Assembly: GCA_964016885.1 (NCBI GenBank)
Contig: OZ024743.1
Coordinates: forward strand, 65,038,001-65,102,000
DNA: 64,000 nt
Direction: 5' to 3'
DNA from: Eledone cirrhosa
Lineage: Eukaryota
Part shown: positions 1-64,000 of the stretch, piece by piece
Numbering within the stretch: the first letter of the stretch is position 1
Layout: every line of letters begins with the position of its first letter
Program-made: the position numbers and the translations under genes
The notes under the pieces: model-generated
Told to the model about the DNA's origin: nothing
Database searches by the model: none
What the model saw: the letters and a program-made list of their open reading frames with translations, nothing else

Positions 1-747
1 AATAGTCTGCTTTTCTTGTGTGTGTGCTATTATCAGGTCATTAAGTATGAAATGTCCAATTTCGATTTGAAAAGGTTTAAGGAAATCGGACATACTTAAG
101 AACCTAATAGTTTTCATTACTATTGTGATGGCTTAGTGGTTAGAGAGTTGGATTCACGATCATGAGATTGTGAGTTCAGTTGTGACCAGTAGATAATATC
201 AGCAATGGAAACATTGTTTCCTTTGTCGAATTTGACGAGGTCCACCCCACTCGGCAAGCGAATGAGATCTATGATCTTGTCAATCGATCAGAGTGACCAT
301 TGTTTTGTCTTTGCAATTGTTAATAATTCATCAGTGAAAAGGTGATGGATTGGTTGTGTCGGATAAAATACCATTGTGGTATTTGTGCTGGCATTTTACA
401 TTCTGAGTTTAAATCCTGTTGAGGTCAATTTTACCTTTCATTTTTGCAGAGTTAATAAAATGAAATAAAGAAACGATATGACTTTCGTCAAATCGGACCG
501 AGGAAACAATGTTTCCGTTGGTCTTTCCAATTGCTAATACTATCTATCGGTCGCAACTCCAGGTAGAAGGAGCAACGTGAAATAAAGTGTCTTGCTCAAG
601 GACATAACGCATCACCTGGTCCAGGAATCAAACTCACAACTTTACGATTGCGAATCCAATTCTCTAACCACTCAGCCACACGCCTTTACAATAAAATAAA
701 GTACCTGTCAAATACTGAGGTTGATTTAATTAACTTTACCCACAGCA

Positions 748-1620
748 GTTGGAAGCAAGAGGACTGAGAGTGAACCTAGCTAAGACAAAAGTGTTGATGA
801 GTAGAAAAGAGGACAAAACTCTGATTCCGTCAGGGAAATGGCCATGTTCGATATGCAGAAAAGGAACTGGCATAAATTCTATAAAATGCACACAATGCAG
901 ATCCTGGGTACACAAGAGATGTAGTGGGATAGCAGGCAAACTAACAGGTAGGGAGAAATATGTATGTAGTAGATGTACAGGGAAATTAGACAGTAGAAGT
1001 CGCATTGATAGACACATTTTTCAAATGCAGGAGGGCGCTATAGAAGTGGTGGATAGCTTCCGGTACATGGGAGGAGGGTGTTCCGAGGCCATAGTATCTA
1101 GAATGACTGGTTGGAAGAAGTTTAGGGAGCTGCTGAAGGAAGAAGGGTTTCTCCCTGCGTACGAAAGGCCGGTTGTATGATGCCTGTGTGAGGAGTGCGA
1201 TGCTGCATGGTAGTGAGACATGGGCAGCAACTGCAGAGGATATGCAACGGCTGGAGAGAAATGAGGCAAGCATGCTCCGTTGGATGTGCGTGAAGGACCC
1301 AGCATAAATGTGTTGAGAGAAACTGTGTCTGAGAGGGATAGAATGTAGTGTACGGGAGAGGAGACTGAGGTGGTTTGGACATGTGATGTGCATGGAGGAT
1401 GACCGATAGGTGAAGAAGTGTCAGGAAATGCCAGTTGAAGGAAGACGTGGTAGAGGTAGACCACGAAAAATATGGGCGGAGGTGGTGAGAACAGACCTCA
1501 GATCATTGAAGCTCACGGTGGAGATGACGAAGGACCGTGACGAGTGGAGAGATGCTGTGCTGAATAAGACCCGTCCCACCCTTGCAAACGGGGAAAAGCG
1601 GACGTAAAATGATGATGATT
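748..1620 (+). mobile_element. RTE-clade LINE 3' fragment (frameshifted)
   Basis: GLRVNLAKTKVL, Cys/His finger, FRY(L)G, MLHGSETW, RLRWFGHV, RGRGRPRK.W; (ATG)n tail. Confidence 0.88.
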
Positions 1621-2889
1621 GCCAAGATTTGCTGGCCTTGTGATTAAATTAGAAATCAATAATTAGCCAATGTGTGGCTTCTTAAGCCATAGTGAAGTTA
1701 ACCTGTCTAGGGGAGCAGACACTGCAAATAAACACTGACATGGTGGAGAGGACTCTTGAGTCTGGTAAGACAAGCTCTCTAGTGCTGATAGCACAAATAA
1801 TGTACCCAGTCCATACTGTAAAGTGGTTGCCAGAAAAATCCTGCAAAAAACACGAAAAGTATAGCAAATATGATTCTCATTGTGCCCATGCATGTGTGTA
1901 AAAACGATGATGTGTTACTGTATTTCTAATTAAATACACTTTATTTCAATTAATGAAGATTTCAGAGGGATTTACTAAAACTATTCATTACGGTGTCGAT
2001 AAAATAAAGTACCAGTAATGCACTGGGTAATTGCTGGCCTTGTGCCTAAAGTAGAAACAATTATTAAGATAGTATTTGTAACATAACAAAACATTCTTAT
2101 ATCAAATTATGATGGACGATTTTATTTTGGATAATAAAGTGGTTGGTGATAAGGACTACAGCTATAGATAATTGCTAGACAAAGGGTCTGGAGGATTTTG
2201 TTTAACCCTTTCATGACTGCATTTCTAATGAAATAATCTATTTTAATTAATTAATGAAGAATTTTGAGGGATTTACTAAAATTATTATTTTGTTACTAAG
2301 GTAGTAACTTAATGTAAGGTTTTTATATAAAATTATGTTGGAAGATTTTAATTTAAAGTGGACTTTAAAATGGGTGGTTTTATTTCATAGAACGATAACT
2401 GGTTTTGGCCGAGTTGATAACTAAAAGGTTTAGCTAATATATGACATGAAATCGTTATAGTAGCCAATCTGTTTTGTGCATTTCCAATCTATTATTTAGC
2501 TGTGGAACAGAAGTGTGGAGGGGAAACTAACTATATCTAAACTAAAGGGATATCTCTTCTAAGTGTGGTGGGGTTAAGTTCTTTTAGTCTGTTGATTACG
2601 TTGTGTGAGCTGTCTATGTCTCTGGAAAAGTGTGATGGAGAAGTTTGGAGAGAAGCCAGGAAATTCTGTAAAAAAGGGCCATTATGCTGGAAACAATAGG
2701 TCTAATTTTTAACCTGGGCCATGTTTTGTGTGTTTTAATATGGTGGTAGATCTCCCCAGATGCAGCAAGTGTAGTGACGGCATGGTGGAATTCCAGAGAG
2801 TTCTCACCAAGAATGGCTACCTTACTTCTTTCACCAAACACTGAAATGCCAAGACAACAACACTTAAAAGAACAAAGACATGCACCCCT

Positions 2890-3458
2890 AGAAGCTTTGG
2901 TGTGGCCACACTTAGGGATTCCAGATTGGTGATGCAAATTCTATCTTGCTCAGAACATTAACTACCTGGAAACTGTTCAGAGACGTGCAAGCAAGCGAAT
3001 ACCCTCCATCAGGCATCTACCATTCTCTGAATGCCTTGCTTCCCTGGGCATGATACATTGAAGCTCCGACGTCTGGTAAACACCCACAAAATTATTAGCC
3101 ATCTTGCCAACAACCCTGAGTACCTTTTTGATTTCCATGTGTCTAATGCCTGTGGGCATGCCCACAAAGTCAGAAAACAGCACAGCTCCCATAACTTTTG
3201 GAAACATTTTTTCATGCTCAGAGTTGCTGAAGCATGGAACAAACTACTTGCATCAGTTGTTAGCTGTCAATACACTGCATCCTTTAAAACCTCCATGCTT
3301 CCTGAAATTCCCCCTCCATACACATGCACACATGTATATCATGACTCATACACTATTCACTTCCCTGACATTTGTATATTATTCTATGTACTATACATGC
3401 ACCTTTGATGAGTTGTAGTACACCTGAGCACTGTACACAATCATTTCATTATTATTAT
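2890..3458 (+). mobile_element. CR1 LINE 3' fragment (same family; a 3' UTR copy also at 10150-10410 minus)
   Basis: Near-identical to 42770-43378. Confidence 0.88.
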
Positions 3459-3479
3459 AGGTAACATATGCTAGCTAAA

Positions 3480-3840
3480 GCTGCTACATTTCAGACAAGT
3501 CTCTATAGGGAGGGCTTGAATATACAGGTGACACACTTGGAACCTTAATTGAGGAGATCACTCCACATACAGCGATATGTACTCTCTTCATAATTGTTCC
3601 ACTAACAATGCAGAAGTGTGCATGAGAGCATATGTGCTCTACAAGATCACATGTAAAATATGTAGCTCCTCATACATCAGAAGTACTGTTCCGATGCTGC
3701 ACATAATGACAAGAACTGTTCAAAAACATCTTGGCAGATGTTGCAGCAAGACATTGAGGTCAACATAGAGGCAATGGCAAGGAATGTGGACAATTTAAGA
3801 ATCAAAGAGGCCATTCTCATCAACAAAGAAAAGCTAAATA
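3480..3840 (+). mobile_element. Penelope-like GIY-YIG endonuclease remnant
   Basis: VLYKITCKICSSSYIRST...LH and NLRIKEAILINKEK resemble PLE VVY.I.C..C...YIG.T and L.IKEA..I. Confidence 0.65.
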
Positions 3841-6800
3841 GTTGGTATGTAAAGAGATATAACTAAATGCCATAGCCCATTAGCATTTACATTATTCTAT
3901 ATTTACTATTTTCATGGTAAACACTTTATCTTACATAATATCGAATCTATGAGATTTTGATATTATTTACTTTGAGAACAATACCTTAACATCAGTATGA
4001 GTGGCTGGTTACAGCAGAAAGAGTTGAGATAATTCTGGCTGGATATGGCTGGTTTAAATGCTAAAGGGTTAAAGCATTTTGTCAGATGCTTTACCAATTC
4101 CATCTTCTTATCATATAACATATGCACAATGGTTGGAGAGATTGGTGAGCCTGACTAAGATGTCATTTGTAGTATTATGGATTGCCTCCAGGCTGCCAGG
4201 AAAATATTTGAGGGGGCAATTTCGAACTTATGGCACTCTGGTCAGGGTCTCCACAGTCATGTAGGGAGAGAGATGACAACCTGTATGGGATTCATTCTCT
4301 CCAGTCTACACATGTCCTCTGCAGTCACAACCCATGTTTTACTACCATGCAGCATCACACATCACACACAGGCATCCTTTTGTGTAGGGAGAAACTTTTG
4401 TTGCTAACAGTGGGAGTAGTTCTAAACTTCTTCCCACCTATCCTTATTTTAGCTATTAAGCACTCCTCTGCTGATAATTAGATCACATTTGGTCTGAACA
4501 CAGCAGATTTTTTTTTCCACAGAGAAAAGAACAATCAACCCCAGTACTGGATTAATATTCCTTTTAGACCTCGAAAGGATGAAAGGCAAAGTTGACCATG
4601 CCAGGATTTAAACTCAGAGTGCAGCGAACCGGAACATTCTGATGACACTGCCAATTAGTCACCTAAATACATCATTAATAACTCATAAAACAGTGTATAA
4701 ACCCATTTGTCTTCTTGTTGAGTTCCTTTTGCTCTTCAGGGGCACCTAAAACCCTTAGTGAAAGCACGATATATACTACCAAGTCCTACTTGATTGCAAG
4801 TGGTGGTTGTAGTAGCTGAAGTATCATAAGACCAGCCAAAGATTGTGAGCTGGCAGTGATAGGGATGTGGAGGTGGGAGCAACTGTAGTGAATATTATTT
4901 ACATTACTCTATATATATACTATTATATTTTCACAGTAAAGGCTTTACCTTACATAATGTCGAATCTATGGGATTTTGATATTATTTATTTTGAGAACAA
5001 TAGCTTAACGTCAGTATGAACAGCCAGTTACAGCTGGTTTGAACAGAAAGAGGTTAATGAATTCTGGCTGTATTCGGCTGGTTTAAATGCAGATGGGCTA
5101 ACGGAGGTATGGTTGCTAGCTTCACAATCCCTCCCTCCCTTTTCAACGCAGACCAAAAACTATCCTAGTATTTCAAAGTCAAGCCGAGTGGTGTTCCTAG
5201 ATAGGAGCCCATTTCAGGTATTGTCAGGGACTCAAACAATTTCACTGTTTTCAAAGGAACATTATATAATGTTATATCCAGTTAGCTTGTGAAAGCTGCC
5301 ACAATGAATATTTAATGATAAAATAATTGAATCATCATCGTTTTAATATCTACTTTCCCTGCTAGCAAGGGATGGATGGGTCCATATAAACCAAGTCAAT
5401 ACTGAAGCAGAGCCACTGATCTCCCAGGCAGGCCAGTGACCTGTGCGTTTATGTAGTCTCACGTTTCATCGAGTACTCAGGAGGTGTCATGCCTTTGACA
5501 CAACTGAGGGTCCTCCTAGTGATAAGGGTGTTGGACCTACGATCATAATGTCGTGGGTTCAATTCCTGGGCTGGGTTGTGTGTTGTGTTCTTGAGCAAAA
5601 CCCTTCATTTCATGTTGCTCCAGTATACTCAGCTGAAAATGACTGGCATCAAATAAATATACTCAGAAACAGACACAAGGTCAGTGTCTCTGTTTCCAGG
5701 AGATTACTTACCTGACTTAGTCAACTATTTTATAGTTTTATATTTAAACAGGTTGTGTTGTAGCAGCTTTCACAAGCTAAGTAGCTTAAAAATTATACAC
5801 ACACTTGCAGAAACAAGTTGAAATGGGCCTGCCGTCGAGATTCTGCCTCTTCATTATGCACATAAATATAATCATCATCAAACATGACTTTTCCATGCTT
5901 GCATGATTCTTTTTTAGCACAGCATCCCTCTACTCATTGTATATCTTCACTCTCTCTGTGAGTTTCACACACACATATATATATATATCATCATCACAGT
6001 TTAACGTCCATTTTTCACGCTAGAATGAGCTAGACGAGTTGACCTGTTGTGAGACAAGTCAGGTCAGGTAACTGTCTTGCTCATACAGAACAGATTCTGA
6101 CTTGCTCTCTATGGTTGGATGCCATTCCTAACGCCAATCATATTTACAGTGTGTACCGGGCGCTTTTTGTCATGATACTTTACACGATCACTTTACTGTG
6201 GACTGGGTGCTGTTTGTCATGACACCAAAACAACCACTTTTCAGTGAGGACTGAGGAGGTATGTGGAGATGTATATACAGACCCAAACCATACAAACAGA
6301 AAAATGCACAACAAAGAGAAAAAAATGTACTCAATACACAGATTTAATTCCTTTATTTAGAACTGAGACATTTCTATTGAAACTTTTGAGCTTCAAATCT
6401 GTCTCTTTATTGTGATGTAAAGTTGAGCTCTAAAACTCTAGGTTACACCAAAGAGTAGCCTCAGCTATCAACAAACACACATACACATGGGTCTATGTAT
6501 ACACTTACACACAACACACACACATATACACATCAGCTTACATACAAACATACAGTTTGATTGGCAAATATTCCGAATAAGACCCCTGCCTCTCATGCTC
6601 AAAATAAAGTCAACAATTCACTACAATGTAGAAAATAAGCAATGAATTCACCTTGCATTTCAACTTATAATTTTGGAGTGTATGTGTGTGTGTACGTGAG
6701 TGGATATATGTGTGTGAGTGTATGTGCGTGTAGATGACAGCAATAGAGAGTGTGCTCAGGAACACAGGTAAGGGCAAGAAATCAAGAAATGTGAGTGATA

Positions 6801-6972
6801 ACCGTATGTGTGAGTGCTTATATGTGTGTGTGGTTGATGACAAATTATTTTTGAAAGATATTTGCATCAAAATCAAACGTTTAGATATGTAAATGAGAAA
6901 AAAAAAAAAATTACAATATATATATGCTTACATATATGTGTGTATATATACACACACACACACATATACACA

Positions 6973-7093
6973 CAGAGTGGCTCCAAATGTCACTAAACCA
7001 TTTTAAAATATAATAATATTTTTACAATTAATTTATAATAAATAAAAGCGATATTATATTTTGAAATGGTCTAGTGACTTTTGGACAACCCTG
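6973..7093. mobile_element. Tc1/mariner-type MITE
   Basis: About 43-bp imperfect TIRs CAGAGTGGCTCCAAATGTCACTAAACCATTT / AAATGGTCTAGTGACTTTTGGACAACCCTG. Confidence 0.75.
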
Positions 7094-7763
7094 TGTTTTT
7101 TTTATACACGCACACACACACATATATATATGATACAACACAAAGGCTACATTTCATAATCACTTTAATTATGATATAGCCATGATACTATGACGCAATC
7201 CATCTTCAGATGCCATATAAGGCAGTTGATATACAAGGCACCATAATGTGGTGATATGGAAACAGGCCGTTGGAATAATATCATCAAATTTAGGTCAATC
7301 TACATATTTCTACATATTACTACATTGTGGTGCCTTGCATATGGATTATATATCGATTGCCCAATGTGCCATCTGAAGATGGTGTCATAGTATTATGATG
7401 TAGCCATTTCACCACAGAAATATGTATCATAGCTTTGTGTTGTATTATCAATGTATTTAACTCTGTCCTGTGCCACCAATATAATACTATATCAAAATTG
7501 GTAGAATACACATGATGTTGAGTACTCTTTCCTTAACACACCATGATTTTCCTTATCTGCTGCTACCAATTAGGAAAAACACTATGATACAAATATATAT
7601 ACCATTTATGGTCCAATGAGTGGAGTTGGTGATTCCGGTTAGTAAATGATGATGCAATAAATTAAAGCACTCTACGTTATGCAGATCATCCATCGTAGAG
7701 TAGATGTGGTATCCAGTGGTTGGTGCAGGAACGGAGTAAAGAATTCTTTCTGTTGTTTTTAAT

Positions 7764-7766
<3 letters not shown>

Positions 7767-7826
<60 letters not shown>

Positions 7827-8003
7827 TACATACATATAAATATACATACATACATATAAATATACATACATATATATAAATATACATACATATATATAAA
7901 TATACATACATACATATATATAAATATACATAAATACATATATATAAATATACATACATACATATAAATATACATACATTCATATATATATATATGTATA
8001 AAT

Positions 8004-8040
<37 letters not shown>

Positions 8041-8042
8041 AA
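7767..8042. repeat. (TA)n/(TACA)n compound microsatellite
   Basis: Direct inspection. Confidence 0.95.
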
Positions 8043-8401
8043 TATGAAAGAACGTTTTGTATCATTACATCTTCCACATAATCATCATCATCATCATCAC
8101 TAATAAGTATAAGTATTTTTATTGCTACTTCAATGTTTGGGGGGAAAAAAAAAAAATCCAAATAGTAATTCAATCAAATGTTATTCAACATGTGTAGCAC
8201 ACAATAAGAGGTGGTAGTGTTGCTGTTGTTGTCAGTGGTAGTGGAATGGCTTCATACCATCATCACCAACATGTGTCGCACACAAACACAATAAGAGGTG
8301 ATAGTGTTGCTGTTGTTAGTGGTGGTGGTGGAATGGCTTCATACCATCATAACCAAATATTCAATAATCTGTAGAATAACTGAGGTGTTTATTGGATGGT
8401 T

Positions 8402-8485
8402 TCACCTCTTGGCTAGACGTTTGTTCTGCCATGTTTCAAATTTGTTGTATGCAGCACTCAACATCTCCTCCATGTGTCCGGTGAG
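8402..8485 (-). CDS. GTF2H1: TFIIH p62 last coding exon
   Basis: LTGHMEEMLSAAYNKFETWQNKRLAKR-TGA resembles human [29 protein letters not shown] at 8388-8393. Confidence 0.93.
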   Translation of the reverse strand, partial: LTGHMEEMLSAAYNKFETWQNKRLAKR

Positions 8486-8531
8486 CTGTACGACGATAAA
8501 GACAGAGAAATTATAATGTGTGTGTGTATAA

Positions 8532-8539
8532 AATGGTAA

Positions 8540-8578
<39 letters not shown>

Positions 8579-9643
8579 ATCCCTAATTAATCTAATGGTA
8601 ATGAAAGGACTGAGATAGAGAGAGGGGGGATCCTAGTTAATCTAATGGCAATGAAAGGACTGAGATAGAGAGAGGGGGGATCCTAGTTAATCTAATGGTA
8701 ATGAAAGGACTGAGATAGAGAGAGGGGGGATCCTAGTTAATCTAATGGTAATGAAAGGACTGAGATAGAGAGAGGGGGGATCCCTAGTTAATCTAATGGT
8801 AATGAAAGGGTTGAGAGAGAGAGAGGGGAGATCCTAGTTAATCTAATGGTAATGAAAGGGTTGAGAGAGAGGGGGAGATCCCTAGTTAATATAATGGTAA
8901 TGAAAGGACAGAGAGAGAGAGAGGGGGGAGTGATCCCTAGTTAATCTAATGGTAATGAAAGGGTTGAGAGAGAGAGAGAGGGGGATCCCTAGTTAATCTA
9001 ATGGTAATGAAAGGGTTGAGAGAGAGAGAGAGAGAATCCTAGTTAATCTAATGGTAATGAAAGGGTTGAGAGAGAGAGAGGGGGGATCCCTAGTTAATCT
9101 AATGGTAATGAAAGGGTTGAGAGATAGAGAGGGAGAGATCCCTAGTTAATCTAATGGTAATGAAAGGCTTGAGAGAGAGAGAGGGAGAGATCCCTAGTTA
9201 ATCTAATGGTAATGAAAGGGTTGAGAGAGAGAGAGGGGGGAGAGATCCCTAATTAATCTAATGGTAATGAAAGGGTTAAGAGAGAGAGATCCCTAGTTAA
9301 TCTAATGGTAATGAAAGGGTTGAGAGAGAGAGAGAAAGAGAGAGGGGGGGGAGAGATCCCTAATTAATCTAATGGTAATGAAAAGGTTGAGAGAGAGAGA
9401 GGGGGGGGAGAGATCCCTAATTGATCTAATGGTAATGAAAGGGTTGAGAGAGAGAGAGGGGGAGAGATCCCTAATTGATCTAATGGTAATGAAAGGGTTG
9501 AGAGAGAGGGGTAGGGAACGAGATCCTTTGTTACTTACAATAATATCAATAAAAGGATTGAGAGAGAGATTCTTTGTTACATTAATAGTAATGGAAGGGG
9601 GGAGAGAGAGAGAGATCCTTTGTTACAATATTTATAATGAAAG
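8532..9643. repeat. 50-60 bp minisatellite with variable (GA)n
   Basis: About 20 copies of GATCCCTAGTTAATCTAATGGTAATGAAAGGGTTGA(GA)nG. Confidence 0.95.
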
Positions 9644-9988
9644 GGAGGCACATGGCTTAGTGGTTAGAGCATTGGCCTTGCAATCGAAAGGTTGTGAGTT
9701 CAATTCTCAGACCGGGTGGTGTGTTGTTTCCTTGAGCAAGACACTTTATTTCACATTGCTCCAGTTTACTCAGCTGTAGAAATGAGATGCTAGGGACTGA
9801 GGTCCTTATCATTCCACTGCAAAGTGGTCGTGTAGGTGCCACGGCAAAAAAGCACCCAGCACTCACTGTAAATGAGGTTGGTGTTAGGAAGGGCATCCAG
9901 CTGTAGAAATCAAGCCAGTATCAGTTCCCGTCCCACCCTTGCAAGCAGGGAAAAGCGGACGTAAAATGAAATGATGATGAAATGATGA
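9644..9988 (+). mobile_element. tRNA-headed SINE family B with RTE-derived tail (also 37833-38173, 57903-58263)
   Basis: A-box TGGCTTAGTGG, B-box GAGTTCAATTC, CORE-like CCTTGAGCAAGACACTTTA; tail matches LINE end 1570-1620; TSD ATGAAAGG. Confidence 0.88.
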
Positions 9989-10024
9989 AAGGATTAACAG
10001 AAAGAGAGATCCTTTGTTACTTAC

Positions 10025-10117
10025 ATTAATGGAATAATGTTGACTGATCAAGTGTTCTTTGAATGTGTTAAGTTTGCTGATATGGAACCTTTCCAAAGTT
10101 GTCTTCATCTTGACAAC
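10025..10117 (-). CDS. GTF2H1: TFIIH p62 coding exon 10
   Basis: VVKMKTTLERFHISKLNTFKEHLISQHYSIN; 93 nt. Confidence 0.93.
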
Positions 10118-11889
10118 CTGCAAATAAACACATAAGTAGAAGGACACAAATAATAATGATATAATAATAATGAAATTATTGTGTACAGTGCTCAGGTGTA
10201 CTACAACTCATCAAAGGTGCATGTATAGTACATAGAATAATGTACAAATGTCAGGGAAGTGAATAGTGTATGAGTCATGATATACATGTGTGTGTGTGTG
10301 TGTGTGTGTATAGAGGGGGAGTATTATGTGTTGGCGAATCTCAGGAAGCATGGAGGTTTTAAAGGATGCAGTGCCTTGACAGCTAACAACTGATGCTGGG
10401 AGTTTGTTCCATAGATAGAAGAGTTACTATAGGAGCCAGGGATAGGAATACGATAATCTTGGAAGCCAAGAATATAATAGCCAAACTGAAACTCCAAATC
10501 AACAACAGACTAGAACTCGACAACCAGTGGCTAACACAGACATAGTCACTATAGCACTTCATTCCACTTCAATAGATACAACCATAGCTTAGAATACATG
10601 TCATCTATTGACTACTTCTAGCATTGAGAAAAAAAAACCCTAACCACCTTCAAATGAAAAAAAAAACAAAACAGTAGCTTAACCCTTTAGCATTTAAACC
10701 AGCCGGATCTGGCCAGAATTCTTTCACCTCATTTGTTCAAACCAGTTGTAACCGGCCACTCATACTGATGTTAAAGTATTGTTCTCAAAATAAATAATAT
10801 CAAAATCTCATAGATTCGATATTACATGCGGTAAAGCCTTTATGGTGAAAAAAAAAAAAAAATATATATATAGAGGTAATGTAAATGCTAAAGGGTTACG
10901 AGTGACAAAAGATATCTTCTTTCTCTTCATCCACTTATTCCTGACAGAGTTGTGGGGGTAGGGTCCTCAAACACTCCTTTCAGTGGGTCCTGTCAGAAGC
11001 AACCGCCTCCAACTGATCTGGCTGGATCCCCAAGTGAAACCAGCCAAACTCATGGATGTTAACCAACCATCTTGTTAAGGGACTACTCCTAGGTCTCCTG
11101 CTGGTTGGTTTTGCCCATAAAATCTGTCCAGTGATTCTTTCTTGAGACATTCTAACCACATGCTCATCTTTTTGACAAAAGATATCTTGCTCTAAATTAG
11201 TTTCCTCAATTATTATGTTGATGAGGGGAATTTATCCCAAAATATAAGGACCAATAAACAACTCCAAGGTAACATCCTAACATCTTTGTTATCATTACAT
11301 TTTAAACAATTAATGTCCCATTTTCATTGTGGTAGCCTTCCAATAAACCACCCTTCTACAAACCTAGCTATTTCAACATTGTACATCCAATATGTCATAC
11401 ATACATAATTTGATACTTTCTTATTGTTGAGACACTGGCAGAGATAAACTTTGGAGAAATAATTATATTGATAAAGTGTCTAAATTAGAAAAGATTATCA
11501 TTATTAATGTATGTATTGTATATTAAATAATATACTGTATGTTTATTTTATTTTAAAACATTCTGAAGCACCCCTCCCCCCTCCCGTGTCTGCACAATAA
11601 ATATACCCAATCCAGTATGTAAAGTGGTTGGTGATAGGAAGGACATCCACTTGTAGAAGACTTGCCAAACAAAGGGTCAGCAGGATACTTCAGCTGTCAT
11701 AGACATGACAACATCCCTAGTGTTGGTGATCTACATGATAAATACACCCAGTACACTCTGTAAAGTGGTTGGTGATACGAAGAATGTCCAGCAGTAGAAA
11801 ACCTACCAAACAAACAATCGGCAGGAATCTTCAGCTATGTCAAAGATCTGACAACATCCAATGTGATGATGCCATTATAAAATATACTT

Positions 11890-12135
11890 AGTAGAGTGTG
11901 GGGGATGTATGTAAGAGAAAGACCTCCAGCTAGTTTGGTCACTCAGTGGAGTGTGGGGGATGTATGTAAGTGAAATGCAGGCCTCCAGCTAGTTTGGTCA
12001 CTCAGTGGAGTATGGGGGAGAGTATGTAGGTGAAATGTAGGCTTCCTGCTCAATTGAGTACTCAGTGGAGCAGCAGGGGGGAGGGGAGGAGAGAGAGTAT
12101 GTAAGCAAGATGTAGACTCCCAGTCTGTTTGAGTG
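11890..12135. repeat. About 58-bp diverged tandem repeat, 4 copies
   Basis: CTCAGTGGAGTGTGGGGGATGTATGTAAG...CCTCCAGCTAGTTTGGTCA. Confidence 0.8.
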
Positions 12136-12210
12136 GCTAAATAACTCCGCCTGAGCACTAGCTCGGTTAGTGAAGGCTCATATAATCCTTGCTAAGAGGG
12201 AGAACGGACC

Positions 12211-12424
12211 TTAACCCTTTAGCATTTAAACTGGCTGTATCCAGCCAGAATTCTCTCAACTCTTTCTGTTCAAACCGGCTGTAACTGGCCACTCATACTG
12301 ATGATAAGGTATATTTTCTCAAAATAAATAATATCAAAATCTCATAGGTTTGACATGTAAGATAAAGCTTTTACTGTGAAAATACAACAGTATATATAGA
12401 GTAATGTAAATGCTAAAGGGTTAA
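12211..12424. mobile_element. TTAA-flanked piggyBac-type MITE family 1 (also about 3873-4072, 4895-5102, 10680-10898, 25222-25425, 41181-41402)
   Basis: TTAA-CCCTTTAGCATTTA...TAAATGCTAAAGGG-TTAA, about 215 bp. Confidence 0.8.
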
Positions 12425-12503
12425 TGTGACGATGATGATGAACCATAAAGAAGAAAAGATAAAAAGTTAATTAGAAATGCAAAAAGTTCCCTCTAGAACT
12501 AAC

Positions 12504-12619
12504 CTTTTCTTCAAGGAATTTGGAAGATGCTGGAAAACATGACCAAAAATGTCTTAACAGTTCACACAATGCACTGTAGATCTGTTGTAGTTCCTCTTGA
12601 GTATCGACAGGAATTATTT
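12504..12619 (-). CDS. GTF2H1: TFIIH p62 coding exon 9
   Basis: QIIPVDTQEELQQIYSALCELLRHFWSCFPASSKFLEEK; 116 nt. Confidence 0.95.
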
Positions 12620-13473
12620 CTAAAATATTAGAGAATTCAAAGTAACATTAGAAACCAAATAATAATAAACAAAAAAGATGTGGAGGCATGAGGCCTAGTG
12701 GTAAGGGTGTTGGTCATATGATCATAATGCTGTGGGTTCGATTCCTGGATCAGGTTGTGTGTTGTGTTCTGGAGCAAAACAACTTCATTCCACATTGCTC
12801 CAGTATACTCAGCTGAAAATGAGTACCAGCAATATCTGGTGTGTTTAACCCTATGATGGACTGGGATCCTGTCCTGGGGGAAGTTATGTACTCTCAGTCA
12901 CTTAATGCCACAGAACCAAGATCAGCACCGGCCTGACCAGCCTCCTGGCTTGAGACAGACTTTAGTGCCTTTCAATAGAAATATTATAATGAATTGGATA
13001 AAAAGTTTATGTAATTTTACCTAAGAACCTTTGTTAAGTTATGTCCCAACACTACCTTAATAATGAGAAAGTTAGTTATATTACTAAGTCCTTGCAAACT
13101 TGATAACTTTCAAAATGATTTCATTAGAAATATTATAATGAATAGGTTGGAAAATAAAACTGAAATCTGGAACAAATGTTTTCACAGCTGTATGCTGTCC
13201 CCATAGCAACCACTGTTAAAGGTACAAATGTTACTTACACGTTAATTCACAAGCTGGACAATCATACCACCACCACCCACTCCTCGTACCATTGCCCCCC
13301 CCCCCCCCCCCGATCCTCACCACCACCACCATTGCAACCCCGCCAATCATCATCCCTACAACAATCACAACCATCGCCCCCAATCATCATCACAACAATG
13401 ACCACCATCCCAACCCCCACCAATCCAACTACTACCATTATCACCACCACCATCATCATCACAAATAACTTAC

Positions 13474-13564
13474 GTTGTAGATCTTGTTGACTTGTCCTCT
13501 GCATCAAACTTCCTCCAGGGGAAAGTTCTCCCAACACACTGAGGGCTAAATGAACTGGAAGAAC
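13474..13564 (-). CDS. GTF2H1: TFIIH p62 coding exon 8
   Basis: VLPVHLALSVLGELSPGGSLMQ; 91 nt. Confidence 0.92.
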
Positions 13565-13596
13565 CTGCAGAAAACAAATTAGAATTTATAAGTACA

Positions 13597-14000
13597 AAAG
13601 GATGACTGTATGACACCTGTGTGTAAAGTGTGATGGTGCATGGGAGTGAAACATGGGCAGTGACTGCAGAAGACATGCGTAGACTGGAAAGAAATGAAGC
13701 AGCCACGCTTCATTGGATGTGCAATGTAAGTGTGAGACAAAGGCAGAGCTTGGATGAACTGCGGGAGAAACTGGGTTTAAGAGGAATCTAAGGTGGTGAG
13801 CAGGAGAGAAGACTGCATTGGTATGGACATGTGATGCAAATGGATGATGACTGATGGGTGAAGAAGTGCTAGGAAATGCCAGTGGAAGGAAGCTGCAGTA
13901 GGGGTAGACCAGGAAAGACCTGGTGAGACTCATAGAGAAGGACCCGTCCAACCCATGAAAGTGTGGAAAAACGGACATGAAACAATCACCATTTCCATCA
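13597..14000 (+). mobile_element. RTE LINE 3' fragment
   Basis: HGSETWAVTAEDMRRLERNEA; RLHWYGHV. Confidence 0.8.
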
Positions 14001-15158
14001 TCATCCTTTAACATCTATTTTCCCTGATTGCACGGTTTGTTATGTTCTGTGATTTTGTTCATTTGCTATATGTTGCTAATTATGCTTTCCATAATTTTCT
14101 GGTAGGATGTCTTTCTTATCACCAACCATTTCACTGCATGGACTGGGTGATTATTCAAGCCACGAGCACTAGAGAGGTTATCTGGCAGGACTTAAGGGTC
14201 CTCTGTATCCTGTGTCAGTTTTTCTTTTTTCAGAACGACTGTTCTCCTAGACGAGTTGCATTTACTACGACTTACAGTGCCCACATCTGCCTTGTGCAGT
14301 CTTATCTGTTTTTATGAGAAAAAAAGAGAGATTGTGTATGTGTGTTAGTAAGAATATATTAGTGTTTGTGTGAGAGAGAGAGAGAGAAAGAGATCATCAT
14401 CATCATCACTGCTTAATGTCTATTTTCCACGTAGTATGAGTTAAGATGAGTTGTCCTGTTCTGAGACAAGTCAGATCAGGTGACAATGTCTTGTTGATAC
14501 AGAACTGATTCTGGCTTGGTTCCTACGGCTGGATGCCCTTCCTAATACCAACCACATTTACAGTGTGGACTGGGTGCTTTTTACTGTGGAAACAAAATGA
14601 CCACTTTACAGTGTGGACTAGACATTTTATGTCATGTCACTCAGAAGACCAAGTGACAGTTTGAACTGGGCTCTTTTTTGCCGTGACACCAACATGACCA
14701 CTTTACAGTGTGGGCTGGGCACTTTTTGTCATGTGACCAACACAGCCACTTTACAGTGTGGGTGCATGAGGAATAGTGAGGTAGATCTAGGGACATGTGA
14801 TTTATGAGTGCATGTGTGTGTAGTGAACATGTGGAAGGAAAGCGTATGAGTGTTTGTATGAAATTCAAGCTAGAAGTTGATATTATTCAATTTGTGTTAG
14901 CTGTGGAAAAATGGACATTAAACGGTGATGATGATGATGATAATTGTTTCTACTTTAGGCACAAGGCCAGCAATTACCCAGTGCATTACTGGTACTTTAT
15001 TTTTATCGACCCCGTAAGGATGAAAGGCAAAGTCAACCTCGGCTGGATTTGAACTCAGATCGTAAAGGGACGTAACTATGCTGGAAAGCATGGCGTCCGA
15101 CCCTCTACCAATACTGCCAATCCACCGATAATGATGTTCAAACAGTAGCAGCATATAC

Positions 15159-15365
15159 CTGAGTCAGAGCTGGTAACCAATGAGGCATTTTCTGGTGAAC
15201 CATCTGAGCCGCCTGAACAATATTATCATTGGTGGAGTAGAGGGATGCTGAGATCGGAGTTGGCCCATGAAGATAGCGTTCCATTTTTGTCAAACTCAAT
15301 GAAGTCGCAGAAGAACTGGTTTCTTTCTCAAGGTCCGTGTACTGAATCTTCTCCAGGATTCGAGC
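15159..15365 (-). CDS. GTF2H1: TFIIH p62 coding exon 7
   Basis: ARILEKIQYTDL...LSLTKMERYLHGPTP...WLPALTQ; 207 nt. Confidence 0.92.
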
Positions 15366-16926
15366 CTGAAAATAATAATTTATAAACAATGTATGAAGCT
15401 GAATTTTCAGTTTTTAAGTGCTGAGAATATATATATATATATATGAATAAACATTGCCCACAACAGGACAACCCGTCTAACCCATGCTAGCGTGGAAGAA
15501 TGGACGTAAAACGGTGATAATTATTTTCTCTGATCGAGTCGAAGCAAGAGTGTATTGGAATTCTATATTTCATCTGCCTGGTGGATTGTCTCCCTGTCTA
15601 CCACTGGCCAGTCCTCTGAGACATCTTTGTTCATTGCTGTCTTTGACAATATTTGGTACTTAATTCTAAACTGAATACACATGGCCTTATGGGCTAAAAG
15701 TTGCAACGTGTGTGATTCACCGTAGCCACAACCAAAGTAAATGAAACCTAGAAAGTAAGAACCAGTTGACAGAAGGATGTTAAGATAATATGGCCCTCAA
15801 ACAGCAAATTTCTTGAGATTTGTGGTTCCAAATGTTGGTGCTTCTAAAATTGAGGGCATTTGGATTATTTAAGGGGACATTACAAGTACGTCTTCCTACA
15901 GTGTTACAGGAATCTAGTTTGGTTGGGTAATGTCATATGGGGTAATATCAATGGAGTGGTGTGTAGGGCTTAATGTACATCATCATTATTTTTACATCCA
16001 CCCAGTACACTCTGTAAAGTGGGTGGTGATAGAAAGGGCTCCCAGCCATGGAAAACCTACCAAACAAAGGGATGGGAGGATTCGTCAAAGATATGACAAA
16101 CTCCCTCATGCATGTTATGATAAAATGCACTGGTAGAGCATGGGAACTCTTTTGTAAGCGTTGATGTGGGCTCCCAGCCTGCCTAAGCTCCTGATCCAGT
16201 GCAGGAACCTGGCCCATCTGAGGTCAGTAGCTCTGCTTCAGTAGACTTGTCAGCAATGAGCCTTCCAATCTTAGCTAGCAAGGAAAATCAACGTTAAAAG
16301 ATGATTTTTTGTGTTGGCATGGGTTGGATGAAACCTTTTGAGGAAACCAGTTGCCTTACAATTCTTAACATAACGTTGAAAATATATAAAATTGGAAATG
16401 AAAACATCTATACTGAACTGAGGGAAAATCTGTGAATCTAAAGATATTAAACTCTGACTATAGCTTTAGAGTTATACCTGTAATTACTGGGGCACTAACT
16501 TTTTACAGCTGGATACTCTTCCTGACACCAACCCTTTTAGTTGCTTCATACGTGTAGGTCTCATGACAAAAAGCACCCAGTTAACACTGTAAAGTGGTCA
16601 TGTAGATGTCACGACAAAAAGTGTCCAGTCGACACTGTAAAGTAGTCGTGTTAGTGTCACGACAAAAAGCACCCAGTACACACTTTAAATGGGGTTGGCT
16701 TGAGCAAGACACAGACACCTGATCTGACTTGACTCACAATGGGATAGCTTGTCTAACTGATGCTAGCGTGGAAAAATGGATGTGAAGCTGTGATGATGAT
16801 CATAATACGACAATCATGGATATGGTATACCTATTCTAAAAACTGGGATATACACGGTAAAATGGCAGATTAAAAAATAAAGACAAATGGGGATTCACTG
16901 GTTTTGAGAAAAAATAATCTACTGAG

Positions 16927-17420
16927 GATAACCAAACTTGCTATCTTCAATTTGATATTCATAGCAACTCTTACCTATGGTCACGAATCTTGGGTAATGA
17001 CCAAAAGAATACAATCGCGAATACAAGTGGTCGAATTGGGGTTCCTCTGAAGGGTCTTTGGAGTAACGCTACTCGATAGAGTGCGTAGCTCATAGATCAT
17101 AGAATGACTCCATGTAGAGCCGGTACTTTTCCGAATTAAGAAATCACAGCTCCGATACTACGGGCATGTGGTTAGAATGTCTCAGGAAAGAATTGCTGGA
17201 CAGATTTTACAGGTAAAACCAATCAGCAAGAAACCCAGAGGTAGGCTCCCGAGCAAGATGGTTGGATAACATCCACGAGCTTGGCTGGTCTTACTTGGGG
17301 ATCCAGCCAGATCAGTTAGAGAAAGTTGCTTGTGACAGGACCTGCTGGAAGGAGGGTTTGAAGACTGTGCCCCCACGACCCTCTCAGGAATAAGTGGGTC
17401 AAGAAGACGACGACGAAGGA
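16927..17420 (+). mobile_element. Second RTE-type LINE family 3' fragment (shorter copies near 10915-11165, 21720-22020, 32920-33200, 44420-44615, 49820-50170)
   Basis: TLTYGHESWVMT, SQLRYYGHVVRM, PRGR; simple-repeat tail. Confidence 0.8.
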
Positions 17421-17452
17421 GGATGAGGATACAGTGTCTTTGATATACATAC

Positions 17453-17692
17453 CTTCTTTTCAGCTGGTTGGCCACTAGTATTAGAAGGGGTCAGTTTTGA
17501 TTTACTGGCAGACTGGTCACTGCCGTTAAGGCTAGTTGAAGGGACATCACCGGAGGCATTAGCTGCTGTCTCCCGCGGTTGTGCTTGGCAAGTTTTGAGC
17601 ACCATTGTGGAGTGGTAGTTGAAGCGCCGTATTATTGAAAGGTTAGCCAGATTTGTGCTGGCCTGGTTCTCCTCATTCATGGCACCGTAACC
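17453..17692 (-). CDS. GTF2H1: TFIIH p62 coding exon 6
   Basis: GYG...NLSIIRRFNYHSTMVL...PAEKK; 240 nt. Confidence 0.92.
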
Positions 17693-18456
17693 CTAGGAAG
17701 AAATAAAATACACATGACAAACAATGATACAGAAAACAAAATATCAAAAGTTATGTATGATGTTCCCGTTACTTTGTAACAGGTTTCTATTTCAGTTTAA
17801 AAACCCCGGAACCTTTCATTTACTCTCTTGTTGACCCCCCCCCTCCACTCCTTAAATAGCAGCCAATGGGGAAGCCTCTAAGTGAAGTTTTTTCAGAGAT
17901 ATCTACTATTACTACTGCCACCATTACAAACACTGCTGCCATCACCACTAACACTGTTGCTACTATTACCCCCATCACTACAGTCACTAATGATGTCGAT
18001 AATAATGATTTCTACTTTAGGCGCAAGTCCAGTCATTTTTTAGGAGAAAGAGAAAGTCGATTAAATCAACCCCACTGTGTTACTGGTACTTTATTTTATC
18101 GACCTCATAAGGATGAAAGGCAAAGCTAACCTTGACGGGATTTGAACTCAGAACGTAAAGGGATGTAACTATATGCTTCAAAGCATATTGTCCGATACTC
18201 TACTGATACTGCCAATCCACCGCCCAATGATGTTGATAATAATTGTTTCTATTTTAGGCATAAGGCCAGCAATTACCCAGTACATTACTGGTACTTTATC
18301 TCATCGACCCCGTAAGGATGAGAGGCAAAGTTAACCTCGGCGGGATTTGAACTCAGATCATAAAGGGACGTAACTCTATGCTTCAAAGCATGGTGTCCGA
18401 CTCTACCGATACTGCCAATCCACCGCCCAATGATGTTGATAATAATAAAAACTTAC

Positions 18457-18536
18457 CTCGCCTAAGGATGTATCTTTGATCTGAGTTAGGTCCAAGAACA
18501 GATTGCTTACATTACGATCAATGTCTTGTTTGATCT
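18457..18536 (-). CDS. GTF2H1: TFIIH p62 coding exon 5
   Basis: EIKQDIDRNVSNLFLDLTQIKDTSLGE; 80 nt, phase 1 to 0, gtaagt donor. Confidence 0.9.
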
Positions 18537-18688
18537 CTGGGAAAATTAAATAAACAGATATATATTTATTTCCAATGTTAAGATCATTGATTTCTGACAA
18601 GAAAAATAACGCTTTCCACCGCCAACCACTTCACACTGCACATTGGGGAATAATAAAAACATTTTACAACCAACTGGGAAAAAATAAG

Positions 18689-19040
18689 ACTTTCCACCAC
18701 ACATTGGGAAGAAATAGAAACTTTCCACCACACATTGGGAAGAAATAGAAACTTTCCACCACACATTGGGAAGAAATAGAAACTTTCCACCACATACTGG
18801 GAAGAAATAGAAACTTTCCACCACATATTGGGAAGAAATAGAAACTTTCCACCACATATTGGGAAGAAATAGAAACTTTCCACCACACATTGGGAAGAAA
18901 TAGAAACTTTCCACCACACATTGGGAAGAAATAGAAACTTTCCACCACATATTGGGAAGAAATAGACACTTTCCACCACATATTGGGAAGAAATAGAAAC
19001 TTTCTACCACATATTGGGAAGAAATAGAAACTTTCCACCA
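18689..19040. repeat. 31-bp minisatellite, about 11 copies
   Basis: CTTTCCACCACA(C/T)ATTGGGAAGAAATAGAAA. Confidence 0.95.
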
Positions 19041-19364
19041 TGCACTGAGGTGGCACTTTTGGGTATGTTGTATATATTTTAGTACATGGTGGTGGTGGCA
19101 GGGTATTGGTGTGGGGGACAGACTCAATGGCTACCCTAGGTAGCACACACACACTCTAGCTGACTTGCCACCACACACACAGGAGAAAAATATGAATTTC
19201 TGCCACACATTGGTGGGGGAAAATAAGACTTTTAACCAGCTATTGCTAGATTATGGAAGCTTGTGTGTGAGAAGCATAAGATGTCTCAAACAAAAGGATT
19301 TACATGCATGTTCTACCATAGTTAAAAATATACAAAAAGAAATTTGTAAGAAATTCCAGCTTAC

Positions 19365-19514
19365 CATCTTCATCATTTTTAGCACATTCTGAGAAAAGGT
19401 CTTTATTACCAATGTTGATGCGATCTCGGTGGAAGTAATGGGACTGGAAAAACTTGGTCCAAAATTCATTTTCTGAGGTTTTATGAGGGACATTTTCAGC
19501 ATGTTTCTTCTTAA
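19365..19514 (-). CDS. GTF2H1: TFIIH p62 coding exon 4 (BSD domain 2)
   Basis: [32 protein letters not shown]; 150 nt, AG/GT. Confidence 0.95.
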
Positions 19515-20735
19515 CTGCAAATAAAATATACAAAGGATTCAACATCCTTTCAAAAAGTGTTGTCTATGTATTTGTTTCTTCACACACACACTCATACTCT
19601 AGGGTTACAAATAATTTTGGGGTAGTTTGAAAAATTGATAATTTTTCTAGGTGATTTTTTTTAAAACCAGAATTAGTAATTTAGTTTACATATTGAGACC
19701 CCCCCAACCCATCCTATTTATTTTATATTCTATGGGATTTTTTGTAATGTACTATTTTTGCCATGTATGTTTTTTAATATATAAAGAAAATTAATTGTCG
19801 CAGGAATGTTACCACTTAAAATAAAATTTTGCCAGAGATAGAGTAGTAAAATTTAATAAGCGGGAAGGGACATACACACACACACAATTATTTGAGACTG
19901 AGGGTACATGAGTACAAACATAGCTATATCTTTATAGAATTCAATTTGCAGTCAGAGGGTTCTGGGTTTGAATCCACTACCTGGCACCCAGGGCAAGTGT
20001 TTTCTACTACAGACAGCCCTAGGTTAATCAAGACTTTTTTTATTGAAATTTGGCCAAAGGAAACTATACAAAGCACAATATATATGTGTATATCATCTTC
20101 ATTATCACATCCGTTCTTCCACACTCGCATGGGTTGGAAAGGTCCTTCTCAGCACAGCATCTCTCCACTCGCCATGTTTCTTTGTCATATCCTTTGTGAG
20201 TCTCAGTGATTTGAGGTCAGCTCTCACCACCTCTGCCTAGGTCTTTCTTGGTTACCTGTATAAGGCAGCAAATTAGCAGAGTTGTTTGAATGTCAGATAA
20301 AATGCTCCATGGTATTTGTTCTGGCTCTCTGCTCTGGGTTCAAATAAAGCTAATAATAAAACAAAAATGCCTGGAAAAGTCTGTGTAGCTTGTGGCCATT
20401 GACTTGTAGTGATTAATGGTATTTAAAACCAGGCTTGAGTATTTTAAACTCACCCTTCTCTAGGTCTTAATACAACTGATTTTTTTCAAAGAAGAAAAGA
20501 GAGAGAAATTTAGAGGAAGAATCAACCCCAGTACTGGACTGGTACTTGTTTTATCTACCTCAAAAGGATGAAAGGGAAAATTGACTATAGCAGGATTTGA
20601 ACTTAGAGAGCTGGAATAAACAGCGCAAAGCATTCTACCTGCCGTTCTAACAACTCTGTCAATTCACTGCCCCTATGTGAATGCATATAAAAAATAAATA
20701 AACAGGTAAATAATAATGAAAAACACTAAGCTCAC

Positions 20736-20986
20736 CCATTGGATAAGTCTTAAATATAGATTCAATAACATCAGGTGTAAGGTTATATCTGAGCCCATTA
20801 CATCCATCAGTTTGTGCTTTGATATCAGCTAGAAATGCAGCAGAAACACCAACAGTTTGATTCTTATCATTATTAGAATTAGAAAATTTTGCTGAATGGT
20901 TAGCCCAAAATTCTTCAGCAGACATCAGCTGGCTAACAACAAGATCTTTGTAGAGCTGGAAGAGTTTGGGATCTTCTTGCAAAAGT
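20736..20986 (-). CDS. GTF2H1: TFIIH p62 coding exon 3 (BSD domain)
   Basis: [29 protein letters not shown]...[23 protein letters not shown]; AG/GT. Confidence 0.96.
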
Positions 20987-22166
20987 CTGAAAGACAAATA
21001 AAAAGAAAACATCTTCATGATAAAAATATAATCTTTGTTGATTAACCCATTAGCAGTTATGATACACAACTGCTCATTTTAAAAATGTTCAAAACTCTTT
21101 TAAAACCTTCCATCATAATTTTATTTAAAGACATTTTTGTTAAGTAATGTTTTAAACATCAACTTACTAATTAAAACTTTAATTATCTCATTAACCTTTT
21201 AGCTCTGGTTCTATGAAATAAAACAACCCATTTTAAAGGTTTTCTAATTTGTATCAAAATCTTCCAACATAATTTTATATAAAAACCTTACATTAAATTA
21301 CTATCTTAGTAATGAAATAATTAATAATTTTAGTAAATCTCTCAAATTTTTTCATTAATCAATGTAGAGTGTATTTCATTAGAAATGCAGTTACGAAAGG
21401 GTCAAGGACTACCTGTATATAGCAAACCTGTTACACAATATACAGAGAGCTTTATAGGAAATTGAAATAATTTTCTGCCTTTATTAATAATCACCACTGT
21501 TTGTTACTAATGTCTACATGAGGACTGAGAAATAAAGATGTTACTAGAAATTATCTGTACATATATTATAGTAGTATTTCTTTGATGAAGTAAATTCTGT
21601 TCTCTTTACACAGTGATTGTACAAATTAAACTGCACCACAGGCAACAGTGTAATTCATGAAAAATCATCATCATCATATAATCATGATTTATAATGAAAT
21701 ATACTGCTTGTGTTTTAGTTATTCTTCTTCTTTGTCAACTTATTCCTGAGAAGGTCGTTGGGACAGAGTCCTCAAACACTCCTTCTAGTAGGTCTTGCTA
21801 GAAGCAACCGCCTCCGGCTGGATCCCTGAGTGAGTTCTGTTAAGCTCATGGATGTTATTCAACCATCTTGCACGGGGTCTGTCTCTGGGCTTCCTGCTGG
21901 TTGTAAAATCTATCCAGAGATTTTTTACTGAGACATTCTAACCTCATGCTCATAGTATCGGAGCTGTGATCATTCAATTTGGAGAGCTCTACCTGGAGTG
22001 ACTCTTTGATCTACACATTCTATATGTTTCAGTTAAATTTGAAAATTATATGAGGTAACTGAAGTTTATATTAGTAAATACAGTAACAAAAGGGTCATGT
22101 ATTTACAGAACTCAACAAATTAAGAATTCTTCATTAATAGTTGGTCAATAATTTGTGTTCACTTAC

Positions 22167-22368
22167 TTATTTTTCTCTTCCAATTCGCTGTTAACCTTCT
22201 GTCGAAACTGTGGTAATAACTGCTGTAGAAGTTCTTTAATAGCATCCCTGTCCCTAATTTGGGCTTCTCGGCCCTGTGAATGGTTGAAGTGGAACGTATT
22301 GGCAGTACCATCGTGCATCAAAATTTGTAGCTGAACTTTCTCTTTAGAACCTGGCGAAATTTTTTGTA
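22167..22368 (-). CDS. GTF2H1: TFIIH p62 coding exon 2
   Basis: VQKISPGSKEKVQLQILMHDG...RDAIKELLQQLLPQFRQKVNSELEEKN; AG/GT boundaries, phase 1 to 2. Confidence 0.95.
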
Positions 22369-22636
22369 CTGAGAAAATACAAAAAAGAAAAAGATTAATA
22401 CAAACTATTAAAGAAACTATACATAAAATAAAATTCTTTTATTATAAACCCCACTGGAATGACTAATCAAGCAAAAGACTCTTCAGACTAATTTTTTTAT
22501 CATAGTTAACTTCATGATTAGAACATGTGTGTGCATTTGCAAGTGTAGAAAAAAGGACATAAAAATGATGATGATATATATATATATATAGAATCATGAA
22601 GTACAAGGTTATAATTCCTTTTGTTTATTCATAGTC

Positions 22637-22695
22637 ACTGTTATATATATTTCGGTGATAACCGTTATGCAACAGTTATGACCTCATCAGTCAGC
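22637..22695 (-). ncRNA. Hammerhead ribozyme motif (family 2)
   Basis: Reverse complement: GCTGa-CTGATGA-GGTcATAACTGTT-gcat-AACGGTTATcACC-GAA-ATATATAT-A|aCAGT; AATAAA follows. Confidence 0.75.
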
Positions 22696-23612
22696 TAGAA
22701 GTTGAACAGAAAAAACAGAGAAACATACAGAAGAAATAAAGCTTACTTTTGTTGTTTTGATTCATTGATATACCCCGGGCTGATATTTGGTGTTGCTCTC
22801 TCAAAGCACCGGTGACATATATATCCATGTATTATTAAAGGATGTGTAGCAAGCTACTTTCCTTTGGCGCATTGATACTCCGTTCATGCGTGCTTTGGCT
22901 AAGTCAGGCCAATCGTCATCCGCGCACGGATATGTATTTTCAACTTCCGCCCAAACCGAGACTTTCCCACTTCTTTTAACAAACTAATCCTCTTTGCACG
23001 TCAACGCTGGTAAGGTAAACACCAGTTCTTATTTTGCTCCGTATACATTGACCAATATGTAACCAACAAAATAACCACTAGACCGTGCCTTCTCTTGCAA
23101 TCTTAATTTGTTTGGCATGCCACCTCTACTCACTTCAACCTCTGTTAATAAATCATATAAAAACATTGTAAAGTCTTGTGATGCTATTTACCACAGCCAT
23201 ACCTTTAAATATGATATGGAAAGATTCTTTCCATAGTTATATTCACAGCAGCCAATAGCACCTGAGACTTACAGCCGAAACCTCAATTCAACTTACATTT
23301 ATTGATATAACAAACCATACCTTACCAATTACATAACAAATACATTGTTGTTACATATTGGTGAACGCTATTGATACATACATAATACAAACAATACTAA
23401 ATATTATCATTCTCGTTAATATAATTTTGAATACTTCTAAAGATGTGTAAATAGGTACTCAATACCAATGTTGAGTTTAAATATTCACCAGATAGCCATT
23501 AATTGAATATTTAAACTCGACTTTGTATAAAATCTATTTTTATAATATTCTTAATAAACATAAAATAATAGATAGGTATGAAAAATTAAAGACAATTTTT
23601 ATATCTTCTCAC

Positions 23613-23766
23613 CTTTAATATCTGAATATGGATGGCTAATACTAAACGAATTTTTGTGCACTTGCATCCAGGCGAGGCGTTCCCCCATCAAATAAAGTGA
23701 ACCGTCCATCTTCTTGTGGCGAACATGGTTTACGATCAACAGAACCTCTTCTGATGTCTTTGCCAT
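23613..23766 (-). CDS. GTF2H1: TFIIH p62 coding exon 1 (PH domain start)
   Basis: [33 protein letters not shown]...YSDIK resembles human [33 protein letters not shown]; acceptor ttttgctttcag-like tract ending at 23789, donor gtgag; 154 nt. Confidence 0.95.
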
Positions 23767-24146
23767 CCCGCCTACTCTTGATTGTCATCTGAAAGCAGAA
23801 GAAAAAAATAAGAAATATTTGTTGTAAGATACATGGCAATTTATTTTTGACAATACAAGGAAATTCTGAAGGCAAAAGAACAAATGTTTGAGGCTAATTT
23901 TAGCAATTTAAAAGACTATGATCTTTTTCAACACATTGATGTGTATGTGTGTATATGCATACATTTATATGTCTGAATATATAAATATAAACGCGCAAAC
24001 ACAGACAAACTTACAAAAATACACTTACAGACATACATTAACACAAATACACATACATTTACACAAACACAGCATAGGAAATGGAATGCCAGCTGCTGTT
24101 TTGCTATAGTTTTTTTCACCATCCCCTTCCTTCTTTTTACACATAC

Positions 24147-24792
24147 ATAAGTGAGAAATTAGGAACAAGAGGGATCAGATGCTGTTTACTCAAGAGAAGA
24201 TTACGTTGGTATGGTCACGTGATGTGCATGAAAGATGACAGCTGCATAAAAATGTGCAGGGCGATCAAAATTGATGGAAGTTACAGAGTAGGCAGACCCA
24301 GAAAAACCTGGGACGATTTGATAAATTCCGACCTTACACACACCTCTCTAAGACAATGTCACTAGACCGAGATCTTTGGCGGCACGCAGTAATACAGAAG
24401 ACCCGCCTTGCCTATGTACGAAGCGAAACCTACAGTCAATAGGCACCTCTTAACCAAATATACACCCCACCCTCCCACTCTCACCAACACCACCCTTTCT
24501 CTGTAAAGTTATGTTGGTACAACATCCAGTCCAAAATAAATGAGGTCGTGTAGGTGTCGCAACAAAAAAAAACACAGTCCACGCTGTAATGTGGCTGTGT
24601 AGGTAACACGATAATAACCTCCCAGTCCACACTGTAAACGTGGTTGGTGTTAGGAAAGGCATCCAGCTGTAGAAAACCTGCCAGACAGTCCTATATGAAC
24701 GAGACACGGTCACCAATCTTGCCTCAAGTGGGACAATTCCCGTCTAAACCCATGCTAGCATGGAAGAAAGACGTTAAATGATGATGATGATG
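24147..24792 (+). mobile_element. RTE LINE 3' end, same family as 55437-56065
   Basis: RRLRWYGHV...GRPRKTW, near-identical 3' UTR, (GAT)n tail. Confidence 0.85.
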
Positions 24793-26336
24793 ACACACAC
24801 ATTGTGTGACAGACGGACGGAAATTGCTCAAATTTATATAATGATAGTGAATTGTTAGAACATCAGATAGAATACTTTGTAGTAATTGTTCCAGCTCTCT
24901 GCACACTGAGTTCAAATCCTATCGAGGTTAACTTTGCCTTTCCTCTTTTTTAAGTTGATAAAGTACTGGGATCGATTCTTCCTTGATCTCTCTTTCTCAC
25001 TTAACTTCCTCTCTATCACTCTCTCTCCTTAACTGTGTTCAGACCTTGAGGGGAGATGGGCTATGCCAAGTTTAAAAATGCCCAAGACACACAGTATATC
25101 ACTACAAACCCCCCATGATTCCACCTGGAGAGTTATTTCTTTTTATTAGTAAGCTGATATTTAGAAAATGACATAAAAGTGTTTAAATTAGAATTATCAT
25201 GGGGGGATTTAATATAAGGTTAACCCTTTAGAATTTACATTACTCTATATTTACTATTGTATTTTCACAGTAAAGGCTTTATCTCACATAATATCGAATC
25301 TATGAGATTTTGATCTTATTTGTTTTGAGAACAATACCTTAACATCAGTATGAGTGGCCAGTTATGGCCAGTTTGAACAGAAAGAGGTGAGAGAGTTCTG
25401 GCCGGTTTAAATGCTAAAGGGTTAAACATTTAAAAAAAATCAGTCTTGTATCATTAATCCAAGGCAATTCCACACAGCAATACAATTTACAGAATATAAC
25501 GGCGGAGTGGGGTGGTGCAATGAAGATTCTTGTAGGTCACTCAATTTGCTAGATATAGCAGCTAAATTTACTTCAAACCACAACTTAGGACATGTTGAAA
25601 AATTTAGTCCTAAATACACTATTGCTGAAAACTAGGTGGAGTGGTCATGTTTAGAACACCTTTGATTAAAGCTCTACTCAATTAGGGTTGACCTGGGGCC
25701 CAAACATTTATAGTCTGTTGGACCAAATGCTTTGTGGTATTTGGTCATGAACCATCAAGGTGAATTTTGTCTACCTTTCATCTTCTTGCGTATGAGTTGG
25801 TCTCGGGTTGTTATTATTTGCCTAATCGATATCAAAGCCCAGTGACCAGTTTCCAGGGCCCACCACAAGGAGGTTGACAAACTCTTCCTTTAAGCTGAGT
25901 TCAATAAAATGAACCCTTTTGATATCAACCTGACTGGTTCAATGAAACAAAACCACACATTATAAAGGGTTCCTATTAAAACTAAAATCTAGTTTCATTT
26001 TATATAAGAACCAGTCATAAAATAATTAATAATTTTAGCAAATCTCTCCAAATTCTTCATTAATTAATTGAAATAATATATAATTAGAAATATGGTAATG
26101 AAACAGTTAAGTACCAGGTAATGTACTGGTGTTGGTATGATTGACTATATATATCATCATCATACACACACACACATATATATATTTATACAAATAATGA
26201 ATCAAAACATATCAAATATGTTAGAATTTTGTGTTTCTCAATAAGCAAGCTCAATAGACTTTATCTAGAGCCATAATAAACCAAATGAAAAAGATATATA
26301 TGTAGGAGTGTTAATATTCATTTTAAGGATGAATAG

Positions 26337-26393
26337 TGAGTCTTGTTACTCGGGAGTTTCACCTGCTTATCACAGGGTCATCAGACATTAGTC
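26337..26393 (-). ncRNA. Hammerhead ribozyme motif (family 1)
   Basis: Reverse complement: TGT-CTGATGA-c-CCTGT-gataa-GCAGG-t-GAAA-CTC-cc-GAG-TA|ACAAGA. Confidence 0.72.
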
Positions 26394-26757
26394 TTAATAA
26401 AATCAATACATCACCATCATTTAACGTCCTTTTTCCACGCTAGTATGGGTTAGACGAGTTGTCCTGTCGACAGACAACCACGTTTTGCTCACACAGTGCT
26501 GATTTCGGCTTGGTCTCTACAACTAGATGCCCCTCCTAACGTCAAACACATTTACAGTATGTGCTGGGTGCTTTTTGTCGTGACACTTACACAACCACTT
26601 TACAGTGTAGACTTATTGTCGTAGCTTCAGGATGGTCACTTTATAGTATGGATTGGGGACTTGGTGTGGGGGGGGGGGGGGATGATGAATTGGGGAGATA
26701 GATATAGGGGTGTATGGGAGGGAAGGTGATGCATACTAGATGTGTTTCAGCTCCTGC

Positions 26758-26794
<37 letters not shown>

Positions 26795-27020
26795 TATGTG
26801 TTTAAATACACACACACACATATATATAGAAATAATTAAGTTAAAAGACATATGTAGAGATAGAGTTAATACTATGTGTTTCTCAAACACGATATATTTC
26901 TCTTTTAACTAGAATTATTGATGCTCTGAAATAAGGACCATTGAGCTTATTTATTGAGAAACATGATGATCATACATATTAAATATGTATTGATACCTTA
27001 ACATAGTATATATATATATA

Positions 27021-27066
27021 GTCTGATGACCCTGTAATAAATAGGTGAAACTTCAGAGTAACAAGA
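27021..27066 (+). ncRNA. Hammerhead ribozyme motif (family 1, 5' stem I truncated by (TA)n)
   Basis: GT-CTGATGA-c-CCTGT-aataa-ATAGG-t-GAAA-CTT-ca-GAG-TA|ACAAGA. Confidence 0.68.
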
Positions 27067-27614
27067 ATGACTATTTAGCCTTAATAAAATGTGTGTGTAT
27101 ATATATATATAAAGTGTTTCCGTAGGAAAGGTAAAGGAAAAGAGAGTGCTCTATCTAGGCTGCAGAGCTTTTTAGTTATGTACATAACTATATATATATA
27201 TATAATGTATGTATGTGTATATATATATATATATATATATAATTAAGGTTTTCCAGAGGCACCGACAGATCCGAAGTTACATAAGACCCCCCCAATACAT
27301 TTGTAGAGAAAGTACATGATTTATTTCATACAGAAATTACTTTTCCTCAACTAGAACTATTTCATTCGTAATTGTTTGAGCCAATTTATTTTAATTCATA
27401 GGAAACAGAAACAAAATAAATTGTTTTATAATCAAAAGAAAATTTCAGAAGATATATTTAATTGGAAAAATCATCAATTTAATTGCGGAAGTCTAACCGC
27501 AATTGGAAATCGACACATGTGAGTTTGTTTGGAGAAATCACACACACTAATATATATATCTACGTATTTATTTTTTATATATAATTTATAAAAACGCTAA
27601 AGGCGCATACTTAC

Positions 27615-27830
27615 AACATCTCAAGAAATAAACTGTAGAAAGGTTAGTGACTGGATAGGAAGGAAATCAACCTAATCCAGTTGGAAGAATCAACAAAATT
27701 GAGAGAAAAAAAGCTATTATAACAAAGTAGCTTTTTCTCTTTGCTTCCTTCACGCCTGACACTCGACTGACTGAAGTGTCTGAGACGACCAACAACCTAC
27801 ACTAACCTACATTTAGCCGCAGCTTCGGAG
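27615..27830 (-). promoter_or_regulatory. GTF2H1: Putative non-coding first exon / TSS region of GTF2H1
   Basis: Coding exon 1 has a splice acceptor, so an upstream exon is needed; strong gtaagtat donor at 27614 in a TE-free, CpG-retaining stretch; 5' limit approximate. Confidence 0.5.
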
Positions 27831-30800
27831 AATATAAATCATTATATTTTGCAAGAAATTTTCTATCACATAAACTATTAAGTTGTTTATTATATAGCAT
27901 TGTTTTTGAAAGCATTAAACAAATTTGAAATCGTAATTGCCGCTGCTGTAAAACTGTTCCAGTATCATTTAATATTTAGTAAAACAGGAAAGGAGCATGG
28001 CTGGAAAATAATTATAGCCGATACCGGTGTAATTTAAAAAAATGTTTACCTTGAATTTACAATCGTTTAAAAAGTTTCTCTCCTTTTTATTTTAACATTA
28101 GACTGTTTAAACTATTTTTTTTTTCATTTTTCTCTATCGCTATCTTTCTTTATTTCCCCTTTATATTTTATCATCTCAATCTCATATGCTATCTCTGGTA
28201 GTTTTATATCTACACTACCATTATTTATCCATTTTAGTTTTCAATGTCCGTGAGCGTGTCAGGTTGTTTCAGCGCTTTAGCCTCGTCTTCACCCATAGTA
28301 ATGTTGCGAACGTGTTGTCTTGCCTCATACTATTCTGTTAACCCTTATGATGTGCGGCCGATTGTCGCACTTGGTGGTGAATTGATGGTCGTTTTGTTTA
28401 ATCTTATATATTTGTTAAGTATTATAAATATATTATTTGTGTCTATTTTCATTCAGTAAGAATTATAAATAATTTGTTCTGTTATTTATACAATTGTGAA
28501 TAAACATGATACCATTATTGTTTTCAATACTTTTGTAATTCTTATGTAACAATACTTCCCCGGTATGTATCTGTCAATTTTCGTTTTATGATTACCGCCT
28601 GGTGATTTCTTATAAATTATCACAAAAAGCCCCAACAAAACTACGCAGCGTTAGAAGAAGAGTCTGATCATTTCGATTTTATCGATTCTGTTTTAGAGAA
28701 ATTAAAGAAAGATTCAGTGGATCGCAGCGAGATTTGAACTGTAGACGAACAAAATTAATTACATAACCATTGTAAGGCACTTGTGGTTTTTCCTCTCTTC
28801 CATTTCACTCCTTCATGTTCAACAATAGCAAAAGTGCGAAGACGTAGTTTTATTTATTTATTATTAAAAATTTGTAACCAGGAATATTCTTGATAAATAT
28901 TTCTAGAACATTAAATTTGTATCGTTCTGCTAACGTGTAAAAAGTTTCTTTGTAAACGGACTGACGTGCCCAACAACGAAAGTTATTTACTGGGTTGCTT
29001 GCCAATAAAATTGTAAAATAAATCATCATTTTTAACTAGGCATAAAGCCAATTTTTACTAGGGAGGGGCTTTAGTCAACCGTTCTTCTTATTACTCGTAC
29101 TGTTATGTCCAGTAGTATGTGTGACAAACTCAATCTCGGTGGGATTTGAAGTAAAAAAATAGGAGAGATTTAGTTCATTCTTGTACTTTTTTCTGTCAAA
29201 TTTCATAGCCATTTGAAAAGATCCTTCCCCGAACTATATCGTTTCTCTGATCTCGTTTTTTCCCTGTCAACAATCAACTTATTCAGGTTCAAATATATAC
29301 TAACCATATCAGTCTCACCGAGCTATCTCTGTCCCTTCAATGGAACGGACCTCCGGCGTTTGGAATACATTCCCACTAGTCTGCTCATTATATCAACGTA
29401 TAAGGGGAGGAGAATTCCATAGACAGGTATACCCTTCATGTAAATGACAGAAACACCACTTTTAGGGGCCAAACTTCCTCGATCATCTCAAATACCATGC
29501 ACTGAAAAACCGACAAATTATTTTAGTGATTTATTTCTTCGACTATGGATGTAGTTAGTGACTAAGGTTGCATAAATTAACCGATATCGACCATTTTGCC
29601 AATCAATTGATATCGGCTTTTTGGCCGATTAATTGATTTTGATAATCGGTCATTAGTGGATTGGCAGTATCGGTAGAGGGTCGGACGCCATGCTTTGACG
29701 CATAGAGTTACGGCCCTTGCCATTCTGAGTTCAAATCCCGCCGAGGTTAACTTTGCCTTTCATCCTTACGGGGTCGATAAAATAAAGTACCAGTAATGTA
29801 CTGGATAATTTCTGGCCTTGTGCCAATAGTAGAAACAATTATTATTTTGGAGCAAGAAAACCATGAATAATAGAGGGAATTTCAGTAATCACATTGAATT
29901 CAACATGTGTAAATACATGGGAAACATTATTTTCTATTATACAATCTAAGCCCACCAGTTCAATAAAAGCCTGTTCCTTGAACTGGAACTCGCTAATCTA
30001 TACAACTGCAAAATACCAAGGGGACCCAATTCTGTAAGTTCATTGCTGTCAAAGTAGAAAAAATACCTTACTACCTCTCCGTGAGGATATAATATAATAA
30101 TAATGAAATTATATGTATTTAATTGATCCTTAAAAAGGAATTAATTAAAAAAATTGTAAGGATACCGATTACATGTTTATTTAAAGATATCAAAAATAAA
30201 TTCCGTGTAATAATGATTCCTGTTATCAAAACTTATTACAGACTCGTATAGCATGTTACCTCCTATGGCGAAACCATTACTTAGCGAATATTATAATTAT
30301 AATGCGTATTTTACTATTACAATACATAATTACATTATAAATAATCGATATCAGCTAATTACAATCGGCCAATTTTCTTATCGGTGGATCCTTATTAGTA
30401 GCTCCAGAAACGATAGATTAACTCTGGTTAGAATCTGTCTTGCTAGTGGTACAAGCCACATGAGCTTAAATCACAACTAATGATTAAATATATTTAGTAA
30501 ACAAAAATGGAAAAATGCGCTACAGCATTTAGCTGTTTTGTTCCATGTCAGACTCGATAGAGGAAACCTATGATTGAAGATATTCTAGTCACGATCATTT
30601 CGTCCTTTCTATATGTTTGGTTGGATCCCTAACCCCTGGCGGAGACGTAGAGGTGCGGTTGTGATATTTTTTACCCTAGCGGAACCCATCTCCTCTCCAG
30701 GCCTCCTGAACATTGTCGATTTATTCCAGAGAGAGAGAGAGAGACTTTATTTATCGACCTCGAAAGGATGAAAGACAAAGTTGACATCAACGGGTTTGTT

Positions 30801-32171
30801 TGTTTAGTTTGTAATTTGTCGACCTACGAAAAATGAATGTTTTCAGTTAAAATCTAGGGAGGGACCAGAGCAAGTTTTTGTTGTCCGGGAGTTGAACTCA
30901 CAGAATGCAAAAGTCCTGAAATAATACCACAAAACATTCTATCCCCCGTTCTAATAATTCTGTGAATTTGCTGCCCTCCTTGTTGTATATCCAGGACTAT
31001 ATTATTTAGTGTTTCTTTTTTAAAAGATGGCAAAGTGTGATTCGGGTGGAGGTTTGGCTGCTATTTTTAGGAGGTCAAATGACCACATAAGGCACCCGTT
31101 GTCCCTATAGGTTCAATGTTGAAGTCTCGTCGATATTAACTTTGCTTTTCAACCTGTATATTCTAAGTTTCGTGTATAATCGAAACAAAATACATAATAG
31201 ACAGTTTCGGATTGTAAGAGGTCAACGCCCAGAAATCCCAGTTCACAACGCTGTTTTTTTTTAAAAATACAAAATCGAGCCATTTTGCTTAGTTAACACC
31301 GATATTTTCTTTGGGAAAAGCATGATACCACACTCTCATTCATACTATTTTATAGTATGTTTTTAATTTAGGCACATGGCCGGTAATTTGTAGAAATGGG
31401 AAAGTCGTTTACTGGTATTTTATTTTATCGATCCCCTGGACGGATGAAAAGCAAAGTTGACTTCGACGGAATTTAACTCGCAACAAACAGTAGGGTAACA
31501 TTTGTGTTTAGCAAACAATTAAATTTTTCCCTTAACCACTAACACAAAGACTTAAACACCTTAGGCATAGAACCTGTCACCCTCCTCCTTCCCCCTCTTT
31601 CTTAAGTGGCTTAATAGTCTTTGCTCTTTCCCTTCTTTTCTTCAAATATATGGCATTTTATAGTTTTTAAGTATTTATATATTTCCTCTACTTTCCTATC
31701 CAGCAGATCTGTATTTCTTTACCCCCCTCCACTCCTTTTTTTCCATTATTTATTAATTACGGAAACTTAATAAACCTTAAACTGAACATAAACCACATTA
31801 CATATTTTTAGTTATTCTGTATTCCCAAGCTTAAAGAATAAAAATGATATGCGGAAAGTCTGTTCGATTCAAACTAATTAATAACAATAAAAAAAAATAT
31901 CTTGGAAGAAAATTAATTTAAAATAGAATGAATGACAATAAAATAGAGTTAACGAATATGCTATTATAAGAGGCACTAAATATAATATTTATTCTGTTAT
32001 GTATATTTTACTATAAAAGATAATATTGTTACTCCTATAAATATTTTACATTTTTTTAAAGAGTAAATGTATATTTTAAAAATAATTTCCTTTAAATCAA
32101 GTTTGTAGTGATTATATTTACTTCTTTGGTTTGAGTGTAGAAGTTCAATTATTGAGTGCGGAATTACAACT

Positions 32172-32218
32172 ATGGAAGAAGACAACGCATGCGACACGCT
32201 TAGCTCGGACTCAGAAAG
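32172..32218 (+). CDS. UCKL1: Uridine-cytidine kinase-like 1, probable first coding exon
   Basis: MEEDNACDTLSSDSE then AG|gtaaga; phase 2 fits exon at 38252. Confidence 0.7.
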
Positions 32219-32427
32219 GTAAGATTTGTTTGCTTACTTATTTAATATGAATCTAGTTTACAATATAAACACTTACAACCTCCCCCATATATATATATAT
32301 ATAAATTTTGAGTATATGATTCCAGTTCCTCAGTGAAATAACAACCCAACCAGGAACTGGGCATATCAGAGTATTGACAAAGTTATACACCTCAACATGT
32401 GTACTCGTCTCTACCACACTATATCGG

Positions 32428-32482
32428 ACTGCCTGAAGGGGTCACAGCCAAAGATGGCTGTCACCGAAATATATATAACAGT
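32428..32482 (+). ncRNA. Hammerhead ribozyme motif (family 2, A9G core variant)
   Basis: ACTGc-CTGAAGG-GGTcACAGCCA-aaga-TGGCTGTcACC-GAA-ATATATAT-A|aCAGT then AATAAA. Confidence 0.7.
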
Positions 32483-32748
32483 AATAAACGAAGCCAAATT
32501 TTAAACATTTGACTTATTTATTTTATTTTATATATATATATATATATACACACACATAAATATACACGCACACTATCTATATATATAGAGAGAGAGAGAG
32601 ACACGCGCTCGCATATATATGTGTGTGTATATATACATATACACGCACACTATATATATAGAGAGAGACGCGCGCTCGCATATATATGTATGTGTGTGTG
32701 TATATATATATATATGTATGTGTGTGTATATATATATATATACACACA

Positions 32749-32914
32749 CAATGAAATTACGTTATAATGAAATTCACGGGGTATAAAAAAATTCTTTATA
32801 ACAAGATCGACCGAAACAAATCGAGCGTTTGTTATTACCTCGGGGATTGAAAACAAATTTCGTTATACTGAAAAATTCGTTATAATGGTTTTCGTTATAA
32901 CGGAATTTTACCTG
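32749..32914. mobile_element. pogo/Tigger-like MITE
   Basis: Ends CAATGAAATTACGTTATAA / TTATAACGGAATTTTACCTG|TA with internal TTCGTTATA repeats. Confidence 0.65.
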
Positions 32915-33559
32915 TATATACATACAGGCGGGTCCTGTCAGAAGCAATCTTCTATTGATCCGGTCGGATTCCCAAGCGAGACCAGCCAAGTTCATGGATG
33001 TTATCCAACCATCTTTCTCAGGGTCTACCCCTGGGTCTCCCACCGGTTGGTTTTGCCTGTAAAATCTGTCCAGTGATTCTTTCCTGAGACATTCTAACAC
33101 ATGCCTGTAGTATCAGAGCTGTGATCTCTCAATTCGGAGAAGTAGCGGCTCTATCTGGAGCGATTCTCTATCTCCGTGTAACATTACCTCAAAGACCTTT
33201 CATATATATAAAACACACACATATATATTCATCATCACCATTTAACGTTCACTTTTCACGTTAGCATGGGTTAGACGGGTTGTCCCGTTGTGAGACAAGT
33301 CGGGTCCGATGACTGTTTGCTCATACACGACTGGTTTCGGCTTGGATTCTACGGTTGGGTGCTTTTTGTTGTGACACTTAGACAACCACTTAGTGTGTGT
33401 TCTAAAATAGAAGGAAACAATAAGATGAACCGGGCAAATCTTATTAAAGCTTTAGACAAGAGTCTTTCTTTTCTGGGACTCAGCCGACTACATCATGTCA
33501 GGCTTGGTGGGCGGCAAACAATCTGTAGTGAGCTAACAGGTTGATATAAACATATTTCG

Positions 33560-33930
33560 CTAATAAATCATTTGCCAACAAACTTTTCACAATAAATCTA
33601 GGCATCACTGACAAAGAAAAAACAAAATATCTCCTTCAAGGAAAATAGTTATGATGAAGCAAAGTAGTATGGAGATTGGAAGCTCTAATATATGGATATA
33701 GAAGTTGGCGACTATGTGATCTTAAAAAACTTACAACCAGGAGAGTATCAACTAAATTTTAATTTGACTCAGCTTGTTAATGAAAGAGGGGGCTCGATTG
33801 ATTTGGACCATGTTTCCACATTAGTTGAAATCATTCATGCAGACCATATGACATCAGGTTTGTACCTTAAAGAAATACAGGAGCTCCTTATTATATTGAT
33901 CCTCAATGAAAACTTTAATGTGAATTGAGT
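33560..33930 (+). mobile_element. Possible LTR-retrotransposon integrase C-terminal remnant
   Basis: DIEVGDYVILKN motif; otherwise decayed. Confidence 0.35.
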
Positions 33931-34149
33931 TTATTGAATTAATTGATCACTATCAGTATCAATGGGGATAACGAAGTATTGCAAGAATAAACCAGGCAAT
34001 TGTTGAACCTGTAACTCCTGATGGAGTTGTATGGGTACCATAGTGACATGTCTTGGGCATTTAAAACATGGTAGAGCCCATCTTCCCTCCAGGTCTGATT
34101 TTTTTCAAGAAAGGAGAGAAAGAGACTGACTGCTTCTTGAGTCAGCCCT

Positions 34150-34900
34150 CCATCGAAAATGAAGCATGTACAAAGTTCTTGTTCCAAACGTCCCGATCTC
34201 ATCGCAACAAGAAAATCTCGTCCAGTGAGGGCAGTGTTACTTGAGTCCTGATGGTTATGTTTGGATGTTCTACTTGGTGCTCTGCATCTGGTAACCAGAG
34301 AAGCAGGTTCATCATGATGGGGAAACATGATCAGCAAGAGCCAAGCTATAGGATCAAACTTTTGTCAAAACTTTTGGTAGATCACCATAAAAAAGTTTGT
34401 TGGTTTTGTGACTTTGCCACAAAACATTGAACACCACATGTAACATCTTGGTGTAGGAACCACTAAGTCTCCTCGAGTGAATGTCACTGAGAGTCCAGGA
34501 TTCTTAACCATATAGTAATATGGTTTTAACTGTAGCTTTGAAGACTTTGCATTTCATAGATTTTATAGTACATTTATTGCACTCCATGCTTGACTAATTC
34601 TAGTCGTCATATGCTCAGAGTCAGTGTAACCACTCAGATATTTAAATTCTTGAACCAGTTCAATAGGTGAACCGTCAGAAGCATTTAGTGAACTGAGAGT
34701 GGAAGGATTCAAATGCATGAATTTAGTTTTTGAAGCATTGAGAAACACCTACTTCTTGACTGGCATTCAAGACATGACTGAGGAGGTCCTGAGCTGATTT
34801 GATGGTATCTTCCAGAAGAGCATAGTCAAGATCAGGGAACACAATAGCTTGATGATGGTGACTCCAATGTCTCTTGATAGTTTTACTGTTAGTATCTGTA
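34150..34900 (-). mobile_element. Degraded LINE reverse transcriptase fragment
   Basis: DLDYA..LLEDTIKSAQDLL, LNASKTKFM, FKYL, RI.QAWSA. Confidence 0.7.
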
Positions 34901-37900
34901 ATGGCTTTAGTACTGGGGTCGATTCTTCCTCTAGAAAAAACCAGCTGCATTCAGACCTAGTGAGGGTTGGGCTCCGCCAGGTTTAAAAGTGCCCTAGACA
35001 TGCCATATGATGGTGCCTTTATGACCCCACAAGGAGTTATGGGGGTATCTAATGGCAATGTGAGTCTCAGGAATTTGAGGTCAGCTCTCACCACCTCTGC
35101 TCAAGTCTCTCTTGGTCTACCTCTATTGGGGCTTTTTTCCACTGACATTTCCTGGCACTTCACCCACCAGTCATCATCCATGCACAAATGTGAATGAAAT
35201 ATAAGAAGTATGTAAAACATGAAGATTGTTTTGTCTCTGATTAGCCATGACCATCCTGTCATATTTTTTGCAGACAGTTTAGTATTATCCAGTCAGTCAC
35301 TTTTAAAGACAGTACCTAGTATTTAATGAGATATTTAACTGGTTTTTATAGCATGTGAGGCACTCCTAGTATAAAGACAGGATGTCAGTCATAAAATAGC
35401 AAGGAATGAACATATTTCAGAGATTCTAAAAATTGCACTTTCTAATCAGGACATTATCAGTAAGGCACCACTTCATTTGATAAGATTGGAGTATGGTTGT
35501 ACATATTTTAACTTGTGTAATCTTTACATTTTATTCTGTTTTGATAATCTTTTCTTATATATATAATAAATGGTATTAGAAAAAAGATTATCAATTCTGT
35601 TTTGTGACAGGCAAAAAATATAGTGTTATTTCATGCCCTTAGCAAATTTTTCCGCTTTGTGAACCTTTTATCATATAAAGCTGTTTATCATCATCACTGT
35701 TTAACGTCTATTTTTATCTTGTTAGCATAGGTTAGATGAGTTGTCCTGTTGTGAGACAAGCCAGATCAGATGACCGGGACTTGGTCATACAGGACTGTTT
35801 CTACAGCTGGATGATTTTCCTAACACTAACCCCTTTACAGTGTGGACTGGGTGCTTTTTGTGTGGCACCAACACAACCACTTTGCAGTGTGGATTGGATG
35901 CTTTCTGTTGTAACCCCTACTCGACCACTTTACAGTGTAGACTGGGCACTTTTTGTCTAAAAGCCATCCTTCATAATTTTATATTAGAACCTTTATATTC
36001 TAAACACCAGCTTAATATAGAAAGAGTTACTAAATCTAGCAAGATTTTTGATTATCATAAGCAGTGTTTTTCATTAGAAATATGGTGATGAAAGGGTTAA
36101 AGTGTGTACATTTATCTAAAAAAACCTGTCATACTTTTATGTAAGAACCTATGTTATGTTCCAAAAACCAGCTTAATAATGAGAAAGTTAATCATATTAA
36201 TTAGTAAATTCATCAAAAATTGATTATTTTCAAAATTATTTGGAAAAATAGGTAGTGTCTTTCATTAGAAATGTGGTAATAAAAGGGTGAATATGCTCTT
36301 TATCTTATTTCTGAAATCATCCAAACCACTTAAGTATTTTAATAATGGGTAAAGCAGATAACTTACAGTTTGGACTTTTCAGTGGAAGGAAGATGCAGTT
36401 GAGGGAGACCAAGGAAGATTTGGGCAGAGGTTGTGAGAGTTAATCTGGAATCACTGAATGTCACAGAGGAAGTGATATGGCTGTAACAAGTAGAGGAAGG
36501 AAAAGACCTGTTTAACCATGCAAGCATGGAAAAGCAGCCATAAAAATGATGATGGTGTTGAATAGAGAGATGTATTTGTGGTCTCTTCAATAGTGTTAAA
36601 AGATCATTTATTTCTGGAAGTTAAAGGAAGGCCATGTTGTCGTTGGTATCATTCACATTGGAAAACACTGCAGTAAAGTTAACTTTCTATCAAATCAACA
36701 GACTAGAATTGAACATCCAGTGGCTAACAGAGACAGACTCACTACCACACTTCATTCCACTTGGTGATACGACCATAGCTTAGATCAGGACATAACATAG
36801 AACGCATACCATGCCCCCCCCCCCCCCCCCCCCCCAATCACTTTCAGATTGTAAAATGGCAGCATAACAAACAAGATATCCATCTTTGAATTAGTTCCCT
36901 CACTCGCGCCAATTTTTTTTTTTTTTTTTTAGGCGACAGGAATTCGGGTGTTGCAGAAGAAGCGAGAGTCGTCGCTCGCGGAACGATCCGTCTCCTGTAT
37001 TGAATTAATAATACTTTTCGTTTTTTTATTTCTCGTCATTCATTTCGGAGATCGTAAGAAGAAAGATTTAGAAGAGGGTAACCGAGGAAGATGAGAGAAG
37101 GAAAGAAAAGAAACGCAGTAAACAGGCACAGTCGTTTGTCGGCTGGCGTTCGCTCTGCGACTCGCCAAAAGCCCAACAAAGCGTTTGTGTCGGCCGACGA
37201 CGCTTCCGATGTCGCCTCTATTCCGATTTTTTTCTCCCGCCATCGGTAGCCTCTTCTTTCTCTAAATATTGCCTGCATGGTTCCATAACTCCTGAGTAAG
37301 TTGTAGGGGGTGTTGTATTGACATACAGCGATTCTAGGGCACTTTAAAACCTGGTAGAGCCCATCTCCTCTCCAAGTTTGAATACAGTAAATTTCTTCCA
37401 GAAAAGGATAAAGTGAGTGAGAGATACTGAGGAAGAATCAACCCCAGTACTAGACTGGTACTTTTTTTATCGACCTTGAATGGATGAAAGGCAAAGTTGA
37501 CCTTGGTTCCTAAATATTAAGGACTATTAACTCTTTCATGACTATATTTTGTAATGAAATACAATCTATTTCAATTAATTAATGAAGAATTTGGGAGGGA
37601 TTTACTAAAATTATTAGTTATTTCATTACTAAAATAGTAACTTAATGTAAGATTCTTATATAAAATGGTTGAAAGATTTTAATTTAATTTGGAAATCTTT
37701 AAAATAGGTGGTTTTACTTCATAAAACCAGAGCCAGTTTCGGTCAGGTTGGTAAAAAAAAGGTTAAACAACTTAACATTCCAACATTTTTGTTATCATTT
37801 TTAACATCTAATGTCCTATTTGCATTACTGTAGGAGGCACATGGCTTAGTGGTTAGAGCATTGACCTTGCAATCGAAAGGTTGTGAGTTCAATTCTCAGA

Positions 37901-38251
37901 CCGGGTGATGTGTTGTTTCCTTGAGCAAGACACTTTATTTCACATTGCTCCAGTTTACTCAGAAATGAAATGATAGGGACTGGGGTCCATATCATTCCAC
38001 TCAAAGTGGTCATGGAGGTGCCCGGCAAAAAAGCACCCAGCACTCACTGTAAATGAGGTTGGTGTTAGGAAGGGAATCCAGCTGTAGAAATCAAGCCAGC
38101 ATCAGTTCCCGTCCCACCCTTGCAAGCAGGGAAAAAGCGGACGTAAAAATGAAATGATGATGATGATGATGATGTAGCCTTCCAATAAAACACACTATTT
38201 TCTATTAATCTCCAATTTTTATTTCACATCTCAATATTTTCAATATCAAAG

Positions 38252-38487
38252 TGGGATGATGGATGACACAGATATTGTTGATCTAGAACCTTCTACACAG
38301 TCCTCTACACAATCAATAATCCAAGTTCCGAAAAGCCCAGCAAGGACTCTATCAAAACGTGTCCGTACTGTAAGTTGTTCCTCAACCAGTGACAGAGTGG
38401 TACAGACAGCAACCCGCACACTTTACACTGCAGGACGGCCACCATGGTATAACTCACAAGGGCAACTAAAGGAAGCTTTTGTTATTG
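38252..38487 (+). CDS. UCKL1: UCKL1 exon 2
   Basis: ...KRVRTVS...RTLYTAGRPPWYNSQGQLKEAFVIG, a diagnostic UCKL1 motif. Confidence 0.93.
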
Positions 38488-39519
38488 GTAAGTTTTTTGT
38501 TTGTTTTGTTTTGTATTCTACATTTTGGTTTATGATGGCAGAGATGTAATTGGTATTGTATTTTATCATTTTCTTTATAAACACATGGCTTTTGATAGGA
38601 GCCTAGTAGAACATCTAAAAACTTCTGTCACAACTTCATGAAATGCCGTGTGCAGTATTGAAATTCATGGACAGATGCTGTATTGCAGATCTGTTTAACC
38701 TTTTTAATACCTAGCCATCTGAAACTGCCCCCGTTTTTTGTTTTTTTATACAAAACTATTTTAAAACCTTCCATCATAATTTTATTTAAGAACCTTTATT
38801 ATGTTCCAAATACCAGATAAATAATGAATAAGTTAGTTATATTACTAAATCCCTCTAAATTCTTCACTATTTTCAAATGATTTGAAAATAGTGGGGCAAT
38901 GTCTTTTATTAGGAATATGGTAACAAAAGGGTTAATCCATGCCAGCAAAGAAAAGTGAGTGTGGAAATAGTAAGAATGATATCAATTTCAGGATGGATTA
39001 TATCAGCAAGGCCAACTGGCAGGAGACACAGAGACCACAAGTAAGATGGTTGTATAACATCCATAGTTTCAGTTGATTTCACTTGGAGATGGTAGCTTTC
39101 AATAAGACCCTCTGGGAAGCATGTCTGAAGACTCTGCCCTCTCGACCCTCTCAGAAATAAATGAGTGAAGAAGATGGTGGATATTTTCACTTATTCAGTT
39201 GAAAATATATATCAGGTTTATTAATATTCATCATAGTTTCAGCGTTGTTTCAACATTTTATTTTTAATGAAGGGGTTGGGCTCATGAAAGGCAGCTGGCT
39301 ATAGAACTTTGTCTCAAAACCTCCTGTCCAACCCATGCCAGCAAAGAAAAGGGGACATAAAGATGATGATATACATTGTATCCCTGCATGTCTTGAGAGG
39401 CAACTAAAAGTGTAGACTGTAAAAAATTGTTTCATAATAACTTATTCAATCTATACCAGCATGGAAAAGTTGACATGAAAATGAATCACAAATCACTTTT
39501 CCATGTTGGCATCATGAGT

Positions 39520-39738
39520 TTAACCTTTTAGTTATCAAACTGGCCAAAACCAGCTCTGGTTCTATGAAGTAAAACCACACATTTTAAAGGTTTCCAATTT
39601 AAATTAAAATCTATAAGGACCTTACATCAAGTTACTATCTTAATAATGAAATAATTAATAATTTTAGTAAATCCCCCCAAATTCTTCATTAATTAATTGA
39701 AATAGTGTATTTCAGAAATTCAGTCATGAAAAGGTTAA
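39520..39738. mobile_element. TTAA-flanked MITE family 2 (also about 2201-2432, 21190-21402, 25909-26111, 37527-37766, 38695-38935)
   Basis: TTAA-CC(C)TTT...AAA(G)GG-TTAA with a shared AT-rich interior. Confidence 0.72.
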
Positions 39739-39879
39739 ATGTAAGAGTTGTGGTGAGTGTAGTATCTTTGATTAAAGGTGAGAGAAAAAGCAGTGTTATT
39801 ACTTGGACTGTAGGCAAGTGAAGAGTTGAATGTCTGTCTGCAGTACATAATTTCTCTATTTTTGTTGTATTTTATCTGT

Positions 39880-40228
39880 TTCATCATCATCACATCTACT
39901 TTTCCACACTTGCATGGGTTAGACAGGTCCTTCTCAGCATGGCATCTCTCCACATGTCGTGATCCTTTGTCATCACCTTTGTGAGTCTCAGTGATTTGAG
40001 GCCAGCTCCAACAACCTCTGTCCAGGTCTTTCTTGGTCTACCCTTACTGCAGCTTCCTTCCACTGGCATTTCCTGGCACTTATTCACCCAATTATCATTG
40101 TCCATTTGCATCACATGACCATACCAATGCAGTCTTCTCTCCTGCACGCCACCTTGGATTCCTCTTAGACCCAGCTTCTCCCTGAACTTGTCCAATCTGT
40201 GCCTTTCTCTCACACTTACATTGCACAC
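39880..40228 (-). mobile_element. RTE LINE 3' fragment
   Basis: ERRLHWYGHVMQM...GRPRKTW. Confidence 0.8.
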
Positions 40229-40866
40229 CCAACAGAGCTAAACTAAACACCTGAACATAACACTCCTTACAGATGTGTCTTTATGGACCCATACCTTCTG
40301 ATGGTGTCATATGTGTGCCATAGTGACATAAAGTATTTCTTGGGCATTTAAAACCTGGTAGAGTCTATCCTTTTCCAATTCTGAGCATAGCTGACTTCGT
40401 TCAGCGAAAGAGAGTGATAGAGAGGAAGTGAAAAAGAAATATAAAGGAAGAATTGATCCCCAAACTAGATTGCTGGTACTTCTTTTTATTTGACCTCCAA
40501 AAAATAAAGGGCAAAGTTGACTTGGGCAGGATTTGAACTCATAATGCACCGAGAACTGGAATGAATACTACAGAGCATCCTATCTGATATTCTGTCTCTA
40601 TCAATTTCCTGCTAAATATGCTTAACTTTAAAATCTTTCACAACTATTTGTGGCATTCACACATTCTTCACATACTTTAAAACTTAAAAGATTGGGTGTC
40701 CTTTTCCAGAACCAGTAACTACTTCTATAAGACAGCTCTCTGTTATACAAAGAGTACTAGTATTCACCAGATGTCTGTAGTGGTGGTCTGACACATATTT
40801 TAAAGATTGTAATGAACTTGTTGAATAAGATTTAACTGTTTCATTTTGGAGCTAATGTTATTACCA

Positions 40867-41052
40867 GTGGATTGGCAGTATCGGTAGAGGGTCGGACGCC
40901 ATGCTTTCCAGCATAGTTACGTCCCTTTACGATCTGAGTTCAAATCCCGCCGAGGTTGACTTTGCCTTTCATCCTTACAGGGTCGATAAAATAAAGTACC
41001 AGTAATACACTGGGTAATTGCTGGCCTTGTGCCTAAAGTAGAAACAGTTATT
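40867..41052 (+). mobile_element. tRNA-derived SINE family A (young copies also 29656-29845+, 41560-41738+, 56870-57048+, 14941-15127-, 18239-18427-, 44655-44847-)
   Basis: Near-identical 190-bp copies; B-box GAGTTCAAATCC; central GCCTTTCATCCTTACGGGGTCGATAAAA. Confidence 0.88.
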
Positions 41053-42178
41053 ACTACATAGTAGCTTCTTTGTTACCTCAATATGATGATTGTTTGATAG
41101 TATAATGATGGTCTATATACTTATATTATTATTGTTGTTTCTTTGCTAAATAAGAGTCTAGCTTTGTAAATGAAACTATATTAACCCATTAGCTTTTAAA
41201 CTGGCCGTATCCGGCCAGAATTCTCTCACCTCTTTCTGTTCAAACTGGCTGTAACTATCCACTTATACTTATGTTAAGGTATTGTTCTCAAAATAAATAA
41301 TATCATCATCAAAATCTCATAGATTCGATATTATGTGAGATAAAGCCTTTACAGTGAAAATATAATAGTATATATACAGTAATATAAATACTAAAGGGTT
41401 AATGTGAAGAATTCAGTGAGTTTGTCATCCTCATTGTTTTTAAGTCCACTTTTCTATGTTAGCATGGGTTGGAGAGCAGTTTTTTGAGGCAATGTTTTAC
41501 ATCTGGATGCTCTTCTTGACACCAACCTTTTTAGTAGGAGGGAAACAGTATCATCATCTTGGCAGTATCGGTAGAGTGTCGGACGCCATGCTTTCCAGCA
41601 TAGTTATGTCCCTTTACGATCTGAGTTCAAATGCCGCCGAGGTTGACTTTGCCTTTCATCCTTACGGGATCGATAAAATAAAGTACCAGTAATGCACTGG
41701 GTAATTGCTGGCCTTGTGCCTAAAGTAGAAACAATTATGTTGACATTTCCATGCTAGCATGGCAAGATTTTACAGTTGGCTGCCCCTCTTGACACCAACC
41801 CTTTTAGTTGCTTTTTACAGCACACAGGGATGTGGTGTACCTATTTTAAAACCTGGGATGTATACAGCAAGATGGCGGTTGATTGGCAGAATCGTTAGAG
41901 CATTAGACACAGTACTTTGTAGCATTTTGTTCGGCCCATTATGTTCTGAGTTCAAATCCTGCCAAGGTCAACTCTGCTTTTCATTCTTCTGAGGTCGATA
42001 AAATGAAATACCAATTAAGTACTGGGGTCAATTCTCTCTCTCTCCTTTTCTGGAGGAAATTGGCTGTTTTTAGATCTGGGGAAAGATGGGTTCTGCCAGG
42101 TTTAAAATGCCCAAAACATACTGTATATCTCTACAGCGCACCTACAACTCCATCAGGAATTACAGGTCCATACATCTA

Positions 42179-43505
42179 TGAGGGGGTGCTGAAAAGTTCC
42201 TGGCTTTGGGTTAAAGAAAATACAGGAGGATCAGTTAATTATGATTTTATTCTACATATCCTTCATTCTCAGTCGAAGAGAGGTAGTCACGGTTCTAGGA
42301 CAGCATTCCTCACCATATGAGATGTCATCTGGTGTACCACAGGGATCTGTTCTTGGGCCCCTTTTTGTTTGTGGCATAGATTAATGACATCGATGCCAAC
42401 TTAAAGAATGCCACAGTACCGAAATATGCAGATGACATCAAGCTGTACCTTGAGATAAAAAGGACAGATCCTGAACACTATAGATCTTGCCTGCAATCTG
42501 ACCTGGACACAATGCAACAATGAATCACAGACTGGCAACTCAAGCTAGCTGTGGACAAGTGCACCATCATGCATTTTTAGGAGTAAAAACCCAGTGTCCA
42601 CATACTCCCTCCACAACACTAATATCAAGAATTCTTTTTGTGAACATGACCTGGACATTACGGTCAGCAGCGATTTGCGTTGGACGAAGCACGTCTCTAA
42701 AATTGTCAAGAAGGCCGAGGGTGTCTTTGTCAGCCGCTCTCCAGCTATCTATTTAAAGCTGTACATAGCTATGGTGCGGCCACACTTAGAATTTGCATCA
42801 CCAGTCTGGAACCCCTATCTTGCTCAGAACATTGACCGCCTGGAAACTGTTCAGAGACGTGCAACCAAGCGCATACCCTCCATCAGGCATCTACCATACT
42901 ATGAACGCCTTGCTTCCCTGGGCATGGATACATTGAAGCTCCGACGTCTGGCAACTGACTTGGTAAACACCCACAAAATTATTAACCATCTTGCCAGCAA
43001 CAACCCTGAATACCTTTTTGATTTCCATGTGTCTAACACACGTGGGCATACCAACAAAGTCAGAAAAACGCACAGCTCCCATGACTTTCGGAAACATTTT
43101 TTCACGCTCAAAGTTGCTGAAGCATGGAACAAACTACCTGCATCAGTCGTTAGCTCTCGAGACACTGCATCCTTTAAAACCTCCATGCTTCCTGAGATTC
43201 ACCAACACTACACCTAATATTACCCCTCCATACACACACACACATGTATATCATGACTCATACACTATTCACTTCCCTGACATTTGTATATTATTCTATA
43301 TACTATACATGCACCTTTAATGAGTTGTAATGCACCTGAGCACTCTACACAATAATTTCATTATTATTATTATTATTATATTCCCCTCTCAAATTCACAC
43401 ACTTATTGCAGCTTTCCTTCAGCTTTTAAAAAAAAAACTTGGAAGGTTGGGCTTCCAACTATCCTCTCACAACACCTTTAAAGCCAAGAACCTTTCAGCA
43501 CTCGT
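42179..43505. mobile_element. Mariner MITE split by the CR1 insertion
   Basis: TIRs GAGGGGGTGCTGAAAAGTTCCTGGCTTT and AAAGCCAAGAACCTTTCAGCACTCG|TA. Confidence 0.7.
42259..43378 (+). mobile_element. CR1-clade LINE, 5'-truncated
   Basis: SGVPQGSVLGP, YADDIKLY, VRPHLEFASPVWNP, LETVQRRATK, WNKLP; (ATT)n tail. Confidence 0.92.
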
Positions 43506-43681
43506 ACAATATTGTCATAAGCTTTGTTATGGCAGTTGACACTTCTTATTTGTATGGTCTTCGTTTCCTAATAGAAAAAGAATGCTGTTTATACTCCACA
43601 CAATCAATTCACATTTACATATAGCTTCATAGTCACTCTTACACTTACACACACATTTAAGGAAATTGCCATCTCTTTCAG

Positions 43682-43788
43682 GGTTGTGTGGTGGTAGTGC
43701 TTGTGGAAAAACCACTGTTGCTAATAAGATCATTGAAGCATTGAAAGTTCCATGGGTCAGTGTCCTTAGCATGGATTCATTCTATAAG
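43682..43788 (+). CDS. UCKL1: UCKL1 exon 3 (P-loop)
   Basis: [36 protein letters not shown]. Confidence 0.96.
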
Positions 43789-44982
43789 GTATACTTTTTG
43801 AATATTTGTCTTAGAAAATATATCACCTGCCTGATATGAGTCATTCTTTGAAATAAATTTTAAATTGTACCAGATGACATTTCATATTTAAATTTATAGC
43901 TTGTTATTCAGTCAGAGCTGACTTAAGTAGAAGCAATGGTTATTTAAATGTCATATTTGTCAAAGATCTTCTGTGACCTTTTCAATGAATATTTTTGCTC
44001 CTCTGTGTCTCCTTTTCGTTTTGATTTCATTTTATTTTTCTCCATTTGTAATGCAAGATAGAGTTGATAAAACCAAGTCAAAACAAAGCAGAGACATAGA
44101 AGAACAAGACCAGTCATTGAAAAGGTCACAGAATGTGTGACGAAAGAGTTTTGACAATCAAATGACCATCCAGTTACTAGACTAACTAAGGAATGGATTA
44201 GTTACCTAACTAATAACGATTTCTAATTTAGGCACAAGGTCAGCAATTTCTGGGGAGGGGGAAAGTCGATTGTTTTGACCCCAGTATTTTACTGGTACTT
44301 TTATTTTACTCACTCCAGAAGTATGAAAAGCAAAGTTGACCTCACTGAGATTTGAACTCAGAATGTAAAGAACCAAAACTCATTACTATGAAGCATTTTA
44401 TCCAATGCTCTAACAATTCTCAGGAAAGAATTGCTAGACAGATTTTACAGGCAAAACCAACCAGTAGGAGACCCAGGTGTAAATCCCGAGCAAGATGGTT
44501 GGATAACATCCATGACTTTGGCTGGTCTCGCTTGGTAATCCAGCCGGATCAGTTGGAGATGGTTGCTTCTGATAGGACCTGCCCTCACAACCCTCTCAGG
44601 AATAAGTGGGTGAAGGAGCTCTAACAATTTTGCCAATCCATCACCCTTTACTAATAATTGTTTCTACTATTGGCACAAGGCCAGCAATTATCACAGTGCA
44701 TTACTGGTACTTTATTTTATCGACCCCGTAAGGATGGAAGGCAAAGTTAACCTTGGCGGGATTTGAACTCAGACCATAAAGGGGCGTAACTCTATGCTGG
44801 AAGACATGGCGTCCGACCCTCTACCGATACTGCCAATTCACCGCCCTGACCCTTTACTAATAATAAAATTGGTAACTGTGTTTTTATTAGCAACATGACC
44901 CTCCCAGCACCATAATTTCACATCAAGAATCATGTACGACAAATATAAAAATGAAGTATCTATTTATTGAATATCTTTAAAG

Positions 44983-45153
44983 GTTTTGAACGAAGAAGAA
45001 ATTGCACAGGCTGCCAAAAATGATTATAATTTTGATCATCCTGATGCTTTCGACTTTGACTTATTACATCAAACACTGAAGAGGTTAAAGAAAGGCAAGA
45101 TAGTTGAGGTTCCTGTTTACAACTTCACCACTCATGCCCGAGAAAAGCAAACA
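44983..45153 (+). CDS. UCKL1: UCKL1 exon 4
   Basis: VLNEEE...[14 protein letters not shown]...[17 protein letters not shown]. Confidence 0.96.
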
Positions 45154-45873
45154 GTAAGTTTGACAGTATCTTAACTTTTAATGTCCTCTATCACATCAAA
45201 CTGCATTAGCAAGACATTCTTAAAAAATACAAAACAGCACTCTGACTGAATCACATTAAAATTCAAATCTTTATGTTACCTAGTCTAATGCTGTAAGTTT
45301 TCATGACAGTTTCCACTAGTAAAGGTACTATAAACATTTAAATTTCCAAAGCTGTTTTCAGTAATTTTCACAACGATCTGTCTACTAGTAAAGGTACTTT
45401 ACTAGTGGTTGAATGGGTTTTCACAGACCATGTCAGTACTGAAGTGTAATTACCTCCCTGATGGACTCGGATCCTGCATCTTGCTTGCCTAGTGCTCAAT
45501 TGGGTTTACATTTTTACACTCTACCAAGAGCTGAGACAGACCGGGGCCCACATTTCACATACGTTTCCACATTCTACTAGGTGCATATTATAGTGGCACT
45601 TGCACTAGGGAGTTCTCCCAACTCAGTTTTGATATATCTTTCCACACTGTAAACGTGGTTGGTGTTAAGGAGGGCATCCAGCTGTAAAAATCCCAACCAA
45701 AATACAGATTCATCTGAGCAAGGTATGGCGTTGACAGCTGGCCAGACTTATGTGCTAACGTGGGCGACTCGTCTAACCCATGCAAGCATGGAAAAATAAA
45801 CGTTAAATGTGATGATGAATTCTAATAATAGTTCTTTTTTCCTTTTTGTTATTTTCTCTCTCTCTCTTTATAG

Positions 45874-45945
45874 AAAACTCTGTATGGAGCTAATGTTGTG
45901 GTATTTGAAGGAATCATGGCGTTTGTAAATAAGAAAATCCGGGAT
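45874..45945 (+). CDS. UCKL1: UCKL1 exon 5
   Basis: KTLYGANVVVFEGIMAFVNKKIRD. Confidence 0.95.
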
Positions 45946-46888
45946 GTAAGTTTTTTGTAACAATTTCTATTTCTCTAAAGGCATACATGTAGGTAATGAA
46001 CTGGCAGTGTTGTTAAAATGAATAGAATGCTTTGTAGTATTTGTTCCTGCTCTCTGCATTTTGAGTTCAAATCTTACCAAAGTCAACCTTGTTTTTCATC
46101 ATTTTGTAGTCAATAAAATAAAATAGCAGTCTAGGATGGTGGATTGACTGAATTGTTAGAGCATCAGGTGAGATGTCTTGCAGTATTTGTTCTGGTTCTT
46201 TGAATTCTGAGTTCAAATGCCACTGTGGTCAATTTGAATGGTTAACTTAATCTATTACCTTGTTTATGATCACTGTCTGGTCCTCAGTTGCCTCTAGCAG
46301 AGGTCACCATGTACACATTCATAGCAGATCTCTGGTTTGGGGGACACTTTCCTCCCAACAATCTCATAGGCCTTGTAAAAAGATCACAGGTACTGCCCTG
46401 ACTAAACATCATCATTGTTTAATGCCTGTTTTCCCTACAAGCAAGGGTTGGATATGTTGCCGTGGACCAGTCAATACTCAAGCTGGGCCACTGACCTCGA
46501 TACCTGCAGGAGACCTGTATCGTGTATACATACAAGCTGGAGCTTGACATATATTTCTGCATTCTTCTGCGTTTGTCTTGAGCTCGGAGGTTCATCAGGA
46601 CGGTGCTTATCCTGGTTTCATGGCGTGAAGTGACTGAGAGTACAAGGCTCCTCCCATCGTGGGGTTAAACCCGCAGCTATTGCTGGTACTATTTTCAGCT
46701 GAGTATACTGGAAATGAAATGTTTTGCTTAAGAACACAACACACAACCCAGTCCATGACATTATGATCTTAAGTTCGACGCCCTTACCACTAGGCCACGT
46801 TCCACCATGTTTTTCTGAGTACATTTCTAAAAAAAAAAATAAAAAAAAGTTTAGAGGATGATTTTATTTCAATTTTTAATTTTTACAG

Positions 46889-47078
46889 TTGCTGGACATG
46901 AAAATATTTGTCGACACCGATTCTGACGAATGCCTGGCAAGGCGTCTGAGAAGAGATATTGCTGAACGCGGGCGAGATCTTCATGGCATTTTAAAGATGT
47001 ACAACAAATTTGTGAAGCCTTCCTTTGATTATTACATAGCCCCAACCATGAATTATGCAGATATTATCGTACCACATG
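46889..47078 (+). CDS. UCKL1: UCKL1 exon 6
   Basis: [30 protein letters not shown]...ADIIVPHG. Confidence 0.96.
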
Positions 47079-47711
47079 GTGAGTTTGGTGTATGTTCAGT
47101 GGATAATTCATTCTCAGATTGCTTTCTTCTTCTTGTCAATGTTTCTCTCTAACCACCATCATCATCATCACCATAATGATGTTGATCATCTCTACATCCA
47201 CTTTTATATGAACTATAAATTAACCCTTTAGTTACTAACCCGGCCCAAACCGGCTCTGGTTTTATGAAATAAAGTGACCCATTTTAAAAGGTTTCCAATT
47301 TAAATTAAAATCTTCCAACATAATTTTATGTAGGAACCTTAAATTAAGTTACTATCTTAGTAATGAAATAATTAATGATATATATAGAAATATATCAATT
47401 AGGCCATTTAAGTATAATTTATTCGTAATGTGAGTAATGTTTTTTAATGAATACCTTAAATTGTATTTGTTTCTATATGTATATATGTATTAAAGCCTGG
47501 TTAGTTTCTTAGTTGATATATATCTATATATCATTCAAAATTATTTTATATTATGGATGCTCTAAACAAAAGTTTTATTGAGCTTTTTCTGAGAAACATT
47601 ATCTATACATATTTCATATGTATTGATTAAACCTACAATTAAATTATATATATATATATATATATAAATATAAGGACAAAGTGGAGGTGATACATATGAG
47701 ATTTATTGCTC

Positions 47712-47800
47712 AACCCGGTTACAAATGTTTCTCAGGCAGTCGGCTCTTGATATGGGAGGCATACCAAACTCCAAGTCCACCTGAGCCTCAGACCAGTGTT
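47712..47800 (-). ncRNA. Hammerhead-like motif with long stem II
   Basis: Reverse complement: AACaCTGGT-CTGAGGC-TCAGGTGG...TTGGTATG-cctcc-CATATCAA...CTGCCTGA-GAA-ACA-tt-TGT-A|ACCGGGTT. Confidence 0.55.
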
Positions 47801-47978
47801 AACACAACAAAAATCACATCAAATCTGTGGATGAACCAACCAGACACAAACAAGCATATAGAATAACCAATCACGGGCCTATATATATATATATATATAA
47901 AACACATACACACAATGTAATATTTCTGTTTTAACAGAGGAGGATTATTATGATGTGTATTTTTCAACCATCTTTCAG

Positions 47979-48040
47979 GTGGTCAGAACAGTGTGGCTAT
48001 TAACTTGATTGTTCTACATGTGCATAAACAATTGCAGAAG
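47979..48040 (+). CDS. UCKL1: UCKL1 exon 7
   Basis: GGQNSVAINLIVLHVHKQLQK. Confidence 0.94.
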
Positions 48041-49683
48041 GTAAGTTGTAAGTTGGTATTTTAAATATTTATTTGGTAAATACAGTGACATTTATAGATG
48101 TGGTGGAGGCGGTAGTGCAGGTAATAGTGGTAGTGATGGTGGTGGTGGTGATAGTGGTAGTGATGGTGGTGGTGGTGATTGTGGTAGTGGTTGCAGTAGT
48201 AATGGTGTTGGTGGTGGTACCACATCATGAGGCAACAAAGTGGCAGTGTCGTTAAAACATCAGATAGAATTCTTTGTGGTATCTCTTCCAGTTCTCTGTG
48301 CTCTGGGTTCAAATCCTGCTGAGATCAATTTTGCTTTTCATCATTTTGAGGTCGATAAAAAAAAGTACCAGTCACATACTGGGTTCCGTTTCCTTGATGT
48401 GGAATTTATTTCAATTGATTTTTTGTAATGTTCAGCTTCCTGGACTAAAATATAATAAGTTGTTGATATAAGGAATAAGGCAGTGAAGTAGCAGAGTTGT
48501 TAGAACGTCTGATAGAATACTTTGTGGTACTAGTACTGGGGTTGATTCTTCCTCTATATCTCTTTCTCACTTCCTTTCTCTATCCTTCTCTGGAAGTAAT
48601 CTGCTGTATTCAGACCGGGAGAGGATATGGGCTCTGCCAGGCTTAAAATGCCCAAGAAATGCCATATGTCAATACCACACCCCCATGACTCCCTCAGGAG
48701 TCACAGGACCATACCATACGAATATAAAGAACACATTGAAGTTAGGGGAGCTGGGAGAGAAAAAGCAAGGGAGTGAGAGACAGAGCAAAAATATAAAGAT
48801 TTAAACCATAACCCTTGGTTATTTGTCTGAACTTGCCTTTTTTTGTTAACAGCTGAGACATTACCATGACTAAACATGTATGTAGGAACCCTTAACTCTT
48901 GATGGAATCATAGGATCACTGTACTGACATATGGCACGTCTTGGGTACTTTAAACAGGACAGCCCATCCCTCTCCATGTCTGAACACAGTAGATTTCCTC
49001 CAGAGAAAGGGAGTGATGGAGAGGAAATGAGAAAGATATAGAGGAAGAATTAATCCTAGTACTGGACATGTATTTTATTATTGACCTTGAAAGGAGAAGA
49101 CAAAATACAACAAACATGCAAGATCAACAATTTGTTTATCAAGTGAGGTCAGATCATCGGACCAAGGAAACAACATTTCCATTGGTCTTTCCAATTGCTG
49201 ATACTATCTACTGGTCGCAACTCCTGACAGAAGGAGCAATGTGAAATAAAGTGTCTTGCTGAAAGACTCAATGCATCACCTGGTTAAGGAATCAAACTCA
49301 GAGCCTCATGATTGTGAATCCAACTCTAAATACTTAGCCATGAATCTTCACAACAACAATCAAACAATAATAGATGAACATTACACTGTAAAGTGGTCAT
49401 GTAGGTATCACGACAAAAAGCACCCAGCCCATACTGTAAAGTGGTTGTGTGTGTAGGTGTCACAACAAAAAGCACCTAGTACTCACTGTAAATGTGGTTG
49501 GCATTAGGAAGGACATCCAGCCGTAGAAAACAAGCCAGAAACAGTTCTGTATGAGCAAGACACAGTCACCTGGCCCGACATGCCTCAAATGGGTCAACCC
49601 ATGCTAGTGTGGAAAATAGACGTTAAACGATGATGATGATTAATCGTTGTAATAATCCTGTTCTCCCTTTATCTTCTTTACAG

Positions 49684-49802
49684 CATGGTTTTAAACTGAG
49701 GTCAAAGCTAGCAACTTCAGCTATGGCAGGTCAACCAATGCCGAACAATCTTCATGTTCTTGAAATGTCTCCCCAAGTACAAGGTCTTCATACATTTATT
49801 AG
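49684..49802 (+). CDS. UCKL1: UCKL1 exon 8
   Basis: HGFKLRSKLA...LHVLEMSPQVQGLHTFIR. Confidence 0.94.
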
Positions 49803-51416
49803 GTAAGATGGTTTTTTTTCTTCTTCTTTTTCACCCACTTATTCCTAGGAGGGTCATGGGAGTAGAGTCCTCAAACATACTTTTGAGCCAGTCATGCCAG
49901 AAGCAACTGTCTCCAACTGATCTGGCTGGATCCTCAAGTGAGACCAGCGAAGCTCATGGATGTTTCCAACCATCTTGCTCAGAGTCTACCCCTAGGTCTC
50001 CTGCCGCTTAGTTTTGCCTGTAAAATCTGTCCAGCTAATCTTTCCTGAGACATTCAAACCACATCCCAATAGTATTGGAGCTGTGATCTCTCAATCTGGA
50101 GAAATAGCAGTTCAACCTGGAGTGACTCTCCTATCTCCGAGCTACAAACTCTATCGAGTAACGTTACTCAAAAAAAAAAGGCACTGTACTACCTGGCAAA
50201 AATAATACAATCCCATGTTATCATAGAGAATTGTATTTCCAGTGAAAGTAATGATTACTAAATACCCCTCTCTAGCTTACTTTGGAATCATGAGTTGCGA
50301 TTTGTTGCAGATATTTCATTATCCCTTTTTGATCCCAAACCACCTTGGATTTCTGATACAAAACTGCTCATTTAAAAAATATTTATATGTATATTAAATC
50401 ATCATCATCATCAATGTAATGTTCACTTTCCCTGCTAGTTAGGATTGGACGGATCTACATAGACCAAGTCAGTACTGAAGCGGTGCCAGGGATCAGTGTC
50501 TCACTTTAATGTATGGTCGACGCTCCACTTAGTACACAGGAGAGGTTGTCATGTTTTTGACCCAAATGAAGGTCCTCTCAACCCTTTTGTTTGGCATGGT
50601 TTCTATGGCTGGAGGCCCTTCCTGTCACTAACCACTTTACAGCATGTACTGGGTGCGTTTATCGTGTAAATCACCAAAACTAATCTGGCCGAGTTTACTC
50701 TCGCAAATAAGGAGCATTGGATTTGGTGTACTTCATATTTGTTTCAGTTGCTGAATACAATCAGGGATCGCTGCTACTCCTGAAGGGCAATAGTTCTCTT
50801 CTAACTCGAGCGGGAGTGTCTTTCCATTGTCAATTTGCATTGATCATCTGCAAAGCCGCATTGTTCTCAGAACCACTACACCAGTCTTTTGATGCGTGCA
50901 GCTGGAACTACTGCCACCCATTGATTTGGCAGGATTTATTTATTTTAGATGGTCGTTGACTCTTATGAGTTCTTCCGCCCTTTGTTAGGTTGTGTTTTTT
51001 GTCTTAGGAAGACTGTAATGCTCTTGACACAGCTGAAGGGTCCTCCTGACCCTTTATCTGGCAAGCTTTCTACAGCTGGATGCCCTTCATAATTTTATTT
51101 AAGAAAGTTTTGTAGAAGTAATGTTCTGAACATCAGCTTATGAAAAACTTGCCATATATACTTGAATATAAGCTAAACCCATATTTTGTCTGAGAAGTAG
51201 GCAAAAATCCAAGCCTCATTTATAAGCTGAAGCAGGTAATCAACACATTGTGGTTTTAAAACTCTTATGAGTGGAGAATATATATATGAAGTTTTAATAT
51301 ATATTGAATAAACAAGAGAGATGAACACTAATATAAACATACATGTGTTCGAATCGTAAGGACCAAGTTTGCTAGGGTGAAAAATATATATATATATATA
51401 AAAGCTAAAAAGTGAG

Positions 51417-51464
51417 CCTTGTTACTCTGGAGTTTTGCCTGTTTAACACAGGATCAGCAGACAA
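51417..51464 (-). ncRNA. Degenerate hammerhead motif (family 1)
   Basis: Reverse complement: TTGT-CTGcTGA-t-CCTGT-gttaa-ACAGG-c-aAAA-CTC-ca-GAG-TA|ACAA; two core mutations. Confidence 0.55.
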
Positions 51465-51980
51465 TTGTTGGGAGTCATGGTGGTGGCCTTGAAGCAAGTG
51501 GATATTGTCTGACATAGATTTGATGACCCATTGAGGGATACTGCTGATCATGAAAGGTTGAGAAATCAACTCTATTTTACTAAGGGGCAGTCATTAAAAC
51601 GTGAGAATGTTTTGCCGTATTTGTTCAAATCCCCCCGATGTCAACTTTGCTTTTCATCTTTTTGAGGTTGATAAAAAAAAATACCAGTCTAGTACTGGGG
51701 TTGATTCTTCCTCTATATCTCTTTTTCACTTCCTTTCTCTCACATTTTGTCCTCTGGAAGGAATCTACTGTGTTCAGAGTTAAGGGTTCCTACATACATG
51801 TTTATTGTAATGGGGATGTTTCAGCTGCTGATGCTGTATTGTTTAGTTGCCCCCCAAAATGCCATATTCCACTACAGTGACCCTACGACTCGGAATCATA
51901 CCATACCACAAGCTAGCTGTGTAATATGTTAGTTATATTGGTCTAAGGTCTTATACTCTACCTCTTCTTCATCCTACCAG

Positions 51981-52074
51981 AAACAACTACACACTCAGGA
52001 GTGAGTTCATATTCTATTCCAAACGGTTACTACGAATGCTTTTTGAACTAGCCTTATCCATGTTGCCTTTCAGG
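51981..52074 (+). CDS. UCKL1: UCKL1 exon 9 (UPRT-like domain)
   Basis: NNYTLRSEFIFYSKRLLRMLFELALSMLPFR. Confidence 0.94.
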
Positions 52075-52254
52075 GTAAGTCTTGTTTGCTGCCATAACTC
52101 AGTGTGTGTGTGTGTGTTGTCTGATTGCTCTGTTGATGGATATGTGTGTACATATATAAAATGCCTGACTGAATACACATATGCTTTTTCTTGAAACATT
52201 ATTCCTGTTCCTTCCTCTTCTCACTCTCTATATTTCATCTTTTATTTCTCATTC

Positions 52255-52293
52255 TATTTTCTGAAGAAGGACTAGTATCTGAAACATAAATAA
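52255..52293 (+). ncRNA. Degenerate minimal hammerhead motif (family 3)
   Basis: CTGAAGA-a-GGA-ctagta-TCT-GAAA-CATA; paralogous to 54800-54838 with a similar pyrimidine-rich 5' flank. Confidence 0.4.
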
Positions 52294-52400
52294 CTGTCAA
52301 TACTGCACGCCAATGACTCAGGAGTTATGGGACCATACATATATGCATATTGTTGATCAATATTTGCTGCTGATGTATATAGAATATATATTTCTTTCAG

Positions 52401-52463
52401 AGTGTAACAGTTGAAACTCCCCAGAGCATTCTTTATGAAGGCAAAAGACTCGACACAAAAAAG
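52401..52463 (+). CDS. UCKL1: UCKL1 exon 10
   Basis: SVTVETPQSILYEGKRLDTKK. Confidence 0.93.
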
Positions 52464-53949
52464 GTATGTCTAGCAAATATTAATTTCAGTTATTTAATAA
52501 ATAAACTCTAATGGCTGAATGGAATGAATATATATAATGTGTATATATATATAATGTGTTTATATGTTTTAGTATAATACCTTTAGGATAATTGGCAGAA
52601 ATGTTACGACATTGAATAGAATGCTTTGTGGTATTTGTTCTGGTTCTCTGCACTCTCCGAGTTCAAACCCTACCAAGGTTCATTTTGCTCTTTCATCCTT
52701 TCAAGGTCGGTAAAGAAAGTACCAGCCCAGTGCCTGTGCAGTCCTCTTTCTTTTTAGCTGTCATATCAAGGTCAACTTTGCCTTTCATCTTTTTCAGGTT
52801 GATACAAAAATGTACCAGTTCAGTACTGCTGATCGATTCTTCCTCTATATCTCTTTCTCACTTTCCCTCTCTCTCTCCTTCTCTGAAAGAGATTGGCTGT
52901 GTTCAGTAGTAGAGAGGGTATGGGCTCTGCTAGGTTTAAATATTGCCAAAGACGTGCTGTATATTACTACAGTGCCTTTACAACTCCACCAGGAGCTACT
53001 GGGTCCATCCATATTTAACAATTCAGCAGCAAATGTAAAAGGGTTTAGTGCAAACTTCAGTTCATTGATGAGCCTATTGCTTTTAATCTTACTAGAGTAT
53101 GTATGGCTTAGTGGTTAGAGCTTTATTCACATTTCTCCAGTTCCCTCAGATGGATGAAATAAGTTGTGATGTCACTGATGCCAAACTGTATTGGCCTTTG
53201 CCTTTCCCTTGGACACCATCAGTGGTCTGGAGAGGGGAGACTGCTGGTCTTCACAAAAAGCACCTTGTCAGGGCTTGTGTTTTAGAAGGGAACTTTCTTG
53301 GTGGAAAACCCAAGGGAACCTACAAGAATGACTGAGCAAACCAACTTCCGAGGTATGTGGATCTGCTATGCAAAGTGCAGTACTAAATACAATGAAACAC
53401 AGTGGATTTTTAAACCAAATTTTGCAACTGTTATTCTGGGAAGCAGATATTTGGAGCATTCCTTGGTCGAGCTCTATTGAACCAATGTTTATTGTGGATA
53501 GTTCTGTATGTATCTTCTTTCTGAAAAATGATCTGGTCCTTGTGATATCTGTAAAGGCAGCAGCATGTGGTTCACATATTTGGGTAAGCTGTGATATTCA
53601 CCAGAGGGCAGAAAGGACTCTCACAAAGTCTTCAGGAGTTATAAGTTATGTTGCCTTTCTTAACTTGAAATATATATATATATAGATAGATATTTACTCT
53701 ACTGATTCATTATTGAGCACTCTCTTCTTTATTTGTGCTAGAGCTCTATAAAGTTCTAATATGACTATGAGGTGTATTATAACGAGGCACTAACATGGAA
53801 CTGCTATTGGGGAAAGAATTAAATACTCGCTGATAACAACTGACCACCATTCTAAAATCAAAATAGAAAGAGAAATATGAGATGGTACCACTCACCTTGT
53901 AAAAAGAACAATCCGTTTTTGAATGACACACACTTTCTATCAATGTGGA

Positions 53950-54480
53950 AGTGAGTTGTAATTGCATGCAGAACATGTCATCAGGGCTGACAATAAATAA
54001 TGTCCAAAGTAACCAACATGCAACTATTGAAATATGGAGCTATACCATCTGAAAGGTAAATGCCTGAAAAAAACCCCATTGTATATCATGCTGACATCTT
54101 GGCAAATAACACATCATACAGCTACTTAGGACTCACAGAGCACCCTTTTTAAAGTTGTATGCACAAGCACAGCAGCTAATTTCATCATTGACACATGAAG
54201 AACCCCACCGCACACTCCAAATATGTTTGGAGATTGAGAGACGAATGAACAACCACATCCACTACATAGGCAATCATGGACTAAGCACCGGCTTTTAACG
54301 AATTGGTCAAAGCACTGATCTTCTGCCTTAAAATCAGATTTTACATCATTCACTACTACCCTACTACAATTCTAAACAAAAACATGGAATTAATGTCAAT
54401 CTGCTTCTACATGTCTCAAAGTCTTTCATCATGAACTTCAAGCGAGGCCCTCATGAAGAATGGTTCTTCTTTTTTGTGAA
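53950..54480 (-). mobile_element. Possible highly decayed Penelope-like GIY-YIG remnant
   Basis: FKAED...KSRCLVHDCLCSGCGCSFVSQS loosely resembles F..KD...KS.VVY.F.C.GC.A.YVGQT. Confidence 0.35.
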
Positions 54481-54799
54481 CGACCACTAGACCAGCTGAA
54501 GTGATTGAATGTAATTTACATCGTTGTTTTTAGCTGTCATTTCTTTTCAAACTGTAAATACAGAGAGTTGGCAATAATGTTAATTGCATGATACCTTTAG
54601 ATACGTTTTCGCAAACATGGCACACACACAATAGACTCTTGTGTTTCTAATGTGTATTGAGTACTTCTATGTTTTTATACAGTATCACAAAACAATTGAA
54701 ATGGATGACTAAATATATATGTTTTCCTCTTTACTTTTGTATATGTTTTTCCTTTTCTTAGTGCTGTTATCTTTCTGTTTCATCTTCCATCTCTTATTT

Positions 54800-54838
54800 T
54801 ATATTCTGAGGAAGGGCTAATATCCAAAATGCTAATAT
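54800..54838 (+). ncRNA. Degenerate minimal hammerhead motif (family 3)
   Basis: TATATT-CTGAGGA-a-GGG-ctaata-TCC-aAAA-TGCT-AATATA; stem I perfect, core mutated. Confidence 0.38.
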
Positions 54839-54849
54839 ATATATATATA

Positions 54850-56065
54850 TATAACTTGTCTAAGACTAAAGTTCTAGTTTGTAGAAAGGAAAATAGGGCA
54901 CAGGTGCCCTCAGGAAAATGGCCACGCTCAGTGTGTAGGAAAGGAGTAGGTACAAATTCCATTTTATGTGCCAAATGCAAAGTATGGGTACATAAAAGAT
55001 GTAGTGGGATCACAGGTAAACTACCTAAGAACGTAGACTTTATATGTGGCCAATGCTCAGGTGCAATAAGTAGCAAGTGTCCAAAGGATACTAGCTCCTT
55101 CCATTGCCCAGATGGTTCTATAGAAATAGTAGACACTTTCCGTTACCTGGGTGATGAAATCAGCAGTGGTGGAGGGTGTTCTGAAAGTACAGTAGCCAGA
55201 GTCAGAACAGGATGGAAAAAGTTCAGAGAGCTTATACCGCTGTTGGCCACAAAAGGTTTCTCTCTAAAAATGAAAGGCAGATTGTATGATGCCTGTATAC
55301 GAACAGCAATGCTACATGGCAGTGAGACATGGGCATTACGTGCAGAGGACCTGCGTAGACTGGAAAGGAACGAAGCATGCATACTCCGTTGGATGTGTAA
55401 TAGTAATATACGTGAACGGCAAAGCAAAATGAACTAAGTGAGAAATTAGGAATAAGAGGGATCAGTTGCTGTTTGCTTGAGAGAAGACTACGTTGGTATG
55501 GTCACGTGATGCGCATGAAAGACGACAGCTGCATAAAAAAGTGCAGGGCGATCAAAATTGATGGTAGTTACGGAGTAGGTAGACCCAGAAAAACCTGGGA
55601 TGATCTGATAAATTCCGACCTCACACACATCTCTCTAAGACAATGTCTCTGGACTGAGACCTTTGGCGCTACGCAGTAATACAGAAGACCCGCCTTGCCT
55701 ATGTACAAAGCGAAACCTATAGTCAGTAGGCACCTCTTAACCAAATATACACCCCAATCTACTACCCCTACCCTATCCTCCCACCAACAGCACGAGAAAA
55801 TGAGATTGAGTTTGTGTAGGTGTCACAACAAAAAACACACACATTCCACGCTGTAATGTGGCCGTGTAGGTAACATGGTAAAAAGTTCCCAGTTCCACAC
55901 TGTAAATGTGGTTGGTGTTAGGAAGGACATCCAGCCGTAGAAAACCTCCCAGTTAGTTCTATATGAGCGAGACACGGTCACCCGACCAGCCTTGCCTCAA
56001 GTGGGACAACTCCCATCTAACCCATGCTAGCGTCGATAACGGACGTTAAACGAAGATCATCATGA
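54850..56065 (+). mobile_element. RTE-clade LINE 3' fragment with 3' UTR
   Basis: ORF 54829-55437 and 55473-55679 (FRYLGD, MLHGSETW, RRLRWYGHV); 3' UTR shared with 24147-24792 and with SINE tails. Confidence 0.9.
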
Positions 56066-56704
56066 TATACATACTATAAGGATAAGGAACAAAGATTCAG
56101 TGTTGCATCATAACATATTACATATGTTTTTCTATCGATCAGTTCGATACAATATATATGTATATATATTTACAACTATATATATATAAACGGAAAAAAT
56201 GAAACGAAATTTAATTTCTCACTCTTAGTACGGCTGTTACTTAAATATAAGTATGTATACGTACATACATATTTGTTGCTAGACACTGTACGGCTTAATT
56301 CGGGATGTTTGTTTACAAACACCGAGCATTATAATAAATGTTCGGTAAACAGGAATAACAACACAATCGGTACAGTATATGGAAGAGATATATTAGGTTA
56401 ACGCTTGATATAGCAGGAAGGTCCATTTTCCATGCTATAATATAATTATTCAGGTCAATTACTACAATGGTGCCATACCAAGTATGTATGTTTTGTCATC
56501 AATGATCAACGAAACGTACTTACCTGGTATGAGACCGTTGTAGTAGCTGACCTGAGTTGCTCTGCACCTTGGATTTTTACTAACCTGTTACTACAATACT
56601 ATTATATATATATAATATTGTTTCTACTTATATATATATGTTCATCACACATGTCCTTCTCAAGTATGTTCCAGCCATCAATGTCTTGTGGTGTCTATTT
56701 CTAG

Positions 56705-56881
<177 letters not shown>

Positions 56882-58385
56882 TAGAGGGTCGGACGCCATG
56901 CTTTCCAGCATAGTTACGTCCCTTTACGATCTGAGTTCAAATCCTGCCGAGGTTGACTTTGCCTTTCATCCTTACGGGGTCGATAAAATAAAGTACCAGT
57001 AATGCACTGGGTAATTGCTGGCCTTGTGCCTAAAGTAGAAACAATTATTTAGTTTATTAATTTGTTTCAAGTATTTCAAAATAATTGTTATTTTGTTCCC
57101 TTCAATTCTTTGCATGATTTAAACTATTCACATTTTTGATATGTGTGTATTTGTGTTTCTCCTCTCTTTTATATATATATATATATATATAAAAATTATC
57201 AAAGACCCCCTTTGGTCACAAATGACCATGTGATTTGCACCTAGAAAGGCACAAGTCTACAAGTCTGGGCAAGGTTATTTGGGGAAGACCAGCAGTCGCC
57301 CATGCGTACCAGCCTCCTCTCTCCACACCACCGATGATGTCCCAGGGAAAGGCATCAGTGACTTTGCAACTCATTTCTACAGCTGAGTAAATTGGTGCAA
57401 CGTGAAATAAAGTGTCTTGCTCAATGCATCCCTGGTCCAAGAATCGAACTCACACCCTTTCTATTGCAAGCTCTAACCATTAAGCCATGTGCCTTAACAT
57501 ATGTATTATATATATATAGTAGGCATCTCTAACAAAATACACCCCGTCCCGCCACCACCCCCACCCCATCCACACCACCCCGTTCTATGTAAAGTTATGT
57601 TGGTGCCGCGCCATCCAGGCCGAAACAAATGAGATCGTGTAGGTGTCACGACAAAAAAACACACAGTCCACGCTGTAATGTGGCCGTGTAGGCAACACGG
57701 TAAAAACCTCCCAGACCCACACTGTAAATGTGGTTGGTGTTAGGAAGGGCATCCAACTGTAGAAAACCTGCCAGACAGTCCTATGCGAGCAAGACAATCA
57801 CTCTTGCCTCAAGTGGGACTACCCCCGTCCAAACCCATGCAAGCGTGGAACACGGACGTTAAACATTGATGATGATGATGATGATATATAATGGCTTAAT
57901 ATGGAGGCACATGGCTTAGTGGTTAGAGCATTGGCCTTGCAATCGAAAGGTTGTGAGTTCAATTCTCAGACTGGGTGATGTGTTGTTTCTTTGAGCAAGA
58001 CACTTTATTTCACATTGCTCTAGTTTACTCAACTGTAGAAATGAGATGATAGGGACTGCAAAGTGGTCGTGGAGGTGCCATGGCAAAAAAGCACCCAGCC
58101 CACACTATAAAGTGGATGTGTAGGCGCCACGGTAAAAAGCACCCAGCACTCACTGTAAATGAGGTTGGTGTTAGGAAGGGCATCCAGCTGTAGAAATCAA
58201 GCCAGAATCAGTTCCTGTCCCACCCTTGCAAGCAGGGAAAAGCGAACGTAAAATGATGATGATAAATATATAAAAATTACCAGGATTAAATTACATTAAA
58301 TTATTTATCTATATATGTATATATATTCTTTAATATGGCTAAGTGGTGAGTCTTGTTTCTCTGGAATTTCATGTGGGTATTCACA

Positions 58386-58442
58386 GAGTTCTTGTCTGAT
58401 GACCCTGTGATAAACAGGCGAAACTCCAGAGTAACAAGACTC
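58386..58442 (+). ncRNA. Minimal type-I hammerhead ribozyme (family 1, most intact copy)
   Basis: TCTTGT-CTGATGA-c-CCTGT-gataa-ACAGG-c-GAAA-CTC-ca-GAG-TA|ACAAGA; stems I-III all pair; predicted cleavage after 58433. Confidence 0.8.
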
Positions 58443-58594
58443 ACCACTGAGCCATAATAACAAATATTTAAACTCTATTTTGGTATTGAGTACTCATCCT
58501 CACATCTGTCAATATCACACACCTGTGTTTGTGTATGTGTAAATACATATATTGTGTGTGTGTATGTGTATATATTTATATGTATGTCTGTGTG

Positions 58595-59627
58595 TATATA
58601 GGAGGACAAATAAGGAAATTTCAGACTTTCTCAGCGTTAGCAGGAGAATGGTGGAAAAGGTCAGAAAGGAATTGGAAGATTCAGGATTCGACTACGAAGC
58701 AACATCAGAGAGCAAAACACATGATCGACGATCTGACGCCTTCAGAACGCCCGAGTTCGTCACTGAAATTCAGGATATCATCAACAATGAACCTAGCAAG
58801 TCGATGCGTGCCATTGCAAGGGAGAAAGGCGTGGATGAAAAGCTCATTAGGCTGGTGGTACATGAAGACATTCGCTACGTTTCATACAAGATGAGGACAG
58901 GACAATTTCTGTCAAAGGCGATGCAAGAAAAGGGACTGAAGCACGCAAAGAAGCTGATCAACAAGTTGAAACACCCACCGGAGCCAGACATGCTGTGGTT
59001 TTTCTCTGACGAGAAAAACTTCTGCCAAGACCAGAAGATCAACTCCCAGAACAACAGGTGGCTCGCTGTCTCATCCAAAGACATGCCCAGAGTTATGCAG
59101 ACAAAGTTTCAAGCCACAACATTGGTCTTAGGTGTCGTCAGCAGTCAAGATGACGTCATGCCGCCGCACTTCTTCCCTGAGGGCCTCAAGTTGAATACCG
59201 ATGGCTACATCCGCGTTCTGAGCGAGGTAGTAAAGCCCTGCCATACCAGCCGAAAGACCCAAGCCTGGCTGTCAGAGAACTTCGTCGACCACACTTAATC
59301 TGATATCTAGCCTCCCAGCTCACCTGACTGCAACCCCCTCGACTTCTTTGTGTGGGGCGCAGTGGAACAAGACACCAACAGATCTAGCTGCAATGCGAAA
59401 GATGATCTGAAGGCCAGGATCACAAGTGCCTTTAGGGGCCTAAGTCGGGGGACAGTGACGAAGACCTGTAGCCGGTTCCGAGGCCGTCATCAAAGCCAAT
59501 GGCGGGTTTATCAAGTGAGATCGAAAGAACAAGTCATGAAGACAAACTGACCCAAGTTTGATAAATATATCTTAAAAAATAAAACTACTGTGTTAATTTT
59601 TCCTAGACAGTAATCGTCTGCACACTG
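58595..59627 (+). mobile_element. Tc1/mariner (maT/DD37D-like) transposase pseudogene
   Basis: WFFSDEKNF, LGVVS, PPHFF, PPSSPDCNPLDFFVWG; ends CACTG|TA; internal deletion and stops; 5' end lost. Confidence 0.88.
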
Positions 59628-59976
59628 TATATATATATATACACACACACTGTAAAGTGTGTATATGTGGTTGATCATAGGATGGGCATCCAGCCATAGA
59701 AATCTTGCCAAACAAAAGGGTTGGGAGGACCCTCAGTTGTGTCAAAGATATGATAACCTCTCCTGTGCATTCTGTGGAGCCTCGAGATCCGATTCCTGAC
59801 CTGCCTGGGCGATCAGTAGCCACCCTTTCAGTACTGACTTGGTCTATGTAGACCCATCCAACCCTTGCTTGCAGGGAAAGTTTTTTGCGGCTGGATGTTA
59901 TTAGATGTTGTTGTTATCTACCTGTCGTTGTTTATTTCATGTATTTTAGTAAATAATTATTTATTATATTGTTCAG

Positions 59977-60142
59977 CTCCATTACCAACGTCTACCTCGA
60001 GACATTCAAACTTGCCATGTCATGTTAATGGACGCTACTGTTGCTACTGGTGCTGCTGCTATGATGGCCATCCGAGTCTTACTGGATCATGATGTACCTG
60101 AAGAAAACATCACCCTGCTTTCTTTGTTGATGGCTCTTTCAG
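59977..60142 (+). CDS. UCKL1: UCKL1 exon 12 (gene continues past window)
   Basis: [10 protein letters not shown]...[31 protein letters not shown]; donor gtgagc; terminal exon (expected ...FGDRYFG) not in window. Confidence 0.95.
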
Positions 60143-60184
60143 GTGAGCAGCGGTCGGGATTATTCGATAAATATTCTTTTACTA

Positions 60185-60395
60185 GCTTCAGCCATTAGAG
60201 TGTGGCCATGCTGGTGCCATGGCCTTGATTTAGTTGATCATATCAATCACTACATATTTTATTGGTCTCAGTCATTTGACTGGCCATGCTGGGGCATCAA
60301 CTTGATTTAGTTCATCATATCAACCACAGTACATATTTTATTGGTTTCAGTCATTTGACTGGCCATGCTGGGGCATCGACTTGATTTAGTTGATC
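60185..60395. repeat. 78-79 bp tandem repeat, about 2.7 copies
   Basis: GGCCATGCTG at 60204, 60282 and 60361. Confidence 0.85.
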
Positions 60396-63300
60396 CATTA
60401 GTAGTTAGATTAAGACCCTGTATGTTACAATGGTGCCCCTCTGACTTCATTAGTAGTTAGACTAAGACACTGTATGTTACAATGGTGCCCCTCTGACTTC
60501 ATCAGTAGTTAGTCTAAGACACTGTATGTTACAATGGTGCCCCTCTGACTTCATCAGTAGTTAGACTAAGACCCTGTATGTTACAATGGTGCCCCTCTGA
60601 CTTCATCAGTAGTTAGACTAAGACCCTGTATGTTACAATGGTGCCCCTCTGACTTCATCAGTAGTTAGACTAAGACACTGTATGTTACAATGGTGCCCCT
60701 CTGACTTCATCAGTAGTTAGACTAAGACCCTGTATGTTACAATGGTGCCCCTCTGACTTCATCAGTAGTTAGACTAAGATACTGTATGTTACAATGGTGC
60801 CCCTCTGACTTCATCAGTAGTTAGACTAAGACACTGTATGTTACAATGGTGCCTCTCTGACTTCATCAGTAGTTAGACTAAGACCCTGTATGTTACAATG
60901 GTGCCCCTCTGACTTCATCAGTAGTTAGACTAAGACACTGTATGTTACAATGGTGCCTCTCTGACTTCATCAGTAGTTAGACTAAGACCCTGTATGTTAC
61001 AATGGTGCCCCTCTGACTTCATCAGTAGTTAGACTAAGACTCTGTATGTTACAATGGTGCCTCTCTGACTTCATCAGTAGTTAGACTAAGACTCTGTATG
61101 TTACAATGGTGCCCCTCTGACTTCATCAGTAGTTAGACTAAGACACTATGTTACAATGGTGCCTCTTTGACTTCATCAGTAGTTAGTCTAAGACACTGTA
61201 TGTTACAATGGTGCCTCTCTGACTTCATCAGTAGTTAGACTAAGACACTGTATGTTACAATGGTGCCTCTCTGACTTCAGTAGTTAGACTATGACACTGT
61301 ATGTTACAATGGTGCCTCTCTGACTTCATCAGTAGTTAGTCTAAGACACTGTATGTTACAATGGTGCCCCTCTGACTTCATCAGTAGTTAGACTAAGACA
61401 CTGTATGTTACAATGGTGCCCCTCTAGCTTCATCAGTAGTTAGACTAAGACACTGTATATTACAATGGTGCCTCTCTGACTTCATCAGTAGTTAGACTAA
61501 GACCCTGTATGTTACAATGGTGCCCCTCTGACTTCATCAGTAGTTAGACTAAGACCCTGTATGTTACAATGGTGCCCCTCTGACTTCATCAGTAGTTAGA
61601 CTAAGACACTGTATGTTACAATGGTGCCCCTCTGACTTCATCAGTAGTTAGACTAAGACACTGTATGTTACAATGGTGCCCCTCTGACTTCATCAGTAGT
61701 TAGACTAAGACACTGTATGTTACAATGCTGCCTCTCTGACTTCATCAGTAGTTAGACTAAGACACTGTATGTTACAATGGTGCCCCTCTGACTTCATCAG
61801 TAGTTAGACTAAGACACTGTATGTTACAATGGTGCCTCTCTGACTTCATCAGTAGTTAGACTAAGACACTGTATGTTACAATGGTGCCCCTCTGACTTCA
61901 TCAGTAGTTAGACTAAGACACTGTATGTTACAATGGTGCCTCTCTGACTTCATCAGTAGTTAGACTAAGACACTGTATGTTACAATGGTGCCTCTCTGAC
62001 TTCATCAGTAGTTAGACTAAGACACTGTATGTTACAATGGTGCCTCTCTGACTTCATCAGTAGTTAGACTAAGACACTGTATGTTACAATGGTGCCCCTT
62101 TGACTTCATCAGTAGTTAGACTAAGACACTGTATGTTACAATGGTGCCTCTCTAGCTTCATCAGTAGTTAGACTAAGACCCTGTATGTTACAATGGTGCC
62201 CCTCTGACTTCATCAGTAGTTAGACTAAGACACTGTATGTTACAATGGTGCCCCTCGACTTCATCAGTAGTTAGACTAAGACACTGTATGTTACAATGGT
62301 GCCTCTCTGACTTCATCAGTAGTTAGACTAAGACACTGTATGTTACAATGGTGCCTCTCTGACTTCATCAGTAGTTAGACTAAGACACTGTATGTTACAA
62401 TGGTGCCTCTCTGACTTCATCAGTAGTTAGACTAAGACACTGTATGTTACAATAGTGCCTCTCTGACTTCATCAGTAGTTAGACTAAGACACTGTATGTT
62501 ACAATGGTGCCTCTCTGACTTCAGTAGTTAGACTAAGACACTGTATGTTACAATGGTGCCCCTCTGACTTCATCAGTAGTTAGACTAAGACACTGTATGT
62601 TACAATGGTGCCTCTCTGACTTCAGTAGTTAGACTAAGACACTGTATGTTACAATGGTGCCTCTCTGACTTCATCAGTAGTTAGTCTAAGACACTGTATG
62701 TTACAATGGTGCCCCTCTGACTTCATCAGTAGTTAGACTAAGACACTGTATGTTACAATGGTGCCCCTCTAGCTTCATCAGTAGTTAGACTAAGACACTG
62801 TATGTTACAATGGTGCCTCTCTGACTTCATCAGTAGTTAGACTAAGACCCTGTATGTTACAATGGTGCCCCTCTGACTTCATCAGTAGTTAGACTAAGAC
62901 CCTGTATGTTACAATGGTGCCCCTCTGACTTCATCAGTAGTTAGACTAAGACACTGTATGTTACAATGGTGCCCCTCTGACTTCATCAGTAGTTAGACTA
63001 AGACACTGTATGTCACAATGGTGCCCCTCTGACTTCATCAGTAGTTAGACTAAGACACTGTATGTTACAATGGTGCCTCTCTGACTTCATCAGTAGTTAG
63101 ACTAAGACACTGTATGTTACAATGGTGCCTCTCTGACTTCATCAGTAGTTAGTCTAAGAGACTGTATGTTACAATGGTGCCCCTCTGACTTCAGTAGTTA
63201 GACTAAGACACTGTATGTTACAATGGTGCCTCTCTGACTTCATCAGTAGTTAGTCTAAGACACTGTATGTTACAATGGTGCCCCTCTGACTTCATCAGTA

Positions 63301-64000
63301 GTTAGACTAAGACACTGTATGTTACAATGGTGCCTCTCTGACTTCATCAGTAGTTAGACTAAGACACTGTATGTTACAATGGTGCCTCTCTGACTTCATC
63401 AGTAGTTAGTCTAAGAGACTGTTTGTTACAATGGTGCCCCTCTGACTTCATCAGTAGTTAGACTAAGACACTGTATGTTACAATGGTGCCTCTCTGACTT
63501 CAGTAGTTAGACTAAGACATTGTATGTTACAATGGTGCCTCTCTGACTTCATCAGTAGTTAGTCTAAGACACTGTATGTTACAATGGTGCCCCTCTGACT
63601 TCAGTAGTTAGACTAAGACACTGTATGTTACAATGGTGCCTCTCTGACTTCAGTAGTTAGACTAAGACACTGTATGTTACAATGGTGCCCCTCTGACTTC
63701 ATCAGTAGTTAGACTAAGACACTGTATGTTACAATGGTGCCCCTCTGACTTCATCAGTAGTTAGACTAAGACACTGTATGTTACAATGGTGCCTCTCTGA
63801 CTTCAGTAGTTAGACTAAGACACTGTATGTTACAATGGTGCCTCTCTGACTTCATCAGTAGTTAGTCTAAGACACTGTATGTTACAATGGTGCCCCTCTG
63901 ACTTCATCAGTAGTTAGACTAAGACACTGTATGTTACAATGGTGCCCCTCTAGCTTCATCAGTAGTTAGACTAAGACACTGTATGTTACAATGGTGCCTC
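60396..64000. repeat. 52-bp satellite, about 69 copies, runs off the window end
   Basis: CATCAGTAGTTAGACTAAGACACTGTATGTTACAATGGTGCCCCTCTGACTT. Confidence 0.98.

Follow-up and report, generated by a model that had tools for sequence, protein, structure and literature searches.

The 190 bases at positions 58323-58512 of the window (the whole 64-kb stretch of DNA under analysis) are very probably two terminal-repeat copies, head-to-head and truncated at their 5' ends, from a decayed Penelope-like retrotransposon (PLE) of the Hydra clade. They likely arrived in one insertion event and likely have no role in the host gene. The hammerhead-bearing stub and its inverted arm are likely an ordinary by-product of insertion, not a control switch. 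The locus belongs to a dispersed repeat family whose copies are joined at variable points, pair one long arm with one short arm, share a 5' boundary and do not start preferentially at the ribozyme cut site.

The two arms abut and point in opposite directions. With family positions numbered from +1 at the C of CUGAUGA, the short arm (58323-58386, minus strand) is an inverted, 5'-truncated terminal repeat covering about +10 to +74; its outer end is the family's short end and lies against (TA)n. The long arm (58387-58512, plus strand) spans -8 to +120, matches the family reference at 88% and begins at the family's common 5' boundary. It alone carries the one-sided 'tail' (58468-58512, plus strand, boundaries approximate), and both arms share the same subfamily variants. 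The near reverse complementarity between 58335-58370 and 58420-58455, described in the earlier note, is confirmed at 33 of 36 bases, with mismatches opposite 58424, 58432 and 58449. That note also recognized an antisense copy of the hammerhead's 3' half, correctly in kind but too short in extent: 58335-58370 is the well-preserved portion of the arm, and in the inner segment, at 58371-58386, an antisense copy of stem II has decayed. The surrounding 141 nt (58325-58465) fold with an energy of -68.2 kcal/mol (z = -11.2), and none of 200 shuffled sequences is equally stable. In this hairpin, GAAA is paired as proposed, as are two bases of GUA, G58431 and A58433; U58432 faces another U. Short-read contigs are identical to the window over 58278-58410 and 58420-58491, in a run that is possibly the assembly's own sample; with that caveat, these exact matches indicate that the inverted repeat is not an assembly artefact.

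The type I hammerhead motif occupies 58386-58442 on the plus strand, as judged by sequence, folding and by-eye comparison with the Hydra-2_aMil HHR (PMC8557442, File S2). Stem I (58386-58395/58434-58442) has nine base pairs and one bulge, stem II (58404-58408/58414-58418) has five base pairs, and stem III (58423-58426/58429-58432) is short at 3-4 bp. The core elements CUGAUGA (58396-58402) and GAAA (58420-58423) are accompanied by GUA at 58431-58433, with cleavage predicted after 58433. The canonical core (C3-A9, G12-A14, A15.1-U16.1 and H17) and all three stems are present. The hammerhead had been called intact, and its core bases are indeed complete, but the conserved pair 10.1-11.1 is a C-C mismatch (C58403/C58419), at this locus as in most family members, and the word therefore overstates its condition. 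Rfam reports no hammerhead in the 64-kb window at the gathering threshold, its sole match being tRNA-like, and the locus has a single HHR with none of the tandem monomers of the non-LTR retrozyme layout. Lunse and colleagues reportedly described dimer-cleaving PLE hammerhead variants in 2017. Pair 10.1-11.1 is the most conserved after A15.1-U16.1 according to an excerpt of PMC3088659, in which hits mispaired at this position were rejected and a U-U variant is reported. The PLE hammerhead consensus has G10.1-C11.1 in the excerpted PMC4209133, which describes PLE hammerheads as weak or inactive as monomers, including a single PLE min-HHR without detectable cleavage. Penelope hammerheads are reported to depend on dimers or on protein assistance (PMC4209133, PMC11167929).

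The family is abundant. Two first-look searches of the 3.0-Gb genome with this region returned 1910 and 2397 candidates, 40 of which were scored in each. The genome was probed for perfect identity, with 146 matches to a core probe of 34 nt, 334 to a 3' probe of 30 nt and none to reversed controls. Among 29 loci (the first 30 of the 146 core-probe matches in positional order, less one duplicate), an inverted arm abuts the copy in 13 and lies within 700 nt in 15. The corresponding share for 3'-probe loci is 39 of 70 with an abutting arm, a figure somewhat inflated because paired loci can be matched through either arm. These 70 were taken in positional order from the 334 matches, skipping three known paired loci, and two of them resemble a duplication. 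With an inverted arm at about half of the sampled family loci, the arrangement is not special to the UCKL1-like locus. The window itself holds a second long-plus-short inverted pair (26306-26408), two tail pieces that form a small inverted pair (23455-23523), a solo copy (27021-27091) and another solo copy (51397-51464) that lies antisense in a UCKL1-like intron and has a broken core. Among the papers listed for octopus hammerhead ribozymes, none describes this family, as judged by title or opening of the abstract. Several inverted arms (L039, L228, L046, L049 and L229) apparently share a deletion of about +22 to +38, from GAAA to GUA, which is flanked by short direct repeats.

The ends of family copies fall into a consistent pattern. 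Their 3' ends lie at two sites, about +74 and about +132, against TA or CA/TG microsatellites. The 39 paired loci comprise 31 long-plus-short, three with both arms long, three with both short and two intermediate; a second set, partly selected for pairs, is long-plus-short in 43 of 48. Junctions are variable, with partner 5' ends from -8 to +96. The 5' ends of copies lie between -8 and +43; -8 marks a boundary, and only 3 of 70 copies extend upstream of -10. The sequence near -8 resembles an initiator motif. Only one of the 70 copies starts at +39, the first base of the cleavage product, and the +36 to +43 bin holds nine 5' ends compared with 8, 9 and 10 in the three preceding bins. Given this lack of excess at +39, derivation of the copies from ribozyme-cleaved RNA was rejected. 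No target-site duplication is readable in the microsatellite flanks, and no empty-site allele appears among the short-read contig joints listed.

The parent element was approached by walking upstream from the repeat, through about 1.5 kb of UTR and into a decayed GIY-YIG domain. The order GIY-YIG remnant, UTR, terminal repeat with hammerhead recurs in four of the 30 loci with the endonuclease domain, over the 1.5 kb analysed at each, and two carry an inverted tail piece upstream. Two further loci (L156 and L317) display a kilobase-scale version, with an inverted RT/ORF piece head-to-head with a sense UTR-hammerhead copy. The RT/EN remnants score 26-48% against a PLE ORF of the same genome that is intact and whose Atlas neighbours carry GIY-YIG/HTH_animal; Pfam gave no informative family for the PLE pieces. 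Decayed copies carry the Hydra motifs KWK, ADKT, CNCRDQTQC and CxxC/CxH (CYLC...CLH) and are flanked by TA, and the Hydra clade is characterized in the excerpted text of PMC8557442 by RWK and DKT motifs, a CxCx5C linker, CxxC/CxH around E/N and (TA)n targets. From these motifs and by-eye comparison, we provisionally assign the family to a decayed PLE of the Hydra clade. It has four features of an EN+ PLE: an RT/GIY-YIG ORF linked to the repeat, a hammerhead, an inverted truncated copy and a one-sided tail. The earlier note's comparison with the inverted partial terminal repeats of Penelope insertions is thus borne out.

The ORFs of the family recovered here are all decayed, and no intact one was found. 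A guessed tail-to-ORF junction sequence has no match at two mismatches, and none of the loci examined has a terminal repeat directly before the ORF, L139 and L198 having sequence other than the tail at that place. As no copy joins the tail to where the ORF begins, the promoter-RNA step is inferred only. Another PLE, P0001 (58,669 candidates), adjoins one copy of the repeat and was considered as the parent. It was rejected, since the repeat is present at only its seed locus of 30 and P0001 has its own, different hammerheads. P0001-type Hydra-like PLEs do retain open 834-codon frames (L122, 3739-6240, read on the minus strand), and L123 contains a copy of this family together with an inverted 680-codon partial copy.

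We propose that such stubs arise by priming on both strands of the target. The element's endonuclease would nick both strands of (TA)n, and reverse transcription would be primed on each, once at the far start (+132, which gives the tail) and once at the near start (+74). The template would be uncleaved RNA with its 5' end likely about 9 nt before CUGAUGA, near -8, and the two short cDNAs would be joined at variable points. Two fixed arm ends and the lack of a pile-up at the ribozyme cut are expected if uncleaved RNA is copied from primers on both strands, starting at two sites. Related behavior is on record: excerpts of PMC11167929 describe an anole Poseidon protein that cuts both strands of AT-rich DNA, starts reverse transcription at two internal sites bracketing the tail and uses uncleaved RNA, ribozyme cleavage being dispensable. 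Likewise, according to the excerpted PMC8557442, it is common for PLE insertions to bear an inverted copy, itself 5'-truncated, at their 5' end and to carry a tail at one end. For D. virilis Penelope, the excerpted PMC2377424 describes an internal promoter as well as inverted terminal repeats that vary. A literature search on PLE twin priming, inversion and tail yielded, by title, only papers on human elements.

Other origins can be envisaged for the inverted arm. It could stem from fold-back DNA synthesis on a single copy, during or after insertion, which we regard as unlikely. Derived bases are shared 4.7 times more often between the arms of one locus than between random pairs (0.0196 versus 0.0042 per site), and subfamily variants shared above chance are what fold-back synthesis would leave, though later arm-to-arm conversion fits too; at some loci the arms are discordant (L037, and L237, L241 and L243 at 10.1). 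Stem I, as a short inverted repeat, is a possible seed for folding back. Synthesis of random length would not, however, place the outer ends on two fixed sites with nearly always one of each (31/39 and 43/48), and the kilobase-scale versions with an inverted ORF piece (L156 and L317) also speak against it. It is scarcely credible that the hairpin spread as a palindrome of fixed form, in the manner of a MITE or a retrozyme. The 40 top-scoring whole-hairpin loci do match over nearly their full length, but a whole-hairpin search selects for the shape, and about half of the position-ordered loci are solo. The arms are unequal and flanked by microsatellite, neither tandem monomers nor a target-site duplication was seen, and the spread of junctions from -9 to +96 largely refutes a fixed unit.

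The host is a UCKL1-like gene on the plus strand, with the stub in sense orientation as the earlier note had it; a PRK/uridine-kinase exon (E = 4e-22) and a UPRTase exon (E = 1.5e-13) support the identification. The stub sits in the middle of intron 56828-59976, about 1.5 kb from both ends, between an upstream coding exon (56705-56827, plus strand, ...GKILIQ, AG/GT bounded) and a downstream coding exon with the UPRTase domain (59977-60142, plus strand, DATVATG). Directly downstream of the stub, 58600-59550 presumably represents a decayed Tc1/mariner-like transposase frame, for which Pfam gave no match. The same intron contains an inverted pair of tRNA-derived SINE-like repeats (57367-57494 and 57905-58048), another intronic source of dsRNA. 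Right after the UPRTase exon, 60240-62000 is a tandem array with a 52-nt unit and copies about 97% identical.

In the UCKL1-like pre-mRNA, the arm is predicted to lock the 3' half of the ribozyme in the hairpin. The proposal that the RNA can fold either way is valid to the extent that both folds exist, but they are far from balanced. For 58330-58460 the hairpin is computed at -68.0 kcal/mol and the best ribozyme-containing fold at -36.4 kcal/mol, a gap of 31.6 kcal/mol that corresponds to a predicted ribozyme share of about 2e-23. For the hammerhead alone, the ribozyme fold makes up 5e-4 of the predicted ensemble, in a model that ignores tertiary contacts of the core. When folding is computed for a series of increasing lengths, GAAA is already paired with the arm once GUA has been made, at a point where stem I is still unable to close, so that by these calculations any cleavage would be masked. 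Silencing of cleavage by the hairpin is in this sense plausible, but its use to UCKL1 gains no support, the same architecture being present at about half of the sampled loci. The masking is best read as a passive by-product, through which the imperfect hammerhead would stay off. The arms at the locus differ at 7 of 50 sites compared with 250 of 2192 (11.4%) across 48 family pairs. With divergence at the level of other loci and decay of the inverted arm's inner part, nothing points to selection keeping the hairpin.

A locus-specific, ADAR-tunable switch, in which editing opens the hairpin and the UCKL1 pre-mRNA is cleaved, is extremely unlikely. The stub is sense-oriented in an intron, its hammerhead core bases are complete, and a near-perfect duplex of about 36 bp, such as this one, is a plausible ADAR substrate. 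The energetics nevertheless argue for a lock, not a switch: from about 32 kcal/mol, the hairpin's advantage falls to only 27.2 kcal/mol when all six adenosines of the 5' arm are made unpairable and to 23.8 kcal/mol when the four outer adenosines of the 3' arm are added, and it is 36.9 kcal/mol if edited adenosines are read as G. Moreover, 10 of the 14 adenosines in the 3' arm, those of GAAA and GUA among them, belong to the ribozyme itself. The ordinary level of arm conservation and the commonness of inverted arms across the family also count against a switch here, as do other inverted repeat pairs in the same intron, for example 57367-57424/57991-58048. A search for literature on ADAR editing of hammerhead ribozymes in cephalopods found no paper.

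Masking could instead matter to selection, with the arms originating by two-strand priming as above. If the hammerhead were weakly active, unmasked sense copies would harm pre-mRNAs and masked copies in sense introns would persist preferentially. We consider such a filter improbable, although the hairpin takes GAAA co-transcriptionally in the folding series, and the two copies in the mapped UCKL1-like gene fit the expectation: the sense copy is masked, and the antisense copy at 51397-51464 is solo with a broken core. Retrozymes are also under-represented in Xenopus introns, according to an excerpt of a preprint (bioRxiv 10.64898/2026.07.22.740005). Two copies are nevertheless a small sample, and copies that start at the cut site are not in excess. 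Cleavage by the monomer is doubtful in view of the C-C at 10.1-11.1, the short stem III and the want of a tandem partner ribozyme, and the PLE min-HHR without detectable cleavage in the PMC4209133 excerpt points in the same direction. Under the preferred reading as an insertion by-product, 58323-58512 may still have been exapted later.

Variation at position 10.1 bears on whether some family members have a better-formed ribozyme. The 94 arms compared have C in 81, T in 10 and A in three, with no G. Genome-wide, sequences that otherwise match the core exactly have 146 C, 10 G, 5 A and 11 T at this position, and a control C site has no G, 3 A and 7 T. G10.1 is accompanied by C11.1 in nine of ten copies and A10.1 by U11.1 in four of five (Fisher p = 0.017). 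The partner arm covers 10.1 and retains C at three of the ten G loci. These observations suggest that, once a copy has inserted, hairpin-templated mutation can restore the 10.1-11.1 pair. The G10.1 copies, among which the UCKL1-like intron copy is not found, could alternatively come from a minority G subfamily. Loss of G10.1 by deletion after a bulged C was rejected. An extra base occurs in none of 87 distinct contexts, and the published homologue in the PMC8557442 supplement, as excerpted, has G straight after CUGAUGA; for both reasons, substitution at 10.1 is likelier. A more far-reaching scenario, which we hold to be highly unlikely, is that insertion builds its own off-switch. The antisense arm, set in front of the hammerhead by two-strand priming, would mask the ribozyme, masked copies would be tolerated in sense introns, and the nine copies with restored G10.1-C11.1 would form a latent pool of intronic ribozymes, some of which, perhaps the UCKL1 copy, would be released to regulate pre-mRNA in a highly editing animal.

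The locus by itself matters little, since similar stubs number in the hundreds to thousands. The family as a whole offers genomic support for a priming model so far shown in vitro, and it carries a warning that complete-core hammerheads in sense introns of such genomes are mostly transposon debris. Should masked copies prove enriched in sense introns, or should editing free cleavage, this would be a new way for transposon debris to become part of RNA regulation.

Among known systems, the nearest named family by eye is Hydra-2_Amil from coral, of the Hydra-clade PLEs (Craig et al. 2021, PMC8557442, in excerpt). Shared with that clade are the C-terminal GIY-YIG, the CxCx5C linker, RWK-like and DKT motifs, (TA)n targets, the inverted 5'-truncated copy and the one-sided tail. 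By eye, the excerpted Hydra-2_aMil entry also has an HHR near the 3' end with CUGAUGA, an ACUC/GAGU stem III and a GUA site; the present family differs from it in having C in place of G at 10.1, a 2-nt instead of a 1-nt loop III and a 3' UTR of about 1.5 kb. The family tail, CTCTAC...GTATTGAG, resembles the 3' end of Hydra-2_Amil by eye in the excerpted PMC8557442 supplement. This likeness hints at a conserved hairpin that the RT may recognize. The octopus family Hydra-1_Obim, with a different hammerhead listed in the excerpt, is not the present family, and two probe strings from the latter were absent from the excerpted PMC8557442 supplement.

D. virilis Penelope (PMC2377424) and anole Poseidon PAc (PMC11167929), both as excerpted, share inverted terminal repeats of variable size, a promoter internal to the terminal repeat, a tail defined by two RT starts and an uncleaved RNA template. 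Compared with those elements, the arms here, at 64 and 126 nt, are very small, the tail is longer (about 58 nt versus 30-40), and the promoter is inferred from the 5' boundary only. The dispersed PLE minimal hammerheads of Cervera and de la Pena 2014 (PMC4209133, in excerpt) likewise include thousands of solo type I motifs and some opposite-strand pairs, but their consensus has a bulged base followed by G10.1-C11.1, in contrast to the C-C and the 3-4-bp stem III of this family. Finally, the domesticated amniote intronic hammerheads RECK and CTCL (PMC6155905, in excerpt) are also type I and sense-oriented in an intron. They occur as single copies, have a canonical form and are conserved between species, whereas the motif described here is one of many decaying copies of a repeat.
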